Shown here piece after piece: positions 1 through 64,000 of a stretch of 64,000 nucleotides of DNA. The DNA comes from an uncultured Sandaracinus sp. (GTDB lineage: Bacteria > Myxococcota_A > Polyangia > Polyangiales > Houyiibacteriaceae): assembly GCA_964462035.1 (NCBI GenBank), contig CAYXAP010000029.1, positions 14,472-78,471 of the forward strand, in the 5' to 3' direction. The position numbers and the translations under genes were made by a program. How positions within the stretch are numbered: position 1 is the first letter of the stretch; the number at the start of each line of letters is the position of its first letter. The notes under the pieces were generated by a model. That model searched no databases and was not told the origin of the DNA. It was given only the letters and a program-made list of their open reading frames with translations.

Positions 1-821
1 CGCGCCGACGCCAGCTCGTAGAAGTAGCGTGAGCTCTCGGCGTGTTCTTCGGGGAGCATGCCGCCCTCGCCGGAGCAGATGCCGGTCCCGGCGAGCTCGG
101 CGCCGCGGGCGAGCGCGGTCTTCGCCTCCTCGCTCAGGGCACCGAAGCTCATGTCGGAGACGAAGAGGGGGATGTCGAGCGTCAGCGGCTTGTCTGCCTT
201 CGGACCGATCACCAGCTCGGTCCGAACCGGGACGTCCTCCTGGAGCGGACGGCGAGCGAGCTGGGCGGTGAGCAGCTGGATGTCGGACCAAGCGGGGAGC
301 TCGGTCAGCGGCACGCCCATGGCGCTGGTCGGTCCATGGTGGCCGACCTCGTCGAGCCCGTTGCGGGCCAGCTCCTGAATGTGCCCGTTGAAGGGCTCCT
401 GGCTCGTCCCGTGGATGTCGGCGTAGAGGCCGAGGTAGCTCTCTCGGTCGTAGGGCTGGGGGTGCTCGTCGAAGAACGCGGCGATCTCGCTCTCGTCGAC
501 CAGGACGGCGTCGGTGTCCTCGTCGATCCAGGCGCTGAACTTCTGGAGCGCCTCGTCGTTCGAGTAGGCGCTCACCCCGGTGTCGTAGCGGTAGTCCCAC
601 TGGTGGACCCCACAGATGAGGTTCTCGCCATCGACGTGGCCATCCGAGAGCAGCGCCCCTCGGTGGAGGCAACGGCCATAGAGCACCGAGACTCGGTCGT
701 CGTAGCGCACGACGACCAGATCGACCCCGGCGACCAGCGCATAGGCGGGCTCCCGGTCCGCGAGCTCGGACCAGGTGGCGACGGAAACCTTCTTCTTCGT
801 GCGGGCTTGGACGAGTGTCAT
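1..821 (-). CDS. Rieske [2Fe-2S] domain fused to an FMN-dependent glutamate-synthase-like (GltB domain-2-like) protein. Partial: the C-terminus lies beyond the window edge.
   Basis: The minus-strand frame is open from the ATG (819-821) to the window edge, so it is absent from the ORF track. My translation reads MTLVQARTKKKVSVATWSEL...GRCLHRGALLSDGHVDGENLICGVHQWDY (Rieske CxH-x16-CxxH), then ...PLFVSDMSFGALSEEAKTALARGAELAGTGICSGEGGMLPEE (glutamate synthase FMN-domain signature). The + strand ORF 42..1052 is its antisense shadow. Confidence 0.8.
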   Translation of the reverse strand, partial: MTLVQARTKKKVSVATWSELADREPAYALVAGVDLVVVRYDDRVSVLYGRCLHRGALLSDGHVDGENLICGVHQWDYRYDTGVSAYSNDEALQKFSAWIDEDTDAVLVDESEIAAFFDEHPQPYDRESYLGLYADIHGTSQEPFNGHIQELARNGLDEVGHHGPTSAMGVPLTELPAWSDIQLLTAQLARRPLQEDVPVRTELVIGPKADKPLTLDIPLFVSDMSFGALSEEAKTALARGAELAGTGICSGEGGMLPEEHAESSRYFYELASA

Positions 822-907
822 GGGAACCTCGGGACGACGGGGAACCCGCGACGTTACACCCGAGCGCTGGCCCTCGGGCCCCGCGCGAGTCACGCTGTCC
901 GATTCCC

Positions 908-2320
908 ATGGAATCGGAGAAGCGAACCATCCACTTCGTCAGCCTCGGCTGCGCGAAGAACCGCGTCGACACCGAGGTCATGCTCGGCGTCGCCGGGCTG
1001 GAGGGCTTCGAGCACGTGGCCGACCCGGCGAACGCCGAGGTCATCGTCGTGAACACCTGTGGGTTCATCGGGCCCGCGAAGGAAGAGTCGGTCGACACCA
1101 TCCTCGAGATGGGCGCGCTGAAGGACGAGGGTCGCTGCGAGCAGCTGGTGGTCGCGGGCTGCCTGAGCCAGCGCTACCCGGACCAGCTCGCCACGGAGAT
1201 GCCCGAGGTGGACCACTTCCTCGGCTCGAGCGACATGCTCAAGCTCGGCACGGTGCTCCGCGGCGAGGGCCAGCGGATGATGGTCGGTCACCCCGCGCTC
1301 TACACGATGAGCGCCGAGGACCCGCGCGTCCTCACCCAGACCGGCCACCACGCGTACGTGAAGATCGCCGAGGGCTGCAATCGCAGCTGCTCGTTCTGCG
1401 CGATCCCGAGCTTCCGCGGCAAGCAGCGCTCCCGGAGCGTCGACGACGTGGTCCGCGAGGTCGAGGCCCTGGTGAGCGCCGGCGTGGTCGAAGTGAGCCT
1501 GATCAGCCAGGACACCATCGCCTACGGTCGGGACCTCGAGGGCAAGCCCGACCTGGCCGAGCTCACCGAGGCCATCGCCGAGGTCGAGGGGCTCGCCTGG
1601 GTGCGGCTCCACTACCTCTACCCGGAGAAGCTCACCCAGCGGCTCTCGGAGCTCATGCGCGACCACCCGAAGGTGCTGCCCTACGTCGACATGCCGCTGC
1701 AGCACGCGAGCACGCCGATGCTCAAGCGGATGCGCCGAGGCCACGGTGGCGACCGCCTCCGGAAGGTCGTCGACCGGATGCGCGACGCGGTGCCCGACCT
1801 CGTCTTTCGCACGAGCTTCATCGTCGGCCACCCGGGCGAGACCGACGAGGACTTCGGTGAGCTGCTCGAGCTCGTCCGCTGGGCCGAGTTCGACCACGTC
1901 GGCGTTTTCCTCTACTCGCCCGAAGAGGACACCCGCTCCGGTGAGATGACCGACGAGTTCGTCGAGCCCAAGGTCGCCAAGCGCCGCCACCGAGAGCTCA
2001 TGCGCGCGCAGCGCCCCATCAGCCGGGACAAGCTCAAGGCCAGAATCGCCACCGAGGTCGAGGTCGTCGTTGACGGAGTGTCAGACGAGAGCGACTTCCT
2101 GCTCGAAGGCCGCTGGTGGGGACAGGCCCTGGGGGTCGACGGCAAAGTCTACCTCGCGAACGGGGACGCCCGACCGGGCGAGATCCGCAAGGCGCTGGTG
2201 ACCGAGTCGGCGGACTACGATCTGGTCGCGGATCTGCTCGGGCCGGACGGCGAATGGAACGCTCCGCCTGGCTCCGAGAAACCGCGTCGGCGGAAAGTTC
2301 GGCTGCGAACGGTATCCTAG
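908..2320 (+). CDS. rimO: Ribosomal protein S12 methylthiotransferase RimO (radical SAM, MiaB-like, C-terminal TRAM domain)
   Basis: ORF 815..2320. The internal ATG at 908 gives MESEKRTIHFVSLGCAKNRVDTEVMLG, the RimO-type N-terminus. It carries the radical-SAM CxxxCxxC motif (EGCNRSCSFCAIP) and a C-terminal TRAM-like segment (VEVVVDGVSDESDFLLEGRWWGQA). Confidence 0.9.
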   Translation: MESEKRTIHFVSLGCAKNRVDTEVMLGVAGLEGFEHVADPANAEVIVVNTCGFIGPAKEESVDTILEMGALKDEGRCEQLVVAGCLSQRYPDQLATEMPEVDHFLGSSDMLKLGTVLRGEGQRMMVGHPALYTMSAEDPRVLTQTGHHAYVKIAEGCNRSCSFCAIPSFRGKQRSRSVDDVVREVEALVSAGVVEVSLISQDTIAYGRDLEGKPDLAELTEAIAEVEGLAWVRLHYLYPEKLTQRLSELMRDHPKVLPYVDMPLQHASTPMLKRMRRGHGGDRLRKVVDRMRDAVPDLVFRTSFIVGHPGETDEDFGELLELVRWAEFDHVGVFLYSPEEDTRSGEMTDEFVEPKVAKRRHRELMRAQRPISRDKLKARIATEVEVVVDGVSDESDFLLEGRWWGQALGVDGKVYLANGDARPGEIRKALVTESADYDLVADLLGPDGEWNAPPGSEKPRRRKVRLRTVS

Positions 2321-2416
2321 CGCGATTGTTCGGGAATCGGACACCGCTCTCACTGAAAAAAGATCGCCTCGGAGTGAGCGATCACAGCAGGTCGGCCCTA
2401 TACTTTTTGGCGCCTC

Positions 2417-4078
2417 ATGGCCGCCTCTGCATCCGACGCGCCGAGCATCCCCGACGGCGAAAGCCAGGTGCGCCGATCTTCCCCGAAGATCCCGGTCGCG
2501 CCGCCCGTCCCGGAAGGTGATCTGGGCTTCGACATCGACCTCGGGACTCGTTCGAGCTCGTCGCTACGCCTCTCGCGGGGCTTTTCCATGCCCCCGCCGG
2601 TGGTCACCATCGGCCGCTACGACGTGCTCGGTCGCATCGCGGTCGGCGGCATGGCGGAGATCTACCTCGCCCAGGAGCGCAGCTCGGGTGGCGGCTCGCG
2701 GCTCGTGATCCTGAAGGTCCTCCGGCAGCACATGGAGGACGACGAAGAGCTCGACGCGATGTTCCTCCGCGAGGGCAGCGTCGCGATGCAGCTCTCGCAC
2801 CCGAACATCTGCTCGACCTACGAGTTCGGAAAGATCGGCGGCCACTTCTTCATGGCGATGGAGTACGTGGATGGCGCGACCGTCCGCGAGATGCTCACGG
2901 CGCTCGCCAAGCGTCGGGAAGCGATGCCGGTCGCCTACGCGGTGGCGATCTTCGCTCGGATCGCCGCGGCCCTCGACTACGCCCACCGCGCGAAGGACGC
3001 GCGCCGACGCAAGCTCGGTGTGGTTCACCGCGACGTCACGCCACACAACATCATGGTGCGCGCCGACGGCGTGGTGAAGCTGCTCGACTTCGGCGTGGCG
3101 CAGGTCGCCTCGAGCGAGCACGAGTCACGCTCCGACGCCGTGAAGGGGAAGTTCGGCTACCTCTCGCCAGAGCAGACCGTGGCCAAGCCGCTCGATGGTC
3201 GGTCGGACGTCTTCGCGCTCGGGATCTGTCTCTACGAGGTGCTGACGATGAAGCGCCTCTACAAGCGCGGCAGTCAGTTCGAGACCTTCAAAGCCATCCT
3301 CCAGGACCCGGTCCCTTCGATCTGCGACGTCGACGATTCGCTGCCGGCCGATCTGGACGCGATCGTCCAGAAGGCGCTCGCCAAGAATCCCGAAGACCGG
3401 TTCGACACCGCCGGCGACATGCAGCAGGCCCTCGAAGAGTGGCTCGCGGAGCAGCGGCAGGTGGTCAACGCCGGTCGGCTCGCCGGGCTGATGCGCACCC
3501 TCTTCGGCGACTCGCTCGAAGAGCCGCCAGAGCTCGTCGCGGACGAGACGGTGATCCGTCGCCTCGCGCCACTCGCGGAGCAGGGGGAGAAGGTCCTCTC
3601 GGCGCGACCGCCGCCGATGAACCCGCCCGTGCCCACCACCGGTGGCGATGGCTCGGTGAGCAGCTCGACCGCGTCGACGCAAGCGATCCCTGCGCAGCGC
3701 CATCGCGCCATCGCGCTCGGCGCCATCGGGGCGCTGTTGATCGCCGGTGTCGGAGTCGCCGTCGGGATGGCCGCTCGTGGGCCGGAACCCGAGACGGCGA
3801 CCGAGACGGCGAGAACTGCGAAGCCGCCCGAACCGGAAGAGGTCGAGACGGAAGGCGAAGAACCCACGGCCGAGATGGCGGCCCCGCAGGTCGTCGACAT
3901 CGAGGCACCGGAAGAGGTCGAGACGGCGGAAGCACTCGCCGAAGCCCAGGATGACGCCGAGACCTCCGAGGATGAAGCCGAGGTCGAAGAAGAGCCTTCG
4001 ATGGACTCTCCGGCGCGCAGACGGCGCCGCCGCGCGTCGCGGATGCGCCCCGGCTTCGTGGCCGATCCCGGCTTCTGA
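2417..4078 (+). CDS. Ser/Thr protein kinase with a C-terminal TM segment and an acidic low-complexity tail
   Basis: Hanks kinase motifs are present: GRIAVGGMAEIY (Gly loop), VILKVL (catalytic Lys), HRDVTPHNIMV, DFGVA, GYLSPE. A hydrophobic helix (AIALGAIGALLIAGVGVAVGMAA) is followed by an E/D-rich region. Confidence 0.9.
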   Translation: MAASASDAPSIPDGESQVRRSSPKIPVAPPVPEGDLGFDIDLGTRSSSSLRLSRGFSMPPPVVTIGRYDVLGRIAVGGMAEIYLAQERSSGGGSRLVILKVLRQHMEDDEELDAMFLREGSVAMQLSHPNICSTYEFGKIGGHFFMAMEYVDGATVREMLTALAKRREAMPVAYAVAIFARIAAALDYAHRAKDARRRKLGVVHRDVTPHNIMVRADGVVKLLDFGVAQVASSEHESRSDAVKGKFGYLSPEQTVAKPLDGRSDVFALGICLYEVLTMKRLYKRGSQFETFKAILQDPVPSICDVDDSLPADLDAIVQKALAKNPEDRFDTAGDMQQALEEWLAEQRQVVNAGRLAGLMRTLFGDSLEEPPELVADETVIRRLAPLAEQGEKVLSARPPPMNPPVPTTGGDGSVSSSTASTQAIPAQRHRAIALGAIGALLIAGVGVAVGMAARGPEPETATETARTAKPPEPEEVETEGEEPTAEMAAPQVVDIEAPEEVETAEALAEAQDDAETSEDEAEVEEEPSMDSPARRRRRRASRMRPGFVADPGF

Positions 4079-4186
4079 TCTGCGGTCCGGTCACGCGGGC
4101 TCACGACTCTACGGATGAACGTTGCTCGCGCGAACGGGTCTACGTTTTCTGCCGATCCGACCGTTCGCTCCCTTATGTTGTACCCG

Positions 4187-5017
4187 ATGCGATTTGTCGT
4201 TCCATCACTGCTCCTGGTGCTCTCCATACCTGGCGTGGCGCTCGCTCAAGATGCCGGGAGCGACCCCGACGCCGGCGTCGCGCAGGCCGCGGAGGCCGAA
4301 AGCTCGGGCGAGGACGCCGAGCCGACCGCCGAAGAGCTCGAAGAAGCCCGCCAGCTCTTCGCCGATGGTGTTCGCTACGCCGGCGAGGGCGAGTTCGGGC
4401 GTGCGGCCGTCGCCTTCCGGCGCGCCGCGGAGATCAAGGCCGCGCCCGCCGTGCTCTTCAACCTGGCGTCCGCGCTCTTCGAAGTGCGCGAGCTCCCCGA
4501 GGCGGCCTCGCGCGCGCAGGCGGTCCTCGATGCCCCGGATGCGGCCGACGAGCTGAAGGAACGGGCGGAAACGCTGCTCGAAGAGATCCGCGGGCAGACG
4601 GCCACGCTGACGATCCGCCTGGGCGGTCAGGCCGATGGGGCCAAGGTCGACGGCGTGCTGCTCGAAGGCGAGCAGCTCGACCAACCGCTGATCCTCGAGC
4701 CGGGGACGCACACCATCATCGGGCTGCGCCGCGGCGAAGAGATGACGCACCGAGAGCTGACCATTCCCGCGGGCGGCCAGGCCCACGTCGACGTCAGCGT
4801 GATCCCCACACCTGCGGAGGTCGCCGCCGCGAACCCGCCCCCGCCACCGGAGGAGCCGGACCAACCCGCCGAGGATTCGAAGCTCGGCCTCTACATCGGC
4901 ATCGGCGCCGGAGCGCTCGCGGTCGTCGTGGCCGTGGTGGTGATCATCGCCGTCACGTCCGGCGGCACCGAGGATCCGGTCGAGGGCGATTTCCAGCCGG
5001 GGGTCTTGGAGTGGTGA
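4187..5017 (+). CDS. Secreted, membrane-anchored protein with a TPR-like helix pair and a PEGA-like beta domain (hypothetical)
   Basis: ORF 4115..5017. The ATG at 4187 gives the signal peptide MRFVVPSLLLVLSIPGVALAQD. There is a PEGA-like stretch (ADGAKVDGVLLEG...LEPGTHTIIGLRRG), a Pro-rich linker and a C-terminal TM helix (LGLYIGIGAGALAVVVAVVVIIAV). The stop overlaps the next gene's start (TGATG). Confidence 0.65.
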   Translation: MRFVVPSLLLVLSIPGVALAQDAGSDPDAGVAQAAEAESSGEDAEPTAEELEEARQLFADGVRYAGEGEFGRAAVAFRRAAEIKAAPAVLFNLASALFEVRELPEAASRAQAVLDAPDAADELKERAETLLEEIRGQTATLTIRLGGQADGAKVDGVLLEGEQLDQPLILEPGTHTIIGLRRGEEMTHRELTIPAGGQAHVDVSVIPTPAEVAAANPPPPPEEPDQPAEDSKLGLYIGIGAGALAVVVAVVVIIAVTSGGTEDPVEGDFQPGVLEW

Positions 5018-5913
5018 TGCGTCGACTTCTCACGTTCTCGCTCGCGCTGCTGGCCCTCGCGTGCAGCACCGACCCCCGCACCGAGGTGATCGTCGTGATC
5101 GACAGCGACCTCACCGTCCCCACCGAGCTCGATGAGCTCAGGGTCGACGTGGTGGCGCCGGATGGTGTGACGCAGTCCTCGACGGCGATGCTCGGCGATG
5201 GGGAGCCCGGCCTGCCACGCACGCTCGGTTTGGTGCACACCGGCGGCTCGCTCGGACCGTTCAGCGTCACCGCACAGGGCGTGCAGGGCGGGACGATGGT
5301 CGTGCAACGGCGGGCCACGTTCGAGTTCCAACCGGACCAGACGCTGGTCCTCACCATGCACCTGGTGCAGAGCTGCGTCGGCGTGGCTTGTGGCGGCGAC
5401 TCGACCTGCACCGAGGCCGGTTGTCAGAGCCCCGACTCGACCGGCCGGCTCACGGTCTGGACCGGCACCCCCCCACGCCTCGGCGAGGTCCCCGACCTGG
5501 ACATGGGCATGGGCGTCGACGCCTGCACCGCCGAGGTCTGCAACGACGCGGACGACGACTGCGATGGCATGGTCGACGAGGACGTGACCACCGGGGACGA
5601 GACCTGCAACGACGTCGACGACGACTGCGATGGCATGGTCGACGAGGGCTTCGACCTGAACACGGACTCGATGAACTGTGGCGCGTGTGGGGTCCAGTGC
5701 ATCTTCCGGAACGGCTCCGGAACGTGCAACGCGGGCACCTGCACCATCACCAGCTGCGACTCCGGCTTCGACGACTGCGACACCGACGGAACGAACGGCT
5801 GCGAGACGGACACCAACACGAACGCCAACAACTGTGGCGGCTGCAACAACATGTGCCGGAACCCCGACCGCATCTGCTGCATGGGCACCTGTCAGCGCGA
5901 CAGCTGTATCTAG
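5017..5913 (+). CDS. Lipoprotein with MopE-like 'putative metal-binding' Cys/Asp repeats
   Basis: The ATG at 5017 gives MRRLLTFSLALLALACSTD (lipobox LALAC). It is followed by CNDADDDCDGMVDED and CNDVDDDCDGMVDEG repeats and a Cys-rich tail (CGACGVQC...CGGCNNMC). Confidence 0.75.
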   Translation: MRRLLTFSLALLALACSTDPRTEVIVVIDSDLTVPTELDELRVDVVAPDGVTQSSTAMLGDGEPGLPRTLGLVHTGGSLGPFSVTAQGVQGGTMVVQRRATFEFQPDQTLVLTMHLVQSCVGVACGGDSTCTEAGCQSPDSTGRLTVWTGTPPRLGEVPDLDMGMGVDACTAEVCNDADDDCDGMVDEDVTTGDETCNDVDDDCDGMVDEGFDLNTDSMNCGACGVQCIFRNGSGTCNAGTCTITSCDSGFDDCDTDGTNGCETDTNTNANNCGGCNNMCRNPDRICCMGTCQRDSCI

Positions 5914-6533
5914 CGCGGCTCGACCAGGAAGCCACGGGCCCCGCCGAAGAGCAGGTCGACCAGCTGTGGGTCGTCGAGCTTGTCGGGGGCCGTGGCCACG
6001 ATGCGAAAGAGCGCGCCTCGGAGCGAGTGGAAGACCACGAGCGCGACCAGCTCGGGATCGCGGTCGCCGATCCAATCCCGATGGGTCGCGAGCATCGCGC
6101 CGCCGATCGTCACCATCCGGTCGAGTCCTTCGCGGATCTCCGGCGTCTGCTCGATGAGCGGGAGCACCTCGGCGACGGCCGCGTAGAGCTCGCGGTCTTC
6201 GCGGTACACCCCCACCATCTCCTCCACCGCCGCGCGCAGTAGCTCGAGAGGCTCGAGCTCGTTGGCGCGCCTGGCCAACCGCTGGGCCACCGCCATGTCC
6301 TGCTCGAGTCGGCGCGCCAGGAACGTGTCGATGAGCGCCTGCTTGCTCGGGAAGTATTGGTAGAGCGAGCCGACGCTGACGCCAGCGCGCTCGGCGACGC
6401 CAGTAGCCGTCGCCTGCGACCCGTCGCGCGCCAGGACCTGGCCGGCGGCCTCGACGATCGCGTCGACCGTGGCCTTCGATCGCGCCTGCCGGGGTTGGCG
6501 GCGCTGCTTCTTCGGGCGTCGAGCCACCGCCAA
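5910..6533 (-). CDS. TetR/AcrR family transcriptional regulator
   Basis: The N-terminal HTH is typical of the family: ARSKATVDAIVEAAGQVLARDGSQATATGVAERAGVSVGSLYQYFPSKQALID. Confidence 0.9.
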   Translation of the reverse strand: MAVARRPKKQRRQPRQARSKATVDAIVEAAGQVLARDGSQATATGVAERAGVSVGSLYQYFPSKQALIDTFLARRLEQDMAVAQRLARRANELEPLELLRAAVEEMVGVYREDRELYAAVAEVLPLIEQTPEIREGLDRMVTIGGAMLATHRDWIGDRDPELVALVVFHSLRGALFRIVATAPDKLDDPQLVDLLFGGARGFLVEPR

Positions 6534-6583
6534 ACCTTACACGGGTGTCCGAGCCGTGCCGAAAGCGCTTGGGATCACTGCCC

Positions 6584-6598
6584 TTTTCGAATCGAAAA
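6584..6598. promoter_or_regulatory. Candidate TetR operator: perfect 15-nt palindrome TTTTCGA-A-TCGAAAA
   Basis: I read it directly in the 119-nt divergent intergenic region between the TetR gene (start 6533, minus) and the Coq4-like gene (start 6653, plus). It has 7-bp perfect arms around a single central base. Confidence 0.5.
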
Positions 6599-6652
6599 CG
6601 CGAATCGACCGATGCGGAGGCCGACCGCAGGTTCAGGGCTGGGAGGCACGCC

Positions 6653-7114
6653 ATGACCACAGACCCCTTCGAACCGCTCACCACTCGCCACGCCCTCGAC
6701 GACTTCCTCGACGCGAACGGCTTCACGACCGACGGCTACGACGCGCCCACCGTCGACATCCCCATCGGGTTCATCACCATCCCGCTCCCCAACACCGAGG
6801 GGCGCAAGGCCGTGGTGCGCTTCCACGACCTGCACCACGTCGCGACCGGCTACGGCACCGACCTGATCGGCGAAGGCGAGATCGGCGCGTGGGAGCTACG
6901 CGCCGGCTGCACCAACTTCGCGAGCTGGTTCTACAACTCGATGGCCGCCGCGTTCGGGTTCCTGCTCAGCCCTCGGCGGGTCTGGCGTGCATTTCGCTCG
7001 GCGAAGGGTCAGCGGACCCTGTACCGGCTGGGCATGTCCTACGACGAAGTGCTCGCGATGCCGATCGAGGAGGTGCGGGAGCGCTTGGGGTTGCCGGCGG
7101 GTGGCATCGGCTGA
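6653..7114 (+). CDS. Coq4-like HDxxH-motif protein (hypothetical)
   Basis: ORF 6545..7114. The ATG at 6653 is preceded by GGGAGG. The motif FHDLHHVATGYGTDLIGEGEI fits the HDxxH-x(10-13)-E zinc motif of the Coq4 family. Confidence 0.55.
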   Translation: MTTDPFEPLTTRHALDDFLDANGFTTDGYDAPTVDIPIGFITIPLPNTEGRKAVVRFHDLHHVATGYGTDLIGEGEIGAWELRAGCTNFASWFYNSMAAAFGFLLSPRRVWRAFRSAKGQRTLYRLGMSYDEVLAMPIEEVRERLGLPAGGIG

Positions 7115-7133
7115 AGGGCACGCCTCGGACCTC

Positions 7134-8447
7134 TCAGCCGAGCACGGCCACCAGCGACTCCCGGATGCCCGCGAGCAAGGCATCGAGATCCTCGTCGTCG
7201 ATGTTCAGTGGCGGCACCGCGTAGACCACGTTGCCGAGCGGTCGCAGCCAGATGCCGCGCTCGCGCGCCGCTTCTTGTACGCGCCAGCCGATGCGCGAGT
7301 GGTAGCCGCCTTCGCCGAGGTCGATCGCGCCGACCATGCCCAGCGTCCGCGCGTGCCGGGTCCCGGCGAGCTCGCCCATGGCCGCGAAGGCGTCCGCCAT
7401 GCGCTTCGCCTTCGGCTCGGCCGCGGCGATGATGTCGTCGTCGCGATAGATGCGCAGCACCTCGAGGGCGACGGCGGCGCCGAGCGGGTTGCCGCAGAAG
7501 GTATGCCCATGGAGGAACGCGCGGCGGGTATCCCCACGGAAGCCATCGTGGATGCGCCTGCTGGCGAGGGTGACGCCAAAGGGGAGCAGGCCCCCGCTGA
7601 GGCCCTTGGCCACGGCGAGCAGGTCCGGCGCGACGCCGGCGTGCTCGCAGCCCCACATCGGGCCGGTGCGCCCGAGACCGGTGAAGACCTCGTCGGCGAT
7701 GAGAAAGGTGTCTGCCCGATCGCAGGCTTCGCGGAGACGCTCGAGCTCCGCGGGTGGATACATGCGCATGCCGCTCGCGCCTTGGACGATCGGCTCGACG
7801 ACCACGCCGGCGATGGCGTCGCCATCGGTCTCGAGCTGGGCGATGAGTCGGTCGAAGACCGGCCCCCAGCCGGCGGGATCGACGATCGGCTTGGCGTCGT
7901 TGGTGGCGAAGAGCAGTGGCGCGAAGACCGCGCCGACCTCGTCGAGCGCGCCGATGCTCATCGCGCCCAACGTGTCCCCGTGGTAGCCGCCGGGCAGGGC
8001 CAAGAAGCGCTCGCGCTCCGGTCGGCCGTTCTGCTGCCAGTACTGGAAGGCGAGCTTCAACGCGACCTCGACGGCCGTCGAGCCGTTGTCGACGAAGAAG
8101 ACCCGATCGAGGCTGGCGTCGCCCTCGGCGGCCGGTGCCGCGGCGACGAGCGCCTCGGCGAGCTCGGCGGCCGGCTGGTGCGCGATCCCCGCGAGCGCGC
8201 AGTGGGGCAGGGCTTCGGTCTGATGGCGGAGGGCCGCGATCAGCCTCGGGTTCGCGTGGCCGAGGTGGGTGCACCACCAGGAACCGGTCGCGTCGAGATA
8301 GGTCCGTCCGTCCGCGTCCGTGAGCCTCGCGCCCTCGGCGTGGGTGACCACCAAGGGGTCCTTGGTCTCGTGGTCTTCGGTCGAAGCGAAGGGCCGCCAC
8401 ACGTGCTTGCGGTCCAACGCGACGAGCGCGTCTCGCGATCTCTCCAT
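7134..8447 (-). CDS. bioA: Adenosylmethionine-8-amino-7-oxononanoate aminotransferase (class III PLP aminotransferase)
   Basis: 437 aa. BioA-like N-terminus LDRKHVWRPFAS...PLVVTHAEGARLTDADGRTYLDATGSWWCTHLGHANP, plus DEVFTGLGRTG and the PLP-lysine context AVAKGLSGG. Confidence 0.85.
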   Translation of the reverse strand: MERSRDALVALDRKHVWRPFASTEDHETKDPLVVTHAEGARLTDADGRTYLDATGSWWCTHLGHANPRLIAALRHQTEALPHCALAGIAHQPAAELAEALVAAAPAAEGDASLDRVFFVDNGSTAVEVALKLAFQYWQQNGRPERERFLALPGGYHGDTLGAMSIGALDEVGAVFAPLLFATNDAKPIVDPAGWGPVFDRLIAQLETDGDAIAGVVVEPIVQGASGMRMYPPAELERLREACDRADTFLIADEVFTGLGRTGPMWGCEHAGVAPDLLAVAKGLSGGLLPFGVTLASRRIHDGFRGDTRRAFLHGHTFCGNPLGAAVALEVLRIYRDDDIIAAAEPKAKRMADAFAAMGELAGTRHARTLGMVGAIDLGEGGYHSRIGWRVQEAARERGIWLRPLGNVVYAVPPLNIDDEDLDALLAGIRESLVAVLG

Positions 8448-8472
8448 GACCGGACCATGAGCCGTGGGTCGC

Positions 8473-9522
8473 TCAGCCGTCCAGCCGACGCTCGCCCCGG
8501 CGGACGCGCTGCCGGATGAGCGACACCCCGACCGCGAGTCCGATGGACACCAGGATCACGGCCAGGGAGATCAAGGTCGGGATCTTCACCCAGTGGTGCA
8601 GAATCATCTTGGCGCCGACGAAGGCGAGCACCACCGCCAGCGCATAGCGCAGCTCCTTGAACTTCTGCACCGCCGTCTCGAGCACGAAGTAGAGGCTCCG
8701 GAGCCCGAGGATCGCGAAGATGTTCGAGGTGAAGACGATGAAGGGCTCGGGCGCCACGGCGAGCACGGCTGGGATGGAGTCGAGGGCGAAGACCAGGTCG
8801 GTCCACTCGATGACGATCAGCGCCAGCCCGAGGCTGGTGATCGCGCGCTTACCGTCGATGCGAACGAAGAAGCGGTGTCCCGCGTCCGGTGTGTCGTCGG
8901 GCGCGACGTGCAGCCACTTCTTGAGCCGGTCGGTGAAGGTCGGGCCCGAGTCTTCGTCGTGCTCCTCCTCTTCCTTCTCCGGGAAGAGCAGCTTGATGCC
9001 CGTGAACACCAGGTAGGCGCCGAAGACGTAGAAGAGCCAGGTGAACTTGTGGAGCAGCCAGAGGCCGCCGAGGAGCATCGCGCCACGCATCACGATGGCA
9101 CCGAGCACCCCCCAGAAGAGGACGCGGTGCCGGTCGATTCGCGGCACTTGGAAGCGCTGGAAGACGAGCGCGATGACGAAGATGTTGTCGATGCTCAGTG
9201 ACTTCTCGAGCAGGTACGCGGTGAGGTAGCGCATCGCCGCTCGGCCCCCGTGGGGCTGCCCGTCGTCGATGGGAATCCCTTCGTCGTCGAGCAGCTCGGC
9301 GCCGAACCAGGCGTTCTCGTACATGAAGTAGATCACGACCGTGAACGACACGCCGAGGGTGATCCACACCGCGGTCCAGCCGAGCGCCTCCTTGGCGCTG
9401 ACCTCGTGGGCGTTCTTGTGGAACACGCCCAGATCGAGGGCGAGCATCACCGCCACGATCGCCAGAAAGCCGACCCACATCCAGGTCACGGGCGCAGCAT
9501 CGAGCCGGTCGCCGCCAAACAC
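8473..9522 (-). CDS. TerC family integral membrane protein
   Basis: Multi-pass membrane protein with the TerC signature YLLEKSLSIDNIFVIALVF and a second repeat (FALDSIPAVLAV). The start is either the GTG at 9522 or the ATG at 9480 (MWVGFLAIV). Confidence 0.85.
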   Translation of the reverse strand: MFGGDRLDAAPVTWMWVGFLAIVAVMLALDLGVFHKNAHEVSAKEALGWTAVWITLGVSFTVVIYFMYENAWFGAELLDDEGIPIDDGQPHGGRAAMRYLTAYLLEKSLSIDNIFVIALVFQRFQVPRIDRHRVLFWGVLGAIVMRGAMLLGGLWLLHKFTWLFYVFGAYLVFTGIKLLFPEKEEEEHDEDSGPTFTDRLKKWLHVAPDDTPDAGHRFFVRIDGKRAITSLGLALIVIEWTDLVFALDSIPAVLAVAPEPFIVFTSNIFAILGLRSLYFVLETAVQKFKELRYALAVVLAFVGAKMILHHWVKIPTLISLAVILVSIGLAVGVSLIRQRVRRGERRLDG

Positions 9523-9537
9523 AAGTGGCGATCCCGC

Positions 9538-10095
9538 TCATTCATCGGTGGGGAGCTCGGCGAGGTGGTCGTCGCACGCGCGGCGCCAGCCATCCATCGC
9601 TGCCCCGGCGTCGAGGGCGAGCTGGTGACAGACCTCGAAGGCGCGCCGCGCCTTGTCGGCGAGCGACGCGGCGGGTCCCTCGAGGGCCTGACCAGCCTCG
9701 GGGCTGATTCGTTCCGCGTGAGCCCCCCTCAACGAGCGCATCGTCCGCTCGAGGATGGCGCCGTGAAGGGCGACGGCGAGCGCCTGCTCGCTCGAGCTGC
9801 CGCGACGGGCGTGACGGCGTAGCTCCGCGGCCTGCGCGAGAGCTCGCTGCCGCTGGTCCATCCAAGGCACGAAGACCTGCTCCGCCCACGCAGGGCCGTC
9901 GGCTTCCGGCAGCTCGGGGAGGGCCTCGGCGATCGCGAGCAGCCGAACGACGGAGGTGCTCTGCACCTGCGGCAGGGCGGGCCAGCCCTCGAGGCGCAGC
10001 ACCTCGGAGGGCTCTTCGGGCTCTGGCCGAGACTCCGGCCCACAGGCGAGCAAGAAGAGGAGCGGAAGCACGCGACGCACGGCCCCATCGTGCAA
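9538..10095 (-). CDS. Hypothetical lipoprotein
   Basis: MHDGAVRRVLPLLFLLACGPE (lipobox). The remainder is helical and Ala/Glu-rich, and I recognise no family. Confidence 0.6.
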   Translation of the reverse strand: MHDGAVRRVLPLLFLLACGPESRPEPEEPSEVLRLEGWPALPQVQSTSVVRLLAIAEALPELPEADGPAWAEQVFVPWMDQRQRALAQAAELRRHARRGSSSEQALAVALHGAILERTMRSLRGAHAERISPEAGQALEGPAASLADKARRAFEVCHQLALDAGAAMDGWRRACDDHLAELPTDE

Positions 10096-10133
10096 CGCGG
10101 ACGCCGAAGTCGAAAGGCTCGCTCGCGCGAGCG

Positions 10134-10565
10134 TCAGCGGAGCTCGGGCGGCGCGTCCTGCGGACGGCCGATGTAGAGCATGATCCCCGTCGCCGGTCCC
10201 TGACCGTCACTCGTGAGGAAGAGGCCGAACTTCCCGACCTGCCCCTGATAGAGCGACCGGCCGTCGAACGAGAAGAACTGCCGGCCATCGCGGAACGAGA
10301 CCACCCAGAAGTCACGGGTCGCCGTGAGCCGGATCGGCGCGTCCGCTTCCGCGTCCACGATGCCCTTCACCAGGAAGACCATCGGGACCGCGTCCCCCTG
10401 TTTGAACTCGAACCAGACCACCTCTTCGTTCTCGGCGGAGGCGAGCTGCGCTGGCGAGGCCTGCGCGAAACGGATCCGAGGGCCTTGCGGCGCCCCGCAG
10501 GCAGACAGGCTCGCGATGGTGATCGCGAGCATCGAGAGGGAAGCGTGGCGGAGAAGGCCCTTCAT
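10134..10565 (-). CDS. Hypothetical lipoprotein
   Basis: MKGLLRHASLSMLAITIASLSACGAP (lipobox), with a beta-rich mature part. I recognise no family. Confidence 0.6.
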   Translation of the reverse strand: MKGLLRHASLSMLAITIASLSACGAPQGPRIRFAQASPAQLASAENEEVVWFEFKQGDAVPMVFLVKGIVDAEADAPIRLTATRDFWVVSFRDGRQFFSFDGRSLYQGQVGKFGLFLTSDGQGPATGIMLYIGRPQDAPPELR

Positions 10566-10724
10566 TCGCGGACGCTACGGCGATACACCGGGGGATTCAA
10601 ATGGATTTCCATTCGACCCTTCACTCGTGAATCCTCCGGCGGGGCCCCGGGGCGTCGCGCGCCTCACCGAGCCCCTCGATAGAGCGACTCGAAGACGAGC
10701 TCCGTCCTGCTAGGCTCGAGCGCG

Positions 10725-11087
10725 ATGGGCGACGAAGACGCTGGCTTCAACAACCCCTTCGCGGCGCTGCAGGGGCTGGGCAAGGACCTGCCGAAGCAGG
10801 AGAAGAAGGCCGAGGCCGCCCCCTCGAAGGCCCCCGCCGGACCCGCGCCGCTCAGCGGGAAGATCGTTCTCCGTCGAGAGAAGAAGGGCCGCGGCGGCAA
10901 GACCGTGACCCGCGTCAGCGGTCTCCCGCCCTCGCGGCTCGACGAGCTCTGCAAGAAGATGAAGAAGGGGCTCGGCTGCGGCGCCAAGGTCGAAGGCGAC
11001 GACGTGGTGCTCCTCGGTCAGCTGACCGAACGCGGCGCGGAGTGGCTGAGGGACGCGGGCGCCACCCAGGTGGTCATCGGCAACTGA
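10725..11087 (+). CDS. SUI1/YciH-family translation initiation factor-like protein
   Basis: 120 aa. RREKKGRGGKTVTRVSGLP...LCKKMKKGLGCGAKVEGDDVVLLGQ is the characteristic SUI1 core. Confidence 0.85.
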   Translation: MGDEDAGFNNPFAALQGLGKDLPKQEKKAEAAPSKAPAGPAPLSGKIVLRREKKGRGGKTVTRVSGLPPSRLDELCKKMKKGLGCGAKVEGDDVVLLGQLTERGAEWLRDAGATQVVIGN

Positions 11088-11115
11088 GGTCGGGCGAGCG
11101 CTTCGATTCTGAGGC

Positions 11116-12102
11116 ATGGAGAAGACCATGAAGACACGCATCACCGAGCTCTTCGGCATCGAGCACCCCATCGTGCAGGGCGGCATGCACTACGTCGGCT
11201 TCGCCGAGCTCGCGGCGGCGGTCAGCGACGCGGGCGGACTGGGCATCATCACGGGGCTCACTCAGAAGACGCCGGACGATCTCGCGGCCGAGATCGCGAA
11301 GTGCAAGACGCTCACCGACAAGCCCTTCGGCGTGAACCTGACGTTCTTGCCGACGCTCACGCAGCCCGACTATCCGGGCTACGTCCGAGCCATCCTCGAG
11401 GGCGGCGTGACGGTGGTCGAGACCGCCGGCAACAACCCGGCCCAGGTGCTCCCGCCGCTGAAGGAGGCCGGCATCAAGGTCATTCACAAGTGCACGAGCA
11501 TCCGGCACGCGCTCAAGGCGCAGTCGATCGGCTGCGACGCAGTGAGCGTCGATGGCTTCGAGTGCGGCGGTCACCCCGGAGAGGACGACATCCCGAACTT
11601 CATCCTGCTGCCACGCGCGGCGGAGGAGCTGGAGATCCCCTTCGTCGCCAGCGGCGGCATGGCCGATGGGCGAAGCCTGGTGGCGTCGCTCGCGCTCGGC
11701 GCCGACGGCATCAACATGGGCACACGCTTCATCGCCACGAAGGAGGCGCCGGTGCACGAGAACGTGAAGGAGGCGATCCTCCGCGCGACCGAGCTCGACA
11801 CGCGGCTGATCATGCGGCCGCTGCGCAACACCGAACGGGTGCTCTCCAACGCCGCCGTCGAGCGCCTGCTCGAGAAGGAGAAGGAGCTCGGCGACGCCCT
11901 GACCATCCAGGACATTCTCCCGGAGGTGGCCGGGGTCTACCCGAAGGTCATGATGGACGGCGAGATGGACGCCGGCGCCTGGTCTTGCGGGATGGTCGTC
12001 GGCCTGATCCGCGACGTGCCCACGGTGAAGGAGCTCATCGACCGCATCATGGCGGAGGCGAACGGCATCATCCGCGAGCGCTTCGCCACGATGCTCGCCT
12101 GA
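11116..12102 (+). CDS. Nitronate monooxygenase / 2-nitropropane dioxygenase-like FMN oxidoreductase
   Basis: ITELFGIEHPIVQGGMHYVGFAELAAAVSDAGGLGIITG and GADGINMGTRFIATKE are typical NMO-family motifs. Confidence 0.85.
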   Translation: MEKTMKTRITELFGIEHPIVQGGMHYVGFAELAAAVSDAGGLGIITGLTQKTPDDLAAEIAKCKTLTDKPFGVNLTFLPTLTQPDYPGYVRAILEGGVTVVETAGNNPAQVLPPLKEAGIKVIHKCTSIRHALKAQSIGCDAVSVDGFECGGHPGEDDIPNFILLPRAAEELEIPFVASGGMADGRSLVASLALGADGINMGTRFIATKEAPVHENVKEAILRATELDTRLIMRPLRNTERVLSNAAVERLLEKEKELGDALTIQDILPEVAGVYPKVMMDGEMDAGAWSCGMVVGLIRDVPTVKELIDRIMAEANGIIRERFATMLA

Positions 12103-12141
12103 GCCCTGGCGGCCCGCGAGGGGCGGAGAGCGGGCAGCGCG

Positions 12142-13422
12142 CTACCCGTTCTTCGTGCGCCGAGCATCAGGCGGCGAATCGAGCGCCGCGAGCTGCCGCT
12201 CCAGGTAGCGACGCTCCACCTCGTTGGAGCAGAGCTCGAGCGCTCGCTGGTAGGCGACTCGAGCCAACTCCACCCGCCCGGCGCGGCGAGCCAGCTCCGC
12301 GCGAACGGCGGACAGTCGGTGGTGGTCGGAGAGGAGACGGTCGAGCGGCGCGAGAGCGGCGAGCCCCGCTTCCGGGCCCTCCGCCTCCGCGACGGCCACC
12401 GCGCGATTCAGCCGCACGATCGGTGAGCCGGTGAGTGCCTCGAGCTCGGCGTAGCGGCGCACGATGATGGCCCAGTCGGTCGCGGCCGCGGCAGGCGCGC
12501 GCGCGTGCTCCGCCGCGATGAGCACTTGGAGACGGAGCTCTTCCGCGTAGCCCGCGCTCGGCTCGAGCGCGGCGGCCAAGCGGAGACCGAGGCCAATCTC
12601 TTCGTGGTGCCACGCGCCCCGGTCCTGCTCCGCGAGGGTCACGAGCTCGCCTTCGCGTACCCGTGCATCCCGCCGCGAGTGCTGGAGCAGGAGCAAGGCG
12701 AACAGCGCGGTGCACTGGGTCGCGTCCGGCGCGAGCTCGCGGAGGATCGCGGCGAGCCGGAGCGCTTCGCCGGACAGATCGGCGCGGAGCAGGTGGGGAC
12801 CGGTACCCGGGGTGTAGCCCGCCGTGAACGCGAGGTAGATGGTTCGGCACACCTCGTCGAGTCGCGATCGCAGCTCGTCGGCCACTGGCGCCGCGAGCGG
12901 GATGCCGGCGTGCACGATCTTCTTCTTCGCGCGGGTGATGCGGGCGGCCATCGCGCTCGGGGCGACCAAGAAGAGCTGAGCGATCTGGTCCGTGGGTGTC
13001 CCGAGCACCAGGCGCAGCGCGAGCGCCGAGCGCGAGACCGGGGAGAGCGCCGGGTGCGAGCAGAGCAGGATGAGGTGGAGCCGCTCGTCGGGGAGTTGCT
13101 CCAAGCGGTCGTCGGGCGCGACCCAGCCCTTCCGCACGGCCAGCAGCGGCGCCTTGCGGGCTGCGACGGCCTCGGAGCGGAGCCGGCCGACCACCTGTCG
13201 ATGCGCGGTCTGGTAGAGCCAGCCGACGGGGTTTGCGGGGACCCCATCGGCTGGCCAGCGAGCCGCCGCCCGAGCGAAGGCCTCGCTCAGCGCGTCCTCT
13301 GCCAGGTCGAGCCGGCGGGTCCGCGCGACCAGCAGCGAGAGCAGGCGGCCCCACTCGGCGCGATGGAGCTGGTCGAGGAGCTCGTCAGGAGGGGTCGAGG
13401 ACCGGTCGGATCTCGATGTCAT
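12142..13422 (-). CDS. ECF-type RNA polymerase sigma factor with a long C-terminal helical/TPR-like extension
   Basis: Sigma region 2-like DLAEDALSEAFARAAARWP...NPVGWLYQTAHRQVVGRLR, a region 4-like segment (ILLCSHPALSPVSRSALALRLVLGTPTDQIAQLF) and a C-terminal extension of about 200 aa. It overlaps the upstream YCII gene by 38 nt. Confidence 0.8.
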   Translation of the reverse strand: MTSRSDRSSTPPDELLDQLHRAEWGRLLSLLVARTRRLDLAEDALSEAFARAAARWPADGVPANPVGWLYQTAHRQVVGRLRSEAVAARKAPLLAVRKGWVAPDDRLEQLPDERLHLILLCSHPALSPVSRSALALRLVLGTPTDQIAQLFLVAPSAMAARITRAKKKIVHAGIPLAAPVADELRSRLDEVCRTIYLAFTAGYTPGTGPHLLRADLSGEALRLAAILRELAPDATQCTALFALLLLQHSRRDARVREGELVTLAEQDRGAWHHEEIGLGLRLAAALEPSAGYAEELRLQVLIAAEHARAPAAAATDWAIIVRRYAELEALTGSPIVRLNRAVAVAEAEGPEAGLAALAPLDRLLSDHHRLSAVRAELARRAGRVELARVAYQRALELCSNEVERRYLERQLAALDSPPDARRTKNG

Positions 13423-13738
13423 ACGCCGGGAGGCTGCGACAGAGCTCGATCACTTGGTCGAGGTCGGGCGCCTCGAGCAGATAGTAGCCGCCGATGTGCT
13501 CTGCAGCCTCGGCGAAGGGGCCGTCGGTGACCGTCATCTCGCCACCGCGGGTCCGCAGGGTCGTCGCCATCGAGCCTTCACCGAGCGCTTCGCCACCGAG
13601 GAGCTCCACCTCGGGCTCGGCCTCGCAGGCCTCGGCGAACGCACCGTGCTTCGCCATCTCTGCCGCCTGCTCCTCGGCGCTCAGCTGGTCCCAGGGCTTC
13701 GTCTCGCCGTAGCCGGCCAACAGCATGAAATACTTCAT
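13385..13738 (-). CDS. YCII-related (DGPF) domain protein
   Basis: ORF 13385..13786. The ATG at 13738 is preceded by GAGGAGG. MKYFMLLAGY...TVTDGPFAEAAEHIGGYYLLEAPDLDQVIEL matches the YCII/DGPF signature. Confidence 0.8.
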   Translation of the reverse strand: MKYFMLLAGYGETKPWDQLSAEEQAAEMAKHGAFAEACEAEPEVELLGGEALGEGSMATTLRTRGGEMTVTDGPFAEAAEHIGGYYLLEAPDLDQVIELCRSLPAYDIEIRPVLDPS

Positions 13739-13838
13739 GATCTTCCTCCTCGGTTCGGGGCCGGTGACTACCACCGACACGACCATGACGCGTCAGAGGC
13801 CCGGCGATCGACATCGCCGAGAAAAAAGCTCGAGGGGC

Positions 13839-15914
13839 TCAGAGCGAGCGGAGGAAGGTGAGGAGCGCGTCGCGCTCGCCTGCCGAGAGCGCCTCGTAGG
13901 CCTCACGCGCGGCGTCGGCTTCGCCGCCGTGCCATCGGATGGCTTCGTCGATCGTCCGCGCGCGGCCATCGTGGAGGTAAGCCGCGCCGCCAGCGACGCC
14001 GGCGCTCTTGCCGAGACCCCAGAGCGGCGTGGTGCGCCACTCCTGCGGGGCAGCGTCGCCGTCGATCAGCGTGTCCGCCAGCCCCGGCCCCATGTCGTGG
14101 AGCAAGAGGTCGGTGTACGGATGGATCACCTGCTGCCGCAGCTCCGCGAGCGGGGCGTAGGGGCTCGTCTCGAAGGTCTGCACGTGGCAGCTCGCGCAGC
14201 CGACGTCGAGGAAGAGGGCCTCGCCGGTGCCGTCGTGGGCGGCCTGCGGCCGAACACCGAGCAGCGCGATGTAGAGAGTGAGCTCGTCCAGGCTGGTGTC
14301 CGAGAGCGACTCCGTGCCGTCACCGCAGCCGTCGCCGACGCAGTCGTGGGTCGGGAAGACGCTGGTGGTGACGCCCATGTCCGTCTGGAGCGCGGCAGCC
14401 ACCTGCTGGCGCACGGTCGGCTGGCTGGCCTTGTAGCCGAAGCGCCCGAGGCGGAGCGGACCGCCGACTTCCCGCACGACGTGCATGCGACCCGAGATGC
14501 CATCGCCATCGGCGTCGTCCGGGTCCGCCAGGACGGCGATGAGCGACTCCGGGATCGCCTCGAGCAACCCCATGCCGACGAGCTGCGGAGAGATCCGACC
14601 GGACACGTGGGCGGGGGTGCCGCCCTCGTAGACGAAGGTCGGCGAACGGAGGCCGTCCGCTTCGACCCACTCGCCGAGCCGCACGTTGCCCTCCGGCGAG
14701 GCACCGCTCGGCTGGAGGACGACACCACGGAGCGGGTCCGGGCCTCCAGCGCCGTCGCCGACCTTGAAGACCCACTGCGGCAAGGGCTGGCCAACGTCGG
14801 CCGGGAGCGCGCGACCGTTCCGCGTGTGACAGCTCGAGCAGCTGTGGTTGATGAATGCGGGACCGGCGAGACCGATGACCTCGTCCAACGGCGGGTTCTG
14901 GGTCGGGTTCTCGTCGTGTCGACCGTCGACCACGCTCGAGTGCACCAGCCGGCGACCGCGCATGAAGGGCTGGGCGTTCTCGGGGGCCGTGTTCGTGGCC
15001 ATCTGCAGGAAGAGGTTGTCCGGCTCGTTCGACTCGTTCCGGTGGGTGGTGGTGTCACCGCCGAGACGGCGCTCCACCGGGACCGGCATCGAGTCGGCCG
15101 ACTCGCCGTTCAACGCACAGCAGCCCGGTTCGGCCAGGGGGCCGGTGGCCTCCCACGGGACCAACCCTTCGCCGACGATGTAGAGGAAGGTCGTGCCGTA
15201 GTAGTTCTCGCGCCCGTTGGGAGGCGACTCGAGGAACTGGCTGATCTCGATCTCGATGCGCTGACCGGGCGCGAGATCGTCGAACGCGCAGGTCAGCGGG
15301 TGCTGATAGCGCGTGATCGTCTTCCGATAGTGGAAGGTCTGGTTCGGATCGGCGGCCGCGTAGGCGCCGGGGTCCATCGGCGTGCCGTCGGGATGGACCG
15401 GCTCGAGCGGGCCGTTGTCGCAGTACTCGGCGACCGTGTTCCGGCCCATGAAGAAGAGGCGAGCCTCACGCGCGTCCAGCTTGTGGGGCGTGACGACGTC
15501 GAAGCGGATCTCGCTGCCCCCGTGGCCGACGGTGTCCGTGACCGTCACGCCGATGGTCCGGTCTTCCCAGTACCAGGTCAGGTAGTGCTCGTAGATCTCG
15601 AAGCCCGGCCCGACCTCGCGCGCGTGGCGGTCTCGGCCACGATCGGCGAAGCGGGTGATCAGCGCGCTCCCCGTGTCCTCGGAGAGCACGGGGTTCAGCG
15701 GGGTCGACGGTCCGAAGAGCGGCTCGAGGCCTGGCGGGGTGACGACACCGAGGTCCGGCGACTCGCCCCCGTCGGGCACGGGTCCGCCATCGACCGTGGG
15801 GTCGACGGCGCCGTCGGCGAGGCCGGGCCCGGAGTCGGCCGGGTCGCCATCGTCCGCAGGGTCGGAACAACCGACGAGAGAGAGGATGAGGAACGTGAAG
15901 AGTCCAGTGCGCAT
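13839..15914 (-). CDS. Lipoprotein with a C-terminal di-haem cytochrome c oxidoreductase domain (DUF1111 / 'thiol oxidoreductase'-like) and a large N-terminal extension
   Basis: MRTGLFTFLILSLVGCSDP (lipobox). Two CxxCH haem motifs (CSSCHTRNGR, CASCHVQTF) and the terminal IRWHGGEA motif typical of DUF1111. The first ~330 aa are unassigned. Confidence 0.7.
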   Translation of the reverse strand: MRTGLFTFLILSLVGCSDPADDGDPADSGPGLADGAVDPTVDGGPVPDGGESPDLGVVTPPGLEPLFGPSTPLNPVLSEDTGSALITRFADRGRDRHAREVGPGFEIYEHYLTWYWEDRTIGVTVTDTVGHGGSEIRFDVVTPHKLDAREARLFFMGRNTVAEYCDNGPLEPVHPDGTPMDPGAYAAADPNQTFHYRKTITRYQHPLTCAFDDLAPGQRIEIEISQFLESPPNGRENYYGTTFLYIVGEGLVPWEATGPLAEPGCCALNGESADSMPVPVERRLGGDTTTHRNESNEPDNLFLQMATNTAPENAQPFMRGRRLVHSSVVDGRHDENPTQNPPLDEVIGLAGPAFINHSCSSCHTRNGRALPADVGQPLPQWVFKVGDGAGGPDPLRGVVLQPSGASPEGNVRLGEWVEADGLRSPTFVYEGGTPAHVSGRISPQLVGMGLLEAIPESLIAVLADPDDADGDGISGRMHVVREVGGPLRLGRFGYKASQPTVRQQVAAALQTDMGVTTSVFPTHDCVGDGCGDGTESLSDTSLDELTLYIALLGVRPQAAHDGTGEALFLDVGCASCHVQTFETSPYAPLAELRQQVIHPYTDLLLHDMGPGLADTLIDGDAAPQEWRTTPLWGLGKSAGVAGGAAYLHDGRARTIDEAIRWHGGEADAAREAYEALSAGERDALLTFLRSL

Positions 15915-16095
15915 GTCGCCTCCGTGGCCACGCTCCCCCGAGGGCCACGTCCGTCAGCATATCGGATGACGCATGGCCCGTCGCCCCGCCAGACCGGGGC
16001 AATCCGCGCCACCGGTGCCCTCTTCGCGACTCCAGTCGGACGCGGTCCGATTCCGCCACGAGTCGGTCGGCAGACCCTCGTGCCAAGGTGCGCTC

Positions 16096-17307
16096 ATGCA
16101 ATTCGTACGGCTGCGGGTCGGTCTCCTGTGCTTGGTGGCATCGATGGGATGTGGAGACGATGGCGACGATGGCGACGATGGCCGCGATGGCGTCGACGAA
16201 TCGGACGCGTCCGTGCCGTTCGACGCCGCGGAGCCGGCCGACGCGATGGTCGACGCGCCGGACTCGGCGCCGCCCGAGGGCTGCGCCCGGACGTCCGTGA
16301 CCAGCTGGGCCCTCCAGGGGTATGACGACGTGTCGATCGCCTACGAGGCCCGCGTCGAGCCCTCGATCGGTGGCGAGCCGCTGGTGCTGCTCTTCGAGCG
16401 GCGGGGATCCGACGCCGAGGTGGGCACCTTCGGGCTCGGACCAGGCTCCGACAACGAGAACTTCGGGGACTGCTCCCAGTGCCTCTACGTATCCATCGAC
16501 CCGATGCGCGTGTTCTACGCCGACCGCGGGTCCATGGACATCCGGCGTGACCCCCACGACCACTACCTCGACCTCGACGTCACGAACCTGCGGCTGATCG
16601 AGTCGGAGGTCGATGGCGTCACTCGTGAGTCGACCCCCGTGGAAGGCGGCGCCTGCTTGGAGGTCGACGACTTCTCCATCACGACCCGTCTCCCTCCCTT
16701 CGAGTGGGTATGCGACGCCGATCTCTGGCTCGACGGAGCGGGCTGCCATTGCGAGTGCGGAACCTACGACCCGGACTGTGGCCGCGATTGCCCGCCCTTC
16801 GACCCGGGGTGCACGCCGATCGAGCCCCAGCCGTTGGCCAACTGCGAAGCCGGGGACGTCTGCGCCATCGACCCGACGACGCTCGCGGACCGCTGCACGG
16901 GCACCTGCAACTGGGCCACACGGGAGGGCTGCGACGATCCCGAGATCTGCCTGCTCGGAGACCCCACCGAGCCTGGCACGTGTCTTTTCGCCGACGACCC
17001 TCGACTGGATGGCGCGGGGCTCGGCGGGGAGTGCGACACCGACCCCACGTTCCAGAAGTTCTGCGCCATCGACGGCGGCTTCGTGGACGGCGTCTGCGAC
17101 CAACGGAACCGCTGTGTGCCGCTCTGCCTGACGGACGACGACTGCACCGACCCGAAGCAGGCCTGCAAGCGCTTCGCTGACGCCGACGGCCCGGGCTACT
17201 GCCAGGACAGCTGCGAGAGCGACGCGGACTGTTCCCTTCCGGGAGAGGCCTGCTTCATGGTCACCGGACTCGAGCCTCCATTCTTCTGCGAGCCAGCGGA
17301 CGGCTGA
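16096..17307 (+). CDS. Cysteine-rich secreted lipoprotein (hypothetical)
   Basis: ORF 15973..17307. The ATG at 16096 gives MQFVRLRVGLLCLVASMGCGDDGDDGDDG. The C-terminal half is very Cys-rich (CHCECGTYDPDCGRDCPPFDPGC...CLTDDDCTDPKQAC...CESDADCSLPGEAC). Confidence 0.65.
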   Translation: MQFVRLRVGLLCLVASMGCGDDGDDGDDGRDGVDESDASVPFDAAEPADAMVDAPDSAPPEGCARTSVTSWALQGYDDVSIAYEARVEPSIGGEPLVLLFERRGSDAEVGTFGLGPGSDNENFGDCSQCLYVSIDPMRVFYADRGSMDIRRDPHDHYLDLDVTNLRLIESEVDGVTRESTPVEGGACLEVDDFSITTRLPPFEWVCDADLWLDGAGCHCECGTYDPDCGRDCPPFDPGCTPIEPQPLANCEAGDVCAIDPTTLADRCTGTCNWATREGCDDPEICLLGDPTEPGTCLFADDPRLDGAGLGGECDTDPTFQKFCAIDGGFVDGVCDQRNRCVPLCLTDDDCTDPKQACKRFADADGPGYCQDSCESDADCSLPGEACFMVTGLEPPFFCEPADG

Positions 17308-17334
17308 GCGCGCTCGAGAGGCCAGGCCCCGAGC

Positions 17335-17976
17335 TCAGGTGAAGAGGCGGACGGCCACCTGGGCGAGGTGATCCTCGATGATCTCCTGGTCGACCGGACG
17401 ACCGAAGACCTTGGCCATCTCCTCCGGCGACGAGAGGGCGAAGTGCGTGATCAGGTAGGTCATCGACTGAATGCCGAAGCGCATCTCGTCCTCCGAGCGG
17501 CCGGTCATGCGAGCGAGCGCGGCCGCGCCCAATCCGACCAGCGGTCCGAGCACTCGCTCCTGCCGTTCGACCGGTAGCGCCCCTCGAAGCAGCCGCGTCC
17601 GAACACGAATCGCGAGCACGGTTCGCTGCTCGCGATGGAAACGGTAGATGGTCTTGGCCGCCTCGGTGATGAGCTCGGCGGGCTCCTTGGAGCCCGCTCG
17701 GGCGATGAGATCGGTCGCGATGGTGCCGAGAAGCTCGTAGTACCGGTCGAGGCAGGCCTCGAGCAGGGCCGCTTTGGTCGGGAAGTAGTAGGCGAGCGTC
17801 CCCAAGCTCACGTCGGCCCGCTCGGCGACCGCCCGAAGGGTCAGCGTGCTCTCGTCGGTCTGCTCGTCGAGGATCGCGCGCGCGGCCTCGATGATCCGAG
17901 TCCAGGTCTCTGCCGAGTCCGCATCTTTCGGACGACTCACGGGGGCCACCCTTCCATCGTTCGGTGACCAGCGCAC
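17335..17976 (-). CDS. TetR/AcrR family transcriptional regulator
   Basis: TWTRIIEAARAILDEQTDESTLTLRAVAERADVSLGTLAYYFPTKAALLEA is a TetR-type HTH. Confidence 0.85.
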   Translation of the reverse strand: MRWSPNDGRVAPVSRPKDADSAETWTRIIEAARAILDEQTDESTLTLRAVAERADVSLGTLAYYFPTKAALLEACLDRYYELLGTIATDLIARAGSKEPAELITEAAKTIYRFHREQRTVLAIRVRTRLLRGALPVERQERVLGPLVGLGAAALARMTGRSEDEMRFGIQSMTYLITHFALSSPEEMAKVFGRPVDQEIIEDHLAQVAVRLFT

Positions 17977-18017
17977 GCGTCAGCTGCGATGCGCGGGGTC
18001 GCGGCCGCGAATCGGTA

Positions 18018-19835
18018 TCAGTCGCAGACGGTGACGCCGGCCGTCATGGTGCAGCCGAAGTCGTCACAGTCCGCGAAGCCGTTGCCGTCATTGTCGAGGC
18101 CATCGGTGCAGAGCGCGTTCGTGATCTCGGCACAGACGGTCACCGAGGGGTTCCGGCTGCAGTCCCAATCGTCGCAGTCCACGAAGCCATCGGCGTCGTT
18201 GTCCAGGCCGTCGCTGCAGCGAGCGTTGGTCGTCTCGAGGCAGGCGTTGACCCCGTCACAGTCGTCGTCCTCGCAGTCCACGAAGCCGTCGCCGTCGTTG
18301 TCGAAGCCGTCGCTGCAGGCGCGGTTGGTGTTCTCGGCGCACACCGTGACCGACGGGTTTCGGCTGCAGCTGTAGTCCTCGCAATCCACGAACCCATCCA
18401 TGTCGTTGTCGATGCCATCCATGCAGCGGGCGTTCGTGTTCTCGTCTTCGACGCAGACGAACGACTCATCCGTCGCTCCGTCGCAGTCGTCGTCCTGCGA
18501 GTTGCAGGTCTCGTCCACCGGCCCAGTGGCGCCCTCGCAGGCGCCGTACGAACCGGCGACGCAGGTCTGAGTTCCCTTCTCACAGGCGCCGACGCTCGAG
18601 CCGCACGCCTGGGTCTCCCCATCGATGCACGCGCACCCTTCGTCGGTCACGCCATCGCAGTCGTTGTCGAGCCCGTCGCAGCGCGTCTCGACCATTTGAT
18701 AGCTCGGCCCGTAGCGCGTGGGAGTGCAGGCCTCGAAGCCCGCGGCGCCGGCGCAGCGGCGGGTGGTGCCAGCGCACACGCCGTCGGTGAGCGCGCATGC
18801 CGGTCCCACGACGCCCTCGTCGGTGCTGGCGTCGCAGTCGTCGTCCTCCCCATCGCAGGTCTCCACGGAGGGACCGATCTCGCCAGCGCAGCTTCCGTAG
18901 GCGCCGCTCACGCAGATCTGCATGCCCTGCTGGCACGCTCCGATGTCGGAGCCACAGCTCTGGCTCTCCCCGTCGATGCATGCGCAACCCTCGTCGGTCA
19001 CACCGTCGCAGTCGTTGTCGAGCCCATCGCAGAGCGTCTCGGTCGCCTGATAGTCCCCGCCGTAGCTGGTGGTGCCCTCGCAGGCGAGGAAGCCGGCGGC
19101 GCCCCCGCACGCGCGCTCGGATCCGACGCAGACGCCGAGCTGCAGTGGGCAGTCGGGCGGGCTCAGCTCACCGGGCTCGTCGCTGTCGCCGTCGCAATCG
19201 TCGTCCACGCCGTTGCACGTCTCGCCCATCGGTTCGACCGCGCCTTCGCAGGCCCCCCAGCTGCCGGCCACGCAGGTCTGCGTGCCCATCTCGCAAGCGC
19301 CCGTCGCCGACCCGCAGGCCTGCGTCGCACCAATCGTGCACGCGCAGCCCTCATCCGTCGATCCGTCACAGTCGTTGTCCAGCCCATCGCATGAGCTCTC
19401 GTCGCTCTCGTAGTCCTCGCCGTACTCCGACGCTTCGCAGACGAGCACCGCGTCCACGCACCGGGGCGCGCCGCCGACGCACACGCCTTCCGTCAGCGGG
19501 CAGACGCCGATGACGTTCTCGTCGACCGAGTCGTCACAGTCGTCGTCGACCCCATTGCAACGCTCGAGGGCCAGTGGATGGATCGTCGCGTCGGCGTCAT
19601 TGCAGTCGGGGCCGTTCTCGCACCCGCGACCGAAGCCGTCCTCGTCCATATCGACGCAGGTCGCGTCACCTCCGCCATCGGTATCGGTGCCGGCGTCTTC
19701 GACCTCGCCACCGTCGACGTCCGGCGCCGCTCCGTCGGCCAAGGCCATGTCGGGCTCGACGTCGCCCCCGTCGTCATCGCCGCACGCGATGGAGCAGAGG
19801 AGGCCGAGAAGAAGGAGCCGGTGGAGGTACTGCAT
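18018..19835 (-). CDS. Large repeat lipoprotein built from MopE-like CDGxDNDCDG Cys/Asp motifs plus four C-terminal CxDGxDNDxDGFxDCxD repeats
   Basis: ORF 18018..20522. The plausible start is the ATG at 19835, giving MQYLHRLLLLGLLCSIACGDDDGG (lipobox). The ORF portion upstream of it is Arg/Pro-rich junk that overlaps the real + strand gene 20007..20744. There are three super-repeats of 117-120 aa, each starting CDGLDNDCDG(S/V)TDEGCAC. Confidence 0.75.
   Translation of the reverse strand: MQYLHRLLLLGLLCSIACGDDDGGDVEPDMALADGAAPDVDGGEVEDAGTDTDGGGDATCVDMDEDGFGRGCENGPDCNDADATIHPLALERCNGVDDDCDDSVDENVIGVCPLTEGVCVGGAPRCVDAVLVCEASEYGEDYESDESSCDGLDNDCDGSTDEGCACTIGATQACGSATGACEMGTQTCVAGSWGACEGAVEPMGETCNGVDDDCDGDSDEPGELSPPDCPLQLGVCVGSERACGGAAGFLACEGTTSYGGDYQATETLCDGLDNDCDGVTDEGCACIDGESQSCGSDIGACQQGMQICVSGAYGSCAGEIGPSVETCDGEDDDCDASTDEGVVGPACALTDGVCAGTTRRCAGAAGFEACTPTRYGPSYQMVETRCDGLDNDCDGVTDEGCACIDGETQACGSSVGACEKGTQTCVAGSYGACEGATGPVDETCNSQDDDCDGATDESFVCVEDENTNARCMDGIDNDMDGFVDCEDYSCSRNPSVTVCAENTNRACSDGFDNDGDGFVDCEDDDCDGVNACLETTNARCSDGLDNDADGFVDCDDWDCSRNPSVTVCAEITNALCTDGLDNDGNGFADCDDFGCTMTAGVTVCD
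18440..19400 (-). repeat. Intragenic tandem super-repeat (period about 351-360 nt, about 3 copies) encoding the Cys-rich modules
   Basis: Near-identical DNA blocks recur at about 18650, 19000 and 19360, e.g. gtcac(g/a)cc(a/g)tcgcagtcgttgtcgagccc(g/a)tcgca. The period was counted from the protein repeats (117 and 120 aa). Confidence 0.7.
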
Positions 19836-20006
19836 GAGGATCCGGGGGTGTGGGTTCGAAGAGATACCGGACCTTACGGAGCGGATCGGACGACCTCCCG
19901 TGGTGGAATCGGACCGCGTCCGAGAGCGGCATTCGCGGACGCGATATCGGGGAACCGCTGTCGATCGACGCCACCCCTGCTGCACCCGCTGAACCGCGCG
20001 AGAACG

Positions 20007-20744
20007 ATGGCAAGGGCGCTTCGGGGCGCTATGGTCGGGCCGATGGGCCGCGCGCTCCTGCTCCTGGCGATCTGTGGTGGCTGTGCCGCAGCGAACCCCT
20101 CGTGGGAGGGCGGGTCGACCACACCCGAGCACCGGACCGATCTCGCCGCTGGCGCCGCGGTCCGCGTGCCCGTCGCGAACATGCGCGACCCGGGCCCCGC
20201 CGAGAGCAGCTACCGACAGGTCGCGGAGAGTGGCGGGATGGTGCCGGTGGCGATGGGTCGCTACGGGCTCGATGGCTTCGACCTCGGGTTGATGGTCGCC
20301 GGTCCGATGGTGCGGCTCGACCTGCGACGGGAGATCGTGCTCGCCAACGGCTCGACGCGGAAGGCGCTGGTGTTCGCGGTCTCGCCCTTCGCCGGTGCGA
20401 TCCCGGAAGACGACGATCGCGGGTCGGGCGCACGCTTCGGCGGTGAGGTGCGGGCCGCCTACGGTGCCGACATCGGCGGGCTCTACGACGCGTGGATCGG
20501 AGTCCGGCTGGGTGTGGAGCACGCCCGCGGGGACCTATTGCTGGCCGGCGACTACGAGCTCGCCACCGGGACCGCCCTGCGAGCAGGCGCGGTGATCGGC
20601 ATGGCCGCCGGGTTTCGACGGCTCCATGCGTTCATCGAGGTCACCGCGTGGGCGGAAGGCTGGTTCGCGAGCCATGGCGATCTGGATCTCGACCGCTTCG
20701 GGCTGGTGCTCACCCCGAGCTTTGGCTTCCGCGTCCGCATCTGA
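20007..20744 (+). CDS. Hypothetical lipoprotein, possibly an outer-membrane beta-barrel-like protein
   Basis: ORF 19578..20744. The ATG at 20007 gives MARALRGAMVGPMGRALLLLAICGGCAAAN (lipobox). It is rich in Gly and alternating residues and ends ...LTPSFGFRVRI. A strong terminator follows. Confidence 0.6.
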   Translation: MARALRGAMVGPMGRALLLLAICGGCAAANPSWEGGSTTPEHRTDLAAGAAVRVPVANMRDPGPAESSYRQVAESGGMVPVAMGRYGLDGFDLGLMVAGPMVRLDLRREIVLANGSTRKALVFAVSPFAGAIPEDDDRGSGARFGGEVRAAYGADIGGLYDAWIGVRLGVEHARGDLLLAGDYELATGTALRAGAVIGMAAGFRRLHAFIEVTAWAEGWFASHGDLDLDRFGLVLTPSFGFRVRI

Positions 20745-20761
20745 ACGGCCGTGCACCGCCG

Positions 20762-20783
20762 ACCGGCCATTCGGCCGGTTTTT
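20762..20783 (+). terminator. Rho-independent terminator
   Basis: ACCGGCC-ATTC-GGCCGGT stem-loop followed by a T-run (TTTT), 18 nt after the TGA at 20742-20744. Confidence 0.8.
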
Positions 20784-20895
20784 GCCGTTCCGCGATTTCG
20801 AACCGTGACCAGTCGGACAGGAATCGTGAAAAGGGGTCACGGGTGAGACTCGTCGATTGCCGCGATTTTTCCGGGTCTTCGGCTATGCTTCGGCC

Positions 20896-22710
20896 ATGCC
20901 GAGCCTGAAGTGGATCGTGGCGGAGGGGCGACCCCACACGTTCCCCATCTACAAGAAGATCACGACCATCGGCCGCGGCGGTGCCAACGACGTGGTGATC
21001 GAGGACGGAAGCCTCGAGACGAACCACGCGCAGATCGTCTTCGACGGCCGTGACTTCAACCTCTCGGAGGTCGACAAGAAGGGCTCGGTGGCGGTCAACG
21101 GCAAGAAGCGCCGCAAGACCAAGATCTTCCACAACGACCGCATCGTCATGGGCGAGGTCGACCTGGTCTTCAGCGTCTACGACGAGGTCGAGCACGCCAC
21201 GAGCGAAGCCGAAGACGATCGCAGCGCCGAGCTCGCCGGCATGATGAAGCTCAGCGAGTTCAACCGGCGGCTGCTCGAGATCCGCTCGGTCCCGGAGCAG
21301 ATCACCGCCCTGCTCGACGCGGTCATCGAGGTCACCCACGCGGCCAAGGGCTTCATCATCCTGACCCGGAACGACGAGCCGGAGATCGCGGCCGCCCGGA
21401 ACCTGGATCAGAAGGACATCACCGACGGCGTCCGGCATCTGTCGGACAGCATCATCCGCCGCTGCATCGACACCCGAACGCCGCTGATCGTCAGCGACGC
21501 GCTCCACGACTCGATGTTCGGGACCTCCGAGAGCGTGATGAGCCTGAAGCTCTGCTCGGTGATGGTGGCGCCGCTGATCTCGCAGGGTCAGCTGCTCGGT
21601 CTGATCTACGTCGGCAACGACAACGTGGTGAGCCTCTTCGAGGACTCGTCACTCGACATCCTGACGATCTTCGCCGGCCAGGCCTCGCTGATTCTCCAGA
21701 ACGCGATGCTCATGGACGAGGTGGTCATGGACCGCGACCGGATGGCCGGTGAGCTCGACGTGAAGAAGTTCGGCGACATCATCGGCTCCTGCCCGAGCCT
21801 CCTCGAGGTCTTCAACAAGGTCGAGAAGGTCGCGAGCGCGAACATCAACGTGCTCATCACCGGAGAGACCGGCACCGGCAAGGAGCTGATCGCCCGCGAG
21901 ATCCACCGCCGCTCGCCGCGCAAGGACGAGCCCTTCGTGGTCGTGAACTGCGGAGCGATCCCCGAGAACCTGATGGAGTCGGAGCTCTTCGGTCACGTCC
22001 GCGGCGCGTTCACCGGCGCGGTCGCGACGCGCGACGGCAAGTTCCAGCAGGCGGACAAGGGCACCCTCTTCCTCGACGAGATCGGCGAGATGCCGCTCTC
22101 GCTGCAGGTGAAGCTCCTGCGCGCGATCCAGGAGCGCGTGGTGATGAAGGTCGGCGACAGCAAGCAGCAATCGGTCGACATCCGCGTGGTCGCAGCGACC
22201 AACCGAGACCTCGAAGCGGAGATCCAGAACAACGCCTTCCGCGAAGATCTCTTCTACCGGCTCAACGTGGTGAACCTACACCTCCCGCCGCTCCGTGAGC
22301 GTGGGGACGACGTGGTGGTCATCGCCAAGTACCTGCTCAACAAATACTCCCAGGAGTACGGCTCGGCAGTGAAGGGCTTCACCCCGGGCGCACTCGCCGC
22401 GATGCGGAAATACAACTGGCCCGGCAACGTCCGGCAGCTCGAGAACCGCATCAAGAAAGCGATCGTCCTAGCGGACAAGACGCTGGTCGGGAGCGAGGAC
22501 CTCGACCTCTTCCCGGAGGCGCTCAAGCCAGTCGCCCCGCTGAGCGAGGCCCGCGAGGACTTCACCCGCCGCTACATCCTCGAGATCCTCGAGCGCAACG
22601 ACGGAAACCGGACCAAGACGGCGCGCGATCTGGGCGTCGATCCCCGGACGATCTTCCGATACCTCGAACGCGAGCCCGACGCCCCGGAGCCCGGGCGCGC
22701 TCGCGACTGA
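20896..22710 (+). CDS. Sigma-54-dependent transcriptional activator (bEBP) with FHA - GAF - AAA+ - Fis-type HTH architecture
   Basis: ATG at 20896. FHA-like N-terminus ([30 protein letters not shown]). AAA+ core with Walker A GETGTGKE, an intact GAFTGA loop ([10 protein letters not shown]), Walker [10 protein letters not shown], and [22 protein letters not shown]-terminal [23 protein letters not shown]. Confidence 0.9.
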
Positions 22711-22819
22711 TCGCAACAGAACGTGCACCGGCCCGGGATCCCGGACATTTTTGTCGGACCGGTTCCGCTGACGATGAAGTCCACTCACGAAAAACCCAAT
22801 GATTTCAGACCAGGATGTC

Positions 22820-22836
22820 CTGGCACATGGGTTGCT
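22820..22836 (+). promoter_or_regulatory. Sigma-54 (-24/-12) promoter CTGGCACATGGGTTGCT
   Basis: It matches the consensus YTGGCACGrNNNTTGCW at every invariant position (TGGCAC-N5-TTGC-T). It lies 110 nt after the bEBP stop, in a locally less GC-rich spacer. Confidence 0.75.
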
Positions 22837-22848
22837 CTCCTGAAGGGC

Positions 22849-23418
22849 ATGGGCTCGCTGCGCGCCTCGACCCGGTTCGCGCTGCCCATCCTCGCGATGT
22901 TCCTCACTCCCCTCACGAACGGCTGCCTGATCACGGACCCGATCGACATCCCGCAGGAGGAGAACGTCCCGCCCTCCATCGTCAGTGACAACGCGGCGCC
23001 GGAACCCCGCTACCCGATCGAGCAGATCGTCACCCTCGACCGTGACGTGGACGAGTCGCTGAGGTTCGACGTGATCGTCCGCGACCCGAACCTCGACGAT
23101 GAGCTGGAGTGGGCGGTCTACTACAACTTCGAAGCGGGCGGAGCGAACACCATCTTGGTGCCGGGCCGCCTCGGCAAAGCCGAGGAGCTCGAGCGCCCCC
23201 TCTTCTTCGAGCTCAACGATCTCACCCGCTTCACTCGTGGGCTCTGCCACAAGATCGAGCTCCGAGTATCGCGTGACCTCCAGGCCGATGGCTTCCCCCC
23301 GCCGCCACCCGAGGACGTGACCGACCCGCCTCCGCTCGATCTCGCGGTGGCCGTGTGGTGGATCAACTCGCTCTCGGAAGACGGCACCCCGACCGACCTC
23401 GCGACATGCCCCGACTGA
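22849..23418 (+). CDS. Hypothetical secreted protein / probable lipoprotein, first gene of the sigma-54-driven operon
   Basis: ORF 22723..23418. The ATG at 22849 gives MGSLRASTRFALPILAMFLTPLTNGCLITDP (signal peptide with Cys; the lipobox is non-ideal). I recognise no family. It overlaps the next gene by 13 nt. Confidence 0.6.
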   Translation: MGSLRASTRFALPILAMFLTPLTNGCLITDPIDIPQEENVPPSIVSDNAAPEPRYPIEQIVTLDRDVDESLRFDVIVRDPNLDDELEWAVYYNFEAGGANTILVPGRLGKAEELERPLFFELNDLTRFTRGLCHKIELRVSRDLQADGFPPPPPEDVTDPPPLDLAVAVWWINSLSEDGTPTDLATCPD

Positions 23419-25106
23419 TCTCTCCCCGACACTGGCTTCTCGTGCTCGGAGCGATGGTGCTCGCGGGCTGCGGCTTGGTGGGCCTCGACCCCGAGGTCCA
23501 GAACGTCTGCTCGAACGACTCCGAGTGTGGCGAGTACAGCTGCGACTCCGATCGCGGGATGTGCGTGGCCGATGTCACCACCCCCTACACGATGGTGCTC
23601 GAGGTCACGCCGAACGCCGCGACCGACAGCGCGCTGCCGACCTGGCGCAGCGGCGACGTGGCCTTCGAAGGCGCCCGTGAGTGGCCGGTCCGGCTCGACG
23701 CCTACGTCGAGCTCCGCGGCACCGTCCGGTGGGGCGGTGAGCGAGTCGACGCCGAGCTCATCTTCAGCCGACCGGGCCTCGAGGGCCGACCGGTGCAGCG
23801 CCTGCGCACCAACACCTTCGACGAAGCGCGCTCCGCGGACGACCAGGAATACGACTTCGCCATCCGGCTGCCCGCTGGTGCGACCTTCACCGTGGAGGTT
23901 CGACCGAGCGGTGCGATGCGCGCCGATGGCAGCTGGCTGACCACGCTCCCTCCGCTCTACTTCAGCCCGCCGGCGCTCCCCGTGGCCGAGCCCGGCGTGG
24001 CCGCGCAGATCCTCTACCAGCCCTTCGACTACCCGGAAGGGCTCGCGACGGCCTGCTCACGAGAGGTGCGCTCTGGCTGCACGCTCGCGGGTTCGGTGCT
24101 CGCGATGGAAGACGGCACGCCGCAACCGCAGGAGGGCCTGCAGGTGCGGGCCGTCGACCTCGAAGGGCGCGTGGTCTCCTCGGCCGCCTTCACCGATGAG
24201 GAAGGGCTCTTCTCGCTGGTCCTCGGCCCGCGTGTCGAGAGCTACCTCATCCGAGTCAGCGCCTCGAGCGACCGACCCCTCTTCCCGACCATCAAGGTCG
24301 ACCCGGCGTTCCTCACCGAAGAGTTCACCATCCGGGTGCCGACCACCCAGGTCATCGAGTACGAGGGCCGCGTCGAGGCGCCGAACGAGGACCCGATCGC
24401 GGGCGCGACCATCACCTTCCGCACCGACTCCGTGACGGACCCGACCACGGGCATCGCCGGCAGCTTCGAGACCACCGCGACCTCCGACGAAGACGGCCAC
24501 TTCGCGGCAACGCTCCTGGCGGGTGACTACGAAGTCGTCGTGACGCCGCTCTCGGGGCAGCTCACCGTCCTGACCGAGGAGCTCTCCATCACGGCGAGCG
24601 AGGGCGTGGACATCCTGCGCGGACAGCTCTTCACCCTGAAGCGGGCGAGCCAGCTCGGCGCCACCATCACCGACTTCGCCGGACGGCAGGTCCCCGCCGC
24701 GACCGTGCAGGCCTCGGCGCTGGCGCGACCCTTCGAAGACCTGCCGGCGAGCGAGTTCAACCGCACTCAAATGGCCACCGCGGACGAGACGGGTCAGGCG
24801 ACCGTGCCCCTCGACGTCGGCGTCTACGACGTGACCTTCCGCGGCGGCAGCACCGCTGGCTACGCCTGGCGCATCATGCCGGAGGTCGCCGTGCTCGACC
24901 CGGGCACCACGCTCATGGAGAGCATCGTTCTCCAGGCCCCGGTCCCGGTCAGCGGCGACGTCCTCGGCCCCGACGAGATGCCCCTGGTCGACGCCGAGGT
25001 CCGAGCCTTCGCCCGCACGGAGTCCGGCCGCTATGTCGAGATCGGCAGCGGTCGAACGGACGTCAGCGGTCGCTACGAGCTGCTGCTCCCGCCCTCGATC
25101 GAGTAG
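23406..25106 (+). CDS. Lipoprotein with several carboxypeptidase-regulatory-like (CarboxypepD_reg / Ig-like beta-sandwich) repeats
   Basis: ORF 23355..25106. The ATG at 23406 gives MPRLISPRHWLLVLGAMVLAGCG (lipobox). It has repeated motifs such as TDEEGLFSLVLGP, SDEDGHFAATLLAGDYEVVV, ADETGQATVPLDVGVYDVTF and TDVSGRYELLLPP. Confidence 0.65.
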   Translation: MPRLISPRHWLLVLGAMVLAGCGLVGLDPEVQNVCSNDSECGEYSCDSDRGMCVADVTTPYTMVLEVTPNAATDSALPTWRSGDVAFEGAREWPVRLDAYVELRGTVRWGGERVDAELIFSRPGLEGRPVQRLRTNTFDEARSADDQEYDFAIRLPAGATFTVEVRPSGAMRADGSWLTTLPPLYFSPPALPVAEPGVAAQILYQPFDYPEGLATACSREVRSGCTLAGSVLAMEDGTPQPQEGLQVRAVDLEGRVVSSAAFTDEEGLFSLVLGPRVESYLIRVSASSDRPLFPTIKVDPAFLTEEFTIRVPTTQVIEYEGRVEAPNEDPIAGATITFRTDSVTDPTTGIAGSFETTATSDEDGHFAATLLAGDYEVVVTPLSGQLTVLTEELSITASEGVDILRGQLFTLKRASQLGATITDFAGRQVPAATVQASALARPFEDLPASEFNRTQMATADETGQATVPLDVGVYDVTFRGGSTAGYAWRIMPEVAVLDPGTTLMESIVLQAPVPVSGDVLGPDEMPLVDAEVRAFARTESGRYVEIGSGRTDVSGRYELLLPPSIE

Positions 25107-25209
25107 GTCGCAAGGCGACTCCGAGAGTCGACGCAGAGAGCCGACTCCGACGACCGACTCCGTGAACCGACGGCCGACGGTAGAGACCGGGTGCGACCCC
25201 GACCCCGAT

Positions 25210-26376
25210 TCACTCGGCGCAGTGAGCCCCGCAGAAGCTCCACCCGCCACCTGGCACCCCACGCGGCGCATGCTCCTCCAGGAAGCGCACCGCATCATCC
25301 ACGTCGTCGGTGAGGTGGATCAGATCGCCATAGACGTGGCCCTTCGCGAGCTTCTCCAGCACCGGATAGATCGGCTTCTCTTCGGTCCAGTACGCCGTGT
25401 CCAGGAAGACCATCGGACTCGCCATGTCTCCGACCGTGCCGTAGTGGTTCTGGGCCGCGTCCTGGAAGATCTCCTGAATCGTCCCCGCGCTCCCCGGCGC
25501 GTACACGATCCCGTGCGAGGCCACGCTGATCAGGCCGTCCTCGCGCACGCTGTTGGCGAAGTACTTGGCCACGTGGGTCGCGAAGAGGTTGGGGGGCTCG
25601 TGACCGTAGAGGAAGGTGGGGATGCCGAGGCTCCGGCCGCAGCGCTCGTCGACCGGGTGGGCTTCGCGAGCGCGGAAGGCGGCGGCGAGCCATTCGCGGT
25701 CCTGGTAGCTCGGTGCTTCGGCGAGAATCCGCAGCCCATCGGTGAGCGCGTCGTCCCCGCGGTGCGCGAAGTGGGTGCCGACGTGCGTGGCCTCCATCGC
25801 GCCAGGGCCACCGCCGCTCACCAGGAAGAAGCCCTTCTCGGCCAAGCTGCGGCTCATACGCGCGACCGCGGCGAAGCGCGGGTGGTCGCGCTCCATCGAG
25901 TGGCCACCCATGACGGCGACCACCGGCGCGTCGATGCCCTCCAGCAGCGTCTCCATCGCGTCGGTCATCGCGTGGTCGTGCAGCCGTCGTGCGAGCGCCT
26001 CGAGCACCGAGCCGGGGAACTGCCGGCCGGTGTCCACCCAGTGCCGGTAGATCTGCGCGTCGGGTGTGTCGCAGTAGGTGCAGGGGTCGGTCGGATCGAA
26101 GCCGGCGAAGAGCTCGTCGGGCGTGTAGAGCCGGTTGCGGTAGGGGTCGAAGGGCAGGTCGCCGATGCGAGGAAAAACCAGCGCGCCACGGCAGACCACG
26201 TCGGCGATGACGGCAGGACTCAGCTTGCAGCCGAGGAAGACCGCACCCGCGACGTCGTGTTCGCCCAGCCGGCCTTCGACCGCCCGCAGATCGAGCCCGT
26301 TGAAGACGATCACCCCGAGCGGCCCGGAGGCCTCCAGCAGGTGCCGCGCCACCTCGACATCATGGACCTCGCGCAT
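25210..26376 (-). CDS. LOG / lysine-decarboxylase-like (Rossmann nucleotide-binding) family protein with an N-terminal extension of about 150 aa
   Basis: LVSGGGPGAMEATHVG and VYAPGSAGTIQEIFQ resemble the two LOG-superfamily motifs (GGGxGxME / PGGxGTxxE). The N-terminal region (VIVFNGLDLRAVEGRLGEHDVAGAVFLGCKL) is unassigned. Confidence 0.5.
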   Translation of the reverse strand: MREVHDVEVARHLLEASGPLGVIVFNGLDLRAVEGRLGEHDVAGAVFLGCKLSPAVIADVVCRGALVFPRIGDLPFDPYRNRLYTPDELFAGFDPTDPCTYCDTPDAQIYRHWVDTGRQFPGSVLEALARRLHDHAMTDAMETLLEGIDAPVVAVMGGHSMERDHPRFAAVARMSRSLAEKGFFLVSGGGPGAMEATHVGTHFAHRGDDALTDGLRILAEAPSYQDREWLAAAFRAREAHPVDERCGRSLGIPTFLYGHEPPNLFATHVAKYFANSVREDGLISVASHGIVYAPGSAGTIQEIFQDAAQNHYGTVGDMASPMVFLDTAYWTEEKPIYPVLEKLAKGHVYGDLIHLTDDVDDAVRFLEEHAPRGVPGGGWSFCGAHCAE

Positions 26377-26404
26377 CCCGCTCTTGTATCAGAGCGGCCG
26401 AGGC

Positions 26405-27592
26405 TCAGTCCTTCACCAGCATCTTGCGGGGCACGTTCGCCAGGAGCTCCGGCCCGTCGTCGCCGATGGCGATGCTCTCGGTGATCTCGAAGCCCATGTC
26501 GTCCATCCACAGGCCGGTCATGAAATGGAAGGTCATGCCCCGCTGCAAGATGGTCCGGTCGCCGGGCCGGAGCGAGCACGTCCGCTCGCCCCAGTCGGGC
26601 GGGTAGGACAGGCCGATCGGGTAGCCGGTGCGGTTGTCCTTGATGATGTCGTACTTCCGCAGGACCTCGAAGAACGCGATGGCGATGTCCTCACAGACGT
26701 TGCCCACCTTGGCCGCCTCGAGGCCGGCCTCCATCCCTTCGAGCACGGCCTTCTCGGCATCCAGGAACTTCTGGGTCGGCTTGCCCAGGAACACCGTGCG
26801 CGAGAGCGGACAGTGGTAACGGCGGAAGCAACCGGAGATCTCGAAGAAGGTGCCCTCGCCGGTGACCATCTCATGGTCGTCCCAGGTCAGGTGCGGGGCC
26901 GCGGCGTCGGTGCCCGACGGCAGGAGTGGGACGATGGCCGGATAGTCACCACCGAAGCCCCACTGCTCGTCGTAGCGAAGGGCGGCGTCGTAGATCTCGG
27001 CCACGAGATCACACTTGCGCATCCCGGGCTCGACCTCGTCCGCGATGCGTTCGTGCATCCGCTCCACGATCTTGCCGGCCTTGCGCATGCGGTCGAGCTC
27101 GGCGTCGGACTTCGGACCGCGCAACCAGTTCACGAGGTTGGTGGCGTCGATCAGATCGTCGGGCAGCCCCTTGCTCAGCGCCTGGAACCCACGGGCAGAG
27201 AACCAGTAGTTGTCCATCTCCACACCGATGCGCCCGGTGTGCCAACCGCGGTCCGTGAGCTTCGCGGCCAGATAGTCCATCGGGTGGCGCCGGCTCGATT
27301 GAACGAAGAAGTCCGGGTACGCGATGATGTCCGGGTCTTCCATGTAGACCGTGCGGAGCGCGCCCTGCGCGTCCTGCTCGCGGCCGAACCAGACCGGCGC
27401 GCCGTGCGGACCGATGATCACCGCCTGGTGCACGTAGAAGGACCAGCCGTCGTAGCCCGTGAGCCACGCCATGTTGGACGGGTCCGACGTGATCAGCGTG
27501 TCGAGGCCGTGCTTCTCCATCGAATCGCGGACCTTGCGCAGGCGCGTCTCGTACTCGGCGTCGGAGAATCGGAAGGTGTCGATGATGGCCAT
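26405..27592 (-). CDS. M24-family metallopeptidase-fold protein (creatinase / ectoine-hydrolase / Xaa-Pro peptidase-like)
   Basis: Creatinase_N-like N-terminus (FSDAEYETRLRKVRDSMEKHGLDTLITSDPSNMAWLTGYDGWSFY) and a pita-bread C-terminal half (PGMRKCDL..., GCFRRYHCPLSRTVFLG, GMTFHFMTGLWMDD). Confidence 0.7.
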   Translation of the reverse strand: MAIIDTFRFSDAEYETRLRKVRDSMEKHGLDTLITSDPSNMAWLTGYDGWSFYVHQAVIIGPHGAPVWFGREQDAQGALRTVYMEDPDIIAYPDFFVQSSRRHPMDYLAAKLTDRGWHTGRIGVEMDNYWFSARGFQALSKGLPDDLIDATNLVNWLRGPKSDAELDRMRKAGKIVERMHERIADEVEPGMRKCDLVAEIYDAALRYDEQWGFGGDYPAIVPLLPSGTDAAAPHLTWDDHEMVTGEGTFFEISGCFRRYHCPLSRTVFLGKPTQKFLDAEKAVLEGMEAGLEAAKVGNVCEDIAIAFFEVLRKYDIIKDNRTGYPIGLSYPPDWGERTCSLRPGDRTILQRGMTFHFMTGLWMDDMGFEITESIAIGDDGPELLANVPRKMLVKD

Positions 27593-27770
27593 GGCTCATC
27601 GTTGTACCAGACGTCCTCGCCCTCGGACGGAACGTCCCGGCGACTCATGGAAGTGGAGCTCCGCAGAAACTGCCCGACGGAGGTCTACTGCCCAGTCCAT
27701 CCAGCTCACCTTCGCCGACGGCGGGCGACGGCCGGCGAGCCCGTGACCTCGGGCAACCGACCCGTGAGCC

Positions 27771-28919
27771 TCACTCCGTGAAGAGGATCCGCAGCGCGTC
27801 GTAGGCGGGCCGTGGGTTGCGGTCGATGTCGACCACGCCCCACCACTCTTCGTTGAAGGTCATGTCCGGGTGCGGTCCGCCGCCCGGCGCGACGCCCCCG
27901 ATGTCGTGGACGTTCGGGTCACCCTCGCCGTCCTTCCACCACTCGTCGGCCCACTCGAAGATCGTGCCGCCGAGAGCGACCCCGTCCGCGTGTCGGGCGG
28001 TGCTCTGGTTCAAGATCATCTCGGTCAGGGTGCCGGTCGCGTCCGCCTGCGCACCGACGTTCTCCATGTTGGTGCGGGCGTCCCAGGCATCGGCGCCGTA
28101 CTCGCCGATGAACATCGGACGGCCGCTCAGGGCGGCCCAGCGCTCGAAGAGGTCCCCGAAGGTGATCCCCCGGTAGACGTTGATGCCCCACACGTCGATG
28201 GAAGGCATCGCCGCGAGCGTCTCGGTGGAAGGGAGCTCGCCGTAGATCGTCGCCACCGGTCGGCTCGGGTCGATCGCCTTGATGTCCGCCGCGAGCGTCT
28301 CGAGGCGGGCGCGGACCTCGTCGTGCGGCACGCCGGTGTACAGGCCGTTGTAGTTCCACTCGTTGCCGAGGACCCACATGAAGATCGCCGGGTGGTCCAT
28401 CTCGGCGCGAACCACATCGAGCCCGACCTCGGGGTCGTTGCCGCCATAGGCGTAGACGGTCTCGAGCACGCGAATGCCTGCCGCGTGGAGCGCGTCGAGG
28501 GTGCCCCGATCGCGGATCGGACTGTAGGTGCGGATGGTGTCGATGCCCGCGGCGACCATCAGCGGGATGTCCTGCGCGGCGAAGCCAGCGTAGTCGGGGG
28601 GCTGGGTGGCGCCGCGAGCGACCGGGCTCCAGCAGACCCCTCGAAACTCGACCGGCTCGCCATCCTCGAGCACGCGCCGACCGTCGATGCGAATGCCGGT
28701 CTCGCCCACGAAGCCATCCGGCGACGGCTCGAAGCCATCGACGGCTGGAGTGAAACCGTCATCGGCGCGGCCAGCGTCGACGGGATCGGGAAGGTCACCG
28801 TCCGGCGAGTCCACGGACGAGTCCGGGCTCGGGATGGAGCCATCGGCGAGCGGCGAGTCGTCGTCGCCGCAAGCGAGACCGACCAGGCCGAGGAGGATCA
28901 CGACGAACGGCGCGCGCAT
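27771..28919 (-). CDS. Lipoprotein glycoside hydrolase, clan GH-A TIM-barrel type (family not assigned)
   Basis: MRAPFVVILLGLVGLACGDDD (lipobox). An acid/base-type NE motif (WVLGNEWNY) and a nucleophile-type motif (FIGEYGADAW) sit in a (beta/alpha)8-like context. Confidence 0.55.
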   Translation of the reverse strand: MRAPFVVILLGLVGLACGDDDSPLADGSIPSPDSSVDSPDGDLPDPVDAGRADDGFTPAVDGFEPSPDGFVGETGIRIDGRRVLEDGEPVEFRGVCWSPVARGATQPPDYAGFAAQDIPLMVAAGIDTIRTYSPIRDRGTLDALHAAGIRVLETVYAYGGNDPEVGLDVVRAEMDHPAIFMWVLGNEWNYNGLYTGVPHDEVRARLETLAADIKAIDPSRPVATIYGELPSTETLAAMPSIDVWGINVYRGITFGDLFERWAALSGRPMFIGEYGADAWDARTNMENVGAQADATGTLTEMILNQSTARHADGVALGGTIFEWADEWWKDGEGDPNVHDIGGVAPGGGPHPDMTFNEEWWGVVDIDRNPRPAYDALRILFTE

Positions 28920-28972
28920 CTTCCCATCATCGAGTCCACGGCCGATGGCGCAAGGCTCAATGCGCGCCAGCC

Positions 28973-29230
28973 TCAGGGCGCGGTGCTGACTCGGTCGGCT
29001 CGCTGCACGCGAGATGCGCCCCGCAGGAGTGCCCGAACCCGCAGCGATCGGCCCATCGCTTCGAGCAATCCCCCCGAATCGATGAGCGCGTCGGCGAAAC
29101 GCATCTCGTCGTCCGGGCTGCCCAGCTCGGTGAGTCCGGTCTGCTCGAGCGTCTCGCGATAGAGCGCTTCGCCCTTGGCCTCGCCATAGACGTGGACCAG
29201 CCGTTTCATGATGTCGCTCGGGCCACTCAT
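28973..29230 (-). CDS. Small hypothetical protein (85 aa), translationally coupled to the upstream diiron oxygenase gene
   Basis: There is an ATGA start/stop overlap at 29227-29230. The sequence is MSGPSDIMKRLVHVYGEAKGEALYRETLEQTGL.... I recognise no family. Confidence 0.45.
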   Translation of the reverse strand: MSGPSDIMKRLVHVYGEAKGEALYRETLEQTGLTELGSPDDEMRFADALIDSGGLLEAMGRSLRVRALLRGASRVQRADRVSTAP

Positions 29231-30180
29231 GCGTACGCGACCGCCTTCGCCGCCACCTTCGCCGCCCCGTCGGGGGAGAGCTTCTGGAGACTCGTGAGCA
29301 CGTTGCGGTTGGTCATGCCGTACCAGAGGAAGGTCCGTCGGTAGGCCTGGTGCATCGCTTCGCGAATGGCCGTCGAGAGCTCATCGGTCAGCGGCTCGCC
29401 TCGTACCGACTCCAGGCTCGCGAGGTCCATCGACACCTGCTCGGCCAGCAGGCCATCGAAGGCGGCGAGAATGTCGAGGTACTCGTCCACGGCGCGGTCG
29501 CGCATCGCTTGATCGGCGTAGCCGGCGAGCTTGTCGAGCTCGAGCATGTCGATGCGCGCGTGCTGGCTCTCCTCGAGCCAGTGGTGGTGCAGCAGGCTCT
29601 TGAAGAAGGGGTCGATGCCGACGTCGTCCTTCACGCTCTCCGTGTAGTGCTGCTGGGTCATCCACTCGATGTGGAGAGTGATGAGCATGACCCCCACGGG
29701 GCTGTGGCTCATGATCTCCTGCGCGACCGCAGCCGCGCTCTCGAGCACGCCGCACGAGTGGCCGAAGTCGCGGTCGAAGGACCGGCGGAAGCGCTTGAAG
29801 AGCGCCTGGTGCTTGAGCTCCTCGTCGACCATTCGGGTCAGCGCGCGCAGCGCCTCCGCGTCGCCGAAGACCTCCGCCTGCGCGTGCTCCATCATCGTGG
29901 CGAGGATGTACTCCTCGACGAACTGGAAGAGGTTCAGGTAGGCGTTGCCGGCGATCTGGTTCAGCTGCCGACGGGTCGTGTCGTCGAGCCCCGCGACACC
30001 GTCGAGGTGTCGGACCAGGTCCGCCGGCAGGAAGGGCTTGGTGAAGTCGAGCGGTTGCCCCTCGGTCATCACGTCATCGAGCGCCCAGGCCACCTTCTCG
30101 GAGTGCGCGACGCAATCGGCGTAATCGAACTTCAGTTCCAGCACGATGGCCATTGTGAACCACATGTCCCCAAATGGCAA
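29227..30180 (-). CDS. Ferritin-like diiron oxygenase (AurF / p-aminobenzoate N-oxygenase-like family)
   Basis: Two ExxH motifs on long helices (VDEELKHQALF and WLEESQHARID), plus further carboxylates and histidines (FVEEY, ITLHIEW). An alternative start is the ATG at 30153 (MAIVLELKF). Confidence 0.65.
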   Translation of the reverse strand: MPFGDMWFTMAIVLELKFDYADCVAHSEKVAWALDDVMTEGQPLDFTKPFLPADLVRHLDGVAGLDDTTRRQLNQIAGNAYLNLFQFVEEYILATMMEHAQAEVFGDAEALRALTRMVDEELKHQALFKRFRRSFDRDFGHSCGVLESAAAVAQEIMSHSPVGVMLITLHIEWMTQQHYTESVKDDVGIDPFFKSLLHHHWLEESQHARIDMLELDKLAGYADQAMRDRAVDEYLDILAAFDGLLAEQVSMDLASLESVRGEPLTDELSTAIREAMHQAYRRTFLWYGMTNRNVLTSLQKLSPDGAAKVAAKAVAYA

Positions 30181-30198
30181 CCCGCGGATGGGTACCGT

Positions 30199-31107
30199 TC
30201 AGAGTCGGTCGCGTTCGCGGCTGGCAGTGGCCTCGGGACCGGTCATCAGCACCGCCGAGAGCGCGGAGCACGAACCGCTGCCGTTCAGGTCCGCGCGGCT
30301 GCCGAAGAAGCGCTCTCCATTCGATCCGCCGACGTCCGTCCACCAGCTGGCGAGCTGACTCGCCTCGAGCCGGGCGGCGATCACGGCCCCTTCACCCATC
30401 ACCAGCCGAATGCGCGGTTGGCTACCGGTGAAGCCGCTCGCCCCCGACAGTTCCCGGTCGCTCAAGAGAACGTCCGATCGGAAGGTCTCGTCACCCGGGT
30501 ACACGTCGAGGACCCCATCACGGATGCGACCTCGGCCCCCTTCGTAGAGGTCGAACTGAACCCATTCCTGGCCGTCCGCGTAACCGTCCTCGCCCGCGAG
30601 CTCGGGGGACTCCCGGCTGAACATCCACTGCACGCCGACCGAGACACACTCGTCGTTCTCGAGCGAGTCCACTCCACCGAGGCGCAGTCCGATCGCGTAG
30701 TTCCCGTTCGTGTAGGACGCGGCGTACATCGCCTCGACGTCCCAGCCCGCTTCGGCGGAGAGCTCGTCCCAGAGGTCCGCCATCGCGTTGTCGATGCCCG
30801 GTTGCCCGTCGAACCCGGTCCCATCGAGCTGCCCACATCCGCTGCGACCGGCGCCCATGCTGTCGTCCCCGTCGAGATCGAAGCCGGGGACTCGCCCGCC
30901 GACCGCGCGACCGAAGCGCACTCGACCCAAGACGAGTTGAACGACCTCGCCCCCGTCGTCACAGACCGCGGGCGGCGGCGGATCGGCGTCGGGGGCCGGA
31001 TCCGTGGAACCGAGATCCCGGGACTCCGAGTCGCCCGCCGTGAACGACGAGGAGCCACACGGAGCGAGAAGCACCAAACCGAGCGAGACGAGAGCGGCGG
31101 AGGTCAT
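30199..31107 (-). CDS. Hypothetical lipoprotein
   Basis: ORF 30199..31152. The ATG at 31107 gives MTSAALVSLGLVLLAPCGSSS (lipobox). I recognise no family. Confidence 0.6.
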   Translation of the reverse strand: MTSAALVSLGLVLLAPCGSSSFTAGDSESRDLGSTDPAPDADPPPPAVCDDGGEVVQLVLGRVRFGRAVGGRVPGFDLDGDDSMGAGRSGCGQLDGTGFDGQPGIDNAMADLWDELSAEAGWDVEAMYAASYTNGNYAIGLRLGGVDSLENDECVSVGVQWMFSRESPELAGEDGYADGQEWVQFDLYEGGRGRIRDGVLDVYPGDETFRSDVLLSDRELSGASGFTGSQPRIRLVMGEGAVIAARLEASQLASWWTDVGGSNGERFFGSRADLNGSGSCSALSAVLMTGPEATASRERDRL

Positions 31108-31228
31108 CACGGCTGAGAGGGCAAGATGCGTTCCTCGAGGAAGCGGCGCCAACGCGTGCCACCACCGAGGCAGTTCGCCGGTTTGGGTGAGACCCGATGT
31201 CGCGAAGATTCGGGCGACCCGCGGGGAG

Positions 31229-31540
31229 TCAGCTGGCGGGCGCGGGCTCGTCGAAGGGCTGGCCGGTGAGCTTCGACCAAGTGCGCTTCACGTACCAAGT
31301 CGCGCCGACGAGCAGAAAGCTGGGGTCGCGGAAGAAGCTCGGCGGCTTCCCCTCGAAGGCGTGACCGACGAACTGCAGGATCCAGCCCAGCACGAAGAGG
31401 CCGATGCCCACCGGTGGCATGAAGAACATGAGCGGTAGCGACGCGATGATCATCGGGATGCCGACCATGTGCGTCGCCTTGTTCATCGGGTGCTGATGGT
31501 CCCGCTTGTAGTCTTCGATCATCTGCTCGAGCTTGGTCAT
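31229..31540 (-). CDS. DUF962 / Mpo1-like small membrane protein
   Basis: This is the last 103 codons of the 1,582-aa ORF 31229..35977. MTKLEQMIEDYKRDHQHPMNKATHMVGIPMIIASLP...LQFVGHAFEGKPPSFF matches the DUF962 pattern (H..N...H.GIP ... GH.FEG.KP). It has an ATGA overlap with the TetR stop at 31537-31540. Confidence 0.75.
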   Translation of the reverse strand: MTKLEQMIEDYKRDHQHPMNKATHMVGIPMIIASLPLMFFMPPVGIGLFVLGWILQFVGHAFEGKPPSFFRDPSFLLVGATWYVKRTWSKLTGQPFDEPAPAS

Positions 31541-32199
31541 GACGAGTCCTTTCCGCCGCCGGCGGTCCCCCGGGCGACGAGCATGAGTGACTGGACGAGC
31601 GCCTCGTAGAAGCGGTCGTCGGAGACGTGCGCGTGGCCGAGGCAGTGCGCGTGGACCGCGCCCTCGACCATGCTGAAGAGCACGAAGGCAGTGGCCTCCG
31701 CGTCGGCGGGCCGACCCCACTGCCGGAGCAGCGCGGCGATGCGTCCGATCAGCATCCCCTCGCCGGCGCTGATGCGCTCGTCGAGCTCGGGGTCGTGCGG
31801 TCGGCGTTCGGTGACCACGGCGTGGAAGCCGGGGTCCTCGCGGTGGTAGTCGGCGACGGCGATCACCGCCTGACGGAAGCGAGCGACCGCCTCGGCGTCG
31901 GCGTTCGCGGCGTCGCGCACGGCGGCAGGGCTGAGCGCGGTGATGGCCCGCGCGGCGATCGACTCGAAGCGCTCGATGGCGAGCTCCCGGAGGAGGGCGT
32001 CCTTGTCGGGGAAGTACTGGTAGAAGGTGCCGACGCTCACGCCCGCGGCGCTCGCGATCTTCTTCGCGGTCGCGCCGGCGTAGCCGAGCTCCGAGAGCTG
32101 CGCGCGGCCCGCTTCGAGCAGCGCCTGACGACTGCGAAGGGCTCGCTCTTGGCGCGGGACTCGGACTGCCTTGGCCATCGTGAGCACCGAATCTCCCAT
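31537..32199 (-). CDS. TetR/AcrR family transcriptional regulator
   Basis: RSRQALLEAGRAQLSELGYAGATAKKIASAAGVSVGTFYQYFPDKDALLRE is a TetR-type HTH. An alternative start is the ATG at 32178 (MAKAVRVPRQ), which would leave the palindrome 24 nt upstream. Confidence 0.9.
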   Translation of the reverse strand: MGDSVLTMAKAVRVPRQERALRSRQALLEAGRAQLSELGYAGATAKKIASAAGVSVGTFYQYFPDKDALLRELAIERFESIAARAITALSPAAVRDAANADAEAVARFRQAVIAVADYHREDPGFHAVVTERRPHDPELDERISAGEGMLIGRIAALLRQWGRPADAEATAFVLFSMVEGAVHAHCLGHAHVSDDRFYEALVQSLMLVARGTAGGGKDSS

Positions 32200-32201
32200 G
32201 A

Positions 32202-32225
32202 GTTGAACCTGACGTCAAGTTCAAC
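32202..32225. promoter_or_regulatory. Candidate TetR operator: 24-nt near-perfect palindrome GTTGAACcTGACGTCAaGTTCAAC
   Basis: I read it directly. 22 of 24 positions are self-complementary around a central GACGTC. It sits between the TetR-DUF962 unit (minus) and the A2M-like operon (plus, ATG 32333). Confidence 0.55.
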
Positions 32226-32332
32226 TTTGATCGGAGCGCCCCTTTGACCTGGAGTCTCGGTGCGATGGAACCTCCGGCCGGTCGGGGGTGTCGGGCTCCG
32301 GCGTGAGGGAAACACTGGAGGGTCGAGCCGGG

Positions 32333-35300
32333 ATGAGTCGAACCAGAGGGAGAGTCATCGCGGCGGTCGCGCTGTGGATGGTCGGCAGCGTGGCGGGAGC
32401 TCAACGGCCCGACTTCGGGGTGGAGCTCAGCGTGGACGGAAGCCGGCAGGCGCTCCGAGGCCAGAGCTGGATTGTCCGTGGACACGCGTTCGAGGTGCGT
32501 GGCCTGGCCACCCTCGACCCGGCCAGCGGCGCCACGCTCCGCGGGCGGCTCCACTACGACGACCGAGCGATCGGCGATGCGGTCGAGACCCGGAGCGACG
32601 CCGACGGCTCGTACGTGCTCTCCGTCCCCATCCCGCCGGATGCGCCCTCGAACGCGACCGTGCACCTGACGGTCGCCTCGGGTGGGGTGGAGCGCACGGT
32701 CGAGGAGGCGATCCAGATCACGCAGGCGGAGACCTTGGTCCTCCGCACGGATCGGCGCTTCTACCATCGCGGCGAGCGCGCCCATGCGTGGGCGCTCGTT
32801 CGAGACCTGCGGACCCTGGCGCCGCTCACGAACCGAGCCGTTCGCTTCGACTTCGCTGGCCCGGACGGACAGGTCGAGCAGGTGGTCCGGACCGACGATT
32901 CGGGGGTCGCGCACCACGTCTTCCAGCTGCCCGACGCGGCGGGCAACGGCTCGATCGGAGCCGTCGTGGTGGAGCCCGTGGAGGGTGCCCGCGGACGGAC
33001 CACCATCGAGATCGGTCGTCGGACGATGGAGCGGATGTTGCTCGAGCTCGACTGGCCCGAGTCGCACGTCGTGCCTTCGGGGACCTTCCACCCGCAGGTG
33101 CGCGTGGTCGCGCCGTCCGGAGAGCCCGCCCGCGGAGCCACGCTGACGCTCACGGTGGCGGGCATGGAGCCGATCACGGGCCGCACCGATGACGGCGGTC
33201 TGTGGACGGCAGCGGTCACGGCGCCGGCCTACCTGGCCAACGAGACCGGCGCGGTCTCGGTGAGTCTCGTCGTGAATCATCCCGCCATCGGCAGCGCGCG
33301 GACCTCGAAGCTGCTCCGGCTGCAGGGCTCCGGGGGCTATGCGATCCGCGCCTTCACCGAAGGTGCGCTCGCCTTCGATCTCGACACGACCGTCTACTTC
33401 GCGCTCGAGGACTCCGCCGGCGAGCGAGCACCGGCCGGGATCGAGTTCACGGTGCGGACTCCGATGGTCCGTGGCGGCCAGGTCCGCCTCACGACGGACG
33501 CCCACGGGCTCGCCTCGACCTCGTTTCGGGCGGTCGCGATGCGCGCGGTGCCGGGCCTCTGCGAGAACGTCGGGACGCTCTTCGAGGCAGAGGACGATCA
33601 GGGGAAGACACGTGAGCTCTGTCTGCCCGCGGCGCAGGCGGACCTCGCGCTGCGCGCCACGAGCCCGGTGCGCGAGCCCGGCGAGCCCCTGGTGATCGAG
33701 CTGGACCGACACCGGCGGGTCGCGCGTCGCCCGGTCGCGGTCTCGCTGATGTCTCACGCGACCGGCGAGCTCCTGGCTGCGGCCATCGCCGGCCCGAACG
33801 AGCGACGTGTGACCTTCGAGACCCCGGCCGTCCTCGGGACGCTCGTGGTGAGCGCGCGGCCGATCCGCGACGAGGACACGGGCCGCAGCGGCGAAGGCAT
33901 CGAGAGCCAGGTCGGCGTGCTCGTCCGGCCGCCGAGGCCGGCGTTCGTCGAAGCGGAGCCCACCCAACCCACCTACGAGGTGGGCGGCACCGCCGGCGTC
34001 CGGATCCGAACGGGCGCCGAACCCGGGTGGGTGGCGGTCGACGTCCGGGACCTGGCCCAGCACGGCGGCGAAGTGCCCTTCCAGCTCCAGATGCTCCGAG
34101 GCGCGTTCTCCCGGGCGATGTTCGACCCATCGACGGAGGATGCGGACCGACTGCTTCGGGCGGCGCTCGCCGCGCGCGTTCGAGCGCCCTCGCTTCCTCG
34201 GGAAGCGACGGAGCCGAGCTACGGCCCCGGTCCCGACCGCCCCGCGACCTCGGCGGGGGGCACCCTGCGTCGTGACCCCGTGCTCGAGGCGCGGCTCGTC
34301 ACTCGTCAGAAGGTCGCCGAGGCGATGCGGCGGGTGGAGCGAGTGTTCCGCGAGCGGGGCGCCGACGCTCTCGCCACCGGCGAAGGGGCTCGGCGCCGCT
34401 TCGACGCAGAGGTGGTCGACACCATCCTCGGGGATGCGAACCTGCGGACCCTCGGCGACCGCACGCTGACGCTCGCGCACCTGAAGGAGGCCGACGACGG
34501 CTTCGGTTTCCAGACCGCCGCTCGACGCGTGGCACGGGAGCAGCTGATCCGCGTGCTCCAGCAGCTCGTGCAGGGGATCGAATCGGACCAGATCGATGGC
34601 GAGCGGCCCGAGCGCTGGGTTTCCGAGATGGTGCGCCATCTCGGCTTGGACCCTGCCGCCGTCCGCGACCCGTGGGGTGGGCCCCTGGGGGCGCGCCGTC
34701 GACCGACCGAGGTGGTGGCTCCGTCTCCCGATGCGCCGGAGTGGACGCTCGCGTTCCCGGGGCCGGACGGAAGGCTCGGCACCGGGGACGATGTGGTCGA
34801 CCCCTTCGCGCGAGTCGTCGAGCGGGGCACGCTCTACGCGGACGCCTCCGGCGAGGAAGACCTGCTGGCGGCCCTGTCGATGATCGTCCCGGTGAGTCAG
34901 ACCCTGAACGGTTGGGTCGAGGCGCTGGCGCGGGTGACCGCCGCGATGGAAGCGACCCTTCGCGGAGACGCGGCGTCGGCGGAGGAGATCGGCGAGAACT
35001 TCGGTTTCGGAGGGCTCGGGCTGCGCGGCACCGGCCGCGGTGGCGGCGGATCGGGCTACGGGAGCGGGTTCGGGCGACGGGGCGCCCGAGCGCCTCGTAT
35101 CCGCAGTGGAAGTGCCTCGGTCATCGACAGCCTCGACCAGCTCGCCGGGCGCGTCCGGGTGGACTTCCCGGGCACGCTGCTCTTCGTCCCGAGCGAGCCC
35201 ACCAGCGACGATGGAGTGACCGAGATCGCCATCCCGCTGGCGGACGCCGCGACGACGTACCTGGTCGAGGTCATCCACTGGCGAGGCGACGGCTGGAGTC

Positions 35301-36997
35301 ACTCCGCCGACACCCGCTTCTCGACGCAGAAGCCACTGATCGTGGAGGCCCCCCTGCCTGCGATGGCCCACGTGGGCGAGGTGGTGCAGGTGCCCGTTCG
35401 GGTCCGCAGCCGCGAGGGGATGGACGTCGAGGTCGGGCTGATCGCGGAGGGCGACGTGGAGCTCGCAGTCGGTGAGCCTCAGTCCGTTCGCGTGGAGGCC
35501 GGTGGCGCCGCCGTGGCCTACGTCTCGGTCGAGGTGCGCTCGCCGGGCGTCGGCTCCCTCGTCGCGGTCGCGCGGGGCGGCGGACACGACGACGCGATCC
35601 GGATGTCGATCCAGACCTTCCGCGACGTCCGCCGCGTGACCCGGACCGACGACCGGCTGCTGACGGGCGAGAGCACCCTGATCTTCGGAGCGACCGATCG
35701 GGAGCCGGGTGCCTGGGCCGTCGAGCCGTCGCAGGTTCGACTGACCAGCGCGACGCGCCTCTTCCACACGGACGCCGAGGGCGACTGGCTGCCCTTCGCC
35801 CGAGCGCTCGAGGGTGAAGCCAGCGACCCGACCGGTCGGAGCGGTGACCGGGCCACGCTCGCCGGCTGGAGCCATCCGCAGCTCACCGCCGAGCGCGCCC
35901 GCCAGGCGCTGCTGCACGTATCCGAGAAGCTGGCCGACGGCGGGACCCCGCTCGAGCGGGCCTACGAGCTGATCCATCTGGCCGCGGCCTGGCGGCTCCG
36001 CGAGGATCGGCCGGAGCTACGCGAGGACCTGGAGCGGCTGCGCGAGAACCTGATCGCGGCCGTCGAGTCGGACGCCACCGAAGCCGCGGACGACTCCACC
36101 CTCCACGCACTCGCCGCGTTCGGGCTCGCCCTCCACGGGGAGCGCGCCATGGCCGGCGAGCTGGCCCGACGCGCGAGGCGAAGCCTGGTTCGCTTCGAAG
36201 AGCACGTGTGGCTCCCCTCGGAGAACAGCGTGGTCGGGTCCCGCGGCGCGAGCGCCGCGCTCGCGCTGGCGGACCTCGAGCTCGGCGACCCCGAAGAAGC
36301 CTTCGCCATCCTCCGAACGATCGCCGACCAACGGCGCGCCGAACCCATCCAGCACAGCTGGCTCCCCTACTACGGCGAGGGCCTGGCCCAGCTCCTGGCG
36401 GCCCGGCTCGGCCGCGGCGAGCTCACCGAGGTGGAGGCCACCCTCGCCGGCCAGCCGACGGTGGTGCGCCTCGGTGACGGCGAAGGACGGTTCACGGCCA
36501 AGTTGCGGCGTGGGCGTGGTGCGGTGCCCGTTCGAGTGCCCGCCAACCAGGTCGTCGTCGCGCGAGTCATCTCGGAGCTCGGCATCCCCTGGCCTGCAGA
36601 GAGCACGGACGACGGCCCGCTCCGCGCCAGCGTCGAGATGGACGCGCCGACCCTCGATGGGTCGGTGACCTCCACCATCACGCTGCGCAACGCAGTACCC
36701 CGAGCGATCCGCGAACCGATGCTGACGGTCACGCTGCCCGCCGGAGCAGTGCTGGACGAGCGGGCGCGGAACGCGCTCGACCGCCAGCTCGCCGAACCGG
36801 TGGTGGTCGAAGCCGGGCGGATACGAATGAAGCCGAGGGCGCTGCTGCCCGGAGTAGAGATCGAGCTCCCGATCACCCTCCGCTACGAGCTCGGCGGCGA
36901 GCTCAGCGGGTTCGGCATCGACAGCTGGTCGCTCGACCGCCCCGACCGCCGAAGCGTCGTTCCCCCGCGCACCCTCTCCATCGAGGTGTCCCGATGA
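32333..36997 (+). CDS. Alpha-2-macroglobulin-like large secreted protein (MG-domain array, no thioester motif), copy 1
   Basis: ORF 32288..36997. The ATG at 32333 gives the signal peptide MSRTRGRVIAAVALWMVGSVAGAQ. It has an MG-domain-like segment LVLRTDRRFYHRGERAHAWALVRD, an A2M-core-like RVDFPGTLLFVPSEPTSDDGVTEIAIPLADAATTYLVEVIHW and a receptor-binding-domain-like C-terminus (LTVTLPAGAVLDE). No CxEQ is present. Confidence 0.7.
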   Translation: MSRTRGRVIAAVALWMVGSVAGAQRPDFGVELSVDGSRQALRGQSWIVRGHAFEVRGLATLDPASGATLRGRLHYDDRAIGDAVETRSDADGSYVLSVPIPPDAPSNATVHLTVASGGVERTVEEAIQITQAETLVLRTDRRFYHRGERAHAWALVRDLRTLAPLTNRAVRFDFAGPDGQVEQVVRTDDSGVAHHVFQLPDAAGNGSIGAVVVEPVEGARGRTTIEIGRRTMERMLLELDWPESHVVPSGTFHPQVRVVAPSGEPARGATLTLTVAGMEPITGRTDDGGLWTAAVTAPAYLANETGAVSVSLVVNHPAIGSARTSKLLRLQGSGGYAIRAFTEGALAFDLDTTVYFALEDSAGERAPAGIEFTVRTPMVRGGQVRLTTDAHGLASTSFRAVAMRAVPGLCENVGTLFEAEDDQGKTRELCLPAAQADLALRATSPVREPGEPLVIELDRHRRVARRPVAVSLMSHATGELLAAAIAGPNERRVTFETPAVLGTLVVSARPIRDEDTGRSGEGIESQVGVLVRPPRPAFVEAEPTQPTYEVGGTAGVRIRTGAEPGWVAVDVRDLAQHGGEVPFQLQMLRGAFSRAMFDPSTEDADRLLRAALAARVRAPSLPREATEPSYGPGPDRPATSAGGTLRRDPVLEARLVTRQKVAEAMRRVERVFRERGADALATGEGARRRFDAEVVDTILGDANLRTLGDRTLTLAHLKEADDGFGFQTAARRVAREQLIRVLQQLVQGIESDQIDGERPERWVSEMVRHLGLDPAAVRDPWGGPLGARRRPTEVVAPSPDAPEWTLAFPGPDGRLGTGDDVVDPFARVVERGTLYADASGEEDLLAALSMIVPVSQTLNGWVEALARVTAAMEATLRGDAASAEEIGENFGFGGLGLRGTGRGGGGSGYGSGFGRRGARAPRIRSGSASVIDSLDQLAGRVRVDFPGTLLFVPSEPTSDDGVTEIAIPLADAATTYLVEVIHWRGDGWSHSADTRFSTQKPLIVEAPLPAMAHVGEVVQVPVRVRSREGMDVEVGLIAEGDVELAVGEPQSVRVEAGGAAVAYVSVEVRSPGVGSLVAVARGGGHDDAIRMSIQTFRDVRRVTRTDDRLLTGESTLIFGATDREPGAWAVEPSQVRLTSATRLFHTDAEGDWLPFARALEGEASDPTGRSGDRATLAGWSHPQLTAERARQALLHVSEKLADGGTPLERAYELIHLAAAWRLREDRPELREDLERLRENLIAAVESDATEAADDSTLHALAAFGLALHGERAMAGELARRARRSLVRFEEHVWLPSENSVVGSRGASAALALADLELGDPEEAFAILRTIADQRRAEPIQHSWLPYYGEGLAQLLAARLGRGELTEVEATLAGQPTVVRLGDGEGRFTAKLRRGRGAVPVRVPANQVVVARVISELGIPWPAESTDDGPLRASVEMDAPTLDGSVTSTITLRNAVPRAIREPMLTVTLPAGAVLDERARNALDRQLAEPVVVEAGRIRMKPRALLPGVEIELPITLRYELGGELSGFGIDSWSLDRPDRRSVVPPRTLSIEVSR

Positions 36998-39900
36998 ACC
37001 GACTCATCGCAATCGCGGTGGCCTTCGCCGCGTTCGTTCCCTCCGCTAGCGAGGCGCAGCGAGTGAGTGGGCTCGAGATGTCGATCGAGGGCAGCCTCAC
37101 CGCGGTCGAGGGCCGCGAAGAGCTCCTGCTGGTCACCCTGCACGCCGTCAGCGGCGCCGACGAGTTGCGACCGGCCCCGAACGCGGAGCTGAAGGTGACC
37201 GCGTCCTACCGAGCCGACGGACCGATCGCGAACCTGCGCACCGACCGCCACGGCCGGGCGGAGATTCGCTACACGCCGGAGGATTCGGGCAGTCTCGAGA
37301 TCGTCATCGACGCCTTCCACGGCGGCGCGTCGCGACGCTTCCGGGTGCCCATCCAGATCGCCACGCAGGCGACGCTCCAGCTCGAGGTGCTGCCGACCCG
37401 CGCCGAGCCGGGCGCGCCGGTCCTGGTCTTCGGCCACGCGACCGATCCGGCGGGCATGGCCGTCGGCGCCGGCCGCGAGATACGGCTCATCGCGCCCGGC
37501 CGCGAGCCCGTGGTGGTCCGGACGACCACCGATGGCGCGTTCGTCGCCCAGGTCCGGGCGCCCGACGAGGAGGGGCGAGCCTCGATCCGCGCCACCCTCG
37601 AGCCGGTGCAGGGCAGCGAGTCCGAGCGCTACCAGCCCGGCGCCTCGGGTCAGGTCGAGCTCGCCGTGGCCGAGCCGGCGATGCATCGCGGGCTCCGCGC
37701 GCGGGGCGTTCCGCGCCAGCGGATCGTCCGACCGCGGAGCCCGATCGTGGTGGACGTCGAGGTCCGGGACGGTCTCGGCCGCCCCGTGCGCGCGTCCGTC
37801 TCGCGCCAGGGGTCGAACGACGAGGCCGTCCGGGCCGACGAGCACGGCATCGCCACCTTCGAGTGGACGGCCCCCTCGATCACCGGAGTCCACGACCACG
37901 TGGCGACGTTCCGAGTGCAGCTCCCGGGCGAGGCGCCGATCGACGAACGCGTGACCGTTCGAGTCGCGAGCGTGCTCGCTGCGGCCGACGTCGCGCCGGA
38001 GGCGGGCGCGCTCATCCCCGGCGTCCCGAGCCGCCTGCTGGTGAAGGCCGTGGGCGCCGACGGCGCTCCCTACTCCGGCCCGGTCACCCTCACGGCTCCC
38101 CGCTTCGGCACCACGACGCTCACGACCGACGAGCGTGGCCACGGCGTGACCGAGGTGACGCTCTCGGAGGAGGCCACCACCGACGCCTGTGGCGGCGTGA
38201 CGGCGCTCGCCGTGAGCGTGGCCTTCGGTGACGCCGAAGGTGAGGCCCGGTGCGTGCCGATCGATCCCGACGCGGCCGTGCGAGCTCGGGTGGCGGCGAG
38301 CGGCGGCGAGCTCCGGGTCGACCTCCACCGCCGGGCGGCGGTGCGGCGCGCCCCCGCGGTGGTGACGGTGTTCCGGATGCTCGGCGACTCGCTGGTACCG
38401 GTGAGCTCCCGCTGGGTCGATGGCGACGAGGTGACCATCGAGCGGCCGGCTCCCGGGCCGCTCTGGGTCCGCGCCCGACTGCGCGTGGGCCGAAACGAAG
38501 CCGAGGTCCGGGGCAGCTTCGCGTTCGCGCCGGGGCCCGACGCGCCCGAGGTGCACATCGAACGAGGCGCCGCGCGCAGCCCGGAGACCAGCGCCGTGGG
38601 TTCGCTTCTGAGCTCGGCGGCGAGCATCGAGGCCTACGAGCGTCGGCGCGCCGGGCCCGACCCGCTCGCCATCGCGCGCTCCGTCCCTCGCGACATCGGC
38701 GCGCCCTTCCGGCTCGTGCGTGGAGAGCCGACCCCGGCCGCGCCCCTCGACGAACCGGTGAAGCTCGCCGTCCTCCGCGACCCCTGGCGCCAGCGCGCGC
38801 TCTATCGGAGCGGCCGACTCGCGCTGCTCTTTCGAACGCTCGAGAACCAGGTGGCGGAAGCGACCGATCAGGAGCGCTCGAGCCTCGATGGGTTCACTCA
38901 CGAGGTCCGCGGCCGCCGGCAGTTCAACGAGGGCTTCCTCGAGTCGATCGACCGCACCGGCGAACTCGGCCCGGAGGGTGCGCGCGACCTCGGCGGTGAG
39001 CCACTGTCCTTGGAACGACTGCGAGGGATGGACCGGGCGTTCGGCTTCGACACGGTGGCGCGGCGGGTCACTCGCAAGCGCTTGATCGAGCTGCTCGCGG
39101 TCTGGCGTCCCTGGGTCCACGACCGGGACCTGGATCCGGCCTTCGCTCCGCACGCCGACCCGCGCCACTGGTGGGCGACCTTCTGCGATGAGCACGGGTG
39201 GACCTTCGATGGCTGGGGTCGTCCCGTCCGCCTTCGACCCAGCCGGCGGGGACGCCGCGATGGCGCGCCGGTGGTGGTGCCCGGTTGGAGCATCACCTCG
39301 GCGGGACCCGATGGCCGCTTCGACACCAACGACGATCTCAGCGACCCCTTCGCCAGCGTCGTCCCAGCTGGTCTCTACGCCGATGCGGTGGGCGAAGAGG
39401 GCCTGGTCCAGGCACTCCGGCGAGGCGTCCTGGACCGGGAGACGATCCGGCTGCTGGACGCCGGGCCGATGGCGCGGATCGAAGGCCAGTCGATTCGCGG
39501 TGGCCTGCCACAGCCGCTGACGGTCGAGCCGCCGCCCTTCCTCTCGAGCGAGCTCCGGGTCGAGACCCGGCTCGGCAGCGACCCGCTGGACACGCGCCTG
39601 CCGCCCGCGACCGTGCCCCATCGGGTGCTCGCGATCGCCGTTGGTGGGCCGCGTGGCGTCGGCGTCGCCAGCGAGCCGGTGAGCTCCCGCGCCGGCGCGC
39701 GCATCGCGGTTCCCATCCCGGCCCGGCTCCACGGAGGCGTGCCGCTGGCCATGCCCGTGGTGGTGGTCGCCGGCGAGCGCACCGAGGGCCTCACGCTCTC
39801 GGTGACCGCGGAGGGAGCATCGGTGTCCGTCGGCTCGGCCGAGCTCGGCTCGCTCGACGAAGGCGACGCCGTGGAGCGCACACTGCGAGTGGAGGCCACG

Positions 39901-41358
39901 GGCGCGAGCCCCTCGGCGAGCGTCACGCTCGCGCTGGAGCGCGGCGGCGAGACGCTGGTGGAGCGTCGGCTGCGCGCCCCGGTGGTCGATGGAACGCCAG
40001 AGCGAACGCTATGGGCGGGTTCGGCGATCGATGGCGTCTGGCGCGTGCGCTACCCGATCCCGGAGGACGCCCGAGACCCGGCGACGCGACTGGTGGTCGT
40101 CGCCCCCGGACGCGTGGACGCCGATCCGCGGCTGGCCTTCGGACCCATCGCGCGAGCGTGGGCCAAGCTCATGGCCGGCGAGGGCGACGCCGTTCATCTC
40201 GAGGATCTCCCGCCCGAGCCGACCGACGCGGTGGACGCCGCTCGCCTCGCGCTGCTCACGACAGCGCTCGGGGAGGACCGACGGCAACACCGGGGCGCGG
40301 AGCGACAGCTCTCGCGCGCGTTGCGCGGTCTCGACGCCGCCGGAAAGAGCCGGCTCCTCGCCGTCCTCTCGAGCATGGCGCTGCCCCGCTTCGCCAACGC
40401 GTCGGGGAACGGTCCGGCGGCCGTCGCGCAGCGGCTTCGGGTACAGCTCTGGGGTATCCACGAGACGGAGGGCGCACCGCTGGCGCGGATGGCGGCGGCG
40501 CTCCTGCTCACGGACCCGGAGGACCCCAACGGGCGCGCCGCGTTCGTGCGGGCCCGTCGGACGATGGAGCCGGCCGGTGATTCGGACGACGCGCAAGTGG
40601 TGCCGGCGACCGATCCCCGCGACCAGCTCGCCGGGAGCGTTGCCCTCGCGCTGGCGGCCCACGTGGCCGGCGACACGCGAACCCGCGACCGGTTGGTCCG
40701 CGGCCTCGGGCGACGGACACACCTCGCGGCCGATCGGCAGAGCGACGCGGCCTTCTGGCTGCTGACCGCGTCGGCGCACGGCGCCTTCGGCCGCAGCGAG
40801 GGCGAGGCCACCCTTCGGATCGGCGACGGGTCCGAGCCGCTCGCCTTCGAGGACGGGGTGGCCATCGCGCGGGTCGACGGAGCGGCGGAGATCGCGCTCG
40901 AGCTCGAGACCTCGGGCGGCGTCCACCTGAGTCGGCTCGAGACCCGCTATGGGCGGCCGGTGGTGGCCAGCGACGAGAGTCCGCTGCGGGTCGCCATCGA
41001 AGGCATCGACGGCCGCGCGGGCCGACGGGCCGGCTACGAGATCCGGGTCAGCGCCACCACCGCCGTCGAGCACCCGGTGCTGGCGATCACGCTACCGCCG
41101 GGAGCCGATCTGGAGCCGAGCGCGCTCGCCGCCATCGGCGCGACCGAAGGAGTGAGCGCGATGGCGCCGCCCGACGCCCGCGGCGTGGTCCGGATCGAGC
41201 TGGGCGCGCTCGCGGCGGAGCAGGAGCGGCGTTTCCCGCTTCCCCTCCGTTGGGCGGGGGCTGGCGAACGCGAAGGGCTGGCGATCGCCGCTTGGGAGCG
41301 CGCCCGTCCCTGGCAGGTGACCTCGATTCCGGCGAGAGCCATCGACGTGCGCCCATGA
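36994..41358 (+). CDS. Alpha-2-macroglobulin-like large secreted protein (no thioester motif), copy 2
   Basis: ATGA overlap with copy 1. Signal peptide MNRLIAIAVAFAAFVPSASEAQ. Repeated beta-sandwich-like segments (TDRHGRAEIRYTPEDSGSLEIVIDAF; TTDGAFVAQVRAPDEEGRASIRATL) and a C-terminus LAITLPPGADLEPS like copy 1. No CxEQ is present. Confidence 0.65.
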   Translation: MNRLIAIAVAFAAFVPSASEAQRVSGLEMSIEGSLTAVEGREELLLVTLHAVSGADELRPAPNAELKVTASYRADGPIANLRTDRHGRAEIRYTPEDSGSLEIVIDAFHGGASRRFRVPIQIATQATLQLEVLPTRAEPGAPVLVFGHATDPAGMAVGAGREIRLIAPGREPVVVRTTTDGAFVAQVRAPDEEGRASIRATLEPVQGSESERYQPGASGQVELAVAEPAMHRGLRARGVPRQRIVRPRSPIVVDVEVRDGLGRPVRASVSRQGSNDEAVRADEHGIATFEWTAPSITGVHDHVATFRVQLPGEAPIDERVTVRVASVLAAADVAPEAGALIPGVPSRLLVKAVGADGAPYSGPVTLTAPRFGTTTLTTDERGHGVTEVTLSEEATTDACGGVTALAVSVAFGDAEGEARCVPIDPDAAVRARVAASGGELRVDLHRRAAVRRAPAVVTVFRMLGDSLVPVSSRWVDGDEVTIERPAPGPLWVRARLRVGRNEAEVRGSFAFAPGPDAPEVHIERGAARSPETSAVGSLLSSAASIEAYERRRAGPDPLAIARSVPRDIGAPFRLVRGEPTPAAPLDEPVKLAVLRDPWRQRALYRSGRLALLFRTLENQVAEATDQERSSLDGFTHEVRGRRQFNEGFLESIDRTGELGPEGARDLGGEPLSLERLRGMDRAFGFDTVARRVTRKRLIELLAVWRPWVHDRDLDPAFAPHADPRHWWATFCDEHGWTFDGWGRPVRLRPSRRGRRDGAPVVVPGWSITSAGPDGRFDTNDDLSDPFASVVPAGLYADAVGEEGLVQALRRGVLDRETIRLLDAGPMARIEGQSIRGGLPQPLTVEPPPFLSSELRVETRLGSDPLDTRLPPATVPHRVLAIAVGGPRGVGVASEPVSSRAGARIAVPIPARLHGGVPLAMPVVVVAGERTEGLTLSVTAEGASVSVGSAELGSLDEGDAVERTLRVEATGASPSASVTLALERGGETLVERRLRAPVVDGTPERTLWAGSAIDGVWRVRYPIPEDARDPATRLVVVAPGRVDADPRLAFGPIARAWAKLMAGEGDAVHLEDLPPEPTDAVDAARLALLTTALGEDRRQHRGAERQLSRALRGLDAAGKSRLLAVLSSMALPRFANASGNGPAAVAQRLRVQLWGIHETEGAPLARMAAALLLTDPEDPNGRAAFVRARRTMEPAGDSDDAQVVPATDPRDQLAGSVALALAAHVAGDTRTRDRLVRGLGRRTHLAADRQSDAAFWLLTASAHGAFGRSEGEATLRIGDGSEPLAFEDGVAIARVDGAAEIALELETSGGVHLSRLETRYGRPVVASDESPLRVAIEGIDGRAGRRAGYEIRVSATTAVEHPVLAITLPPGADLEPSALAAIGATEGVSAMAPPDARGVVRIELGALAAEQERRFPLPLRWAGAGEREGLAIAAWERARPWQVTSIPARAIDVRP

Positions 41359-41395
41359 TTTGATACCGTCCGCGCTCCGACGGAGGGAGAAGCGC

Positions 41396-43159
41396 GTGAA
41401 GGTACTGGTCATCAACTGCGGCTCGTCGAGCGTGAAGTGGCAGGTCGTCGAGAGCGACTCGGGCAAACGGCTAGCGGAGGGGAAAGCAGAACGCATCGGC
41501 AGCGACGGGCGCACCCACGAGGACGCGCTGAAGGAGATCCTCGCGGAAGCGAAGACCCACGCGCCCGAGGCCGTCGGACACCGCGTGGTCCACGGGGGCG
41601 AGGCCTTCCACAGGGCGTCGGTCATCGACGACGAGGTGATCGGGGCCATCGAGTCCTGCGTGCCGCTCGCGCCGCTGCACAACCCGGCGAACCTCGCCGG
41701 GATCAACGCCGCGCGGGCGCTGCTGCCCGACGTGCCGCACGTCGCGGTCTTCGACACCGCCTTCCACTCGCGCATGCCCCGGCGCTCCCGGATGTACGCG
41801 ATCGACACCGAGGTCGCGGAGAAGCACGGCATCCGGCGCTTCGGCTTCCACGGCACCAGCCACAAGTTCGTGGCGGGACTGGCGGCCGCCCACCTGAAGA
41901 CGCCGGTGAACGACCTGCGCATCATCACGCTCCACCTGGGCAACGGCGCGAGCGCCTGCGCCGTGGAGCTCGGCTCGAGCTCCGAGACCTCGATGGGCAT
42001 GACCCCGCTCGAGGGGCTGGTGATGGGGACCCGCTCCGGCGACGTCGACCCCGGCGTCGTGCTGAAGCTCGCGCGCGAGCTCGGCATCGACGAGGCGGAG
42101 CGCGTCCTGAACCGCGAGAGCGGCCTCAAGGGCCTCAGCGGGGTCGGCAACGATCTGCGCGACCTGCAGGCCAAGGCCGAAGAGGGCCACGACGGCGCCC
42201 GGCTCGCTCTCACGGTCTTCGCCCACCAGGTGCGCAAGTACATCGGCGCGTACGCCGCCGTGATGGGTGGCGTCGACGCCGTCGTCCTCACGGGAGGCAT
42301 CGGCGAGAACAGCGCGCCGATGCGGCGGCGGATCCTCCAGCGGCTGGAGTTCCTCGGCATCCGGATGGACGAGGACGCCAACCAGGGCGCGAAGGTCTCC
42401 GACGACGATCCGGTCTGCGACATCAGCGACTCGGGCGCGCGAGTGAAGACGTTGGTCATCGCGACCAACGAGGAGCTCGAGATCGCTCGCCAAACCGAAG
42501 AGATCGCCAGCGGTAGCAAGAAGGTCTCGCAGAAGAAGCCGATCCCGATCGCGGTGAGCGCGCGGCACATCCACCTCACGCGCGAGGCGCTCGACGTGCT
42601 CTACGGCGAAGGCCACGAGCTCACGCCCTACAAGCCGCTGAGCCAGCCGGGTCAATACGCCTGCGAGGAGAAGCTCACGATCATCGGTCCACGAAACAAG
42701 ATCGAGGGCGTGCGCATCCTCGGGCCGCTGCGGCCGGGCTGCCAGGTCGAGATCTCCCGGACCGACGAGTTCTTCCTCGGCGTGGACGCGCCGGTGCGGC
42801 ACTCGGGCAAGACCAAGGGCTCGGCACCCATCACCCTCGAAGGACCGAAGGGGACGCTCAAGCTCGAAGAGGGCCTCATCTGCGCCTGGCGCCACATCCA
42901 CATGACCCCCGCCGACGCGGAGGCCTACGGCGTGAAGGACAAGGAGTACGTCGAAGTCGCCGTGAAGGGCGGTCCGCGTGACCTGATCTTCGGCGACGTG
43001 CTCGTCCGCGTGAAGGACAGCTACGCCCTCGAGATGCACATCGACACCGACGAGGCGAACGCCGCCGAGCTCGGTCGGATGAGCGAAGGCGACATCGTCG
43101 ACGCCGAGGTCTACGTGACGCCGGACGACGCGGAAGCCGTCATCCGCGAGAAGAGCTGA
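41396..43159 (+). CDS. ackA-pduL: Bifunctional fusion: acetate/propionate kinase (AckA) plus a PduL-type phosphate acyltransferase
   Basis: ORF 41360..43159. The GTG at 41396 is preceded by GGAGGGAG and gives VKVLVINCGSSSVKWQV. AckA motifs are present (HRVVHGG, GFHGTSH, TGGIGENS). From 42533 there are two PduL repeats with the signature histidines (IAVSARHIHLTRE and ICAWRHIHMTPADA). Confidence 0.85.
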   Translation: MKVLVINCGSSSVKWQVVESDSGKRLAEGKAERIGSDGRTHEDALKEILAEAKTHAPEAVGHRVVHGGEAFHRASVIDDEVIGAIESCVPLAPLHNPANLAGINAARALLPDVPHVAVFDTAFHSRMPRRSRMYAIDTEVAEKHGIRRFGFHGTSHKFVAGLAAAHLKTPVNDLRIITLHLGNGASACAVELGSSSETSMGMTPLEGLVMGTRSGDVDPGVVLKLARELGIDEAERVLNRESGLKGLSGVGNDLRDLQAKAEEGHDGARLALTVFAHQVRKYIGAYAAVMGGVDAVVLTGGIGENSAPMRRRILQRLEFLGIRMDEDANQGAKVSDDDPVCDISDSGARVKTLVIATNEELEIARQTEEIASGSKKVSQKKPIPIAVSARHIHLTREALDVLYGEGHELTPYKPLSQPGQYACEEKLTIIGPRNKIEGVRILGPLRPGCQVEISRTDEFFLGVDAPVRHSGKTKGSAPITLEGPKGTLKLEEGLICAWRHIHMTPADAEAYGVKDKEYVEVAVKGGPRDLIFGDVLVRVKDSYALEMHIDTDEANAAELGRMSEGDIVDAEVYVTPDDAEAVIREKS

Positions 43160-43168
43160 GCCAACGCC

Positions 43169-44398
43169 GTGGGTCGTCGACAGATCCTCGCGATCGCCGG
43201 GGCCCTGGTGTTCCTCGTCATCGGGGGCGCCGTCTTCATGCTCTCCGTCGGAGAGCGGGGGGCCGACTCCAGCGCGGCCGCGGGGCCCGACGCGCTACCG
43301 CTCGCCGACGAAGACCTCACCGAGACCTGGGGCACCTACGTCGACGGGCTGCTGAACTCGCCGGCGCCCTCTCGGCGGCTCGAAGAGGCCATCGACGTGC
43401 GGGCGGTGGCGGGCCGCAGCCTTCCGGCGGAAGCGACGGCGGCTCAGCGCGCCGGCTTCGTCCATGGCGTCGCCGATGGCGCGTCCGAAGGACCGGGGCT
43501 GCTCATGCAGCTCCACATGGCGGCGCAGCGCGGCGACCGGATCCATTTCCAGCGCATCGCCGAACGCGACGGCCGACCGGTGGCGCGCTTCCGGCAGATC
43601 CTCTCGGAGGGAGGCGTGAACTTCTACGACTTCCTCGTCGCCGAGCACGCCGAGGACGCGACGCCGGAACCTGGGGGCGTGCCCGCGCGAGGCGTCGACT
43701 TCTTCACGCTCACGGCCGGTCGCTGGCAGAGCGAGGTGGTCGCCGACCTCTTCACTCAGGGGGTGCTCGAGGGACCGGGCCCGCTGCAGCGAGCGATGGG
43801 GCAGGACAACCCGATCACCGACCACGGTGACGCGATCGGCACCATGGCCGACCTCGTCCGGAACCACCGCTACGAGGAAGCGCTGGCGCACTACGACTCG
43901 CTCCCCAGCTCGGTCCAGCGCCTGCACATCATCTTCGGCTTCCGGGTCGACGCGGCAGCGAAGGCGGACGACCCGGCGCGCTACCTACGGATCCTCGACG
44001 AATACGCCGGCCACTTCCCGGACGACCCCGCGATCCGGGTCCGGCTCCTCGACGCCCACTTCGAGCGCGAGCAGTGGGACGAAGCCCTGGAGGATCTGCG
44101 GGTCATTCGGGAGCTCTTCGACGATCCCTACTGGACTGCCTCCGAGGCCCAGATCGCGCTGAAGCGCGGTCAGCCGGCGCGCGCGCTCGAGCTCGCGGAG
44201 TCGATGCTCGAAGCCGACCCCTCGCTGGTCGAGGGTCCGGACGCGGCGCTGCTGGCCGCGCTGCAACTGGGCGACACCGAGAAGGCCGCGCACTACGCGG
44301 CGCTGCTGCGGGACGAGTACCGAATCCGGCTCACGCTCCTCGAGAACCTGCCGGGCTACGAAGGGCTTCGGGAGCTCGACGTGCCCCCTGCCGATTGA
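43169..44398 (+). CDS. Membrane-anchored hypothetical protein with a TPR-like C-terminal half
   Basis: GTG start. N-terminal TM anchor RRQILAIAGALVFLVIGGAVFML. Helical repeats in the C-terminal half (YEEALAHYDS..., WDEALEDLRVI..., PARALELAESML...). Confidence 0.55.
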   Translation: MGRRQILAIAGALVFLVIGGAVFMLSVGERGADSSAAAGPDALPLADEDLTETWGTYVDGLLNSPAPSRRLEEAIDVRAVAGRSLPAEATAAQRAGFVHGVADGASEGPGLLMQLHMAAQRGDRIHFQRIAERDGRPVARFRQILSEGGVNFYDFLVAEHAEDATPEPGGVPARGVDFFTLTAGRWQSEVVADLFTQGVLEGPGPLQRAMGQDNPITDHGDAIGTMADLVRNHRYEEALAHYDSLPSSVQRLHIIFGFRVDAAAKADDPARYLRILDEYAGHFPDDPAIRVRLLDAHFEREQWDEALEDLRVIRELFDDPYWTASEAQIALKRGQPARALELAESMLEADPSLVEGPDAALLAALQLGDTEKAAHYAALLRDEYRIRLTLLENLPGYEGLRELDVPPAD

Positions 44399-44432
44399 CC
44401 AAACGGGCGCGACCGCGTTAGGAAAGCGCCCC

Positions 44433-44696
44433 ATGATCAAGCGCGTCTTCCTTCTCCTCAGCCTCTTCACCCTCTTCGCCCTGCCGGTCGGCTGTGGTGA
44501 CAACGAGGGCGAACCCTGCACCGCCGATGGCGACTGCGACGGGAGCCTCGTCTGCGGTCAGCTCACGGTGTGCGGCGACCCGGGGACCTGCGCGGGAGTC
44601 TGCGCCGATCCGTGCGACGTCGACGAAGACTGCCCCGAAGATGCGTTCTGCTTCACCGAGCCCGGCGGCGGCCGGACCTGGTGTCGCGTCGACTGA
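44433..44696 (+). CDS. Small cysteine-rich lipoprotein (87 aa)
   Basis: MIKRVFLLLSLFTLFALPVGCGDNEGE (lipobox), then 10 further Cys in 65 aa (CTADGDCDGSLVCGQLTVCGDPGTCAGVCADPCDVDEDCPEDAFC). Confidence 0.6.
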   Translation: MIKRVFLLLSLFTLFALPVGCGDNEGEPCTADGDCDGSLVCGQLTVCGDPGTCAGVCADPCDVDEDCPEDAFCFTEPGGGRTWCRVD

Positions 44697-44869
44697 CGCG
44701 GTCGAGGCCACTTCCAGCGCCAGGGCTGGGCGGTTAGAGTCGATCCATTCATCGATCGCTCCTCATCGGTCTCGCTTCGCTCGCTTCGCTCGGTGGCTGC
44801 GGGGAGTCGGAGGGCTTCGCGATCGCCGAGTGGACCCTCGACGCTCCGGGCGACGCGCACGACGGGCCG

Positions 44870-47005
44870 GTGCAGCTGCCCACCCGCATCGGCGATCGAC
44901 TCCCCGACGAGCCGTCGCGCTTCACGCTCACCGCTCAGATCGCCCTGCCGCCCCACCTTCGTGGTGAACCGGTCGATCTGCTCGTGCCTCACATGGCCGC
45001 CCCCACCCTCGCGTCGGTGGATGGGGAATCCGTCCCCCACGTCGATCGCTGGGTCTCCACCGGGTATCGCGAGCCCGGGCCGAAGCGATGGGCCATCCCT
45101 GCACGACTGACCGCCGACGGAGAGCTCGAGATCGCGCTCGAGATGCGGCACACCTTCTCCCAGTCCGCCTGGCTGGACTCGACGCCCCGACTGGTCCTCG
45201 CGGGGGACTCGGTCCCAGCCGTGTCTCGCACCCACTGGACCAACCGAGTCTTCGCTGCGGTGGCGGCCATCGCCCTGCTGCAAATCGGCCTGCTCTATCT
45301 GGCCGCGTTCCTCGGCGACCGCCGCCGAATGTCCTACCTCTGGTTCGCCCTCCAGGGGCTGGCCGCGTCCTGGTATCCCCTCTACGTGCTGGGCGTCACC
45401 CAGCACTGGCTGGGTCATTGGGACCTTCTGATCCTGCTGACCCTGATCGCGTGCGCGCCGGTGGTCTCCGTCTGGTTCACGCATGCCCAATACCGACTGC
45501 CTCCACCCGCACGCGGCTGGCTGGTGCTGCTCGGCATCGGCGTGCTGACACCGGTGGTGTTCTCCGATCCGTTCATCGCCACCGAGGTTGGCGGGAAGAC
45601 GACCATCGCCACCGTGGTGCTGACGATCCTGTACCAGCTCTGGCTCTTCGCCAAACTGGCTCGCGACCCGGCGAACCAACCCGGCGCCACCCTGCTGCTC
45701 CTCGCCTGGGTGACCCTCGGCGTCGGCGCGTCCTTCGACGCACTCGTCTGGACCTCGATCAGCGACCCGCTGGGTGGCCCCCGGCCAGCGCTCCCGGCGC
45801 TCGCCCTCTTCGCACTACTGCAGGCCATGCACCTGAGCCGGGAGCACATCCGGAGCCTCAAGCGCTCGGACGAGCTGAACGTCGAGCTCGCCGGTCGGGT
45901 CGAGACGCTCGAGGCGAACAAGCAGGAGATCGAGCTGCTGAACCGTGAGCTCCGCCGACAGATCGCCGACCGCTCGGAGCAGCTGATGCAGGCGCTCGCC
46001 CTCGCCTCCCGACGGCGAGGGGACGCACCGACGCTCTCCCCCGGCGACGTCGTGCAAGAGCGCTACCGGGTCCTCGAGCTACGGGGCTCCGGAGGCATGG
46101 GCGCGGTCTACGCCGTCGAACGGCTCGCCGACGGGAGGCACCTGGCGCTGAAGGTGACGCGAGAAGTGGAGTTCATCGCCCTCGCACGGCTGGCCCGGGA
46201 AGCGCAGATCGCTGCGCAGCTGGATCATCCCAACGTCGTCGCCATCGTGGACGTCGACGTCGCCTCCGATGGCTTCCTCTACCTGGTCCTGGAGCTCGTC
46301 GACGGGACCACGCTCGCGGAGCATCGAACGCGCTTCGGTGACATCCCCTTCGGCCTCGAAGTGCTCGAGCAGGTCGCTCGCGGGCTCGCCGCGCTCCACG
46401 AGGCGGACATCATCCACCGCGATCTCAAGCCCGCCAACGTGCTGCTCTCGCGCTCGGACGGAAGGCTGCAGGTGAAGATCACCGACTTCGGCATCTCCCG
46501 CTTGACGGTCCCGGGGGAGGCACCCGAGCCGAGCCCGGCGGCCGACGCGCCCGACGAGCCGAAGGCGACGGTGGACCTCCGACCCGGTGGATCGCCCGCC
46601 GCGCTGGTTCCCTCGCCGGACGGCACGGACACTCACCTCCTGCCCCATCTGATGACCCCGTCGAGCTCGTCCCTCACCCAGACCGGCTTCATCGCGGGCA
46701 CGCCGACCTACCTCGCGCCCGAGCTCGCCGAGGGCATCGAGCAGCTGAGCCCCGCTGCCGACATCTTCAGCCTCGGCATCGTGGCCTACGAGCTACTGAC
46801 CACGAAGCGGCCCTACGAGGAGGCGCCGGTCCACGCCGTCCTCCGCGGAGCTCCGGTGGAGGAGTTCGACTCGCTCGCGCCCCTCGATGGGGAGCTGGGG
46901 ACCGAGCTCCGCGAGCTCCTCGAGCGGTCGCTCGCGCTGAGGTCGAGCGAGCGGCCGACCGCCGCCGAGCTGGCCGATGCCATTGCGCGGGTCCGGGGCG
47001 ACTGA
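44870..47005 (+). CDS. 7TMR-DISM-type receptor (extracellular domain plus 7 TM helices) fused to a Ser/Thr protein kinase
   Basis: A periplasmic-like N-domain, then about 7 hydrophobic helices (FAAVAAIALLQIGLLYLAAF ... PALPALALFALLQAM), a coiled coil (LAGRVETLEANKQEIELLNRELRRQI) and a kinase domain (GSGGMGAVY, LALKV, HRDLKPANVLL, DFGIS). The first canonical start is the GTG at 44870, but the frame is open from 44738 and encodes a lipoprotein-like signal peptide (see findings). Confidence 0.8.
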   Translation: MQLPTRIGDRLPDEPSRFTLTAQIALPPHLRGEPVDLLVPHMAAPTLASVDGESVPHVDRWVSTGYREPGPKRWAIPARLTADGELEIALEMRHTFSQSAWLDSTPRLVLAGDSVPAVSRTHWTNRVFAAVAAIALLQIGLLYLAAFLGDRRRMSYLWFALQGLAASWYPLYVLGVTQHWLGHWDLLILLTLIACAPVVSVWFTHAQYRLPPPARGWLVLLGIGVLTPVVFSDPFIATEVGGKTTIATVVLTILYQLWLFAKLARDPANQPGATLLLLAWVTLGVGASFDALVWTSISDPLGGPRPALPALALFALLQAMHLSREHIRSLKRSDELNVELAGRVETLEANKQEIELLNRELRRQIADRSEQLMQALALASRRRGDAPTLSPGDVVQERYRVLELRGSGGMGAVYAVERLADGRHLALKVTREVEFIALARLAREAQIAAQLDHPNVVAIVDVDVASDGFLYLVLELVDGTTLAEHRTRFGDIPFGLEVLEQVARGLAALHEADIIHRDLKPANVLLSRSDGRLQVKITDFGISRLTVPGEAPEPSPAADAPDEPKATVDLRPGGSPAALVPSPDGTDTHLLPHLMTPSSSSLTQTGFIAGTPTYLAPELAEGIEQLSPAADIFSLGIVAYELLTTKRPYEEAPVHAVLRGAPVEEFDSLAPLDGELGTELRELLERSLALRSSERPTAAELADAIARVRGD

Positions 47006-47053
47006 GCGCCACCGACTCGGGCCGGTTGGCGGCAGGGCGCCGAGCTTGGGATG

Positions 47054-47560
47054 TCAGGCGACGGCGCCGCGCAAGACGTCGATCAGGGTCGAGGCGTCCA
47101 TCAGGGTCATCGGCAACGTCCCGAAGCGGACCTCGTCACCCAGGGCGATCGATCGGCGCACACCCGGTCGGAGCCGGCTATCGCCCATGAACGTACCGTT
47201 CGACGATCCATTGTCCGTGAGCTCGAAGCCCTCCGTGGTCACGTGGATGTGGGCGTGGAGCTTGGACACGATGGCGAAGCGAAGGACCACGTCGCAGTTC
47301 GGTGCCCGTCCGATGCCGAAGCGGTCCGGATAGGGCGAGTCGGGGCGTTTGCGGAGCGGCCGGACGAGCCATGCCGGGAGCGGAGGGCCGGACTCGCCCG
47401 TGTGCACGTGGGTCGTTCGGAAGGCGATCGGCCCGGCGCCGATGATCGCCGAGTCGGGACCCTTCACCAGAAAGTGGTCCCCCATCCCACGCACCGCGGC
47501 GAGGCCACGGGCAGAGAGCTCCACGGCTTGTCGGGTGAGGTCGTCGTCGGTTTCCAGCAC
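47054..47560 (-). CDS. FHA domain protein
   Basis: FGIGRAPNCDVVLRFAIVSKLHAHIHVTTEGFELTDNGSSNGTFMGDSRL is a canonical FHA core (G-R ... S..H ... NGT). It is convergent with the kinase gene. Confidence 0.85.
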   Translation of the reverse strand: MLETDDDLTRQAVELSARGLAAVRGMGDHFLVKGPDSAIIGAGPIAFRTTHVHTGESGPPLPAWLVRPLRKRPDSPYPDRFGIGRAPNCDVVLRFAIVSKLHAHIHVTTEGFELTDNGSSNGTFMGDSRLRPGVRRSIALGDEVRFGTLPMTLMDASTLIDVLRGAVA

Positions 47561-47673
47561 TCCCGTAGGCTCCTAGATCGCGGGGGCTGTCGTCCACCGT
47601 TTGGAGCGATGGCGGCCGAGGCCAGTGTCTCCGTCGTCGAAACCCGCAACGAACGTAGCGACGCGGTACTCGC

Positions 47674-48834
47674 TCACTCCGCCGCGGCGACCGCGGCCCG
47701 CGATGCGCCGACCCGTGGAGTCCCGGTGCGCAGCGTGCCGCTGTCGCGCTCCTCGAAGAGCATCGAGGGGCGGATGCCAGGCGCGAGGAGCGAAGGCGTG
47801 ACCTCGCTCGACGGGAACATCTGGACGTAGGCCGGATCGACCTCCGAGCGGTCCACGATCGACCGCTCGAGGAGCATCGAGTTGTACTGTTCGGCAGCGA
47901 GCTCCGGTGTGTTCGAGTTCAGGATGACCTCGTAGCCATAGTCGCGCGCTTGGCGGCGGAGGCCGGGGATCCGGGACTCGAGCGGCGACCAGTTGTCGGC
48001 GCTGGTGCCGTTCTCGCTGCAGCCGAAGACCCCGCGGTCGCCATGGACGAAGATCGTCTGGTTACCGGTGGTGTGCCCGGGCGTGCGCAGCAGCAAGCAA
48101 CCGGCTCCGAGGCTCAGGTCGTGGTCGGTGAGGATCACCCGGTCTTCGGGGACTCCGTCCTTGCCGTCGGCGATGAACCAGGACTGCTGCAGCGGGTGGA
48201 GGTGGTCCCAGTCGTTCCACTCGGCGCGGGGCGCGAGCAAGTAGGCATTCGGGAAGCGCGCCTGCAGCCGGACGCCGTCGACGGTGGGGACCGCCGAGCC
48301 GAGGATCGGCCGAAGGTCCTGCGTGTGAAAGTGGTCGAACGCGACCACGTCGATGTCATCGGCGCTCAGGCCGAGCTGCGCGAGCTGCACGTCGACCTGG
48401 CCCCACTCCTTGCTCATCAGCTTCCGCCCGAGCTCCGGGTTGGGCATCTTCGCGAGGAGCTGCGCGAAGAAGGGGGTCGCCAAGCTCGCCTCGTAGTCGG
48501 TCGGGTTGAAGAGGATGTTCTTGCGTTCGCCCTCCACGTCGACCTGCACGAGCAGACAGCGGTGCGTCATGACCACGTAGGGCCAGGGGAGGGGCACCGC
48601 GCGATTGAACGCGAAGGTCGTCGGGTAGATGAGCGTCGCCAGCGAGAGCGTGCGCACCGCGGCGACCTTCGGTCCCTCGCGCAGGTCCTCGCCGAGCAGC
48701 TCGCCGGCCCGACGGAGCGCCGTCCCGCGGGGCCCGGCGCTCGTGATGGCCCGGGCGTCGTCGAGGTCGTGGAGGGTTCGGATCCAGGGGAGGCGGGGGT
48801 CGACGGGCTCACGCAGCTGCATGCCGTGAAGCAT
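47674..48834 (-). CDS. Metallo-beta-lactamase-fold-like hydrolase (tentative)
   Basis: VVAFDHFHTQD (a variant of HxHxDH) and LLLRTPGHTTGNQTIFV (a downstream His motif) suggest an MBL fold. The family is not assigned. Confidence 0.45.
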   Translation of the reverse strand: MLHGMQLREPVDPRLPWIRTLHDLDDARAITSAGPRGTALRRAGELLGEDLREGPKVAAVRTLSLATLIYPTTFAFNRAVPLPWPYVVMTHRCLLVQVDVEGERKNILFNPTDYEASLATPFFAQLLAKMPNPELGRKLMSKEWGQVDVQLAQLGLSADDIDVVAFDHFHTQDLRPILGSAVPTVDGVRLQARFPNAYLLAPRAEWNDWDHLHPLQQSWFIADGKDGVPEDRVILTDHDLSLGAGCLLLRTPGHTTGNQTIFVHGDRGVFGCSENGTSADNWSPLESRIPGLRRQARDYGYEVILNSNTPELAAEQYNSMLLERSIVDRSEVDPAYVQMFPSSEVTPSLLAPGIRPSMLFEERDSGTLRTGTPRVGASRAAVAAAE

Positions 48835-48868
48835 GAGGGCGTGGTGTGCCGCCGTCGACCCCGTCGGC

Positions 48869-49303
48869 TCAGCCCTTGGCCTTTGCGGCGATCGACGCGT
48901 GGTCGCGGCCCTCTTCCGCCTCGGTCGAGACCGGCAGGCCCGCGGCGGCCCAGCCGGCCTCCTGCAGCCGACCCATCGTGTCGCGCGAGCCGCTGTAGCC
49001 GGCGAACTGGTCCTTGAGGTGCTGGAAGCCGGCCGCCTCGAGCTGGGCGGCCGCGGCCTTGCTCCGGCCGCCGGCCTTGCAGGCGACGATCAGCTTGGCT
49101 CCCTTGCCGAAGGCGGCCTCGACCTCGGCCACGAAGTCGTCGTTGGGCCGCATGCCGCCATCGCCCATGTGCTTGATGGGGATGTTGTACGCACCCGTGG
49201 GGTGACCGCCTTCGAACTCCGGGATGGAGCGCACATCGAGGTAGGCGTAGCCCTCCTCTTCCATGAGTTTCTGGGCTTCGGCGGGGGTGACTTTGTCGGC
49301 CAT
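48869..49303 (-). CDS. Rhodanese-domain sulfurtransferase
   Basis: YLDVRSIPEFEGGHPTGAYNIP and the active-site loop IVACKAGGRS. Confidence 0.85.
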   Translation of the reverse strand: MADKVTPAEAQKLMEEEGYAYLDVRSIPEFEGGHPTGAYNIPIKHMGDGGMRPNDDFVAEVEAAFGKGAKLIVACKAGGRSKAAAAQLEAAGFQHLKDQFAGYSGSRDTMGRLQEAGWAAAGLPVSTEAEEGRDHASIAAKAKG

Positions 49304-49443
49304 TCTCGGACGATCTCCTTCGGGGGGTTGGCGGCGGCGCCGCGGGGCGGAGTCTAGCGCTCTCGGCGCGCGCGTCGATCGACCTTGGGTCGTGCCTGTG
49401 GTGGTTCGGGTTACGGGCAGTTCGTGATACCAACGCGGCTCGC

Positions 49444-50292
49444 ATGCCCAACGACTCGGCGAAGGTCTCCGATGAGGTCGCGACGCTGGCCGGCCTGCAC
49501 GACTGGCTCCGGCTGGTGCTCACCTACCGTGCGCCGCATCCGGACTCGCAGCGGATCCTGGAGCTGATCGAGCACCTGCTCGACCGGCCGCACAAGGCCC
49601 ACGTGCTGCTCTACGGTGAGCCCGGGACGGGCAAGGAAGGGCTGGCACGCGCGCTGCACCAGGCCATGCACCCCGGCGGCAAGGCACCATTCATCAAGAT
49701 GCCCACCGGCGGACGCGACCCGAGGGTCCTCGCGCTGCACCTCTTCGGGACCCAGGAGAAGCGCGGTGCGGTGGCACGGGCCGAGGGGGGCACGCTCTTC
49801 CTCGACGAGGTCGGGACGCTTCCGCGCGAGATCCAGGCGCGGCTCACACCGGTGCTCCGCGGCCGCTACCGCCGGAACGACGACGAAGCCCCGCAGCCCT
49901 GCCACGTGACCGTGATCGGCGCGACGGACCACGACCTGGAATCCCAGGTCGCCGAGGGCCGCTTCCGCCACGACCTCTACTACCGGCTCTCCCGCGCAGA
50001 GCTGACCATCCCGCCCCTGCGCGAGCGCGACGAGGACATCCCTCGCGCGGCCCTCTGGTCGGCCAACCGCTTGCTCAAGGAGCGGGGTGAGAGCACGCGA
50101 CTCGTGGCTGAAGGGGAAGACGCCGGCGAGGGCGACATCATCCTCACCGAAGGCGCAGGCGACGTCCTCCGAGGCCACGGCTGGGCCGGCAACTTCCGCG
50201 AGCTCGACCGGCTGATGGAGCGTCTGCTCTTCCTGAGCGAGCGCCAGCCGACGCTGACCGAAGACGCCGTGCGTTCGGCGCTGGAGGCCTGA
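49444..50292 (+). CDS. Stand-alone sigma-54-interaction-type AAA+ protein lacking the GAFTGA loop and any DNA-binding domain
   Basis: Walker A GEPGTGKE, Walker B GTLFLDEVG, RHDLYYRL, PPLRERDEDI, WAGNFRELD. Where GAFTGA is expected it reads LFGTQEKRGAVARA. The protein ends right after the AAA+ lid. Confidence 0.75.
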   Translation: MPNDSAKVSDEVATLAGLHDWLRLVLTYRAPHPDSQRILELIEHLLDRPHKAHVLLYGEPGTGKEGLARALHQAMHPGGKAPFIKMPTGGRDPRVLALHLFGTQEKRGAVARAEGGTLFLDEVGTLPREIQARLTPVLRGRYRRNDDEAPQPCHVTVIGATDHDLESQVAEGRFRHDLYYRLSRAELTIPPLRERDEDIPRAALWSANRLLKERGESTRLVAEGEDAGEGDIILTEGAGDVLRGHGWAGNFRELDRLMERLLFLSERQPTLTEDAVRSALEA

Positions 50293-51356
50293 TGATCCCG
50301 TTGGCGCGCCCATGGATGACCGACGCGGAGGAGTCCGCCGCGCTCGAGGTCCTCCGCTCCGGTTGGCTGGCGACGGGACCGAAGACCCAAGCGCTGGAGA
50401 CCGTCTTCGCGACGCTCACCGACCGAACGCACGCGGTCGCGGTCTCCAGTGGAACCGCTGCCCTCGAGCTGGCGCTCCAGGTGCTCGGGGTCGGCGAAGG
50501 CGACGAGGTGCTCTGTCCAGCGCTGACCTGGCCCAGCCCCGCCCACGCCGTCGTCCGTCTCGGTGCGCGGGTCGTGCTCGTCGACGTCGATGCAGAGGAG
50601 TGGAACGCCCCCGCCGAGGCGTTCGCCGCGGCCCGCACCGAGCGGACCAAGGCGGCGGTCGTCATCGACCAGTTCGGCAACCCAGCCCGGCGTGAGGCCA
50701 TCGTCACGGCCCTCGAGGGCGTGCCGATCGTCGAGGACGCGGCCTGCGCGCTCGGCAGCCGCTTCGCCGATGGCTCTCGCTGTGGCTCGCTCGGCGCGAT
50801 CGGCTGCTTCAGCCTGCACCCCCGGAAGATCGTGACCTGCGGCGAAGGCGGCGTCTGCGTCACCGACGACCCCGCGCTCGCCGACGCGCTCCGGGTCGCG
50901 CGCAACCACGGCCAGCGCGCGGCGGGCGTGTTCGCCGCCCCCGACGCCAACCTCCGGATGAGCGACCTCTCCGCCGCCGTCGCGCTCGCGCAGGTCGAGC
51001 GACTGGACGACATCCTCGGGAAGCGTCGTGCGCACGCGGTGGCGATGCGCGCGCGCCTCGGTGAGCGATACCAGCTCCAGCAAGCCGTCGAGGGCGCAGA
51101 GCCGAACCACCAGACCTTCGGGGCGCTCCTGGCCGAAGGGCGGGACCGCGACGCCTTCATCGCCGACGCCGCCGCGCGCGGAGTCCAGGTCGGGCGACTC
51201 TCCTATTCGGTCGATCGCCTCGGCCAGGTCGGTGACCAGCCGGCACTCCCGGTCGCGCACACGCTCGACGAGCGCGGGGTCGCCTTCCCGCTCTTCCCAA
51301 CCATGACCCTCGACGAGCGCACGGCCGTGATCGAGGCGCTGGAGGCGATCGCGTGA
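50292..51356 (+). CDS. DegT/DnrJ/EryC1/StrS-family PLP aminotransferase (sugar aminotransferase-like)
   Basis: IPLARPWMTDAEESAALEVLRSGWLATGPKTQALETVFA...AVAVSSGTAALELAL and FSLHPRKIVTCGEGG (PLP-lysine context). Confidence 0.85.
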   Translation: MIPLARPWMTDAEESAALEVLRSGWLATGPKTQALETVFATLTDRTHAVAVSSGTAALELALQVLGVGEGDEVLCPALTWPSPAHAVVRLGARVVLVDVDAEEWNAPAEAFAAARTERTKAAVVIDQFGNPARREAIVTALEGVPIVEDAACALGSRFADGSRCGSLGAIGCFSLHPRKIVTCGEGGVCVTDDPALADALRVARNHGQRAAGVFAAPDANLRMSDLSAAVALAQVERLDDILGKRRAHAVAMRARLGERYQLQQAVEGAEPNHQTFGALLAEGRDRDAFIADAAARGVQVGRLSYSVDRLGQVGDQPALPVAHTLDERGVAFPLFPTMTLDERTAVIEALEAIA

Positions 51357-52288
51357 GCGACGAGCCGACGCCCGTCCTCCGAGTGAAGGCGCTCGAGAAG
51401 ACCTTCCGCCTCGGCTTCTTCCGCAAGAAGGTCGACGCGGTACGTGGGGTCAGCTTCGACGTCCGGCCCGGAGAGATCTTCGGGCTGCTCGGGCCGAACG
51501 GCGCCGGCAAGACCACCACCATCAAGTCCATCCTTCGGCTGGTTCGCCCGAGTGGTGGCTCGGTGGAGCTCTTCGGCGGCTCGCCAGACGAGCCCGCCAT
51601 CCGCGCGAAGGTCGGCTACATGCCGGAGAACCCCTACGTCTATCAATACCTCCGGCCGCTCGAGTTCCTCGACCTCTGTGGGCGGCTGGTCGGCATGGGC
51701 CGCAAGGAGCGCAAGGAGCGGGCCGAGGCGATGATCGACCAGGTGAAGCTCCGCCACGCCGTCGACCGCCCGATCGGCCGCTTCTCCAAGGGCATGATGC
51801 AGCGGGTCGGGCTCGCCCAGGCGCTGCTGCACGACCCCCAACTGCTGATCCTCGACGAGCCGATGAGCGGCCTGGACCCGATCGGACGCAAGGAGGTCCG
51901 CGACGTGCTGCTCGCCCAGCGCGACGCCGGCAAGACGCTGCTCTTCACCAGTCACGTGCTGAGCGACGTCGAGGTGCTCTGCGACCGCGTGGTGATCCTG
52001 CGCAAGGGCAAGGTGCGGGCCGAGGGCGCAGTGTCGGAGCTCGTCCGTGCCGAGGTCGAGCGCTACGAGCTCGAGCTCGCGGACGCCGACGGAGCGCTCG
52101 AAGCCGCCCTCGCCGAGCTCGGCCCGGTGGTTCGTCACCCGGCGCGACTGCATGTGACGCTCGGCGAGCGGAGCGAGGTCGATCGGGCGCTGGCGCTCGC
52201 CGCCGAGGCCGGCGCCCACGTGGTCGCGCTCCGCCCCCAGCAGCGGTCCCTGGAGGCACTCTTCATGGAGGAAGCCAGCGATGACTGA
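51353..52288 (+). CDS. ABC transporter ATP-binding protein (ABC-2/DrrA-like)
   Basis: Walker A GPNGAGKTT, Q-loop, signature FSKGMMQRV, Walker B LLILDEPMSGLD, H-loop FTSHV. It has a GTGA overlap with the upstream gene. Confidence 0.9.
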   Translation: MSDEPTPVLRVKALEKTFRLGFFRKKVDAVRGVSFDVRPGEIFGLLGPNGAGKTTTIKSILRLVRPSGGSVELFGGSPDEPAIRAKVGYMPENPYVYQYLRPLEFLDLCGRLVGMGRKERKERAEAMIDQVKLRHAVDRPIGRFSKGMMQRVGLAQALLHDPQLLILDEPMSGLDPIGRKEVRDVLLAQRDAGKTLLFTSHVLSDVEVLCDRVVILRKGKVRAEGAVSELVRAEVERYELELADADGALEAALAELGPVVRHPARLHVTLGERSEVDRALALAAEAGAHVVALRPQQRSLEALFMEEASDD

Positions 52289-53030
52289 GCTCGTGGCCAT
52301 TCCGTTCTCCCACTTCTGCGAGAAGGCTCGTTGGGGACTCGAGCACGCGGGGGTGCCCTTTCGAGAGCGGAAGGTGCTGCCGATGCTCCATCAGCCCGTG
52401 GTGCGTTGGAAGCTCCGCGGCAGCGACGTGGGCCGGGCGGATGCGTACTCCAGCCGCTTCTCGACCCCGGTGCTCATCACCAGCGCCGGCCCCATCTCGG
52501 GCTCGACGGACATTCTCCGCTACGCGGCGCCGGAGCTCTTCACCGGACCCGAGGTCGACGCGTGGGTCGACCGCTTCGACGACACGCTCGGCCCGCACGC
52601 ACGCCGCATGGCCTACTTCCTGGTCTTCGAGACGCCGGGGCTGCTGATCGAGCTGGCGCAGGCGAACACGGACCCGGTCCAGACCAACCTGCTGCGCGTC
52701 GGTGAGCGTTTCCTCGTGCCCCGCATGCGGGCGGTGATGAAGATCGATCGCGAGGGCTTCGAACGCAGTCACGCCGTGGTTCAGGACGTGATGGACGAGG
52801 TCGCCGACGCCATCGGCGACGGACGGCCCTACCTGACCGGCGACGCGTTCACTGCCGCAGATCTCACGTTCGCGGCGCTGCTCGCGCCGCTGGTCTTGCC
52901 ACCCGCGTATGGGGCGACGATGCCGGGGCCGGAGCGCTTCGACGCCGAGGTCCAGCAGCTGCTCGCCGACACGCGAGCCCACCCGGCGGGTGAGCTCGCG
53001 CTGGCGATCTACGCGAAGCACCGGCGCTGA
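52281..53030 (+). CDS. Glutathione S-transferase-like protein
   Basis: Thioredoxin-like N-terminus (LVAIPFSHFCEKARWGLEHAGVPFRE) and a GST_C-like YLTGDAFTAADLTFAALLAPL. It has an 8-nt overlap with the ABC ATPase gene. Confidence 0.55.
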   Translation: MTELVAIPFSHFCEKARWGLEHAGVPFRERKVLPMLHQPVVRWKLRGSDVGRADAYSSRFSTPVLITSAGPISGSTDILRYAAPELFTGPEVDAWVDRFDDTLGPHARRMAYFLVFETPGLLIELAQANTDPVQTNLLRVGERFLVPRMRAVMKIDREGFERSHAVVQDVMDEVADAIGDGRPYLTGDAFTAADLTFAALLAPLVLPPAYGATMPGPERFDAEVQQLLADTRAHPAGELALAIYAKHRR

Positions 53031-53033
53031 CGA

Positions 53034-54014
53034 TCAGCCGTCGACCAGCGCCATCGACTCGTAGCGCGTGCCGGCCGCCGCGTCGGGCGGGAGTATCGCG
53101 TCGAGCGACTCGAGGTCGTCGGCCGTCAGGTCGACGTCCGCAGCGGCCGCGTTCTGGTCGAGCCGCTCGGGGTTGGTGGTTCCTGGGATGCTGACCACGT
53201 GCTCGCCCCGGCTCAGTACCCACGCGAGCGCGAGCTGTGCCGGCGTGCAACCCTTGGCCTCGGCGATCTTCTCGACGCCCGCCACGAGCTCCAGGTTCTT
53301 GCCGAAGTTCTCCTCCGAGAAACGCGGCTGATGGCGACGGAAGTCGTTCTCGGGCAGGTCCGCACGGGAACGATAGCGGCCCGTGAGGAACCCGCGACCG
53401 AGCGGGCTGTAGGCCACGAAGAGAATCCCGAGCTCCGCGCAGACCGGGATGAGCTCCGCCTCCGGCTCACGGCTCCAGAGCGAGAGCTCGGTCTGCAGGG
53501 CCGCGATCGGCGCGACCTTCGCCGCACGACGGATGGTGTCGGGCGCCGCCTCGCTCAGCCCGAGGTGGCGGACTTTGCCAGCGGCGACGAGCTCCGCCAT
53601 CGCACCGACCGTCTCCTCGATCGGGACCTGCGGGTCGACCCGGTGTTGGTAGTAGAGATCGATGTGGTCCACTCCGAGCCGCCCTAGGCTCGCGTCGCAC
53701 GCCTCCTTCACGTACTGCGGCCGGCCGCTCACGCCTGCGAAGGAGCCGCCCTCGCCACGCTTGATGGCGAACTTGGTGGCCAGGTACGCCTCGTCACGCC
53801 GGTCCTTCAATGCGCGACCGACCAGCTCCTCGTTGGCGCCCGATCCGTACATGTCGGCGGTATCCAAGAAGGTCACCCCCTGATCGAGGGCGCGATGGAT
53901 CACCCCGATCGACGACGTGTCGTCCGCGGTTCCGTAGAACTCGCTCATCCCCATGCAACCGAGGCCGATCGCGCTCACCTCGGGTCCGTCTCCTCTCGCT
54001 CGGCGTCGCTTCAT
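53034..54014 (-). CDS. Aldo/keto reductase
   Basis: ORF 53034..54191. The ATG at 54014 is preceded by [23 protein letters not shown]...[28 protein letters not shown] is a canonical AKR N-terminus. Confidence 0.9.
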
Positions 54015-54162
54015 GGCGCCTCCTCTCTTCGCCATGGACCGTGCGGCGTCCGCCCCGCGGGCGCCATGGCGAGGCCGACGGAAGACTTGCCTGATCCTGC
54101 GATCGCTTTGGATCGCTCCAGCCCGAAGGGGTAGAACTCCATGGGTGGTCGCCGAAGAGACG

Positions 54163-55041
54163 ATGGAGCGCATCCGCGAGCACGTTCGCACCCACGCGAC
54201 CCGTGAGGGGCTCGTCGCCTCGCCCTGGCCGCACCTGGCCTACTACCGCGCGGACGCACCGATGGGACCCAAGCGATCCGAGACCTCCGGGCTCGTGCTC
54301 GCGGTGATCGCCGACCGCGCCAAGACCATCGGGCTGCCGACGGGTGGCACGCTCCGCTACACCCCTGGCTCGTACCTCTTCGTCACGCGAGAGACTCGCT
54401 ACACCGCTCACATTCCCCGAGCGACCAAGCAGCGTCCCTACCTCTCGATCACATTGCAGCTCGACCCCGACGTGGTGCTCGAGACCCTGCTCGCGATCGA
54501 CGAGTCGGACGACCCCGCTGGCGACGATCACGATGCCTTCGTCGACGCGCTGGACGACGAGCTCGCCGCCAACCTCGTCCGGATCCTGGAGGCCGTCGAG
54601 GACCCGGCGGCTCGCCGGGTCGTGGCGCCGCTCGCGCTTCGAGAGCTCGTCTTTCGTCTGCTCCGGACCGAGCGCGCGGGACCGATGCGGCGCGCCGCCC
54701 GCGTGGACGACCCTCGCATTCGGGAAGCCATGCGGCTGGTGCGAGCGCGGCCCGCCGAGCCCATCAGTGTCGAAGCCCTGGCCCGCCGAGTGGCGATGAG
54801 CCCCTCCCACTTCGCCCATCGCTTCCGGGAGATCGCCCGGATGACGCCCATGCGCTTCGTGAAGAATATTCGACTGGCCGAGGCTCGCCTCCTGATGGTG
54901 CGGGACGGCCGTGGGGCGGCGGAGGCCGCGCTCGCGGTCGGCTACGCGAGCCCTTCGCACTTCACCCGGGACTTCAAGGCTCACTACGGGGCGCCGCCGG
55001 CGGCGTACGCCCGCGAGATCCGGGCGAGGCTGGCCGGCTGA
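54163..55041 (+). CDS. AraC family transcriptional regulator (AraC_N-type N-domain)
   Basis: ORF 53953..55041. The ATG at 54163 gives MERIREHV. It has a C-terminal double HTH ([45 protein letters not shown]...[18 protein letters not shown]). It is divergent from the AKR gene. Confidence 0.85.
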
Positions 55042-55128
55042 GTCCCTCAGCCCGGCGAACGAGATTGCTCCGCTCCGGCTTGATTCATCCGTCCACGTCG
55101 CGAATCCTATGAGGGTGGCGGGTCCATC

Positions 55129-56589
55129 ATGAGTGACAGCGAGGCACAGTTCCGGACGATCCTCGAGAACGCGCCCGTCATGATCGATGCGTTCGCGGCG
55201 GACGGCACGGTGCTGCTGTGGAACCGCGAATGCGAGCGGCGCCTCGGGTGGACGGCGGAAGAGCTGGGCCAGATGGACGACCCGCTGGCGGTCTTCTATC
55301 CGAGCGAAGATCAGCGAGCCGTGGTGTTCGCTTCGATCGAACGGGCGGACGGCAAGTTCCGAGAGTACGAGGTGATGGCCAAGGACGGCTCGGTCCGGAT
55401 CCAGCAGTGGGCGGACTTCTTGCTGCCCAACGGCTCGCGGATCTCGGTCGGTCACGACGTCACCGAGCAGCGGAAGGTGGAGGCGAACCTCCGCCAAGCG
55501 CAGAAGATGCAGGCGCTCGGAACGTTGAGCGGTGGCATCGCACACGACTTCAACAACCTCCTGACCATCATCTGTGCCTGCGCGAGCCTCGCGCAGCGCG
55601 AGGTGCCGGAGCACTCCGAGATCGGACGCTTCCTGGAGCAGATCCTCAAGGCGGGCGAGGACGGAGCCGACCTCGTGCGTCGGCTGATGAGCTTCAGCCG
55701 ACGTGACCGACTGCGCCGGCGCGCGGTGGTTTTCGACGACGTCATCTCGAAGTTCGTCCCGACCCTGCGCCGGCTGATCCCGGAGTCGCTCGAGCTCACG
55801 GTCGATCTGAACGCCGAGGGCGCGGTAGTGCTGGCCGATCGGGTGGCCATCGAGCAGGTGGTCATCAACCTGGTCACCAACGCCCGCGACGCGATCGATG
55901 GACAGGGGACGGTCAGCTTCCGCACGCGCAAGGCCAGTGGGTCGCGAGGACCGGAGGTCCACCTCGAGGTAGAAGACGACGGCGCGGGCATGACGCGTGA
56001 GACCCAGGAACGCGTCTTCGAGCCCTTCTTCACCACCAAGGAGCGCGGCAGCGGCACCGGACTCGGACTACCGACCGCCTACGGCTTGATCGGTCAGCAC
56101 GAGGGCACCATCGACGTGAGCTCCGCGCCCGGAGTCGGCACCACCGTTCGGATCCGTCTGCCGATCCACGACGCCGAGGCCGACATGCTCACGCCGTCGG
56201 CGCCGATGCGCGGGTTGGGCTCGGGGAACGGGGAGACGATCCTGGTCGTGGAAGACGATCGCACGGTCTCGACCATGACCTCGCGAGCGCTCCAGACCGC
56301 CGGCTACGTCGTCCTCACGGCCTCGGGCGGGGACGAGGCGCTGGCCATCCTCGACGAAGCCCCGGAGATCGCGCTGGTGCTCTCGGACGTGGTGATGCCT
56401 CGCATGGGCGGAGAGGAGCTGCGCCGACGGATGGCCGACGGGCCTCACGCCTCCGTGCCCATCGCGTTCATGAGCGGCTACAACGACGAGCTCGACCAGA
56501 GCGCTCGGCTGCTGCCGAAGCCCTGGACGCCGCAGCAGCTCATGGTCTTCGTGCGGCTCTGCCTGGACGAAGCCGCCGAGCAGAAGTAG
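55129..56589 (+). CDS. Hybrid sensor histidine kinase (PAS - HisKA - HATPase_c - receiver)
   Basis: PAS-like FRTILENAPVMIDAFAADGTVLLWNRECERRLGW. H-box GGIAHDFNNLLT. N/G boxes (NLVTNARDA, DDGAGM, GTGLGL). Receiver ILVVEDDRTV...VLSDVVMPRMGG...PKPW. Confidence 0.9.
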   Translation: MSDSEAQFRTILENAPVMIDAFAADGTVLLWNRECERRLGWTAEELGQMDDPLAVFYPSEDQRAVVFASIERADGKFREYEVMAKDGSVRIQQWADFLLPNGSRISVGHDVTEQRKVEANLRQAQKMQALGTLSGGIAHDFNNLLTIICACASLAQREVPEHSEIGRFLEQILKAGEDGADLVRRLMSFSRRDRLRRRAVVFDDVISKFVPTLRRLIPESLELTVDLNAEGAVVLADRVAIEQVVINLVTNARDAIDGQGTVSFRTRKASGSRGPEVHLEVEDDGAGMTRETQERVFEPFFTTKERGSGTGLGLPTAYGLIGQHEGTIDVSSAPGVGTTVRIRLPIHDAEADMLTPSAPMRGLGSGNGETILVVEDDRTVSTMTSRALQTAGYVVLTASGGDEALAILDEAPEIALVLSDVVMPRMGGEELRRRMADGPHASVPIAFMSGYNDELDQSARLLPKPWTPQQLMVFVRLCLDEAAEQK

Positions 56590-56653
56590 CGAGCGCTCGC
56601 GACGGGTGGGTCTCGACCCGACGGGCCAACACGGAGGACGTCGCGCGAAGCCC

Positions 56654-57685
56654 CTATCGGGCCCAGCGGGGGAGCGGTGGTGCCTCGCCGAGGAGGCCGG
56701 AGAGGTCGGCGCTGCTGAGCGTGTGCCAGTAGAGCCGTGACTCGCGTCCCGTTCGCCCATCTCGAAGGAACGCGGCGAAGGCCTTCGCGGTGTAGGTCGG
56801 GTCCAGGACGATCCCGTCGAGCTCGGCGCGAGCGATGGCGTCGTCCGCCGCCTCGGAGGCCTGACCGTAGCCGGCGCCGTAGAGGCTCCCGTCGATGGAG
56901 ACCATCTTGGTCGCGCCACGGGCCACGTCGGGGAACGAGTGATCGTGCTCGCGGAGCATCTCGACCGTACGCCGCAGCAGCGAGGTCACCGTCAGCCGGT
57001 TGCAGACGGCCAAGGGGGTGACGCGCACGGCCACGATGGGGATGTAGAGCCCGGCCGCGGCGAGGCCGACCGCGAGACCCGCGGCGGTGCCGGCGCTTCC
57101 GAGCGCGACGTGGATGGACGTGGGCTCCGGCACCAGGCCCGCGTCGATCTGTGCGGCGAGCTCGAGCCCGGCCTCGACGTATCCGACCGCGCCGAGCGGC
57201 GACGAGCCACCGTGGCCGATGCGGTAGGGACGGCGACCGCGGAAGCGGAGCGACGCGTGGAGGGCCGCGACCCGTGCTGGCACCATCGCCCAGTTCTTCA
57301 CCCGATGGACCCGAGCACCGACCGCGAGATCCGCCCGGAGGTTCTCCTCCACGTGGTGGGTGATGGGCTGTGGCACCAGGAGCAGCTCGACGTCGAAGCC
57401 CCACTTACGGCCGAAGATGGCGGTCGCGAGCGAGTGATGCGAGCCGTAGGCGCCGGTCGTGATCAGGACGTCACAGTCCTTGCGCTTGGCGTCGCCAATC
57501 AGTCGCTCGAGCTTACGGACCTTGTTGCCGCCATAGGCGTCGGCGGTCAGGTCGTCACGCTTCACCCACAGGTCGCCGCCCGTCTCGTGCGACGCTTGCT
57601 CGAGTCGCTCGACGGGGGTCTCTCGCACCAGGGGCACGTGCGGCAAGCTCGCCAGTCGGGGGAATCGGGAGCCGAGGAGTGTCAT
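56654..57685 (-). CDS. PLP-dependent ACC deaminase / D-cysteine desulfhydrase family protein
   Basis: LWVKRDDLTADAYGGNKVRKLERLIGDA and ITTGAYGSHHSLATA match the family signature, including the PLP-lysine (GGNKxRKLE). Confidence 0.8.
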   Translation of the reverse strand: MTLLGSRFPRLASLPHVPLVRETPVERLEQASHETGGDLWVKRDDLTADAYGGNKVRKLERLIGDAKRKDCDVLITTGAYGSHHSLATAIFGRKWGFDVELLLVPQPITHHVEENLRADLAVGARVHRVKNWAMVPARVAALHASLRFRGRRPYRIGHGGSSPLGAVGYVEAGLELAAQIDAGLVPEPTSIHVALGSAGTAAGLAVGLAAAGLYIPIVAVRVTPLAVCNRLTVTSLLRRTVEMLREHDHSFPDVARGATKMVSIDGSLYGAGYGQASEAADDAIARAELDGIVLDPTYTAKAFAAFLRDGRTGRESRLYWHTLSSADLSGLLGEAPPLPRWAR

Positions 57686-57740
57686 TCACCCGGAGCGTGG
57701 CCGAGGGACGGGTGGGCGTCCAGCGATCGGCGGCGGGCGC

Positions 57741-59060
57741 TCAGAGCGCATCCCCCTCGCGTCGCGACGGCCTCGGCCGCGCCACGTCGTGGGGAGTGCG
57801 CCCTGCCTCCTCGAAGGCCGCCAGGATCTCTTCGGCGCGTTCGAGCAGGTCGCCCTCGAAGCGGGCGACCAGCGTGGGGTCCAGCAGGTGGCCACGGACG
57901 CGCCAGAGCCAGGGCTCGTCCGGGTCACGGAGCACCAGAGCCTCCGAGCCGGGCAAGACCCAAGGCGACGCCAAGACCGCGTCGCGAAGCGCCGCCCGGA
58001 TCTGCTCGGCAGGGGCCTCTCGTTCGAAGCGCACCAGCACCTCGTGCTCCTGCTCACCGCTGGCGTCACTCGTGAGTGGCGCCCGAACCAGGTGGCGGTT
58101 GGGTACCTCGAGCTGGCGACCCATCACGTCGATCAGCAGCGTCGAGCGCACCCCGACCCGGCGCACCTGGCCGGAGAAGCCGTCGCCGACGAGCCACATG
58201 CCACCGCGGATCCGGCGCTCGAAGACCAACAGGAACCCGGCGACGAGATCGGGAAGGACGTCCCGCGCGGACCAGCCGATGGCGATGGCCACGCCACCAA
58301 AGGCGAGCAACATCACGAGCGTCGCCCGAGGCGGGAGCACGCGGATGAGCAGCGCCAGCGCGAACGCCACCGCAATCAGCCGCAAGGCGAGGTGCAGCAA
58401 CGCCAGGAGCGTCGGCAGGAGCCCGGTCGGCTCCAGCCGCTCTCGGACACGCCGGAGCGCGACGGCCGCGAGCGCCGCCAGCAGCACGACCATGAGCAGG
58501 AGCGCCAGCGCGCCGAGCGAGCGATCGGATCCGAAGAGCTCCGAGAGCTCCTCGATCTCGGTCGTGATCGGGTCCGGCTCGGAGTCGCCCGCCATCGGGA
58601 CGAAGCGGGTCTCGGTGTGGCGCTCCACCCGCGTGGCGACGGCGCCCTCGGAGGTCGGCTCTCGGGGCTCGGCGCGCGGTTCTCGACGCTCGGTCGCCGG
58701 CTCTCGGGGCTCGGCGTCGGATTCGGGGGTCGGCTCTCGGGGCTCCGCGTCGGATTCGGAGGTCGGCTCTCGGGGCTCCGCGTCGGGTTCGGAGGTCGGC
58801 TCTCGGGGCTCCGCGTCGGGGGCGGCGTCGGGGGCGGCGTCGGCCTCGGCGTCGGTAGCCCCACTGGCCTCGACTGCCGCGGGCCGCTCTGGTCGCGGGG
58901 GAGGCGGCTCCTCGGATGCCTCGACCGCCTCCGGCTCCGCACCACGCGACCCGGTCGCAGACTCGCTCTCCTCCGGTGCTGGGGCAGGCACACCCGCGTC
59001 CTGCGCAAACGCGGGCGAGGCGATCAGCACGAGCGCGACGAGGACGAGCAAGCGACTCAT
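57741..59060 (-). CDS. MscS-family mechanosensitive channel with a signal peptide and an acidic, tandem-repeat periplasmic N-domain
   Basis: ORF 57741..59486. The ATG at 59060 gives MSRLLVLVALVLIASPAFAQD. It has EPREPTSE(P/S)DA repeats, three TM helices and an MscS beta-domain (GDGFSGQVRRVGVRSTLLIDVMGRQLEVPNRHL). ATGA overlap with the upstream giant gene. Confidence 0.8.
   Translation of the reverse strand: MSRLLVLVALVLIASPAFAQDAGVPAPAPEESESATGSRGAEPEAVEASEEPPPPRPERPAAVEASGATDAEADAAPDAAPDAEPREPTSEPDAEPREPTSESDAEPREPTPESDAEPREPATERREPRAEPREPTSEGAVATRVERHTETRFVPMAGDSEPDPITTEIEELSELFGSDRSLGALALLLMVVLLAALAAVALRRVRERLEPTGLLPTLLALLHLALRLIAVAFALALLIRVLPPRATLVMLLAFGGVAIAIGWSARDVLPDLVAGFLLVFERRIRGGMWLVGDGFSGQVRRVGVRSTLLIDVMGRQLEVPNRHLVRAPLTSDASGEQEHEVLVRFEREAPAEQIRAALRDAVLASPWVLPGSEALVLRDPDEPWLWRVRGHLLDPTLVARFEGDLLERAEEILAAFEEAGRTPHDVARPRPSRREGDAL
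58657..58850 (-). repeat. Intragenic tandem repeat, 33-nt unit (about 4 good copies plus degenerate flanks), encoding EPREPTSExDA
   Basis: Units begin at 58699, 58732, 58765 and 58798 (ggctctcggggctc(c/g)gcgtcgg(a/g)ttcgg(a/g)ggtc). A shorter ggcggcgtcggg repeat (DAAP) follows. Confidence 0.8.
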
Positions 59061-62000
59061 ACCCACCCTCGCTTTCGAATGACCCGCGCGAGGGCACCTC
59101 GAAGGTGGAGCGCGATGCGGAAGATCTCTCCGTCGTGCGACTCGAGCAGGCCGAGGTGGCGTAGGCGCGCGAGCTGGGCGCGGGCGGTTCGGCGATCGCT
59201 CCGGAAGAGGTGCGCGAGGACGGCGTCGTTCATCCAGCCCTGGCGTGCGACCTGGAAGAGCAACAGGAGCTGCTCGTTCGGCAGCCGGCTGACGGCCGTG
59301 TAGCCGGAAGACGGCACATGACCGACGTGGACGATGTCGTCCCCCTCGATCCCTCGGATGGACGTCAGCCAGAGACGGAGAGCGTCCCGGACGAGACCGC
59401 CCGTCGCGCTGTGGAGCTCCTTGAAGTACTGCTCGTAGGGGCGGCGGATTCGGCTCGCGCTCCGCGCGAGCCAGCCCTCGAGCCACGACTCGCCCTCCAG
59501 TCGGTCGAAGGCGTGGCCGTAGCCGCTCAGCCGGTGCCGCTCCATCACCGCGGCGGTCAGCTCCTCGGTCGTGAGCGGCTCGAGCTGCACCACCTCCGGG
59601 AAGGCCTCGGCCAGCGGCGCCACGGCCGACGCATAGCGCCAGAAGACCTCCTCCGCCTGCACCAACCAGCTGCGCTGGTCGCCATCGGCGAGCACCCCAT
59701 CGACGAAGTGACGCAGCGGCGAGAAGCCGCCGGGCTCGGCAGCGAGCATCCAGTAGAGCCCGTCGATGACGATCAGCGAGCCGTGCTTCGCCTCCTCGAG
59801 GAGGCGGTCCACGTCCGCGACCGTCATGGGTCGCTCGAGGTTGAAGCGCTTGACGCTCTTCCAGCGGCCGCCTCGAACGATCGCGCTGATCACCGAGGCC
59901 TTACCGACACCGTCGAGGCCGACCACGGCCACGGCCCGCCGACGGCCGCTGTCGCGCGCGGTCTGCTTCGTCGGCGCGAGGTGTTCACGCGCGCGCCGGA
60001 TCTGCTCTTCGCGACCGGTGAGCACGTCGCTCGCTTCCATCGTGTCGGCGGCGAAGAGGCGCTCGTAGACCAGTGGCAGCTTCACCCGCGGGGCCGGCGG
60101 CTCGAACGCCTCCGGCGTCATCACCAGGTCCTCCCGCGGCGCCGGGAGCCCGAGCAGGCGACGCCATGCTTCGAGGCGTGTCTCGCCGATCAGCAGGACC
60201 GCCGCGCGCCGGAGCTGGCCACGAACCTCGCGGAGGAGCTCCGGCAGCCGGACCGCTCGCTGCGCGAGCCGGCGCCGGTTGGCGCTCCGGCGGAGCTCGT
60301 CGAGCTTGGCGCGGGTGATCTCACCGTCGACCAACTGTCCGCGGAGCTCCGAGAGCGTCCCGAGCGCAGCCCGGTGCAGCTCGGCCCCCAGCTCTTCGGG
60401 CCAGTCGCGCGCTCCATCGAGGAAGGCCTCGAGCGTCCCCTCGCTGCGTTCGAGCTGACCGACGACCATCTCCTCGATCAGCCGGAGCGTCTCGAGCGGC
60501 ACCGGTTCGTCACCGAGCACCTCGAGCTCCGCGGTGGCCAGCTCGGTGTTGAAGGCCACGAGCCGCTCCGCCTCGCGCATCGCGGCCGCGAGCGGCTGGA
60601 TCTGGTCGGCGGTCTCCCGCGCCGCGCGGAGCAGCCGCGGCGCCACCCGCGTGTCGATCGTGTCGAGAACCGTCTCCCGGAAGGGGACCTCGACCGGCGG
60701 CACGACCGACGGCAACTTCCATTCGCCGTGCTGCAGGCGCCCAGCGATGACCTTGTAGCGGACGGTGAGCGCGGTGGCGGCCTCGCCGAGCGCGTCGATC
60801 AGCGGCGCGATCTTCTCTTGGTCGAGCAGCTCTTCACGGAGCTCCCGCGCGATCCGGGCGCCCTCTCCGGCGGTCTTCTCGGCCACCTCGGTGATCTGCC
60901 GCACCATGGCGGCCAGCGTTCGGCCGTCGTGGCTCTCCGTCAGCTCGCTGCGGACGTGCTGCAGCGCCTCGAGGAAGCTCTCGACCACCCGGTCCGCCTG
61001 CTGCACCACGCGACGGCGAACTTCACCCTCGAGGCGCGTGCGGTGGCTGCCGAGCAAATCCTTCACCCGGGCCTCGAGCCCGATGAGCTCGAGCTCCATC
61101 GCCAGCAGGGCGTACTCGCCGCCGGCGCTGTCCCGCAGCTCGCCGAGATCCTTCGTGAGCGCCTCGAGAGCTTCGACACGCTCGCGGAACACGCGGCTCG
61201 AGCGACGTTCCCAGTCGGGCAGGTCGAGGGTGCCGTAGATCGGCGACTCGCTCTTCACCGCCCGCAGGCCCTGCGCGAGGATCAGTCCGGTCCGGCGAAC
61301 GCCATCGCGACCGATGCGGTTCACCTCGTCGAGCGCGAGCATCAGCCCTTCTTCGACGTCTGCACGCACCTCCTTGACCCGCGCGTCGAGCGCCAGGTCC
61401 ATGTCGCTGCAGTCGTCGGCCAGCGAGTCGTAGGCGTGGACGATGGCGTCGAAGAGCTGACGCGTGCGGCCCGCCAGGTGCCGCTCGGCGTCGACCACGA
61501 GCGCCGCGACGCCTTCGAGCCGCATCGGCGTACGGCCCGCGAGGTGGTAGCGAACGAGGTCGCGGAGCTGCACCTCGTGCTTGGCCATCGGCCGACCGAA
61601 GAGCTTGGCCGTCCGACGCCGCAAGCGGAGCCCGACGCGGCCGAGGGTCTTGATGAGCCCATCCCCCTCTCGCCGCTTGAAGGAGCTCGGGTGGTAGGGA
61701 ACGCGAATGGTCTCCGGCACGCCGGCGACCAGGTCGTCGAGCGCCTCGACGATCCGCTGGGGCGACCAGAGGGTGCGGCTGGAGAGCTGGGCAGCGCGGG
61801 CCAGTACGGTGGACCGCCAGCGCTCGGCGAGCTCGGCCTGCTGGTCATGGAGCGTGAGCGCCAGCGCCTGACGAGCGTCGACCTCGTCCGTGCCCTCGGG
61901 GAGCTCCGCCACGCCACGCGCCTCGACGAGGATCCGCCGATGATGGCGCAGGTACTCCCGACGGAGCTCACGGAGGTAAGTCTCCGCGTTCTTCCGGAAG

Positions 62001-63853
62001 TCCAGCATCGCCCCTTCGGAGACCTCGCGAACGAGCGCGCGGAGGTCCTCCTCCAGGCCATTGATGAGTCGATCGAGGGGAACCGAGCCGGTGTCCGGCG
62101 AGCCACCCCAGTCGACGGGGTCGATGTGCTCCGGCCAGGGCTCGAGCTCCGCTGGCGAGGGCCCAGCGTCGGCGACCTCTTCCGCTTCTTCCTCCGCCTT
62201 GCGACCGCCGATCTCGCCTGCGAGCCCCAGGGCGATCTTGAGCGCGACCGGCCCGAGCACCTCGTTCAGCGCGACCCCCGCGATGAGGAGCCCGGAGAGC
62301 GCGTGGACCTCTTCGGGGAAGCGGGCCGGGTCGGCCAGGAAGGCAGCGAAGGTGATGGCGACGCCGGCCTGGCTGAGGAAGCCCATCCAGCCGTACTTGC
62401 GAGTGGTCGGATCGGCCCGACCGACGATCGCGCCGAGCTTCACGCCGATCCAGATGGCGAAGATTCGGGCGCTCACCAGCGCGAGGGCGAAGACCCCGAG
62501 GTGCATGACCTCGTCGAGGTGGAGCCCGGCGCCGGCGATGGTGAAGAAGACGACGTAGACCGGCGTCGAGAGGCGCTCGACCGAATGGATCAGGGTGTCG
62601 CCGGTCTTCGAGAAGTTCGAGACCACGAACCCGGCGGTCAGGAAGATCAGCACCCCATCGAGGTGGAGCTCTGCAGCGACCAAGGTGGTGGCGTAGACGA
62701 TGCCGACGATGAAGAGCAGCAGCTCCTGGTTCACCCAGCGCAGGTACGCCGCGACCAGGCCACCGACGGTCACGCCCGCTGCCATGGAGCCGAGAATCTC
62801 GATCGCGAGCTTGGCCGCGATGGACTCGTCGCCACCGGAACCCAACGACTGGGCGGCGAGAGCGGAGAAGACGCCGAAGAGTACGACGACGACGACGTCC
62901 TTGATGACGACGGCGCTGAGCACCGTCCGGCTCATGTTGCCCTTGGCGCCGGTCTCGTTGATGACGGCGATGGTGGCCGCCGGCGACGTCGCGAAGGAGA
63001 TCGCCGCGACGGTCAGACCGATCCACCACACCGCAGGTCCCAAGGCGCCGAGACCCGGCAGGGCGATGGCGGGGAACGCGCCGCTGACCGCGTAGAAGAA
63101 GAGCGTGATGACGATCAGCACCGTCACCAGCTGGACGCCCAGCACGCCGAGGATCGCCCCGAGCCCCTTTCGGAGCCCATCGAGCTTGAGCTCGCCGCCG
63201 GCCGTCAGCGCGATGAGCGCGACGGCCAAGGTATTGAGCGGACTCAAGAGCTCGATGACGTCGTGATTGAGCACGCCCTCGTCGAAGGGCGGCCAGAGCT
63301 CGAATGGGATGAACCCGGCGATCGACGGGCCGAAGAGCATGCCGGCGATGAGGTAGCCGGTGATGTGTGGGAGCTTGATGACGTCGACGAGCGCGCCGAT
63401 CGTGAAGCTCGCGAGGACGACGAAGCCGAGCGCGAGCATCGCGGTCGGGTCGAAGGTCCGCTCGTCGCTCTCGACCGCGAGGAAGTGCAGGCCGATCATG
63501 CCGGCCACGAGCGCCAGGACGATCACGAGCTGGCGGAACGTCGCGCCTTCGCCCCCGTGGCCGTGGCCACCGCCGCCGTGACCGTGATCGTCGTGGTCCG
63601 CGTCGTCGTGACCGCCGTCGTCGCCGTGACCGGCCTCGGGTAGCGGGGCGCCGCCCTCGGCCGCGGCGGCGGGAATCTCGGTGGTCTCGGGCTCGTCCGA
63701 ATCCGACTCCCGAGAACCCACCGCCGACTCCGGCTCCGAATCCGAATCCGGAGAACCGACCGCCGACTCTGGCTCCGGAGAACCGACCGCCGGCTCCGAC
63801 TCCGACGTCGACTCCGGCTCCGTGGTCTCTTCCTCGTTCTTCTCGTCGCTCAT
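59057..63853 (-). CDS. Giant fusion protein: acidic/His-rich N-tail, CPA2-type cation/proton antiporter membrane domain, long helical linker, P-loop NTPase and winged helix
   Basis: 1,598 aa. The antiporter region covers aa ~105-548 (LALGFVVLASFTIGALVDVIKLPHITGYLIAGMLFGP is the typical Kef/NhaP-type first helices). The C-terminal 295 aa carry Walker A VVGLDGVGKAS, Walker B SLIVIDGL, LEPLTTEELTAAVMERH and a wHTH-like tail (LLLLFQVARQGWMNDAVLAHLF...LARLRHLGLLES). The + strand ORF 59210..63643 is its antisense shadow. Confidence 0.8.
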   Translation of the reverse strand: MSDEKNEEETTEPESTSESEPAVGSPEPESAVGSPDSDSEPESAVGSRESDSDEPETTEIPAAAAEGGAPLPEAGHGDDGGHDDADHDDHGHGGGGHGHGGEGATFRQLVIVLALVAGMIGLHFLAVESDERTFDPTAMLALGFVVLASFTIGALVDVIKLPHITGYLIAGMLFGPSIAGFIPFELWPPFDEGVLNHDVIELLSPLNTLAVALIALTAGGELKLDGLRKGLGAILGVLGVQLVTVLIVITLFFYAVSGAFPAIALPGLGALGPAVWWIGLTVAAISFATSPAATIAVINETGAKGNMSRTVLSAVVIKDVVVVVLFGVFSALAAQSLGSGGDESIAAKLAIEILGSMAAGVTVGGLVAAYLRWVNQELLLFIVGIVYATTLVAAELHLDGVLIFLTAGFVVSNFSKTGDTLIHSVERLSTPVYVVFFTIAGAGLHLDEVMHLGVFALALVSARIFAIWIGVKLGAIVGRADPTTRKYGWMGFLSQAGVAITFAAFLADPARFPEEVHALSGLLIAGVALNEVLGPVALKIALGLAGEIGGRKAEEEAEEVADAGPSPAELEPWPEHIDPVDWGGSPDTGSVPLDRLINGLEEDLRALVREVSEGAMLDFRKNAETYLRELRREYLRHHRRILVEARGVAELPEGTDEVDARQALALTLHDQQAELAERWRSTVLARAAQLSSRTLWSPQRIVEALDDLVAGVPETIRVPYHPSSFKRREGDGLIKTLGRVGLRLRRRTAKLFGRPMAKHEVQLRDLVRYHLAGRTPMRLEGVAALVVDAERHLAGRTRQLFDAIVHAYDSLADDCSDMDLALDARVKEVRADVEEGLMLALDEVNRIGRDGVRRTGLILAQGLRAVKSESPIYGTLDLPDWERRSSRVFRERVEALEALTKDLGELRDSAGGEYALLAMELELIGLEARVKDLLGSHRTRLEGEVRRRVVQQADRVVESFLEALQHVRSELTESHDGRTLAAMVRQITEVAEKTAGEGARIARELREELLDQEKIAPLIDALGEAATALTVRYKVIAGRLQHGEWKLPSVVPPVEVPFRETVLDTIDTRVAPRLLRAARETADQIQPLAAAMREAERLVAFNTELATAELEVLGDEPVPLETLRLIEEMVVGQLERSEGTLEAFLDGARDWPEELGAELHRAALGTLSELRGQLVDGEITRAKLDELRRSANRRRLAQRAVRLPELLREVRGQLRRAAVLLIGETRLEAWRRLLGLPAPREDLVMTPEAFEPPAPRVKLPLVYERLFAADTMEASDVLTGREEQIRRAREHLAPTKQTARDSGRRRAVAVVGLDGVGKASVISAIVRGGRWKSVKRFNLERPMTVADVDRLLEEAKHGSLIVIDGLYWMLAAEPGGFSPLRHFVDGVLADGDQRSWLVQAEEVFWRYASAVAPLAEAFPEVVQLEPLTTEELTAAVMERHRLSGYGHAFDRLEGESWLEGWLARSASRIRRPYEQYFKELHSATGGLVRDALRLWLTSIRGIEGDDIVHVGHVPSSGYTAVSRLPNEQLLLLFQVARQGWMNDAVLAHLFRSDRRTARAQLARLRHLGLLESHDGEIFRIALHLRGALARVIRKRGWV

Positions 63854-64000
63854 CGTCGCCAGAACTCCGGCACCAGCAGGGCGAAGAGGGTGAAGAACTC
63901 GAGCCGCCCGAGAAGCATCGCTACCACGAAGAAGGCCTTCGAGACGCCGGTGTAGGCGGCGAAGTTGTCGCTCATGCCCGCCATGTCGTGAAAGGGCGCC
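63850..64000 (-). CDS. trkH: TrkH/KtrB-family potassium transporter, C-terminal fragment (the rest is beyond the window edge)
   Basis: My translation of the minus strand reads ...NFAAYTGVSKAFFVVAMLLGRLEFFTLFALLVPEFWRR*, a typical TrkH-family C-terminus. The stop overlaps the ATG of the giant gene (ATGA at 63850-63853). Confidence 0.6.
   Translation of the reverse strand, partial: APFHDMAGMSDNFAAYTGVSKAFFVVAMLLGRLEFFTLFALLVPEFWRR

Follow-up and report, generated by a model that had tools for sequence, protein, structure and literature searches.

Textbooks present sigma-54 promoters as the model of tight, activator-gated control of transcription, and their transcripts are usually described as having ordinary or long leaders. 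The locus described here resembles the pairs glnAp2/NtrC, nifH/NifA and pspA/PspF in having a TGGCAC-N5-TTGC core, an activator with a GAFTGA motif and a Fis-type HTH encoded next door, a dyad roughly 90-100 bp upstream and an A/T-rich box between dyad and promoter. It differs from the sigma-54 promoters of E. coli in the position of the start codon, which follows the C of the -12 element by 14 nt. In E. coli, the predicted leaders of 41 intergenic sense sigma-54 sites of protein genes range from 18 nt (rutA) to 254 nt, and the sole case of a start at the predicted site is the sRNA glmY (PMC4591121, Table 1). An exception is rcdA, with a leader of 3,739 nt and a predicted start within a gene, and intragenic sites have leaders of 360-760 nt (PMC4591121). 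The arrangement analyzed here is a sigma-54 cassette of known type, and its unusual part is the promoter that abuts the start codon.

Leaderless mRNAs, known from lambda cI and from Actinobacteria, Deinococcus and rhizobia, are the second point of comparison. Like these, the first gene of the operon lacks a Shine-Dalgarno sequence and has its start codon near the predicted 5' end. It also shares a fixed promoter-to-start spacing with sigma-70-type leaderless genes, in which the -10 hexamer lies 6-7 nt before the ATG. In contrast to the leaderless genes described, which are of the sigma-70 type and often have an extended -10, its promoter is of the sigma-54 type. Unlike leaderless mRNAs with a leader of 0, its predicted leader measures 2-3 nt, and GTG serves as start codon in 7 of 17 loci. 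The leaderless genes of B. japonicum carry an extended -10 motif TGnTA, according to the accessible part of that study (PMC4842269). Start-site maps that report both leaderless genes and RpoN motifs (S. meliloti, B. japonicum, Leptospira, Caulobacter, Chlamydia) make no link between the two in the portions available, and leaderless transcripts are likewise absent from the available text of a survey of sigma-54 regulons published in 2025 (PMC12316311). No description of a leaderless sigma-54 mRNA was found in the literature covered, which was partly available as extracts only; since most subscription journals lay outside the search, this absence is weak evidence. We know of no mechanistic reason why a leaderless sigma-54 arrangement should be impossible.

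The window, the 64-kb stretch of DNA analyzed as a whole, contains on its plus strand a complete gene for a bacterial enhancer-binding protein of 604 aa (20896-22710), followed by two genes for probable lipoproteins. The regulator consists of an FHA domain, a GAF domain, an AAA+ domain with the GAFTGA motif and a C-terminal Fis-type HTH (Pfam matches Sigma54_activat at 1.3e-73, FHA, GAF_2, AAA_lid_14 and HTH_8). GAFTGA, the loop that contacts sigma-54, occurs nowhere else in the window than at 22003. High counts of FHA-domain sigma-54 activators are noted for Myxococcota in the accessible text of the regulon survey (PMC12316311), and the regulator is like these enhancer-binding proteins in carrying an N-terminal FHA domain on a sigma-54 activator. 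A characterized regulator that combines FHA and GAF domains and has a two-lipoprotein operon as its target was not identified. In every related locus with enough sequence, the regulator gene lies immediately 5' of the lipoprotein gene, and the regulator of the window falls into the same 90%-identity protein cluster as the one on the L002 contig. A scan of 20600-23600 found no sigma-70-like promoter. The terminator scan of the same region found none between the regulator gene and gene 1 (22710-22849), so that longer transcripts may exist.

Gene 1 (22849-23418, plus strand) encodes a 189-aa probable lipoprotein with the signal MGSLRASTRFALPILAMFLTPLTNG, then Cys, and an Ig-like beta-sandwich as mature domain. 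The protein has no Pfam match. Nine database matches were obtained at E<=0.001, one of which is the protein of the window itself, leaving eight homologues. By inspection, the signal MGSLRASTRFALPILAMFLTPLTNGC comprises a basic n-region, a hydrophobic core and a lipobox ending in Cys. This residue, Cys26, is invariant in all homologues; the lipobox is a canonical L-S/P-G-C in a distant group of loci (clade B) and a looser L-T-x-G-C in the close clade. The product is therefore a probable lipoprotein and substrate of signal peptidase II. In the AlphaFold model (pLDDT 77) residues 1-36 are disordered and the remainder forms a beta-sandwich, for which the best matches in the PDB are generic Ig-like folds with a TM score of 0.3-0.4 that give no functional lead. 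Gene 2 (23406-25106, plus strand) encodes a probable lipoprotein of 566 aa, MPRLISPRHWLLVLGAMVLAGC, with carboxypeptidase-regulatory-like domains (Pfam CarboxypepD_reg, 9.4e-21; the query began at 23403, one codon before the ATG, and hence comprised 567 aa). It overlaps gene 1 by 13 nt and lacks a Shine-Dalgarno sequence. Gene order and overlap are common to L001-L004, the overlap in L002 being 4 nt, and a second lipoprotein gene follows the first wherever the contig extends far enough downstream. Because a convergent gene ends at 25210, the operon consists of two genes.

The initial annotation had proposed a match to the sigma-54 consensus TGGCAC-N5-TTGC directly in front of gene 1. Indeed, CTGGCACATGGGTTGCT lies at 22820-22836 on the plus strand (CTGGCAC-ATGGG-TTGCT), with the GG at 22822-22823 and the GC of the -12 element at 22834-22835, as had been given. 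GG and GC are exactly 10 nt apart inside the TGGCAC-N5-TTGCW consensus. An exact TGGCAC-N5-TTGC occurs once in the 64-kb window, where 0.03 occurrences are expected, and any match at all appeared in 3 of 100 shuffles. When one mismatch was allowed, two matches were found at 2.15 expected, which is chance level, and the other of the two (49643) falls within a coding region. We also scored the window with a sigma-54 matrix derived from 42 intergenic ChIP-seq sites that Bonocora et al. report for E. coli. CTGGCACATGGGTTGCT reached the top score on both strands with 15.0 bits (mean -23, sd 8). The second and third matches (6982 and 49642) were rejected as further promoters, since both lie within coding regions. 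Consequently, the window gives no second promoter for comparison.

Conservation in related genomes had been proposed as a check on the promoter-like sequence. We collected related loci from the contigs of the eight lipoprotein homologues, from a genome scan and from a metagenome scan. This yielded 17 loci from about 14 lineages, all of which appear to be Myxococcota or 'Deltaproteobacteria' MAGs. They form two clades, a close clade (with L014) and the distant clade B, and the identity of their lipoproteins ranges from 72% down to 35%. The promoter is kept in all 17 loci and thus in both clades. The close clade and L014 retain TGGCACATGGGTTGC, with one ATCGG variant of the spacer, and clade B (L015, L019, L022-24) has TGGAAC-N5-CTTGC. 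T-GG-.-AC and TTGCT as well as their spacing are common to both clades, and the five bases between them vary (ATGGG, ATCGG, GACGC, GGCGC, GGCAC). Fixed contacts combined with a free spacer are the pattern that a -24/-12 promoter predicts. The intergenic DNA as a whole is better conserved than the lipoprotein sequence, and a block of 110 nt is unusually conserved. We conclude that a real and deeply conserved cassette of predicted sigma-54 promoter and activator lies upstream of gene 1.

The architecture of this cassette is ordinary apart from one feature, the frozen distance between promoter and start codon. From the C of the -12 element to the RTG start codon this distance is exactly 14 nt in 17/17 loci (~14 lineages). 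The start codon found at this spacing is ATG in 10 loci and GTG in 7; in the window it is the ATG at 22849-22851, with 13 nt between the -12 C and the A. The 13 intervening bases themselves cannot be aligned between the clades (tctcctgaagggc, tcactcagcgagc, tccgcatctgggg). Other distances change in the same loci. A conserved dyad further upstream lies 78 or 69 nt from the promoter, and, depending on the clade, a conserved AATGAT box precedes the T of the -24 element by 23 or 24 nt. Hence, indels are tolerated in the intergenic region, but never between promoter and start codon.

Where would the transcript begin? By the rule of Bonocora et al., transcription begins 19 bp beyond the center of the 17-nt sigma-54 motif; for the sRNA glmY, the rule comes to 1 nt from its start (PMC4591121). 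Applied to CTGGCACATGGGTTGCT, it predicts a start at 22847. In a sigma-54 in-vitro map of P. putida, the -12 hexamer peaks at -16 to -14 and G is the commonest starting base. We read this peak as the first base of the hexamer, so that transcription would begin 11-13 nt downstream of the C in TTGC. Counted from the -12 C, 13 of the 14 lineages have a G at position 11, and likewise 13 at position 12; a pyrimidine occupies position 13 in 13 of 14. The predicted transcription start is thus the conserved GG at 22846-22847 on the plus strand, 11-12 nt after the -12 C, and the mRNA most likely has the 5' end G(G)C-AUG with a leader of 2-3 nt. A start on the R of the RTG, with the pyrimidine at -1, is a possible alternative. 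Sigma-54 transcription starts can vary by a few nucleotides. Whether the start is at the conserved GG or on the RTG, no Shine-Dalgarno sequence would be present on the sigma-54 transcript. The earlier statement that there is no room for one holds for all loci, since the interval between the -12 C and the RTG is just 13 nt long. We conclude that the transcript is probably leaderless or near-leaderless.

Some observations on this predicted 5' end should be added. A leader of 2-3 nt is not strictly leaderless. Folding of the first 42 nt of the predicted mRNAs revealed no consistently open 5' end, which is uninformative in GC-rich sequence; that these ends are not notably unstructured was counted against a leaderless reading. 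Leaderless mRNAs of E. coli require AUG as their 5'-terminal codon. GTG has been reported functional on leaderless mRNAs in mycobacteria. In E. coli, expression reportedly drops the farther the start codon lies from the 5' end, a result ascribed to Krishnan et al. in 2010. Non-AUG codons work poorly on leaderless mRNAs in E. coli, according to the accessible part of a further report (PMC3616915). By these E. coli rules, GTG in 7 of 17 loci together with a leader of 2-3 nt would be poor for leaderless translation.

We consider it fairly probable that an activator-dependent sigma-54 region drives the two-gene lipoprotein operon from a promoter set directly against the start codon, and that the resulting mRNA is probably leaderless. 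The regulator with its FHA, GAF, AAA+ and HTH domains would bind the GACA-N4-TGTC dyad ~97 bp upstream. DNA looping, maybe aided by a bending protein at AATGAT, would join it to sigma-54 RNA polymerase at TGGCAC-N5-TTGC, and ATP hydrolysis would open the promoter. Transcription would begin on the conserved GG (22846-22847) itself or no more than 2 nt beyond it, and the mRNA 5'-G(G)C-AUG would have a leader of 0-3 nt that lacks a Shine-Dalgarno sequence. Such a leader would mean that gene 1 needs a leaderless route of translation, in which the ribosome would recognize the 5'-terminal start codon. Translation of gene 2 would be coupled via the 13-nt overlap. The sequence data establish the promoter and its conservation, the domain make-up of the regulator, where the start codon lies and the constant 14-nt spacing. 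Sigma-54 dependence, regulator dependence, transcription start and translation mode of the operon are what we infer.

The sites to which the activator may bind were analyzed in the region between the regulator gene and the promoter. The initial annotation had singled out a perfect palindrome, CCGGGATCCCGG at 22733-22744, as a likely activator site. Its coordinates and its distance of ~88 nt to the T of TGGCAC are right. Its role as activator site did not hold, since conservation is lacking: L010 and L018 have lost the left half, and neither L014/L021 nor clade B contains the palindrome. When one mismatch at most is allowed, it occurs twice in the window at 1.05 expected, which is within chance. 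The palindrome overlaps by 2 nt with a conserved dyad, GGACA-TTTT-TGTCG at 22743-22756, whose half-sites are conserved. GGACA and GTCG are kept in 17/17 loci, and the 4-nt center varies (TTTT, ATTT, TTTA, TTCG, TCCG). The inner dyad GACA-N4-TGTC at 22744-22755 has its center ~97 bp before the predicted transcription start. The adjacent regulator would bind this dyad, which is the likely activator site. Its sequence differs from the sites known for NifA (TGT-N10-ACA) or NtrC. GGACA-TTTT-TGTCG is the only exact copy in the window. Copies with one mismatch are at chance level (47 matches, 37 expected), and therefore no wider regulon is visible in the window. Palindrome and T-run were also considered as a terminator and rejected, because the loop is too short and the T-run is the variable center of the dyad, without counterpart in clade B.

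Two further elements lie between dyad and promoter. The block GACCGGTTCCGCTGACGATGAAG at 22757-22779 is near-invariant in 9 close lineages and diverged in L014 and clade B, which raises the question of a second protein-binding site. The stretch GAAAAACCCAATGATT at 22789-22804 combines an A-tract with the conserved AATGAT box (22798-22803), and is centered ~46 bp ahead of the predicted start. Both clades retain AATGAT. On the minus strand, 22792-22804 reads AATCATTGGGTTT and by inspection shares 11 of the 13 positions of the IHF consensus WATCAANNNNTTR, a weak match. We regard GAAAAACCCAATGATT as a candidate site for an IHF-like bending protein and nothing more.

A real promoter does not necessarily mean that most of the protein comes from its transcript. 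The sigma-54 transcript could be minor or poorly translated, and most of the protein could be made from longer transcripts that arise by read-through from the regulator gene or from an unrecognized upstream promoter. Translation of these would rely on a G-rich run right in front of the RTG or on some other non-canonical route. No terminator separates 22710 from 22849, and the G-rich runs of the close clade (GGAGG, AAGGG) lie at a distance of 1-2 nt from the start codon and precede the predicted +1, where only a longer transcript would contain them. A Shine-Dalgarno sequence at 1-2 nt from the start codon is, however, too close to function. The G-run is also missing in clade B (tcactcagcgagc, tcagagcatggtc), where the 14-nt spacing is still present. 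Gene callers have chosen a GTG 9 nt downstream, three codons late, in three loci, and this GTG follows GGAGG by 10 nt in L003 and L008; L001 lacks the GGAGG. Yet the alternative GTG is not conserved and is replaced by CTG in the window, GTC in L002 and GCA in L010. Above all, longer transcripts leave the constant distance between promoter and RTG unexplained. We therefore regard a main contribution of longer transcripts as unlikely.

A leaderless transcript further presupposes that the start codon of gene 1 is set correctly. The earlier reading had been that ATG 22849 is the only start with a proper signal peptide, and the comparison bears this out, because the signal peptide of every lineage begins at that RTG. 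Only with this start does each lineage obtain a basic n-region, a hydrophobic core and the invariant Cys. Third-position G+C amounts to 48% in the 25 in-frame codons before the ATG (22774-22848) and 96% in the 26 codons after it (22849-22926); the flanking genes have 89-93%. In the alignment of the loci, entropy by codon position is flat upstream of the RTG (0.57/0.49/0.59) and highest at position 3 after it (0.54/0.46/0.78), and indels after the RTG come in multiples of three. We conclude from four independent lines of sequence evidence, the fourth being the AATGAT box that changes frame between the clades, that translation of gene 1 starts at 22849. N-terminal proteomics is unsuited to prove this start, since the signal peptide is predicted to be cut off at Cys26.

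The next in-frame ATG, which had been placed at 22900, is actually at 22897-22899 and encodes Met17. If translation began there, 22847-22896 would be a 5' UTR of ~50 nt and the start of gene 1 would have been mis-set. The close clade, L014 and L015 have Met17 without exception, and three of the eight homologue gene models in the databases, all from short contigs, start at this codon, 16 codons late. A protein starting at Met17 would, however, have 9 residues before the Cys and no basic n-region, and hence no working signal peptide. Moreover, 16/16 codons in 22849-22896 end in G or C, in line with the jump of third-position G+C at 22849, and indels in this stretch occur in threes. There is no purine-rich sequence before 22897, and L019 and L022 have Met at other positions. 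A start at Met17 is thus improbable. The initial annotation had posed a choice between a leaderless mRNA and a mis-set start; of these, the leaderless mRNA is favored, and the mis-set start is disfavored by third-position G+C and the signal peptides.

The conserved motif might also be no promoter at all, but another DNA or RNA element, for instance the binding site of another protein or part of a structured leader. That the 110-nt intergenic block is conserved more than the protein it precedes would fit such an element. On the contrary, conserved and variable positions are distributed exactly as in -24/-12 promoters, a GAFTGA activator always adjoins, and a conserved GG occupies the expected transcription start. 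An Rfam scan of 22500-23100 with E values up to 1 matched no family. This makes an element other than a promoter very improbable.

A longer N-terminus from the ATG at 22774 (MKSTHEKPNDF...), in which the sigma-54-like sequence would be conserved coding sequence, is scarcely credible: the close clade and L014 do have an open frame in phase from 22774, but third-position G+C is 48% against 89-93% in the flanking genes without codon periodicity, conserved blocks show no variation at any codon position and alternate with stretches that have changed radically, the change of ATGGG to ATCGG would turn Trp into Ser, a signal sequence of 51 residues would result, and the AATGAT box changes frame between the clades with its 23 or 24 nt to the -24 element, so that the upstream region is not one conserved reading frame.

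The sequence in front of the regulator gene gives a hint that the lineage might be familiar with leaderless mRNAs. The regulator gene lacks a Shine-Dalgarno sequence, and a TATGCT resembling a -10 element stands exactly 6 nt in front of its ATG (TATGCT-N6-ATG). This hexamer is kept at 6 nt in 6/6 lineages examined, including the distant clade. When TAnnnT was searched at offsets of 2-20 nt before candidate starts in the window and the related loci, 8 of 11 occurrences fell at 6 nt, five of the eight being orthologous regulator genes; control hexamers showed no such peak. These data suggest that the lineage uses leaderless mRNAs, which makes a leaderless gene 1 more plausible. The window itself yielded no rpoN gene, as a search of all six frames found no match to the RpoN box.

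A promoter set against the start codon may even be the purpose of the design. We tentatively consider that only transcripts fired by sigma-54 would be translated and that read-through from the constitutive regulator gene, 138 nt upstream, would stay silent, because a start codon without ribosome-binding site would be efficient only at the 5' end of an RNA; this idea is possible rather than probable. If true, it would add a translational lock to a promoter class of near-zero basal activity. It would also explain why 14 nt are frozen while the proteins diverge to 35% identity. Translational insulation encoded in sigma-54 promoters, by short CT-rich motifs, has been described by Levy et al. (bioRxiv 10.1101/086108), as far as the available part of that preprint goes. 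The proposed lock would be like the insulation outlined there in that a sequence in or beside the sigma-54 promoter blocks translation of read-through transcripts. It would be unlike the CT-rich motifs of the same source in that insulation would come from an internal start codon without ribosome-binding site, which is pure inference on our side.

Late-started gene models of the homologues are a practical warning for gene callers. If the transcript indeed starts at the start codon, leaderless translation would not be tied to sigma-70-type promoters. The locus would then also be a natural system to test whether 5'-end-dependent initiation insulates a gene from read-through. Should the 14-nt spacing recur at other sigma-54 promoters of the Myxococcota, it would point to a previously unrecognized class of sigma-54 transcripts.

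Automatic gene calls disagree on the start of the lipoprotein gene (window 22849-23418, plus strand), the target of the sigma-54 promoter. Among the homologue models P0002-P0004 and P0006-P0008, three begin three codons in, at a GTG that is not conserved and that is preceded at a distance of 10 nt by GGAGG in two of the three cases, and the other three begin at Met17. Such discordance is a typical failure for a gene that lacks a ribosome-binding site. Between the stop codon of the regulator, a sigma-54 enhancer-binding protein, and the lipoprotein gene (window 22708-22849) the two genes share a reading frame, with 46 intervening codons and no stop. This shared open frame looks coincidental, because it is present in the related locus L001 but absent in L002.

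The regulator gene itself (20896-22710, plus strand) lacks a Shine-Dalgarno sequence. Exactly 6 nt upstream of its ATG stands a -10-like TATGCT (window 20884-20898; L001 4027-4041), and both the element and its spacing are kept in all six lineages examined, with equivalents in L002, L015, L021 and L022/L023. The regulator mRNA is probably leaderless too and transcribed from a sigma-70-type promoter.

Directly 3' of the candidate activator dyad, a block with the sequence GACCGGTTCCGCTGACGATGAAG (window 22757-22779) is near-invariant across nine close lineages, whose lipoproteins are 43-72% identical to that of the window. P0009, the homologue on L002, shows 41% identity to the window's lipoprotein by BLASTP. 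In the alignment the block has diverged in L014 and in the distant clade. It may represent the site of a second regulator. The palindrome at window 22733-22744 carries a 4-nt insertion at the equivalent position of L020 (~255-275), where the sequence reads CCGGGGATCGACCCCGG. With this insertion the hairpin, otherwise loopless, gains a loop of 5 nt on a stem of 6 bp, and ACATTTATG comes next. Overall, the palindrome or hairpin is not conserved among the loci; it may have a role in certain lineages, where it could act as a weak terminator for the regulator gene.

Elsewhere in the window, the third-best match to the sigma-54 matrix, CTGGCACGCGCGCTGCA (49642-49658), falls in the gene for another AAA+ protein, in its Walker A region (…GEPGTGKEGLARALH…); this protein lacks GAFTGA. 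Most likely the match is due to chance or is intragenic. Just upstream of the regulator-lipoprotein cassette, the minus strand (18018-19706) encodes a large secreted protein rich in Cys and Asp, which carries four putative metal-binding repeats of the MopE type (PF11617, 2.9e-23).

The regulators of the window and of the contig carrying L002 fall into one protein cluster built at 90% identity, whereas identity values for the target lipoprotein span 35-72%. Judged by these identities, the control system (20896-22710) evolves much more slowly than its target (22849-23418).

Candidate gene starts with TAnnnT 6 nt (or 8 nt) upstream were also found at window 10565 and 6527 (both minus strand) and 10725 (plus strand), and at L020 2603 (plus strand). 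In about 110 kb scanned, offset 6 formed a sharp peak for TAnnnT before candidate starts, with 8 of 11 occurrences, a small count in which five of the eight cases are orthologues. Control hexamers gave no such peak in the same comparison. The offset peak is a hint that this lineage commonly has leaderless genes.
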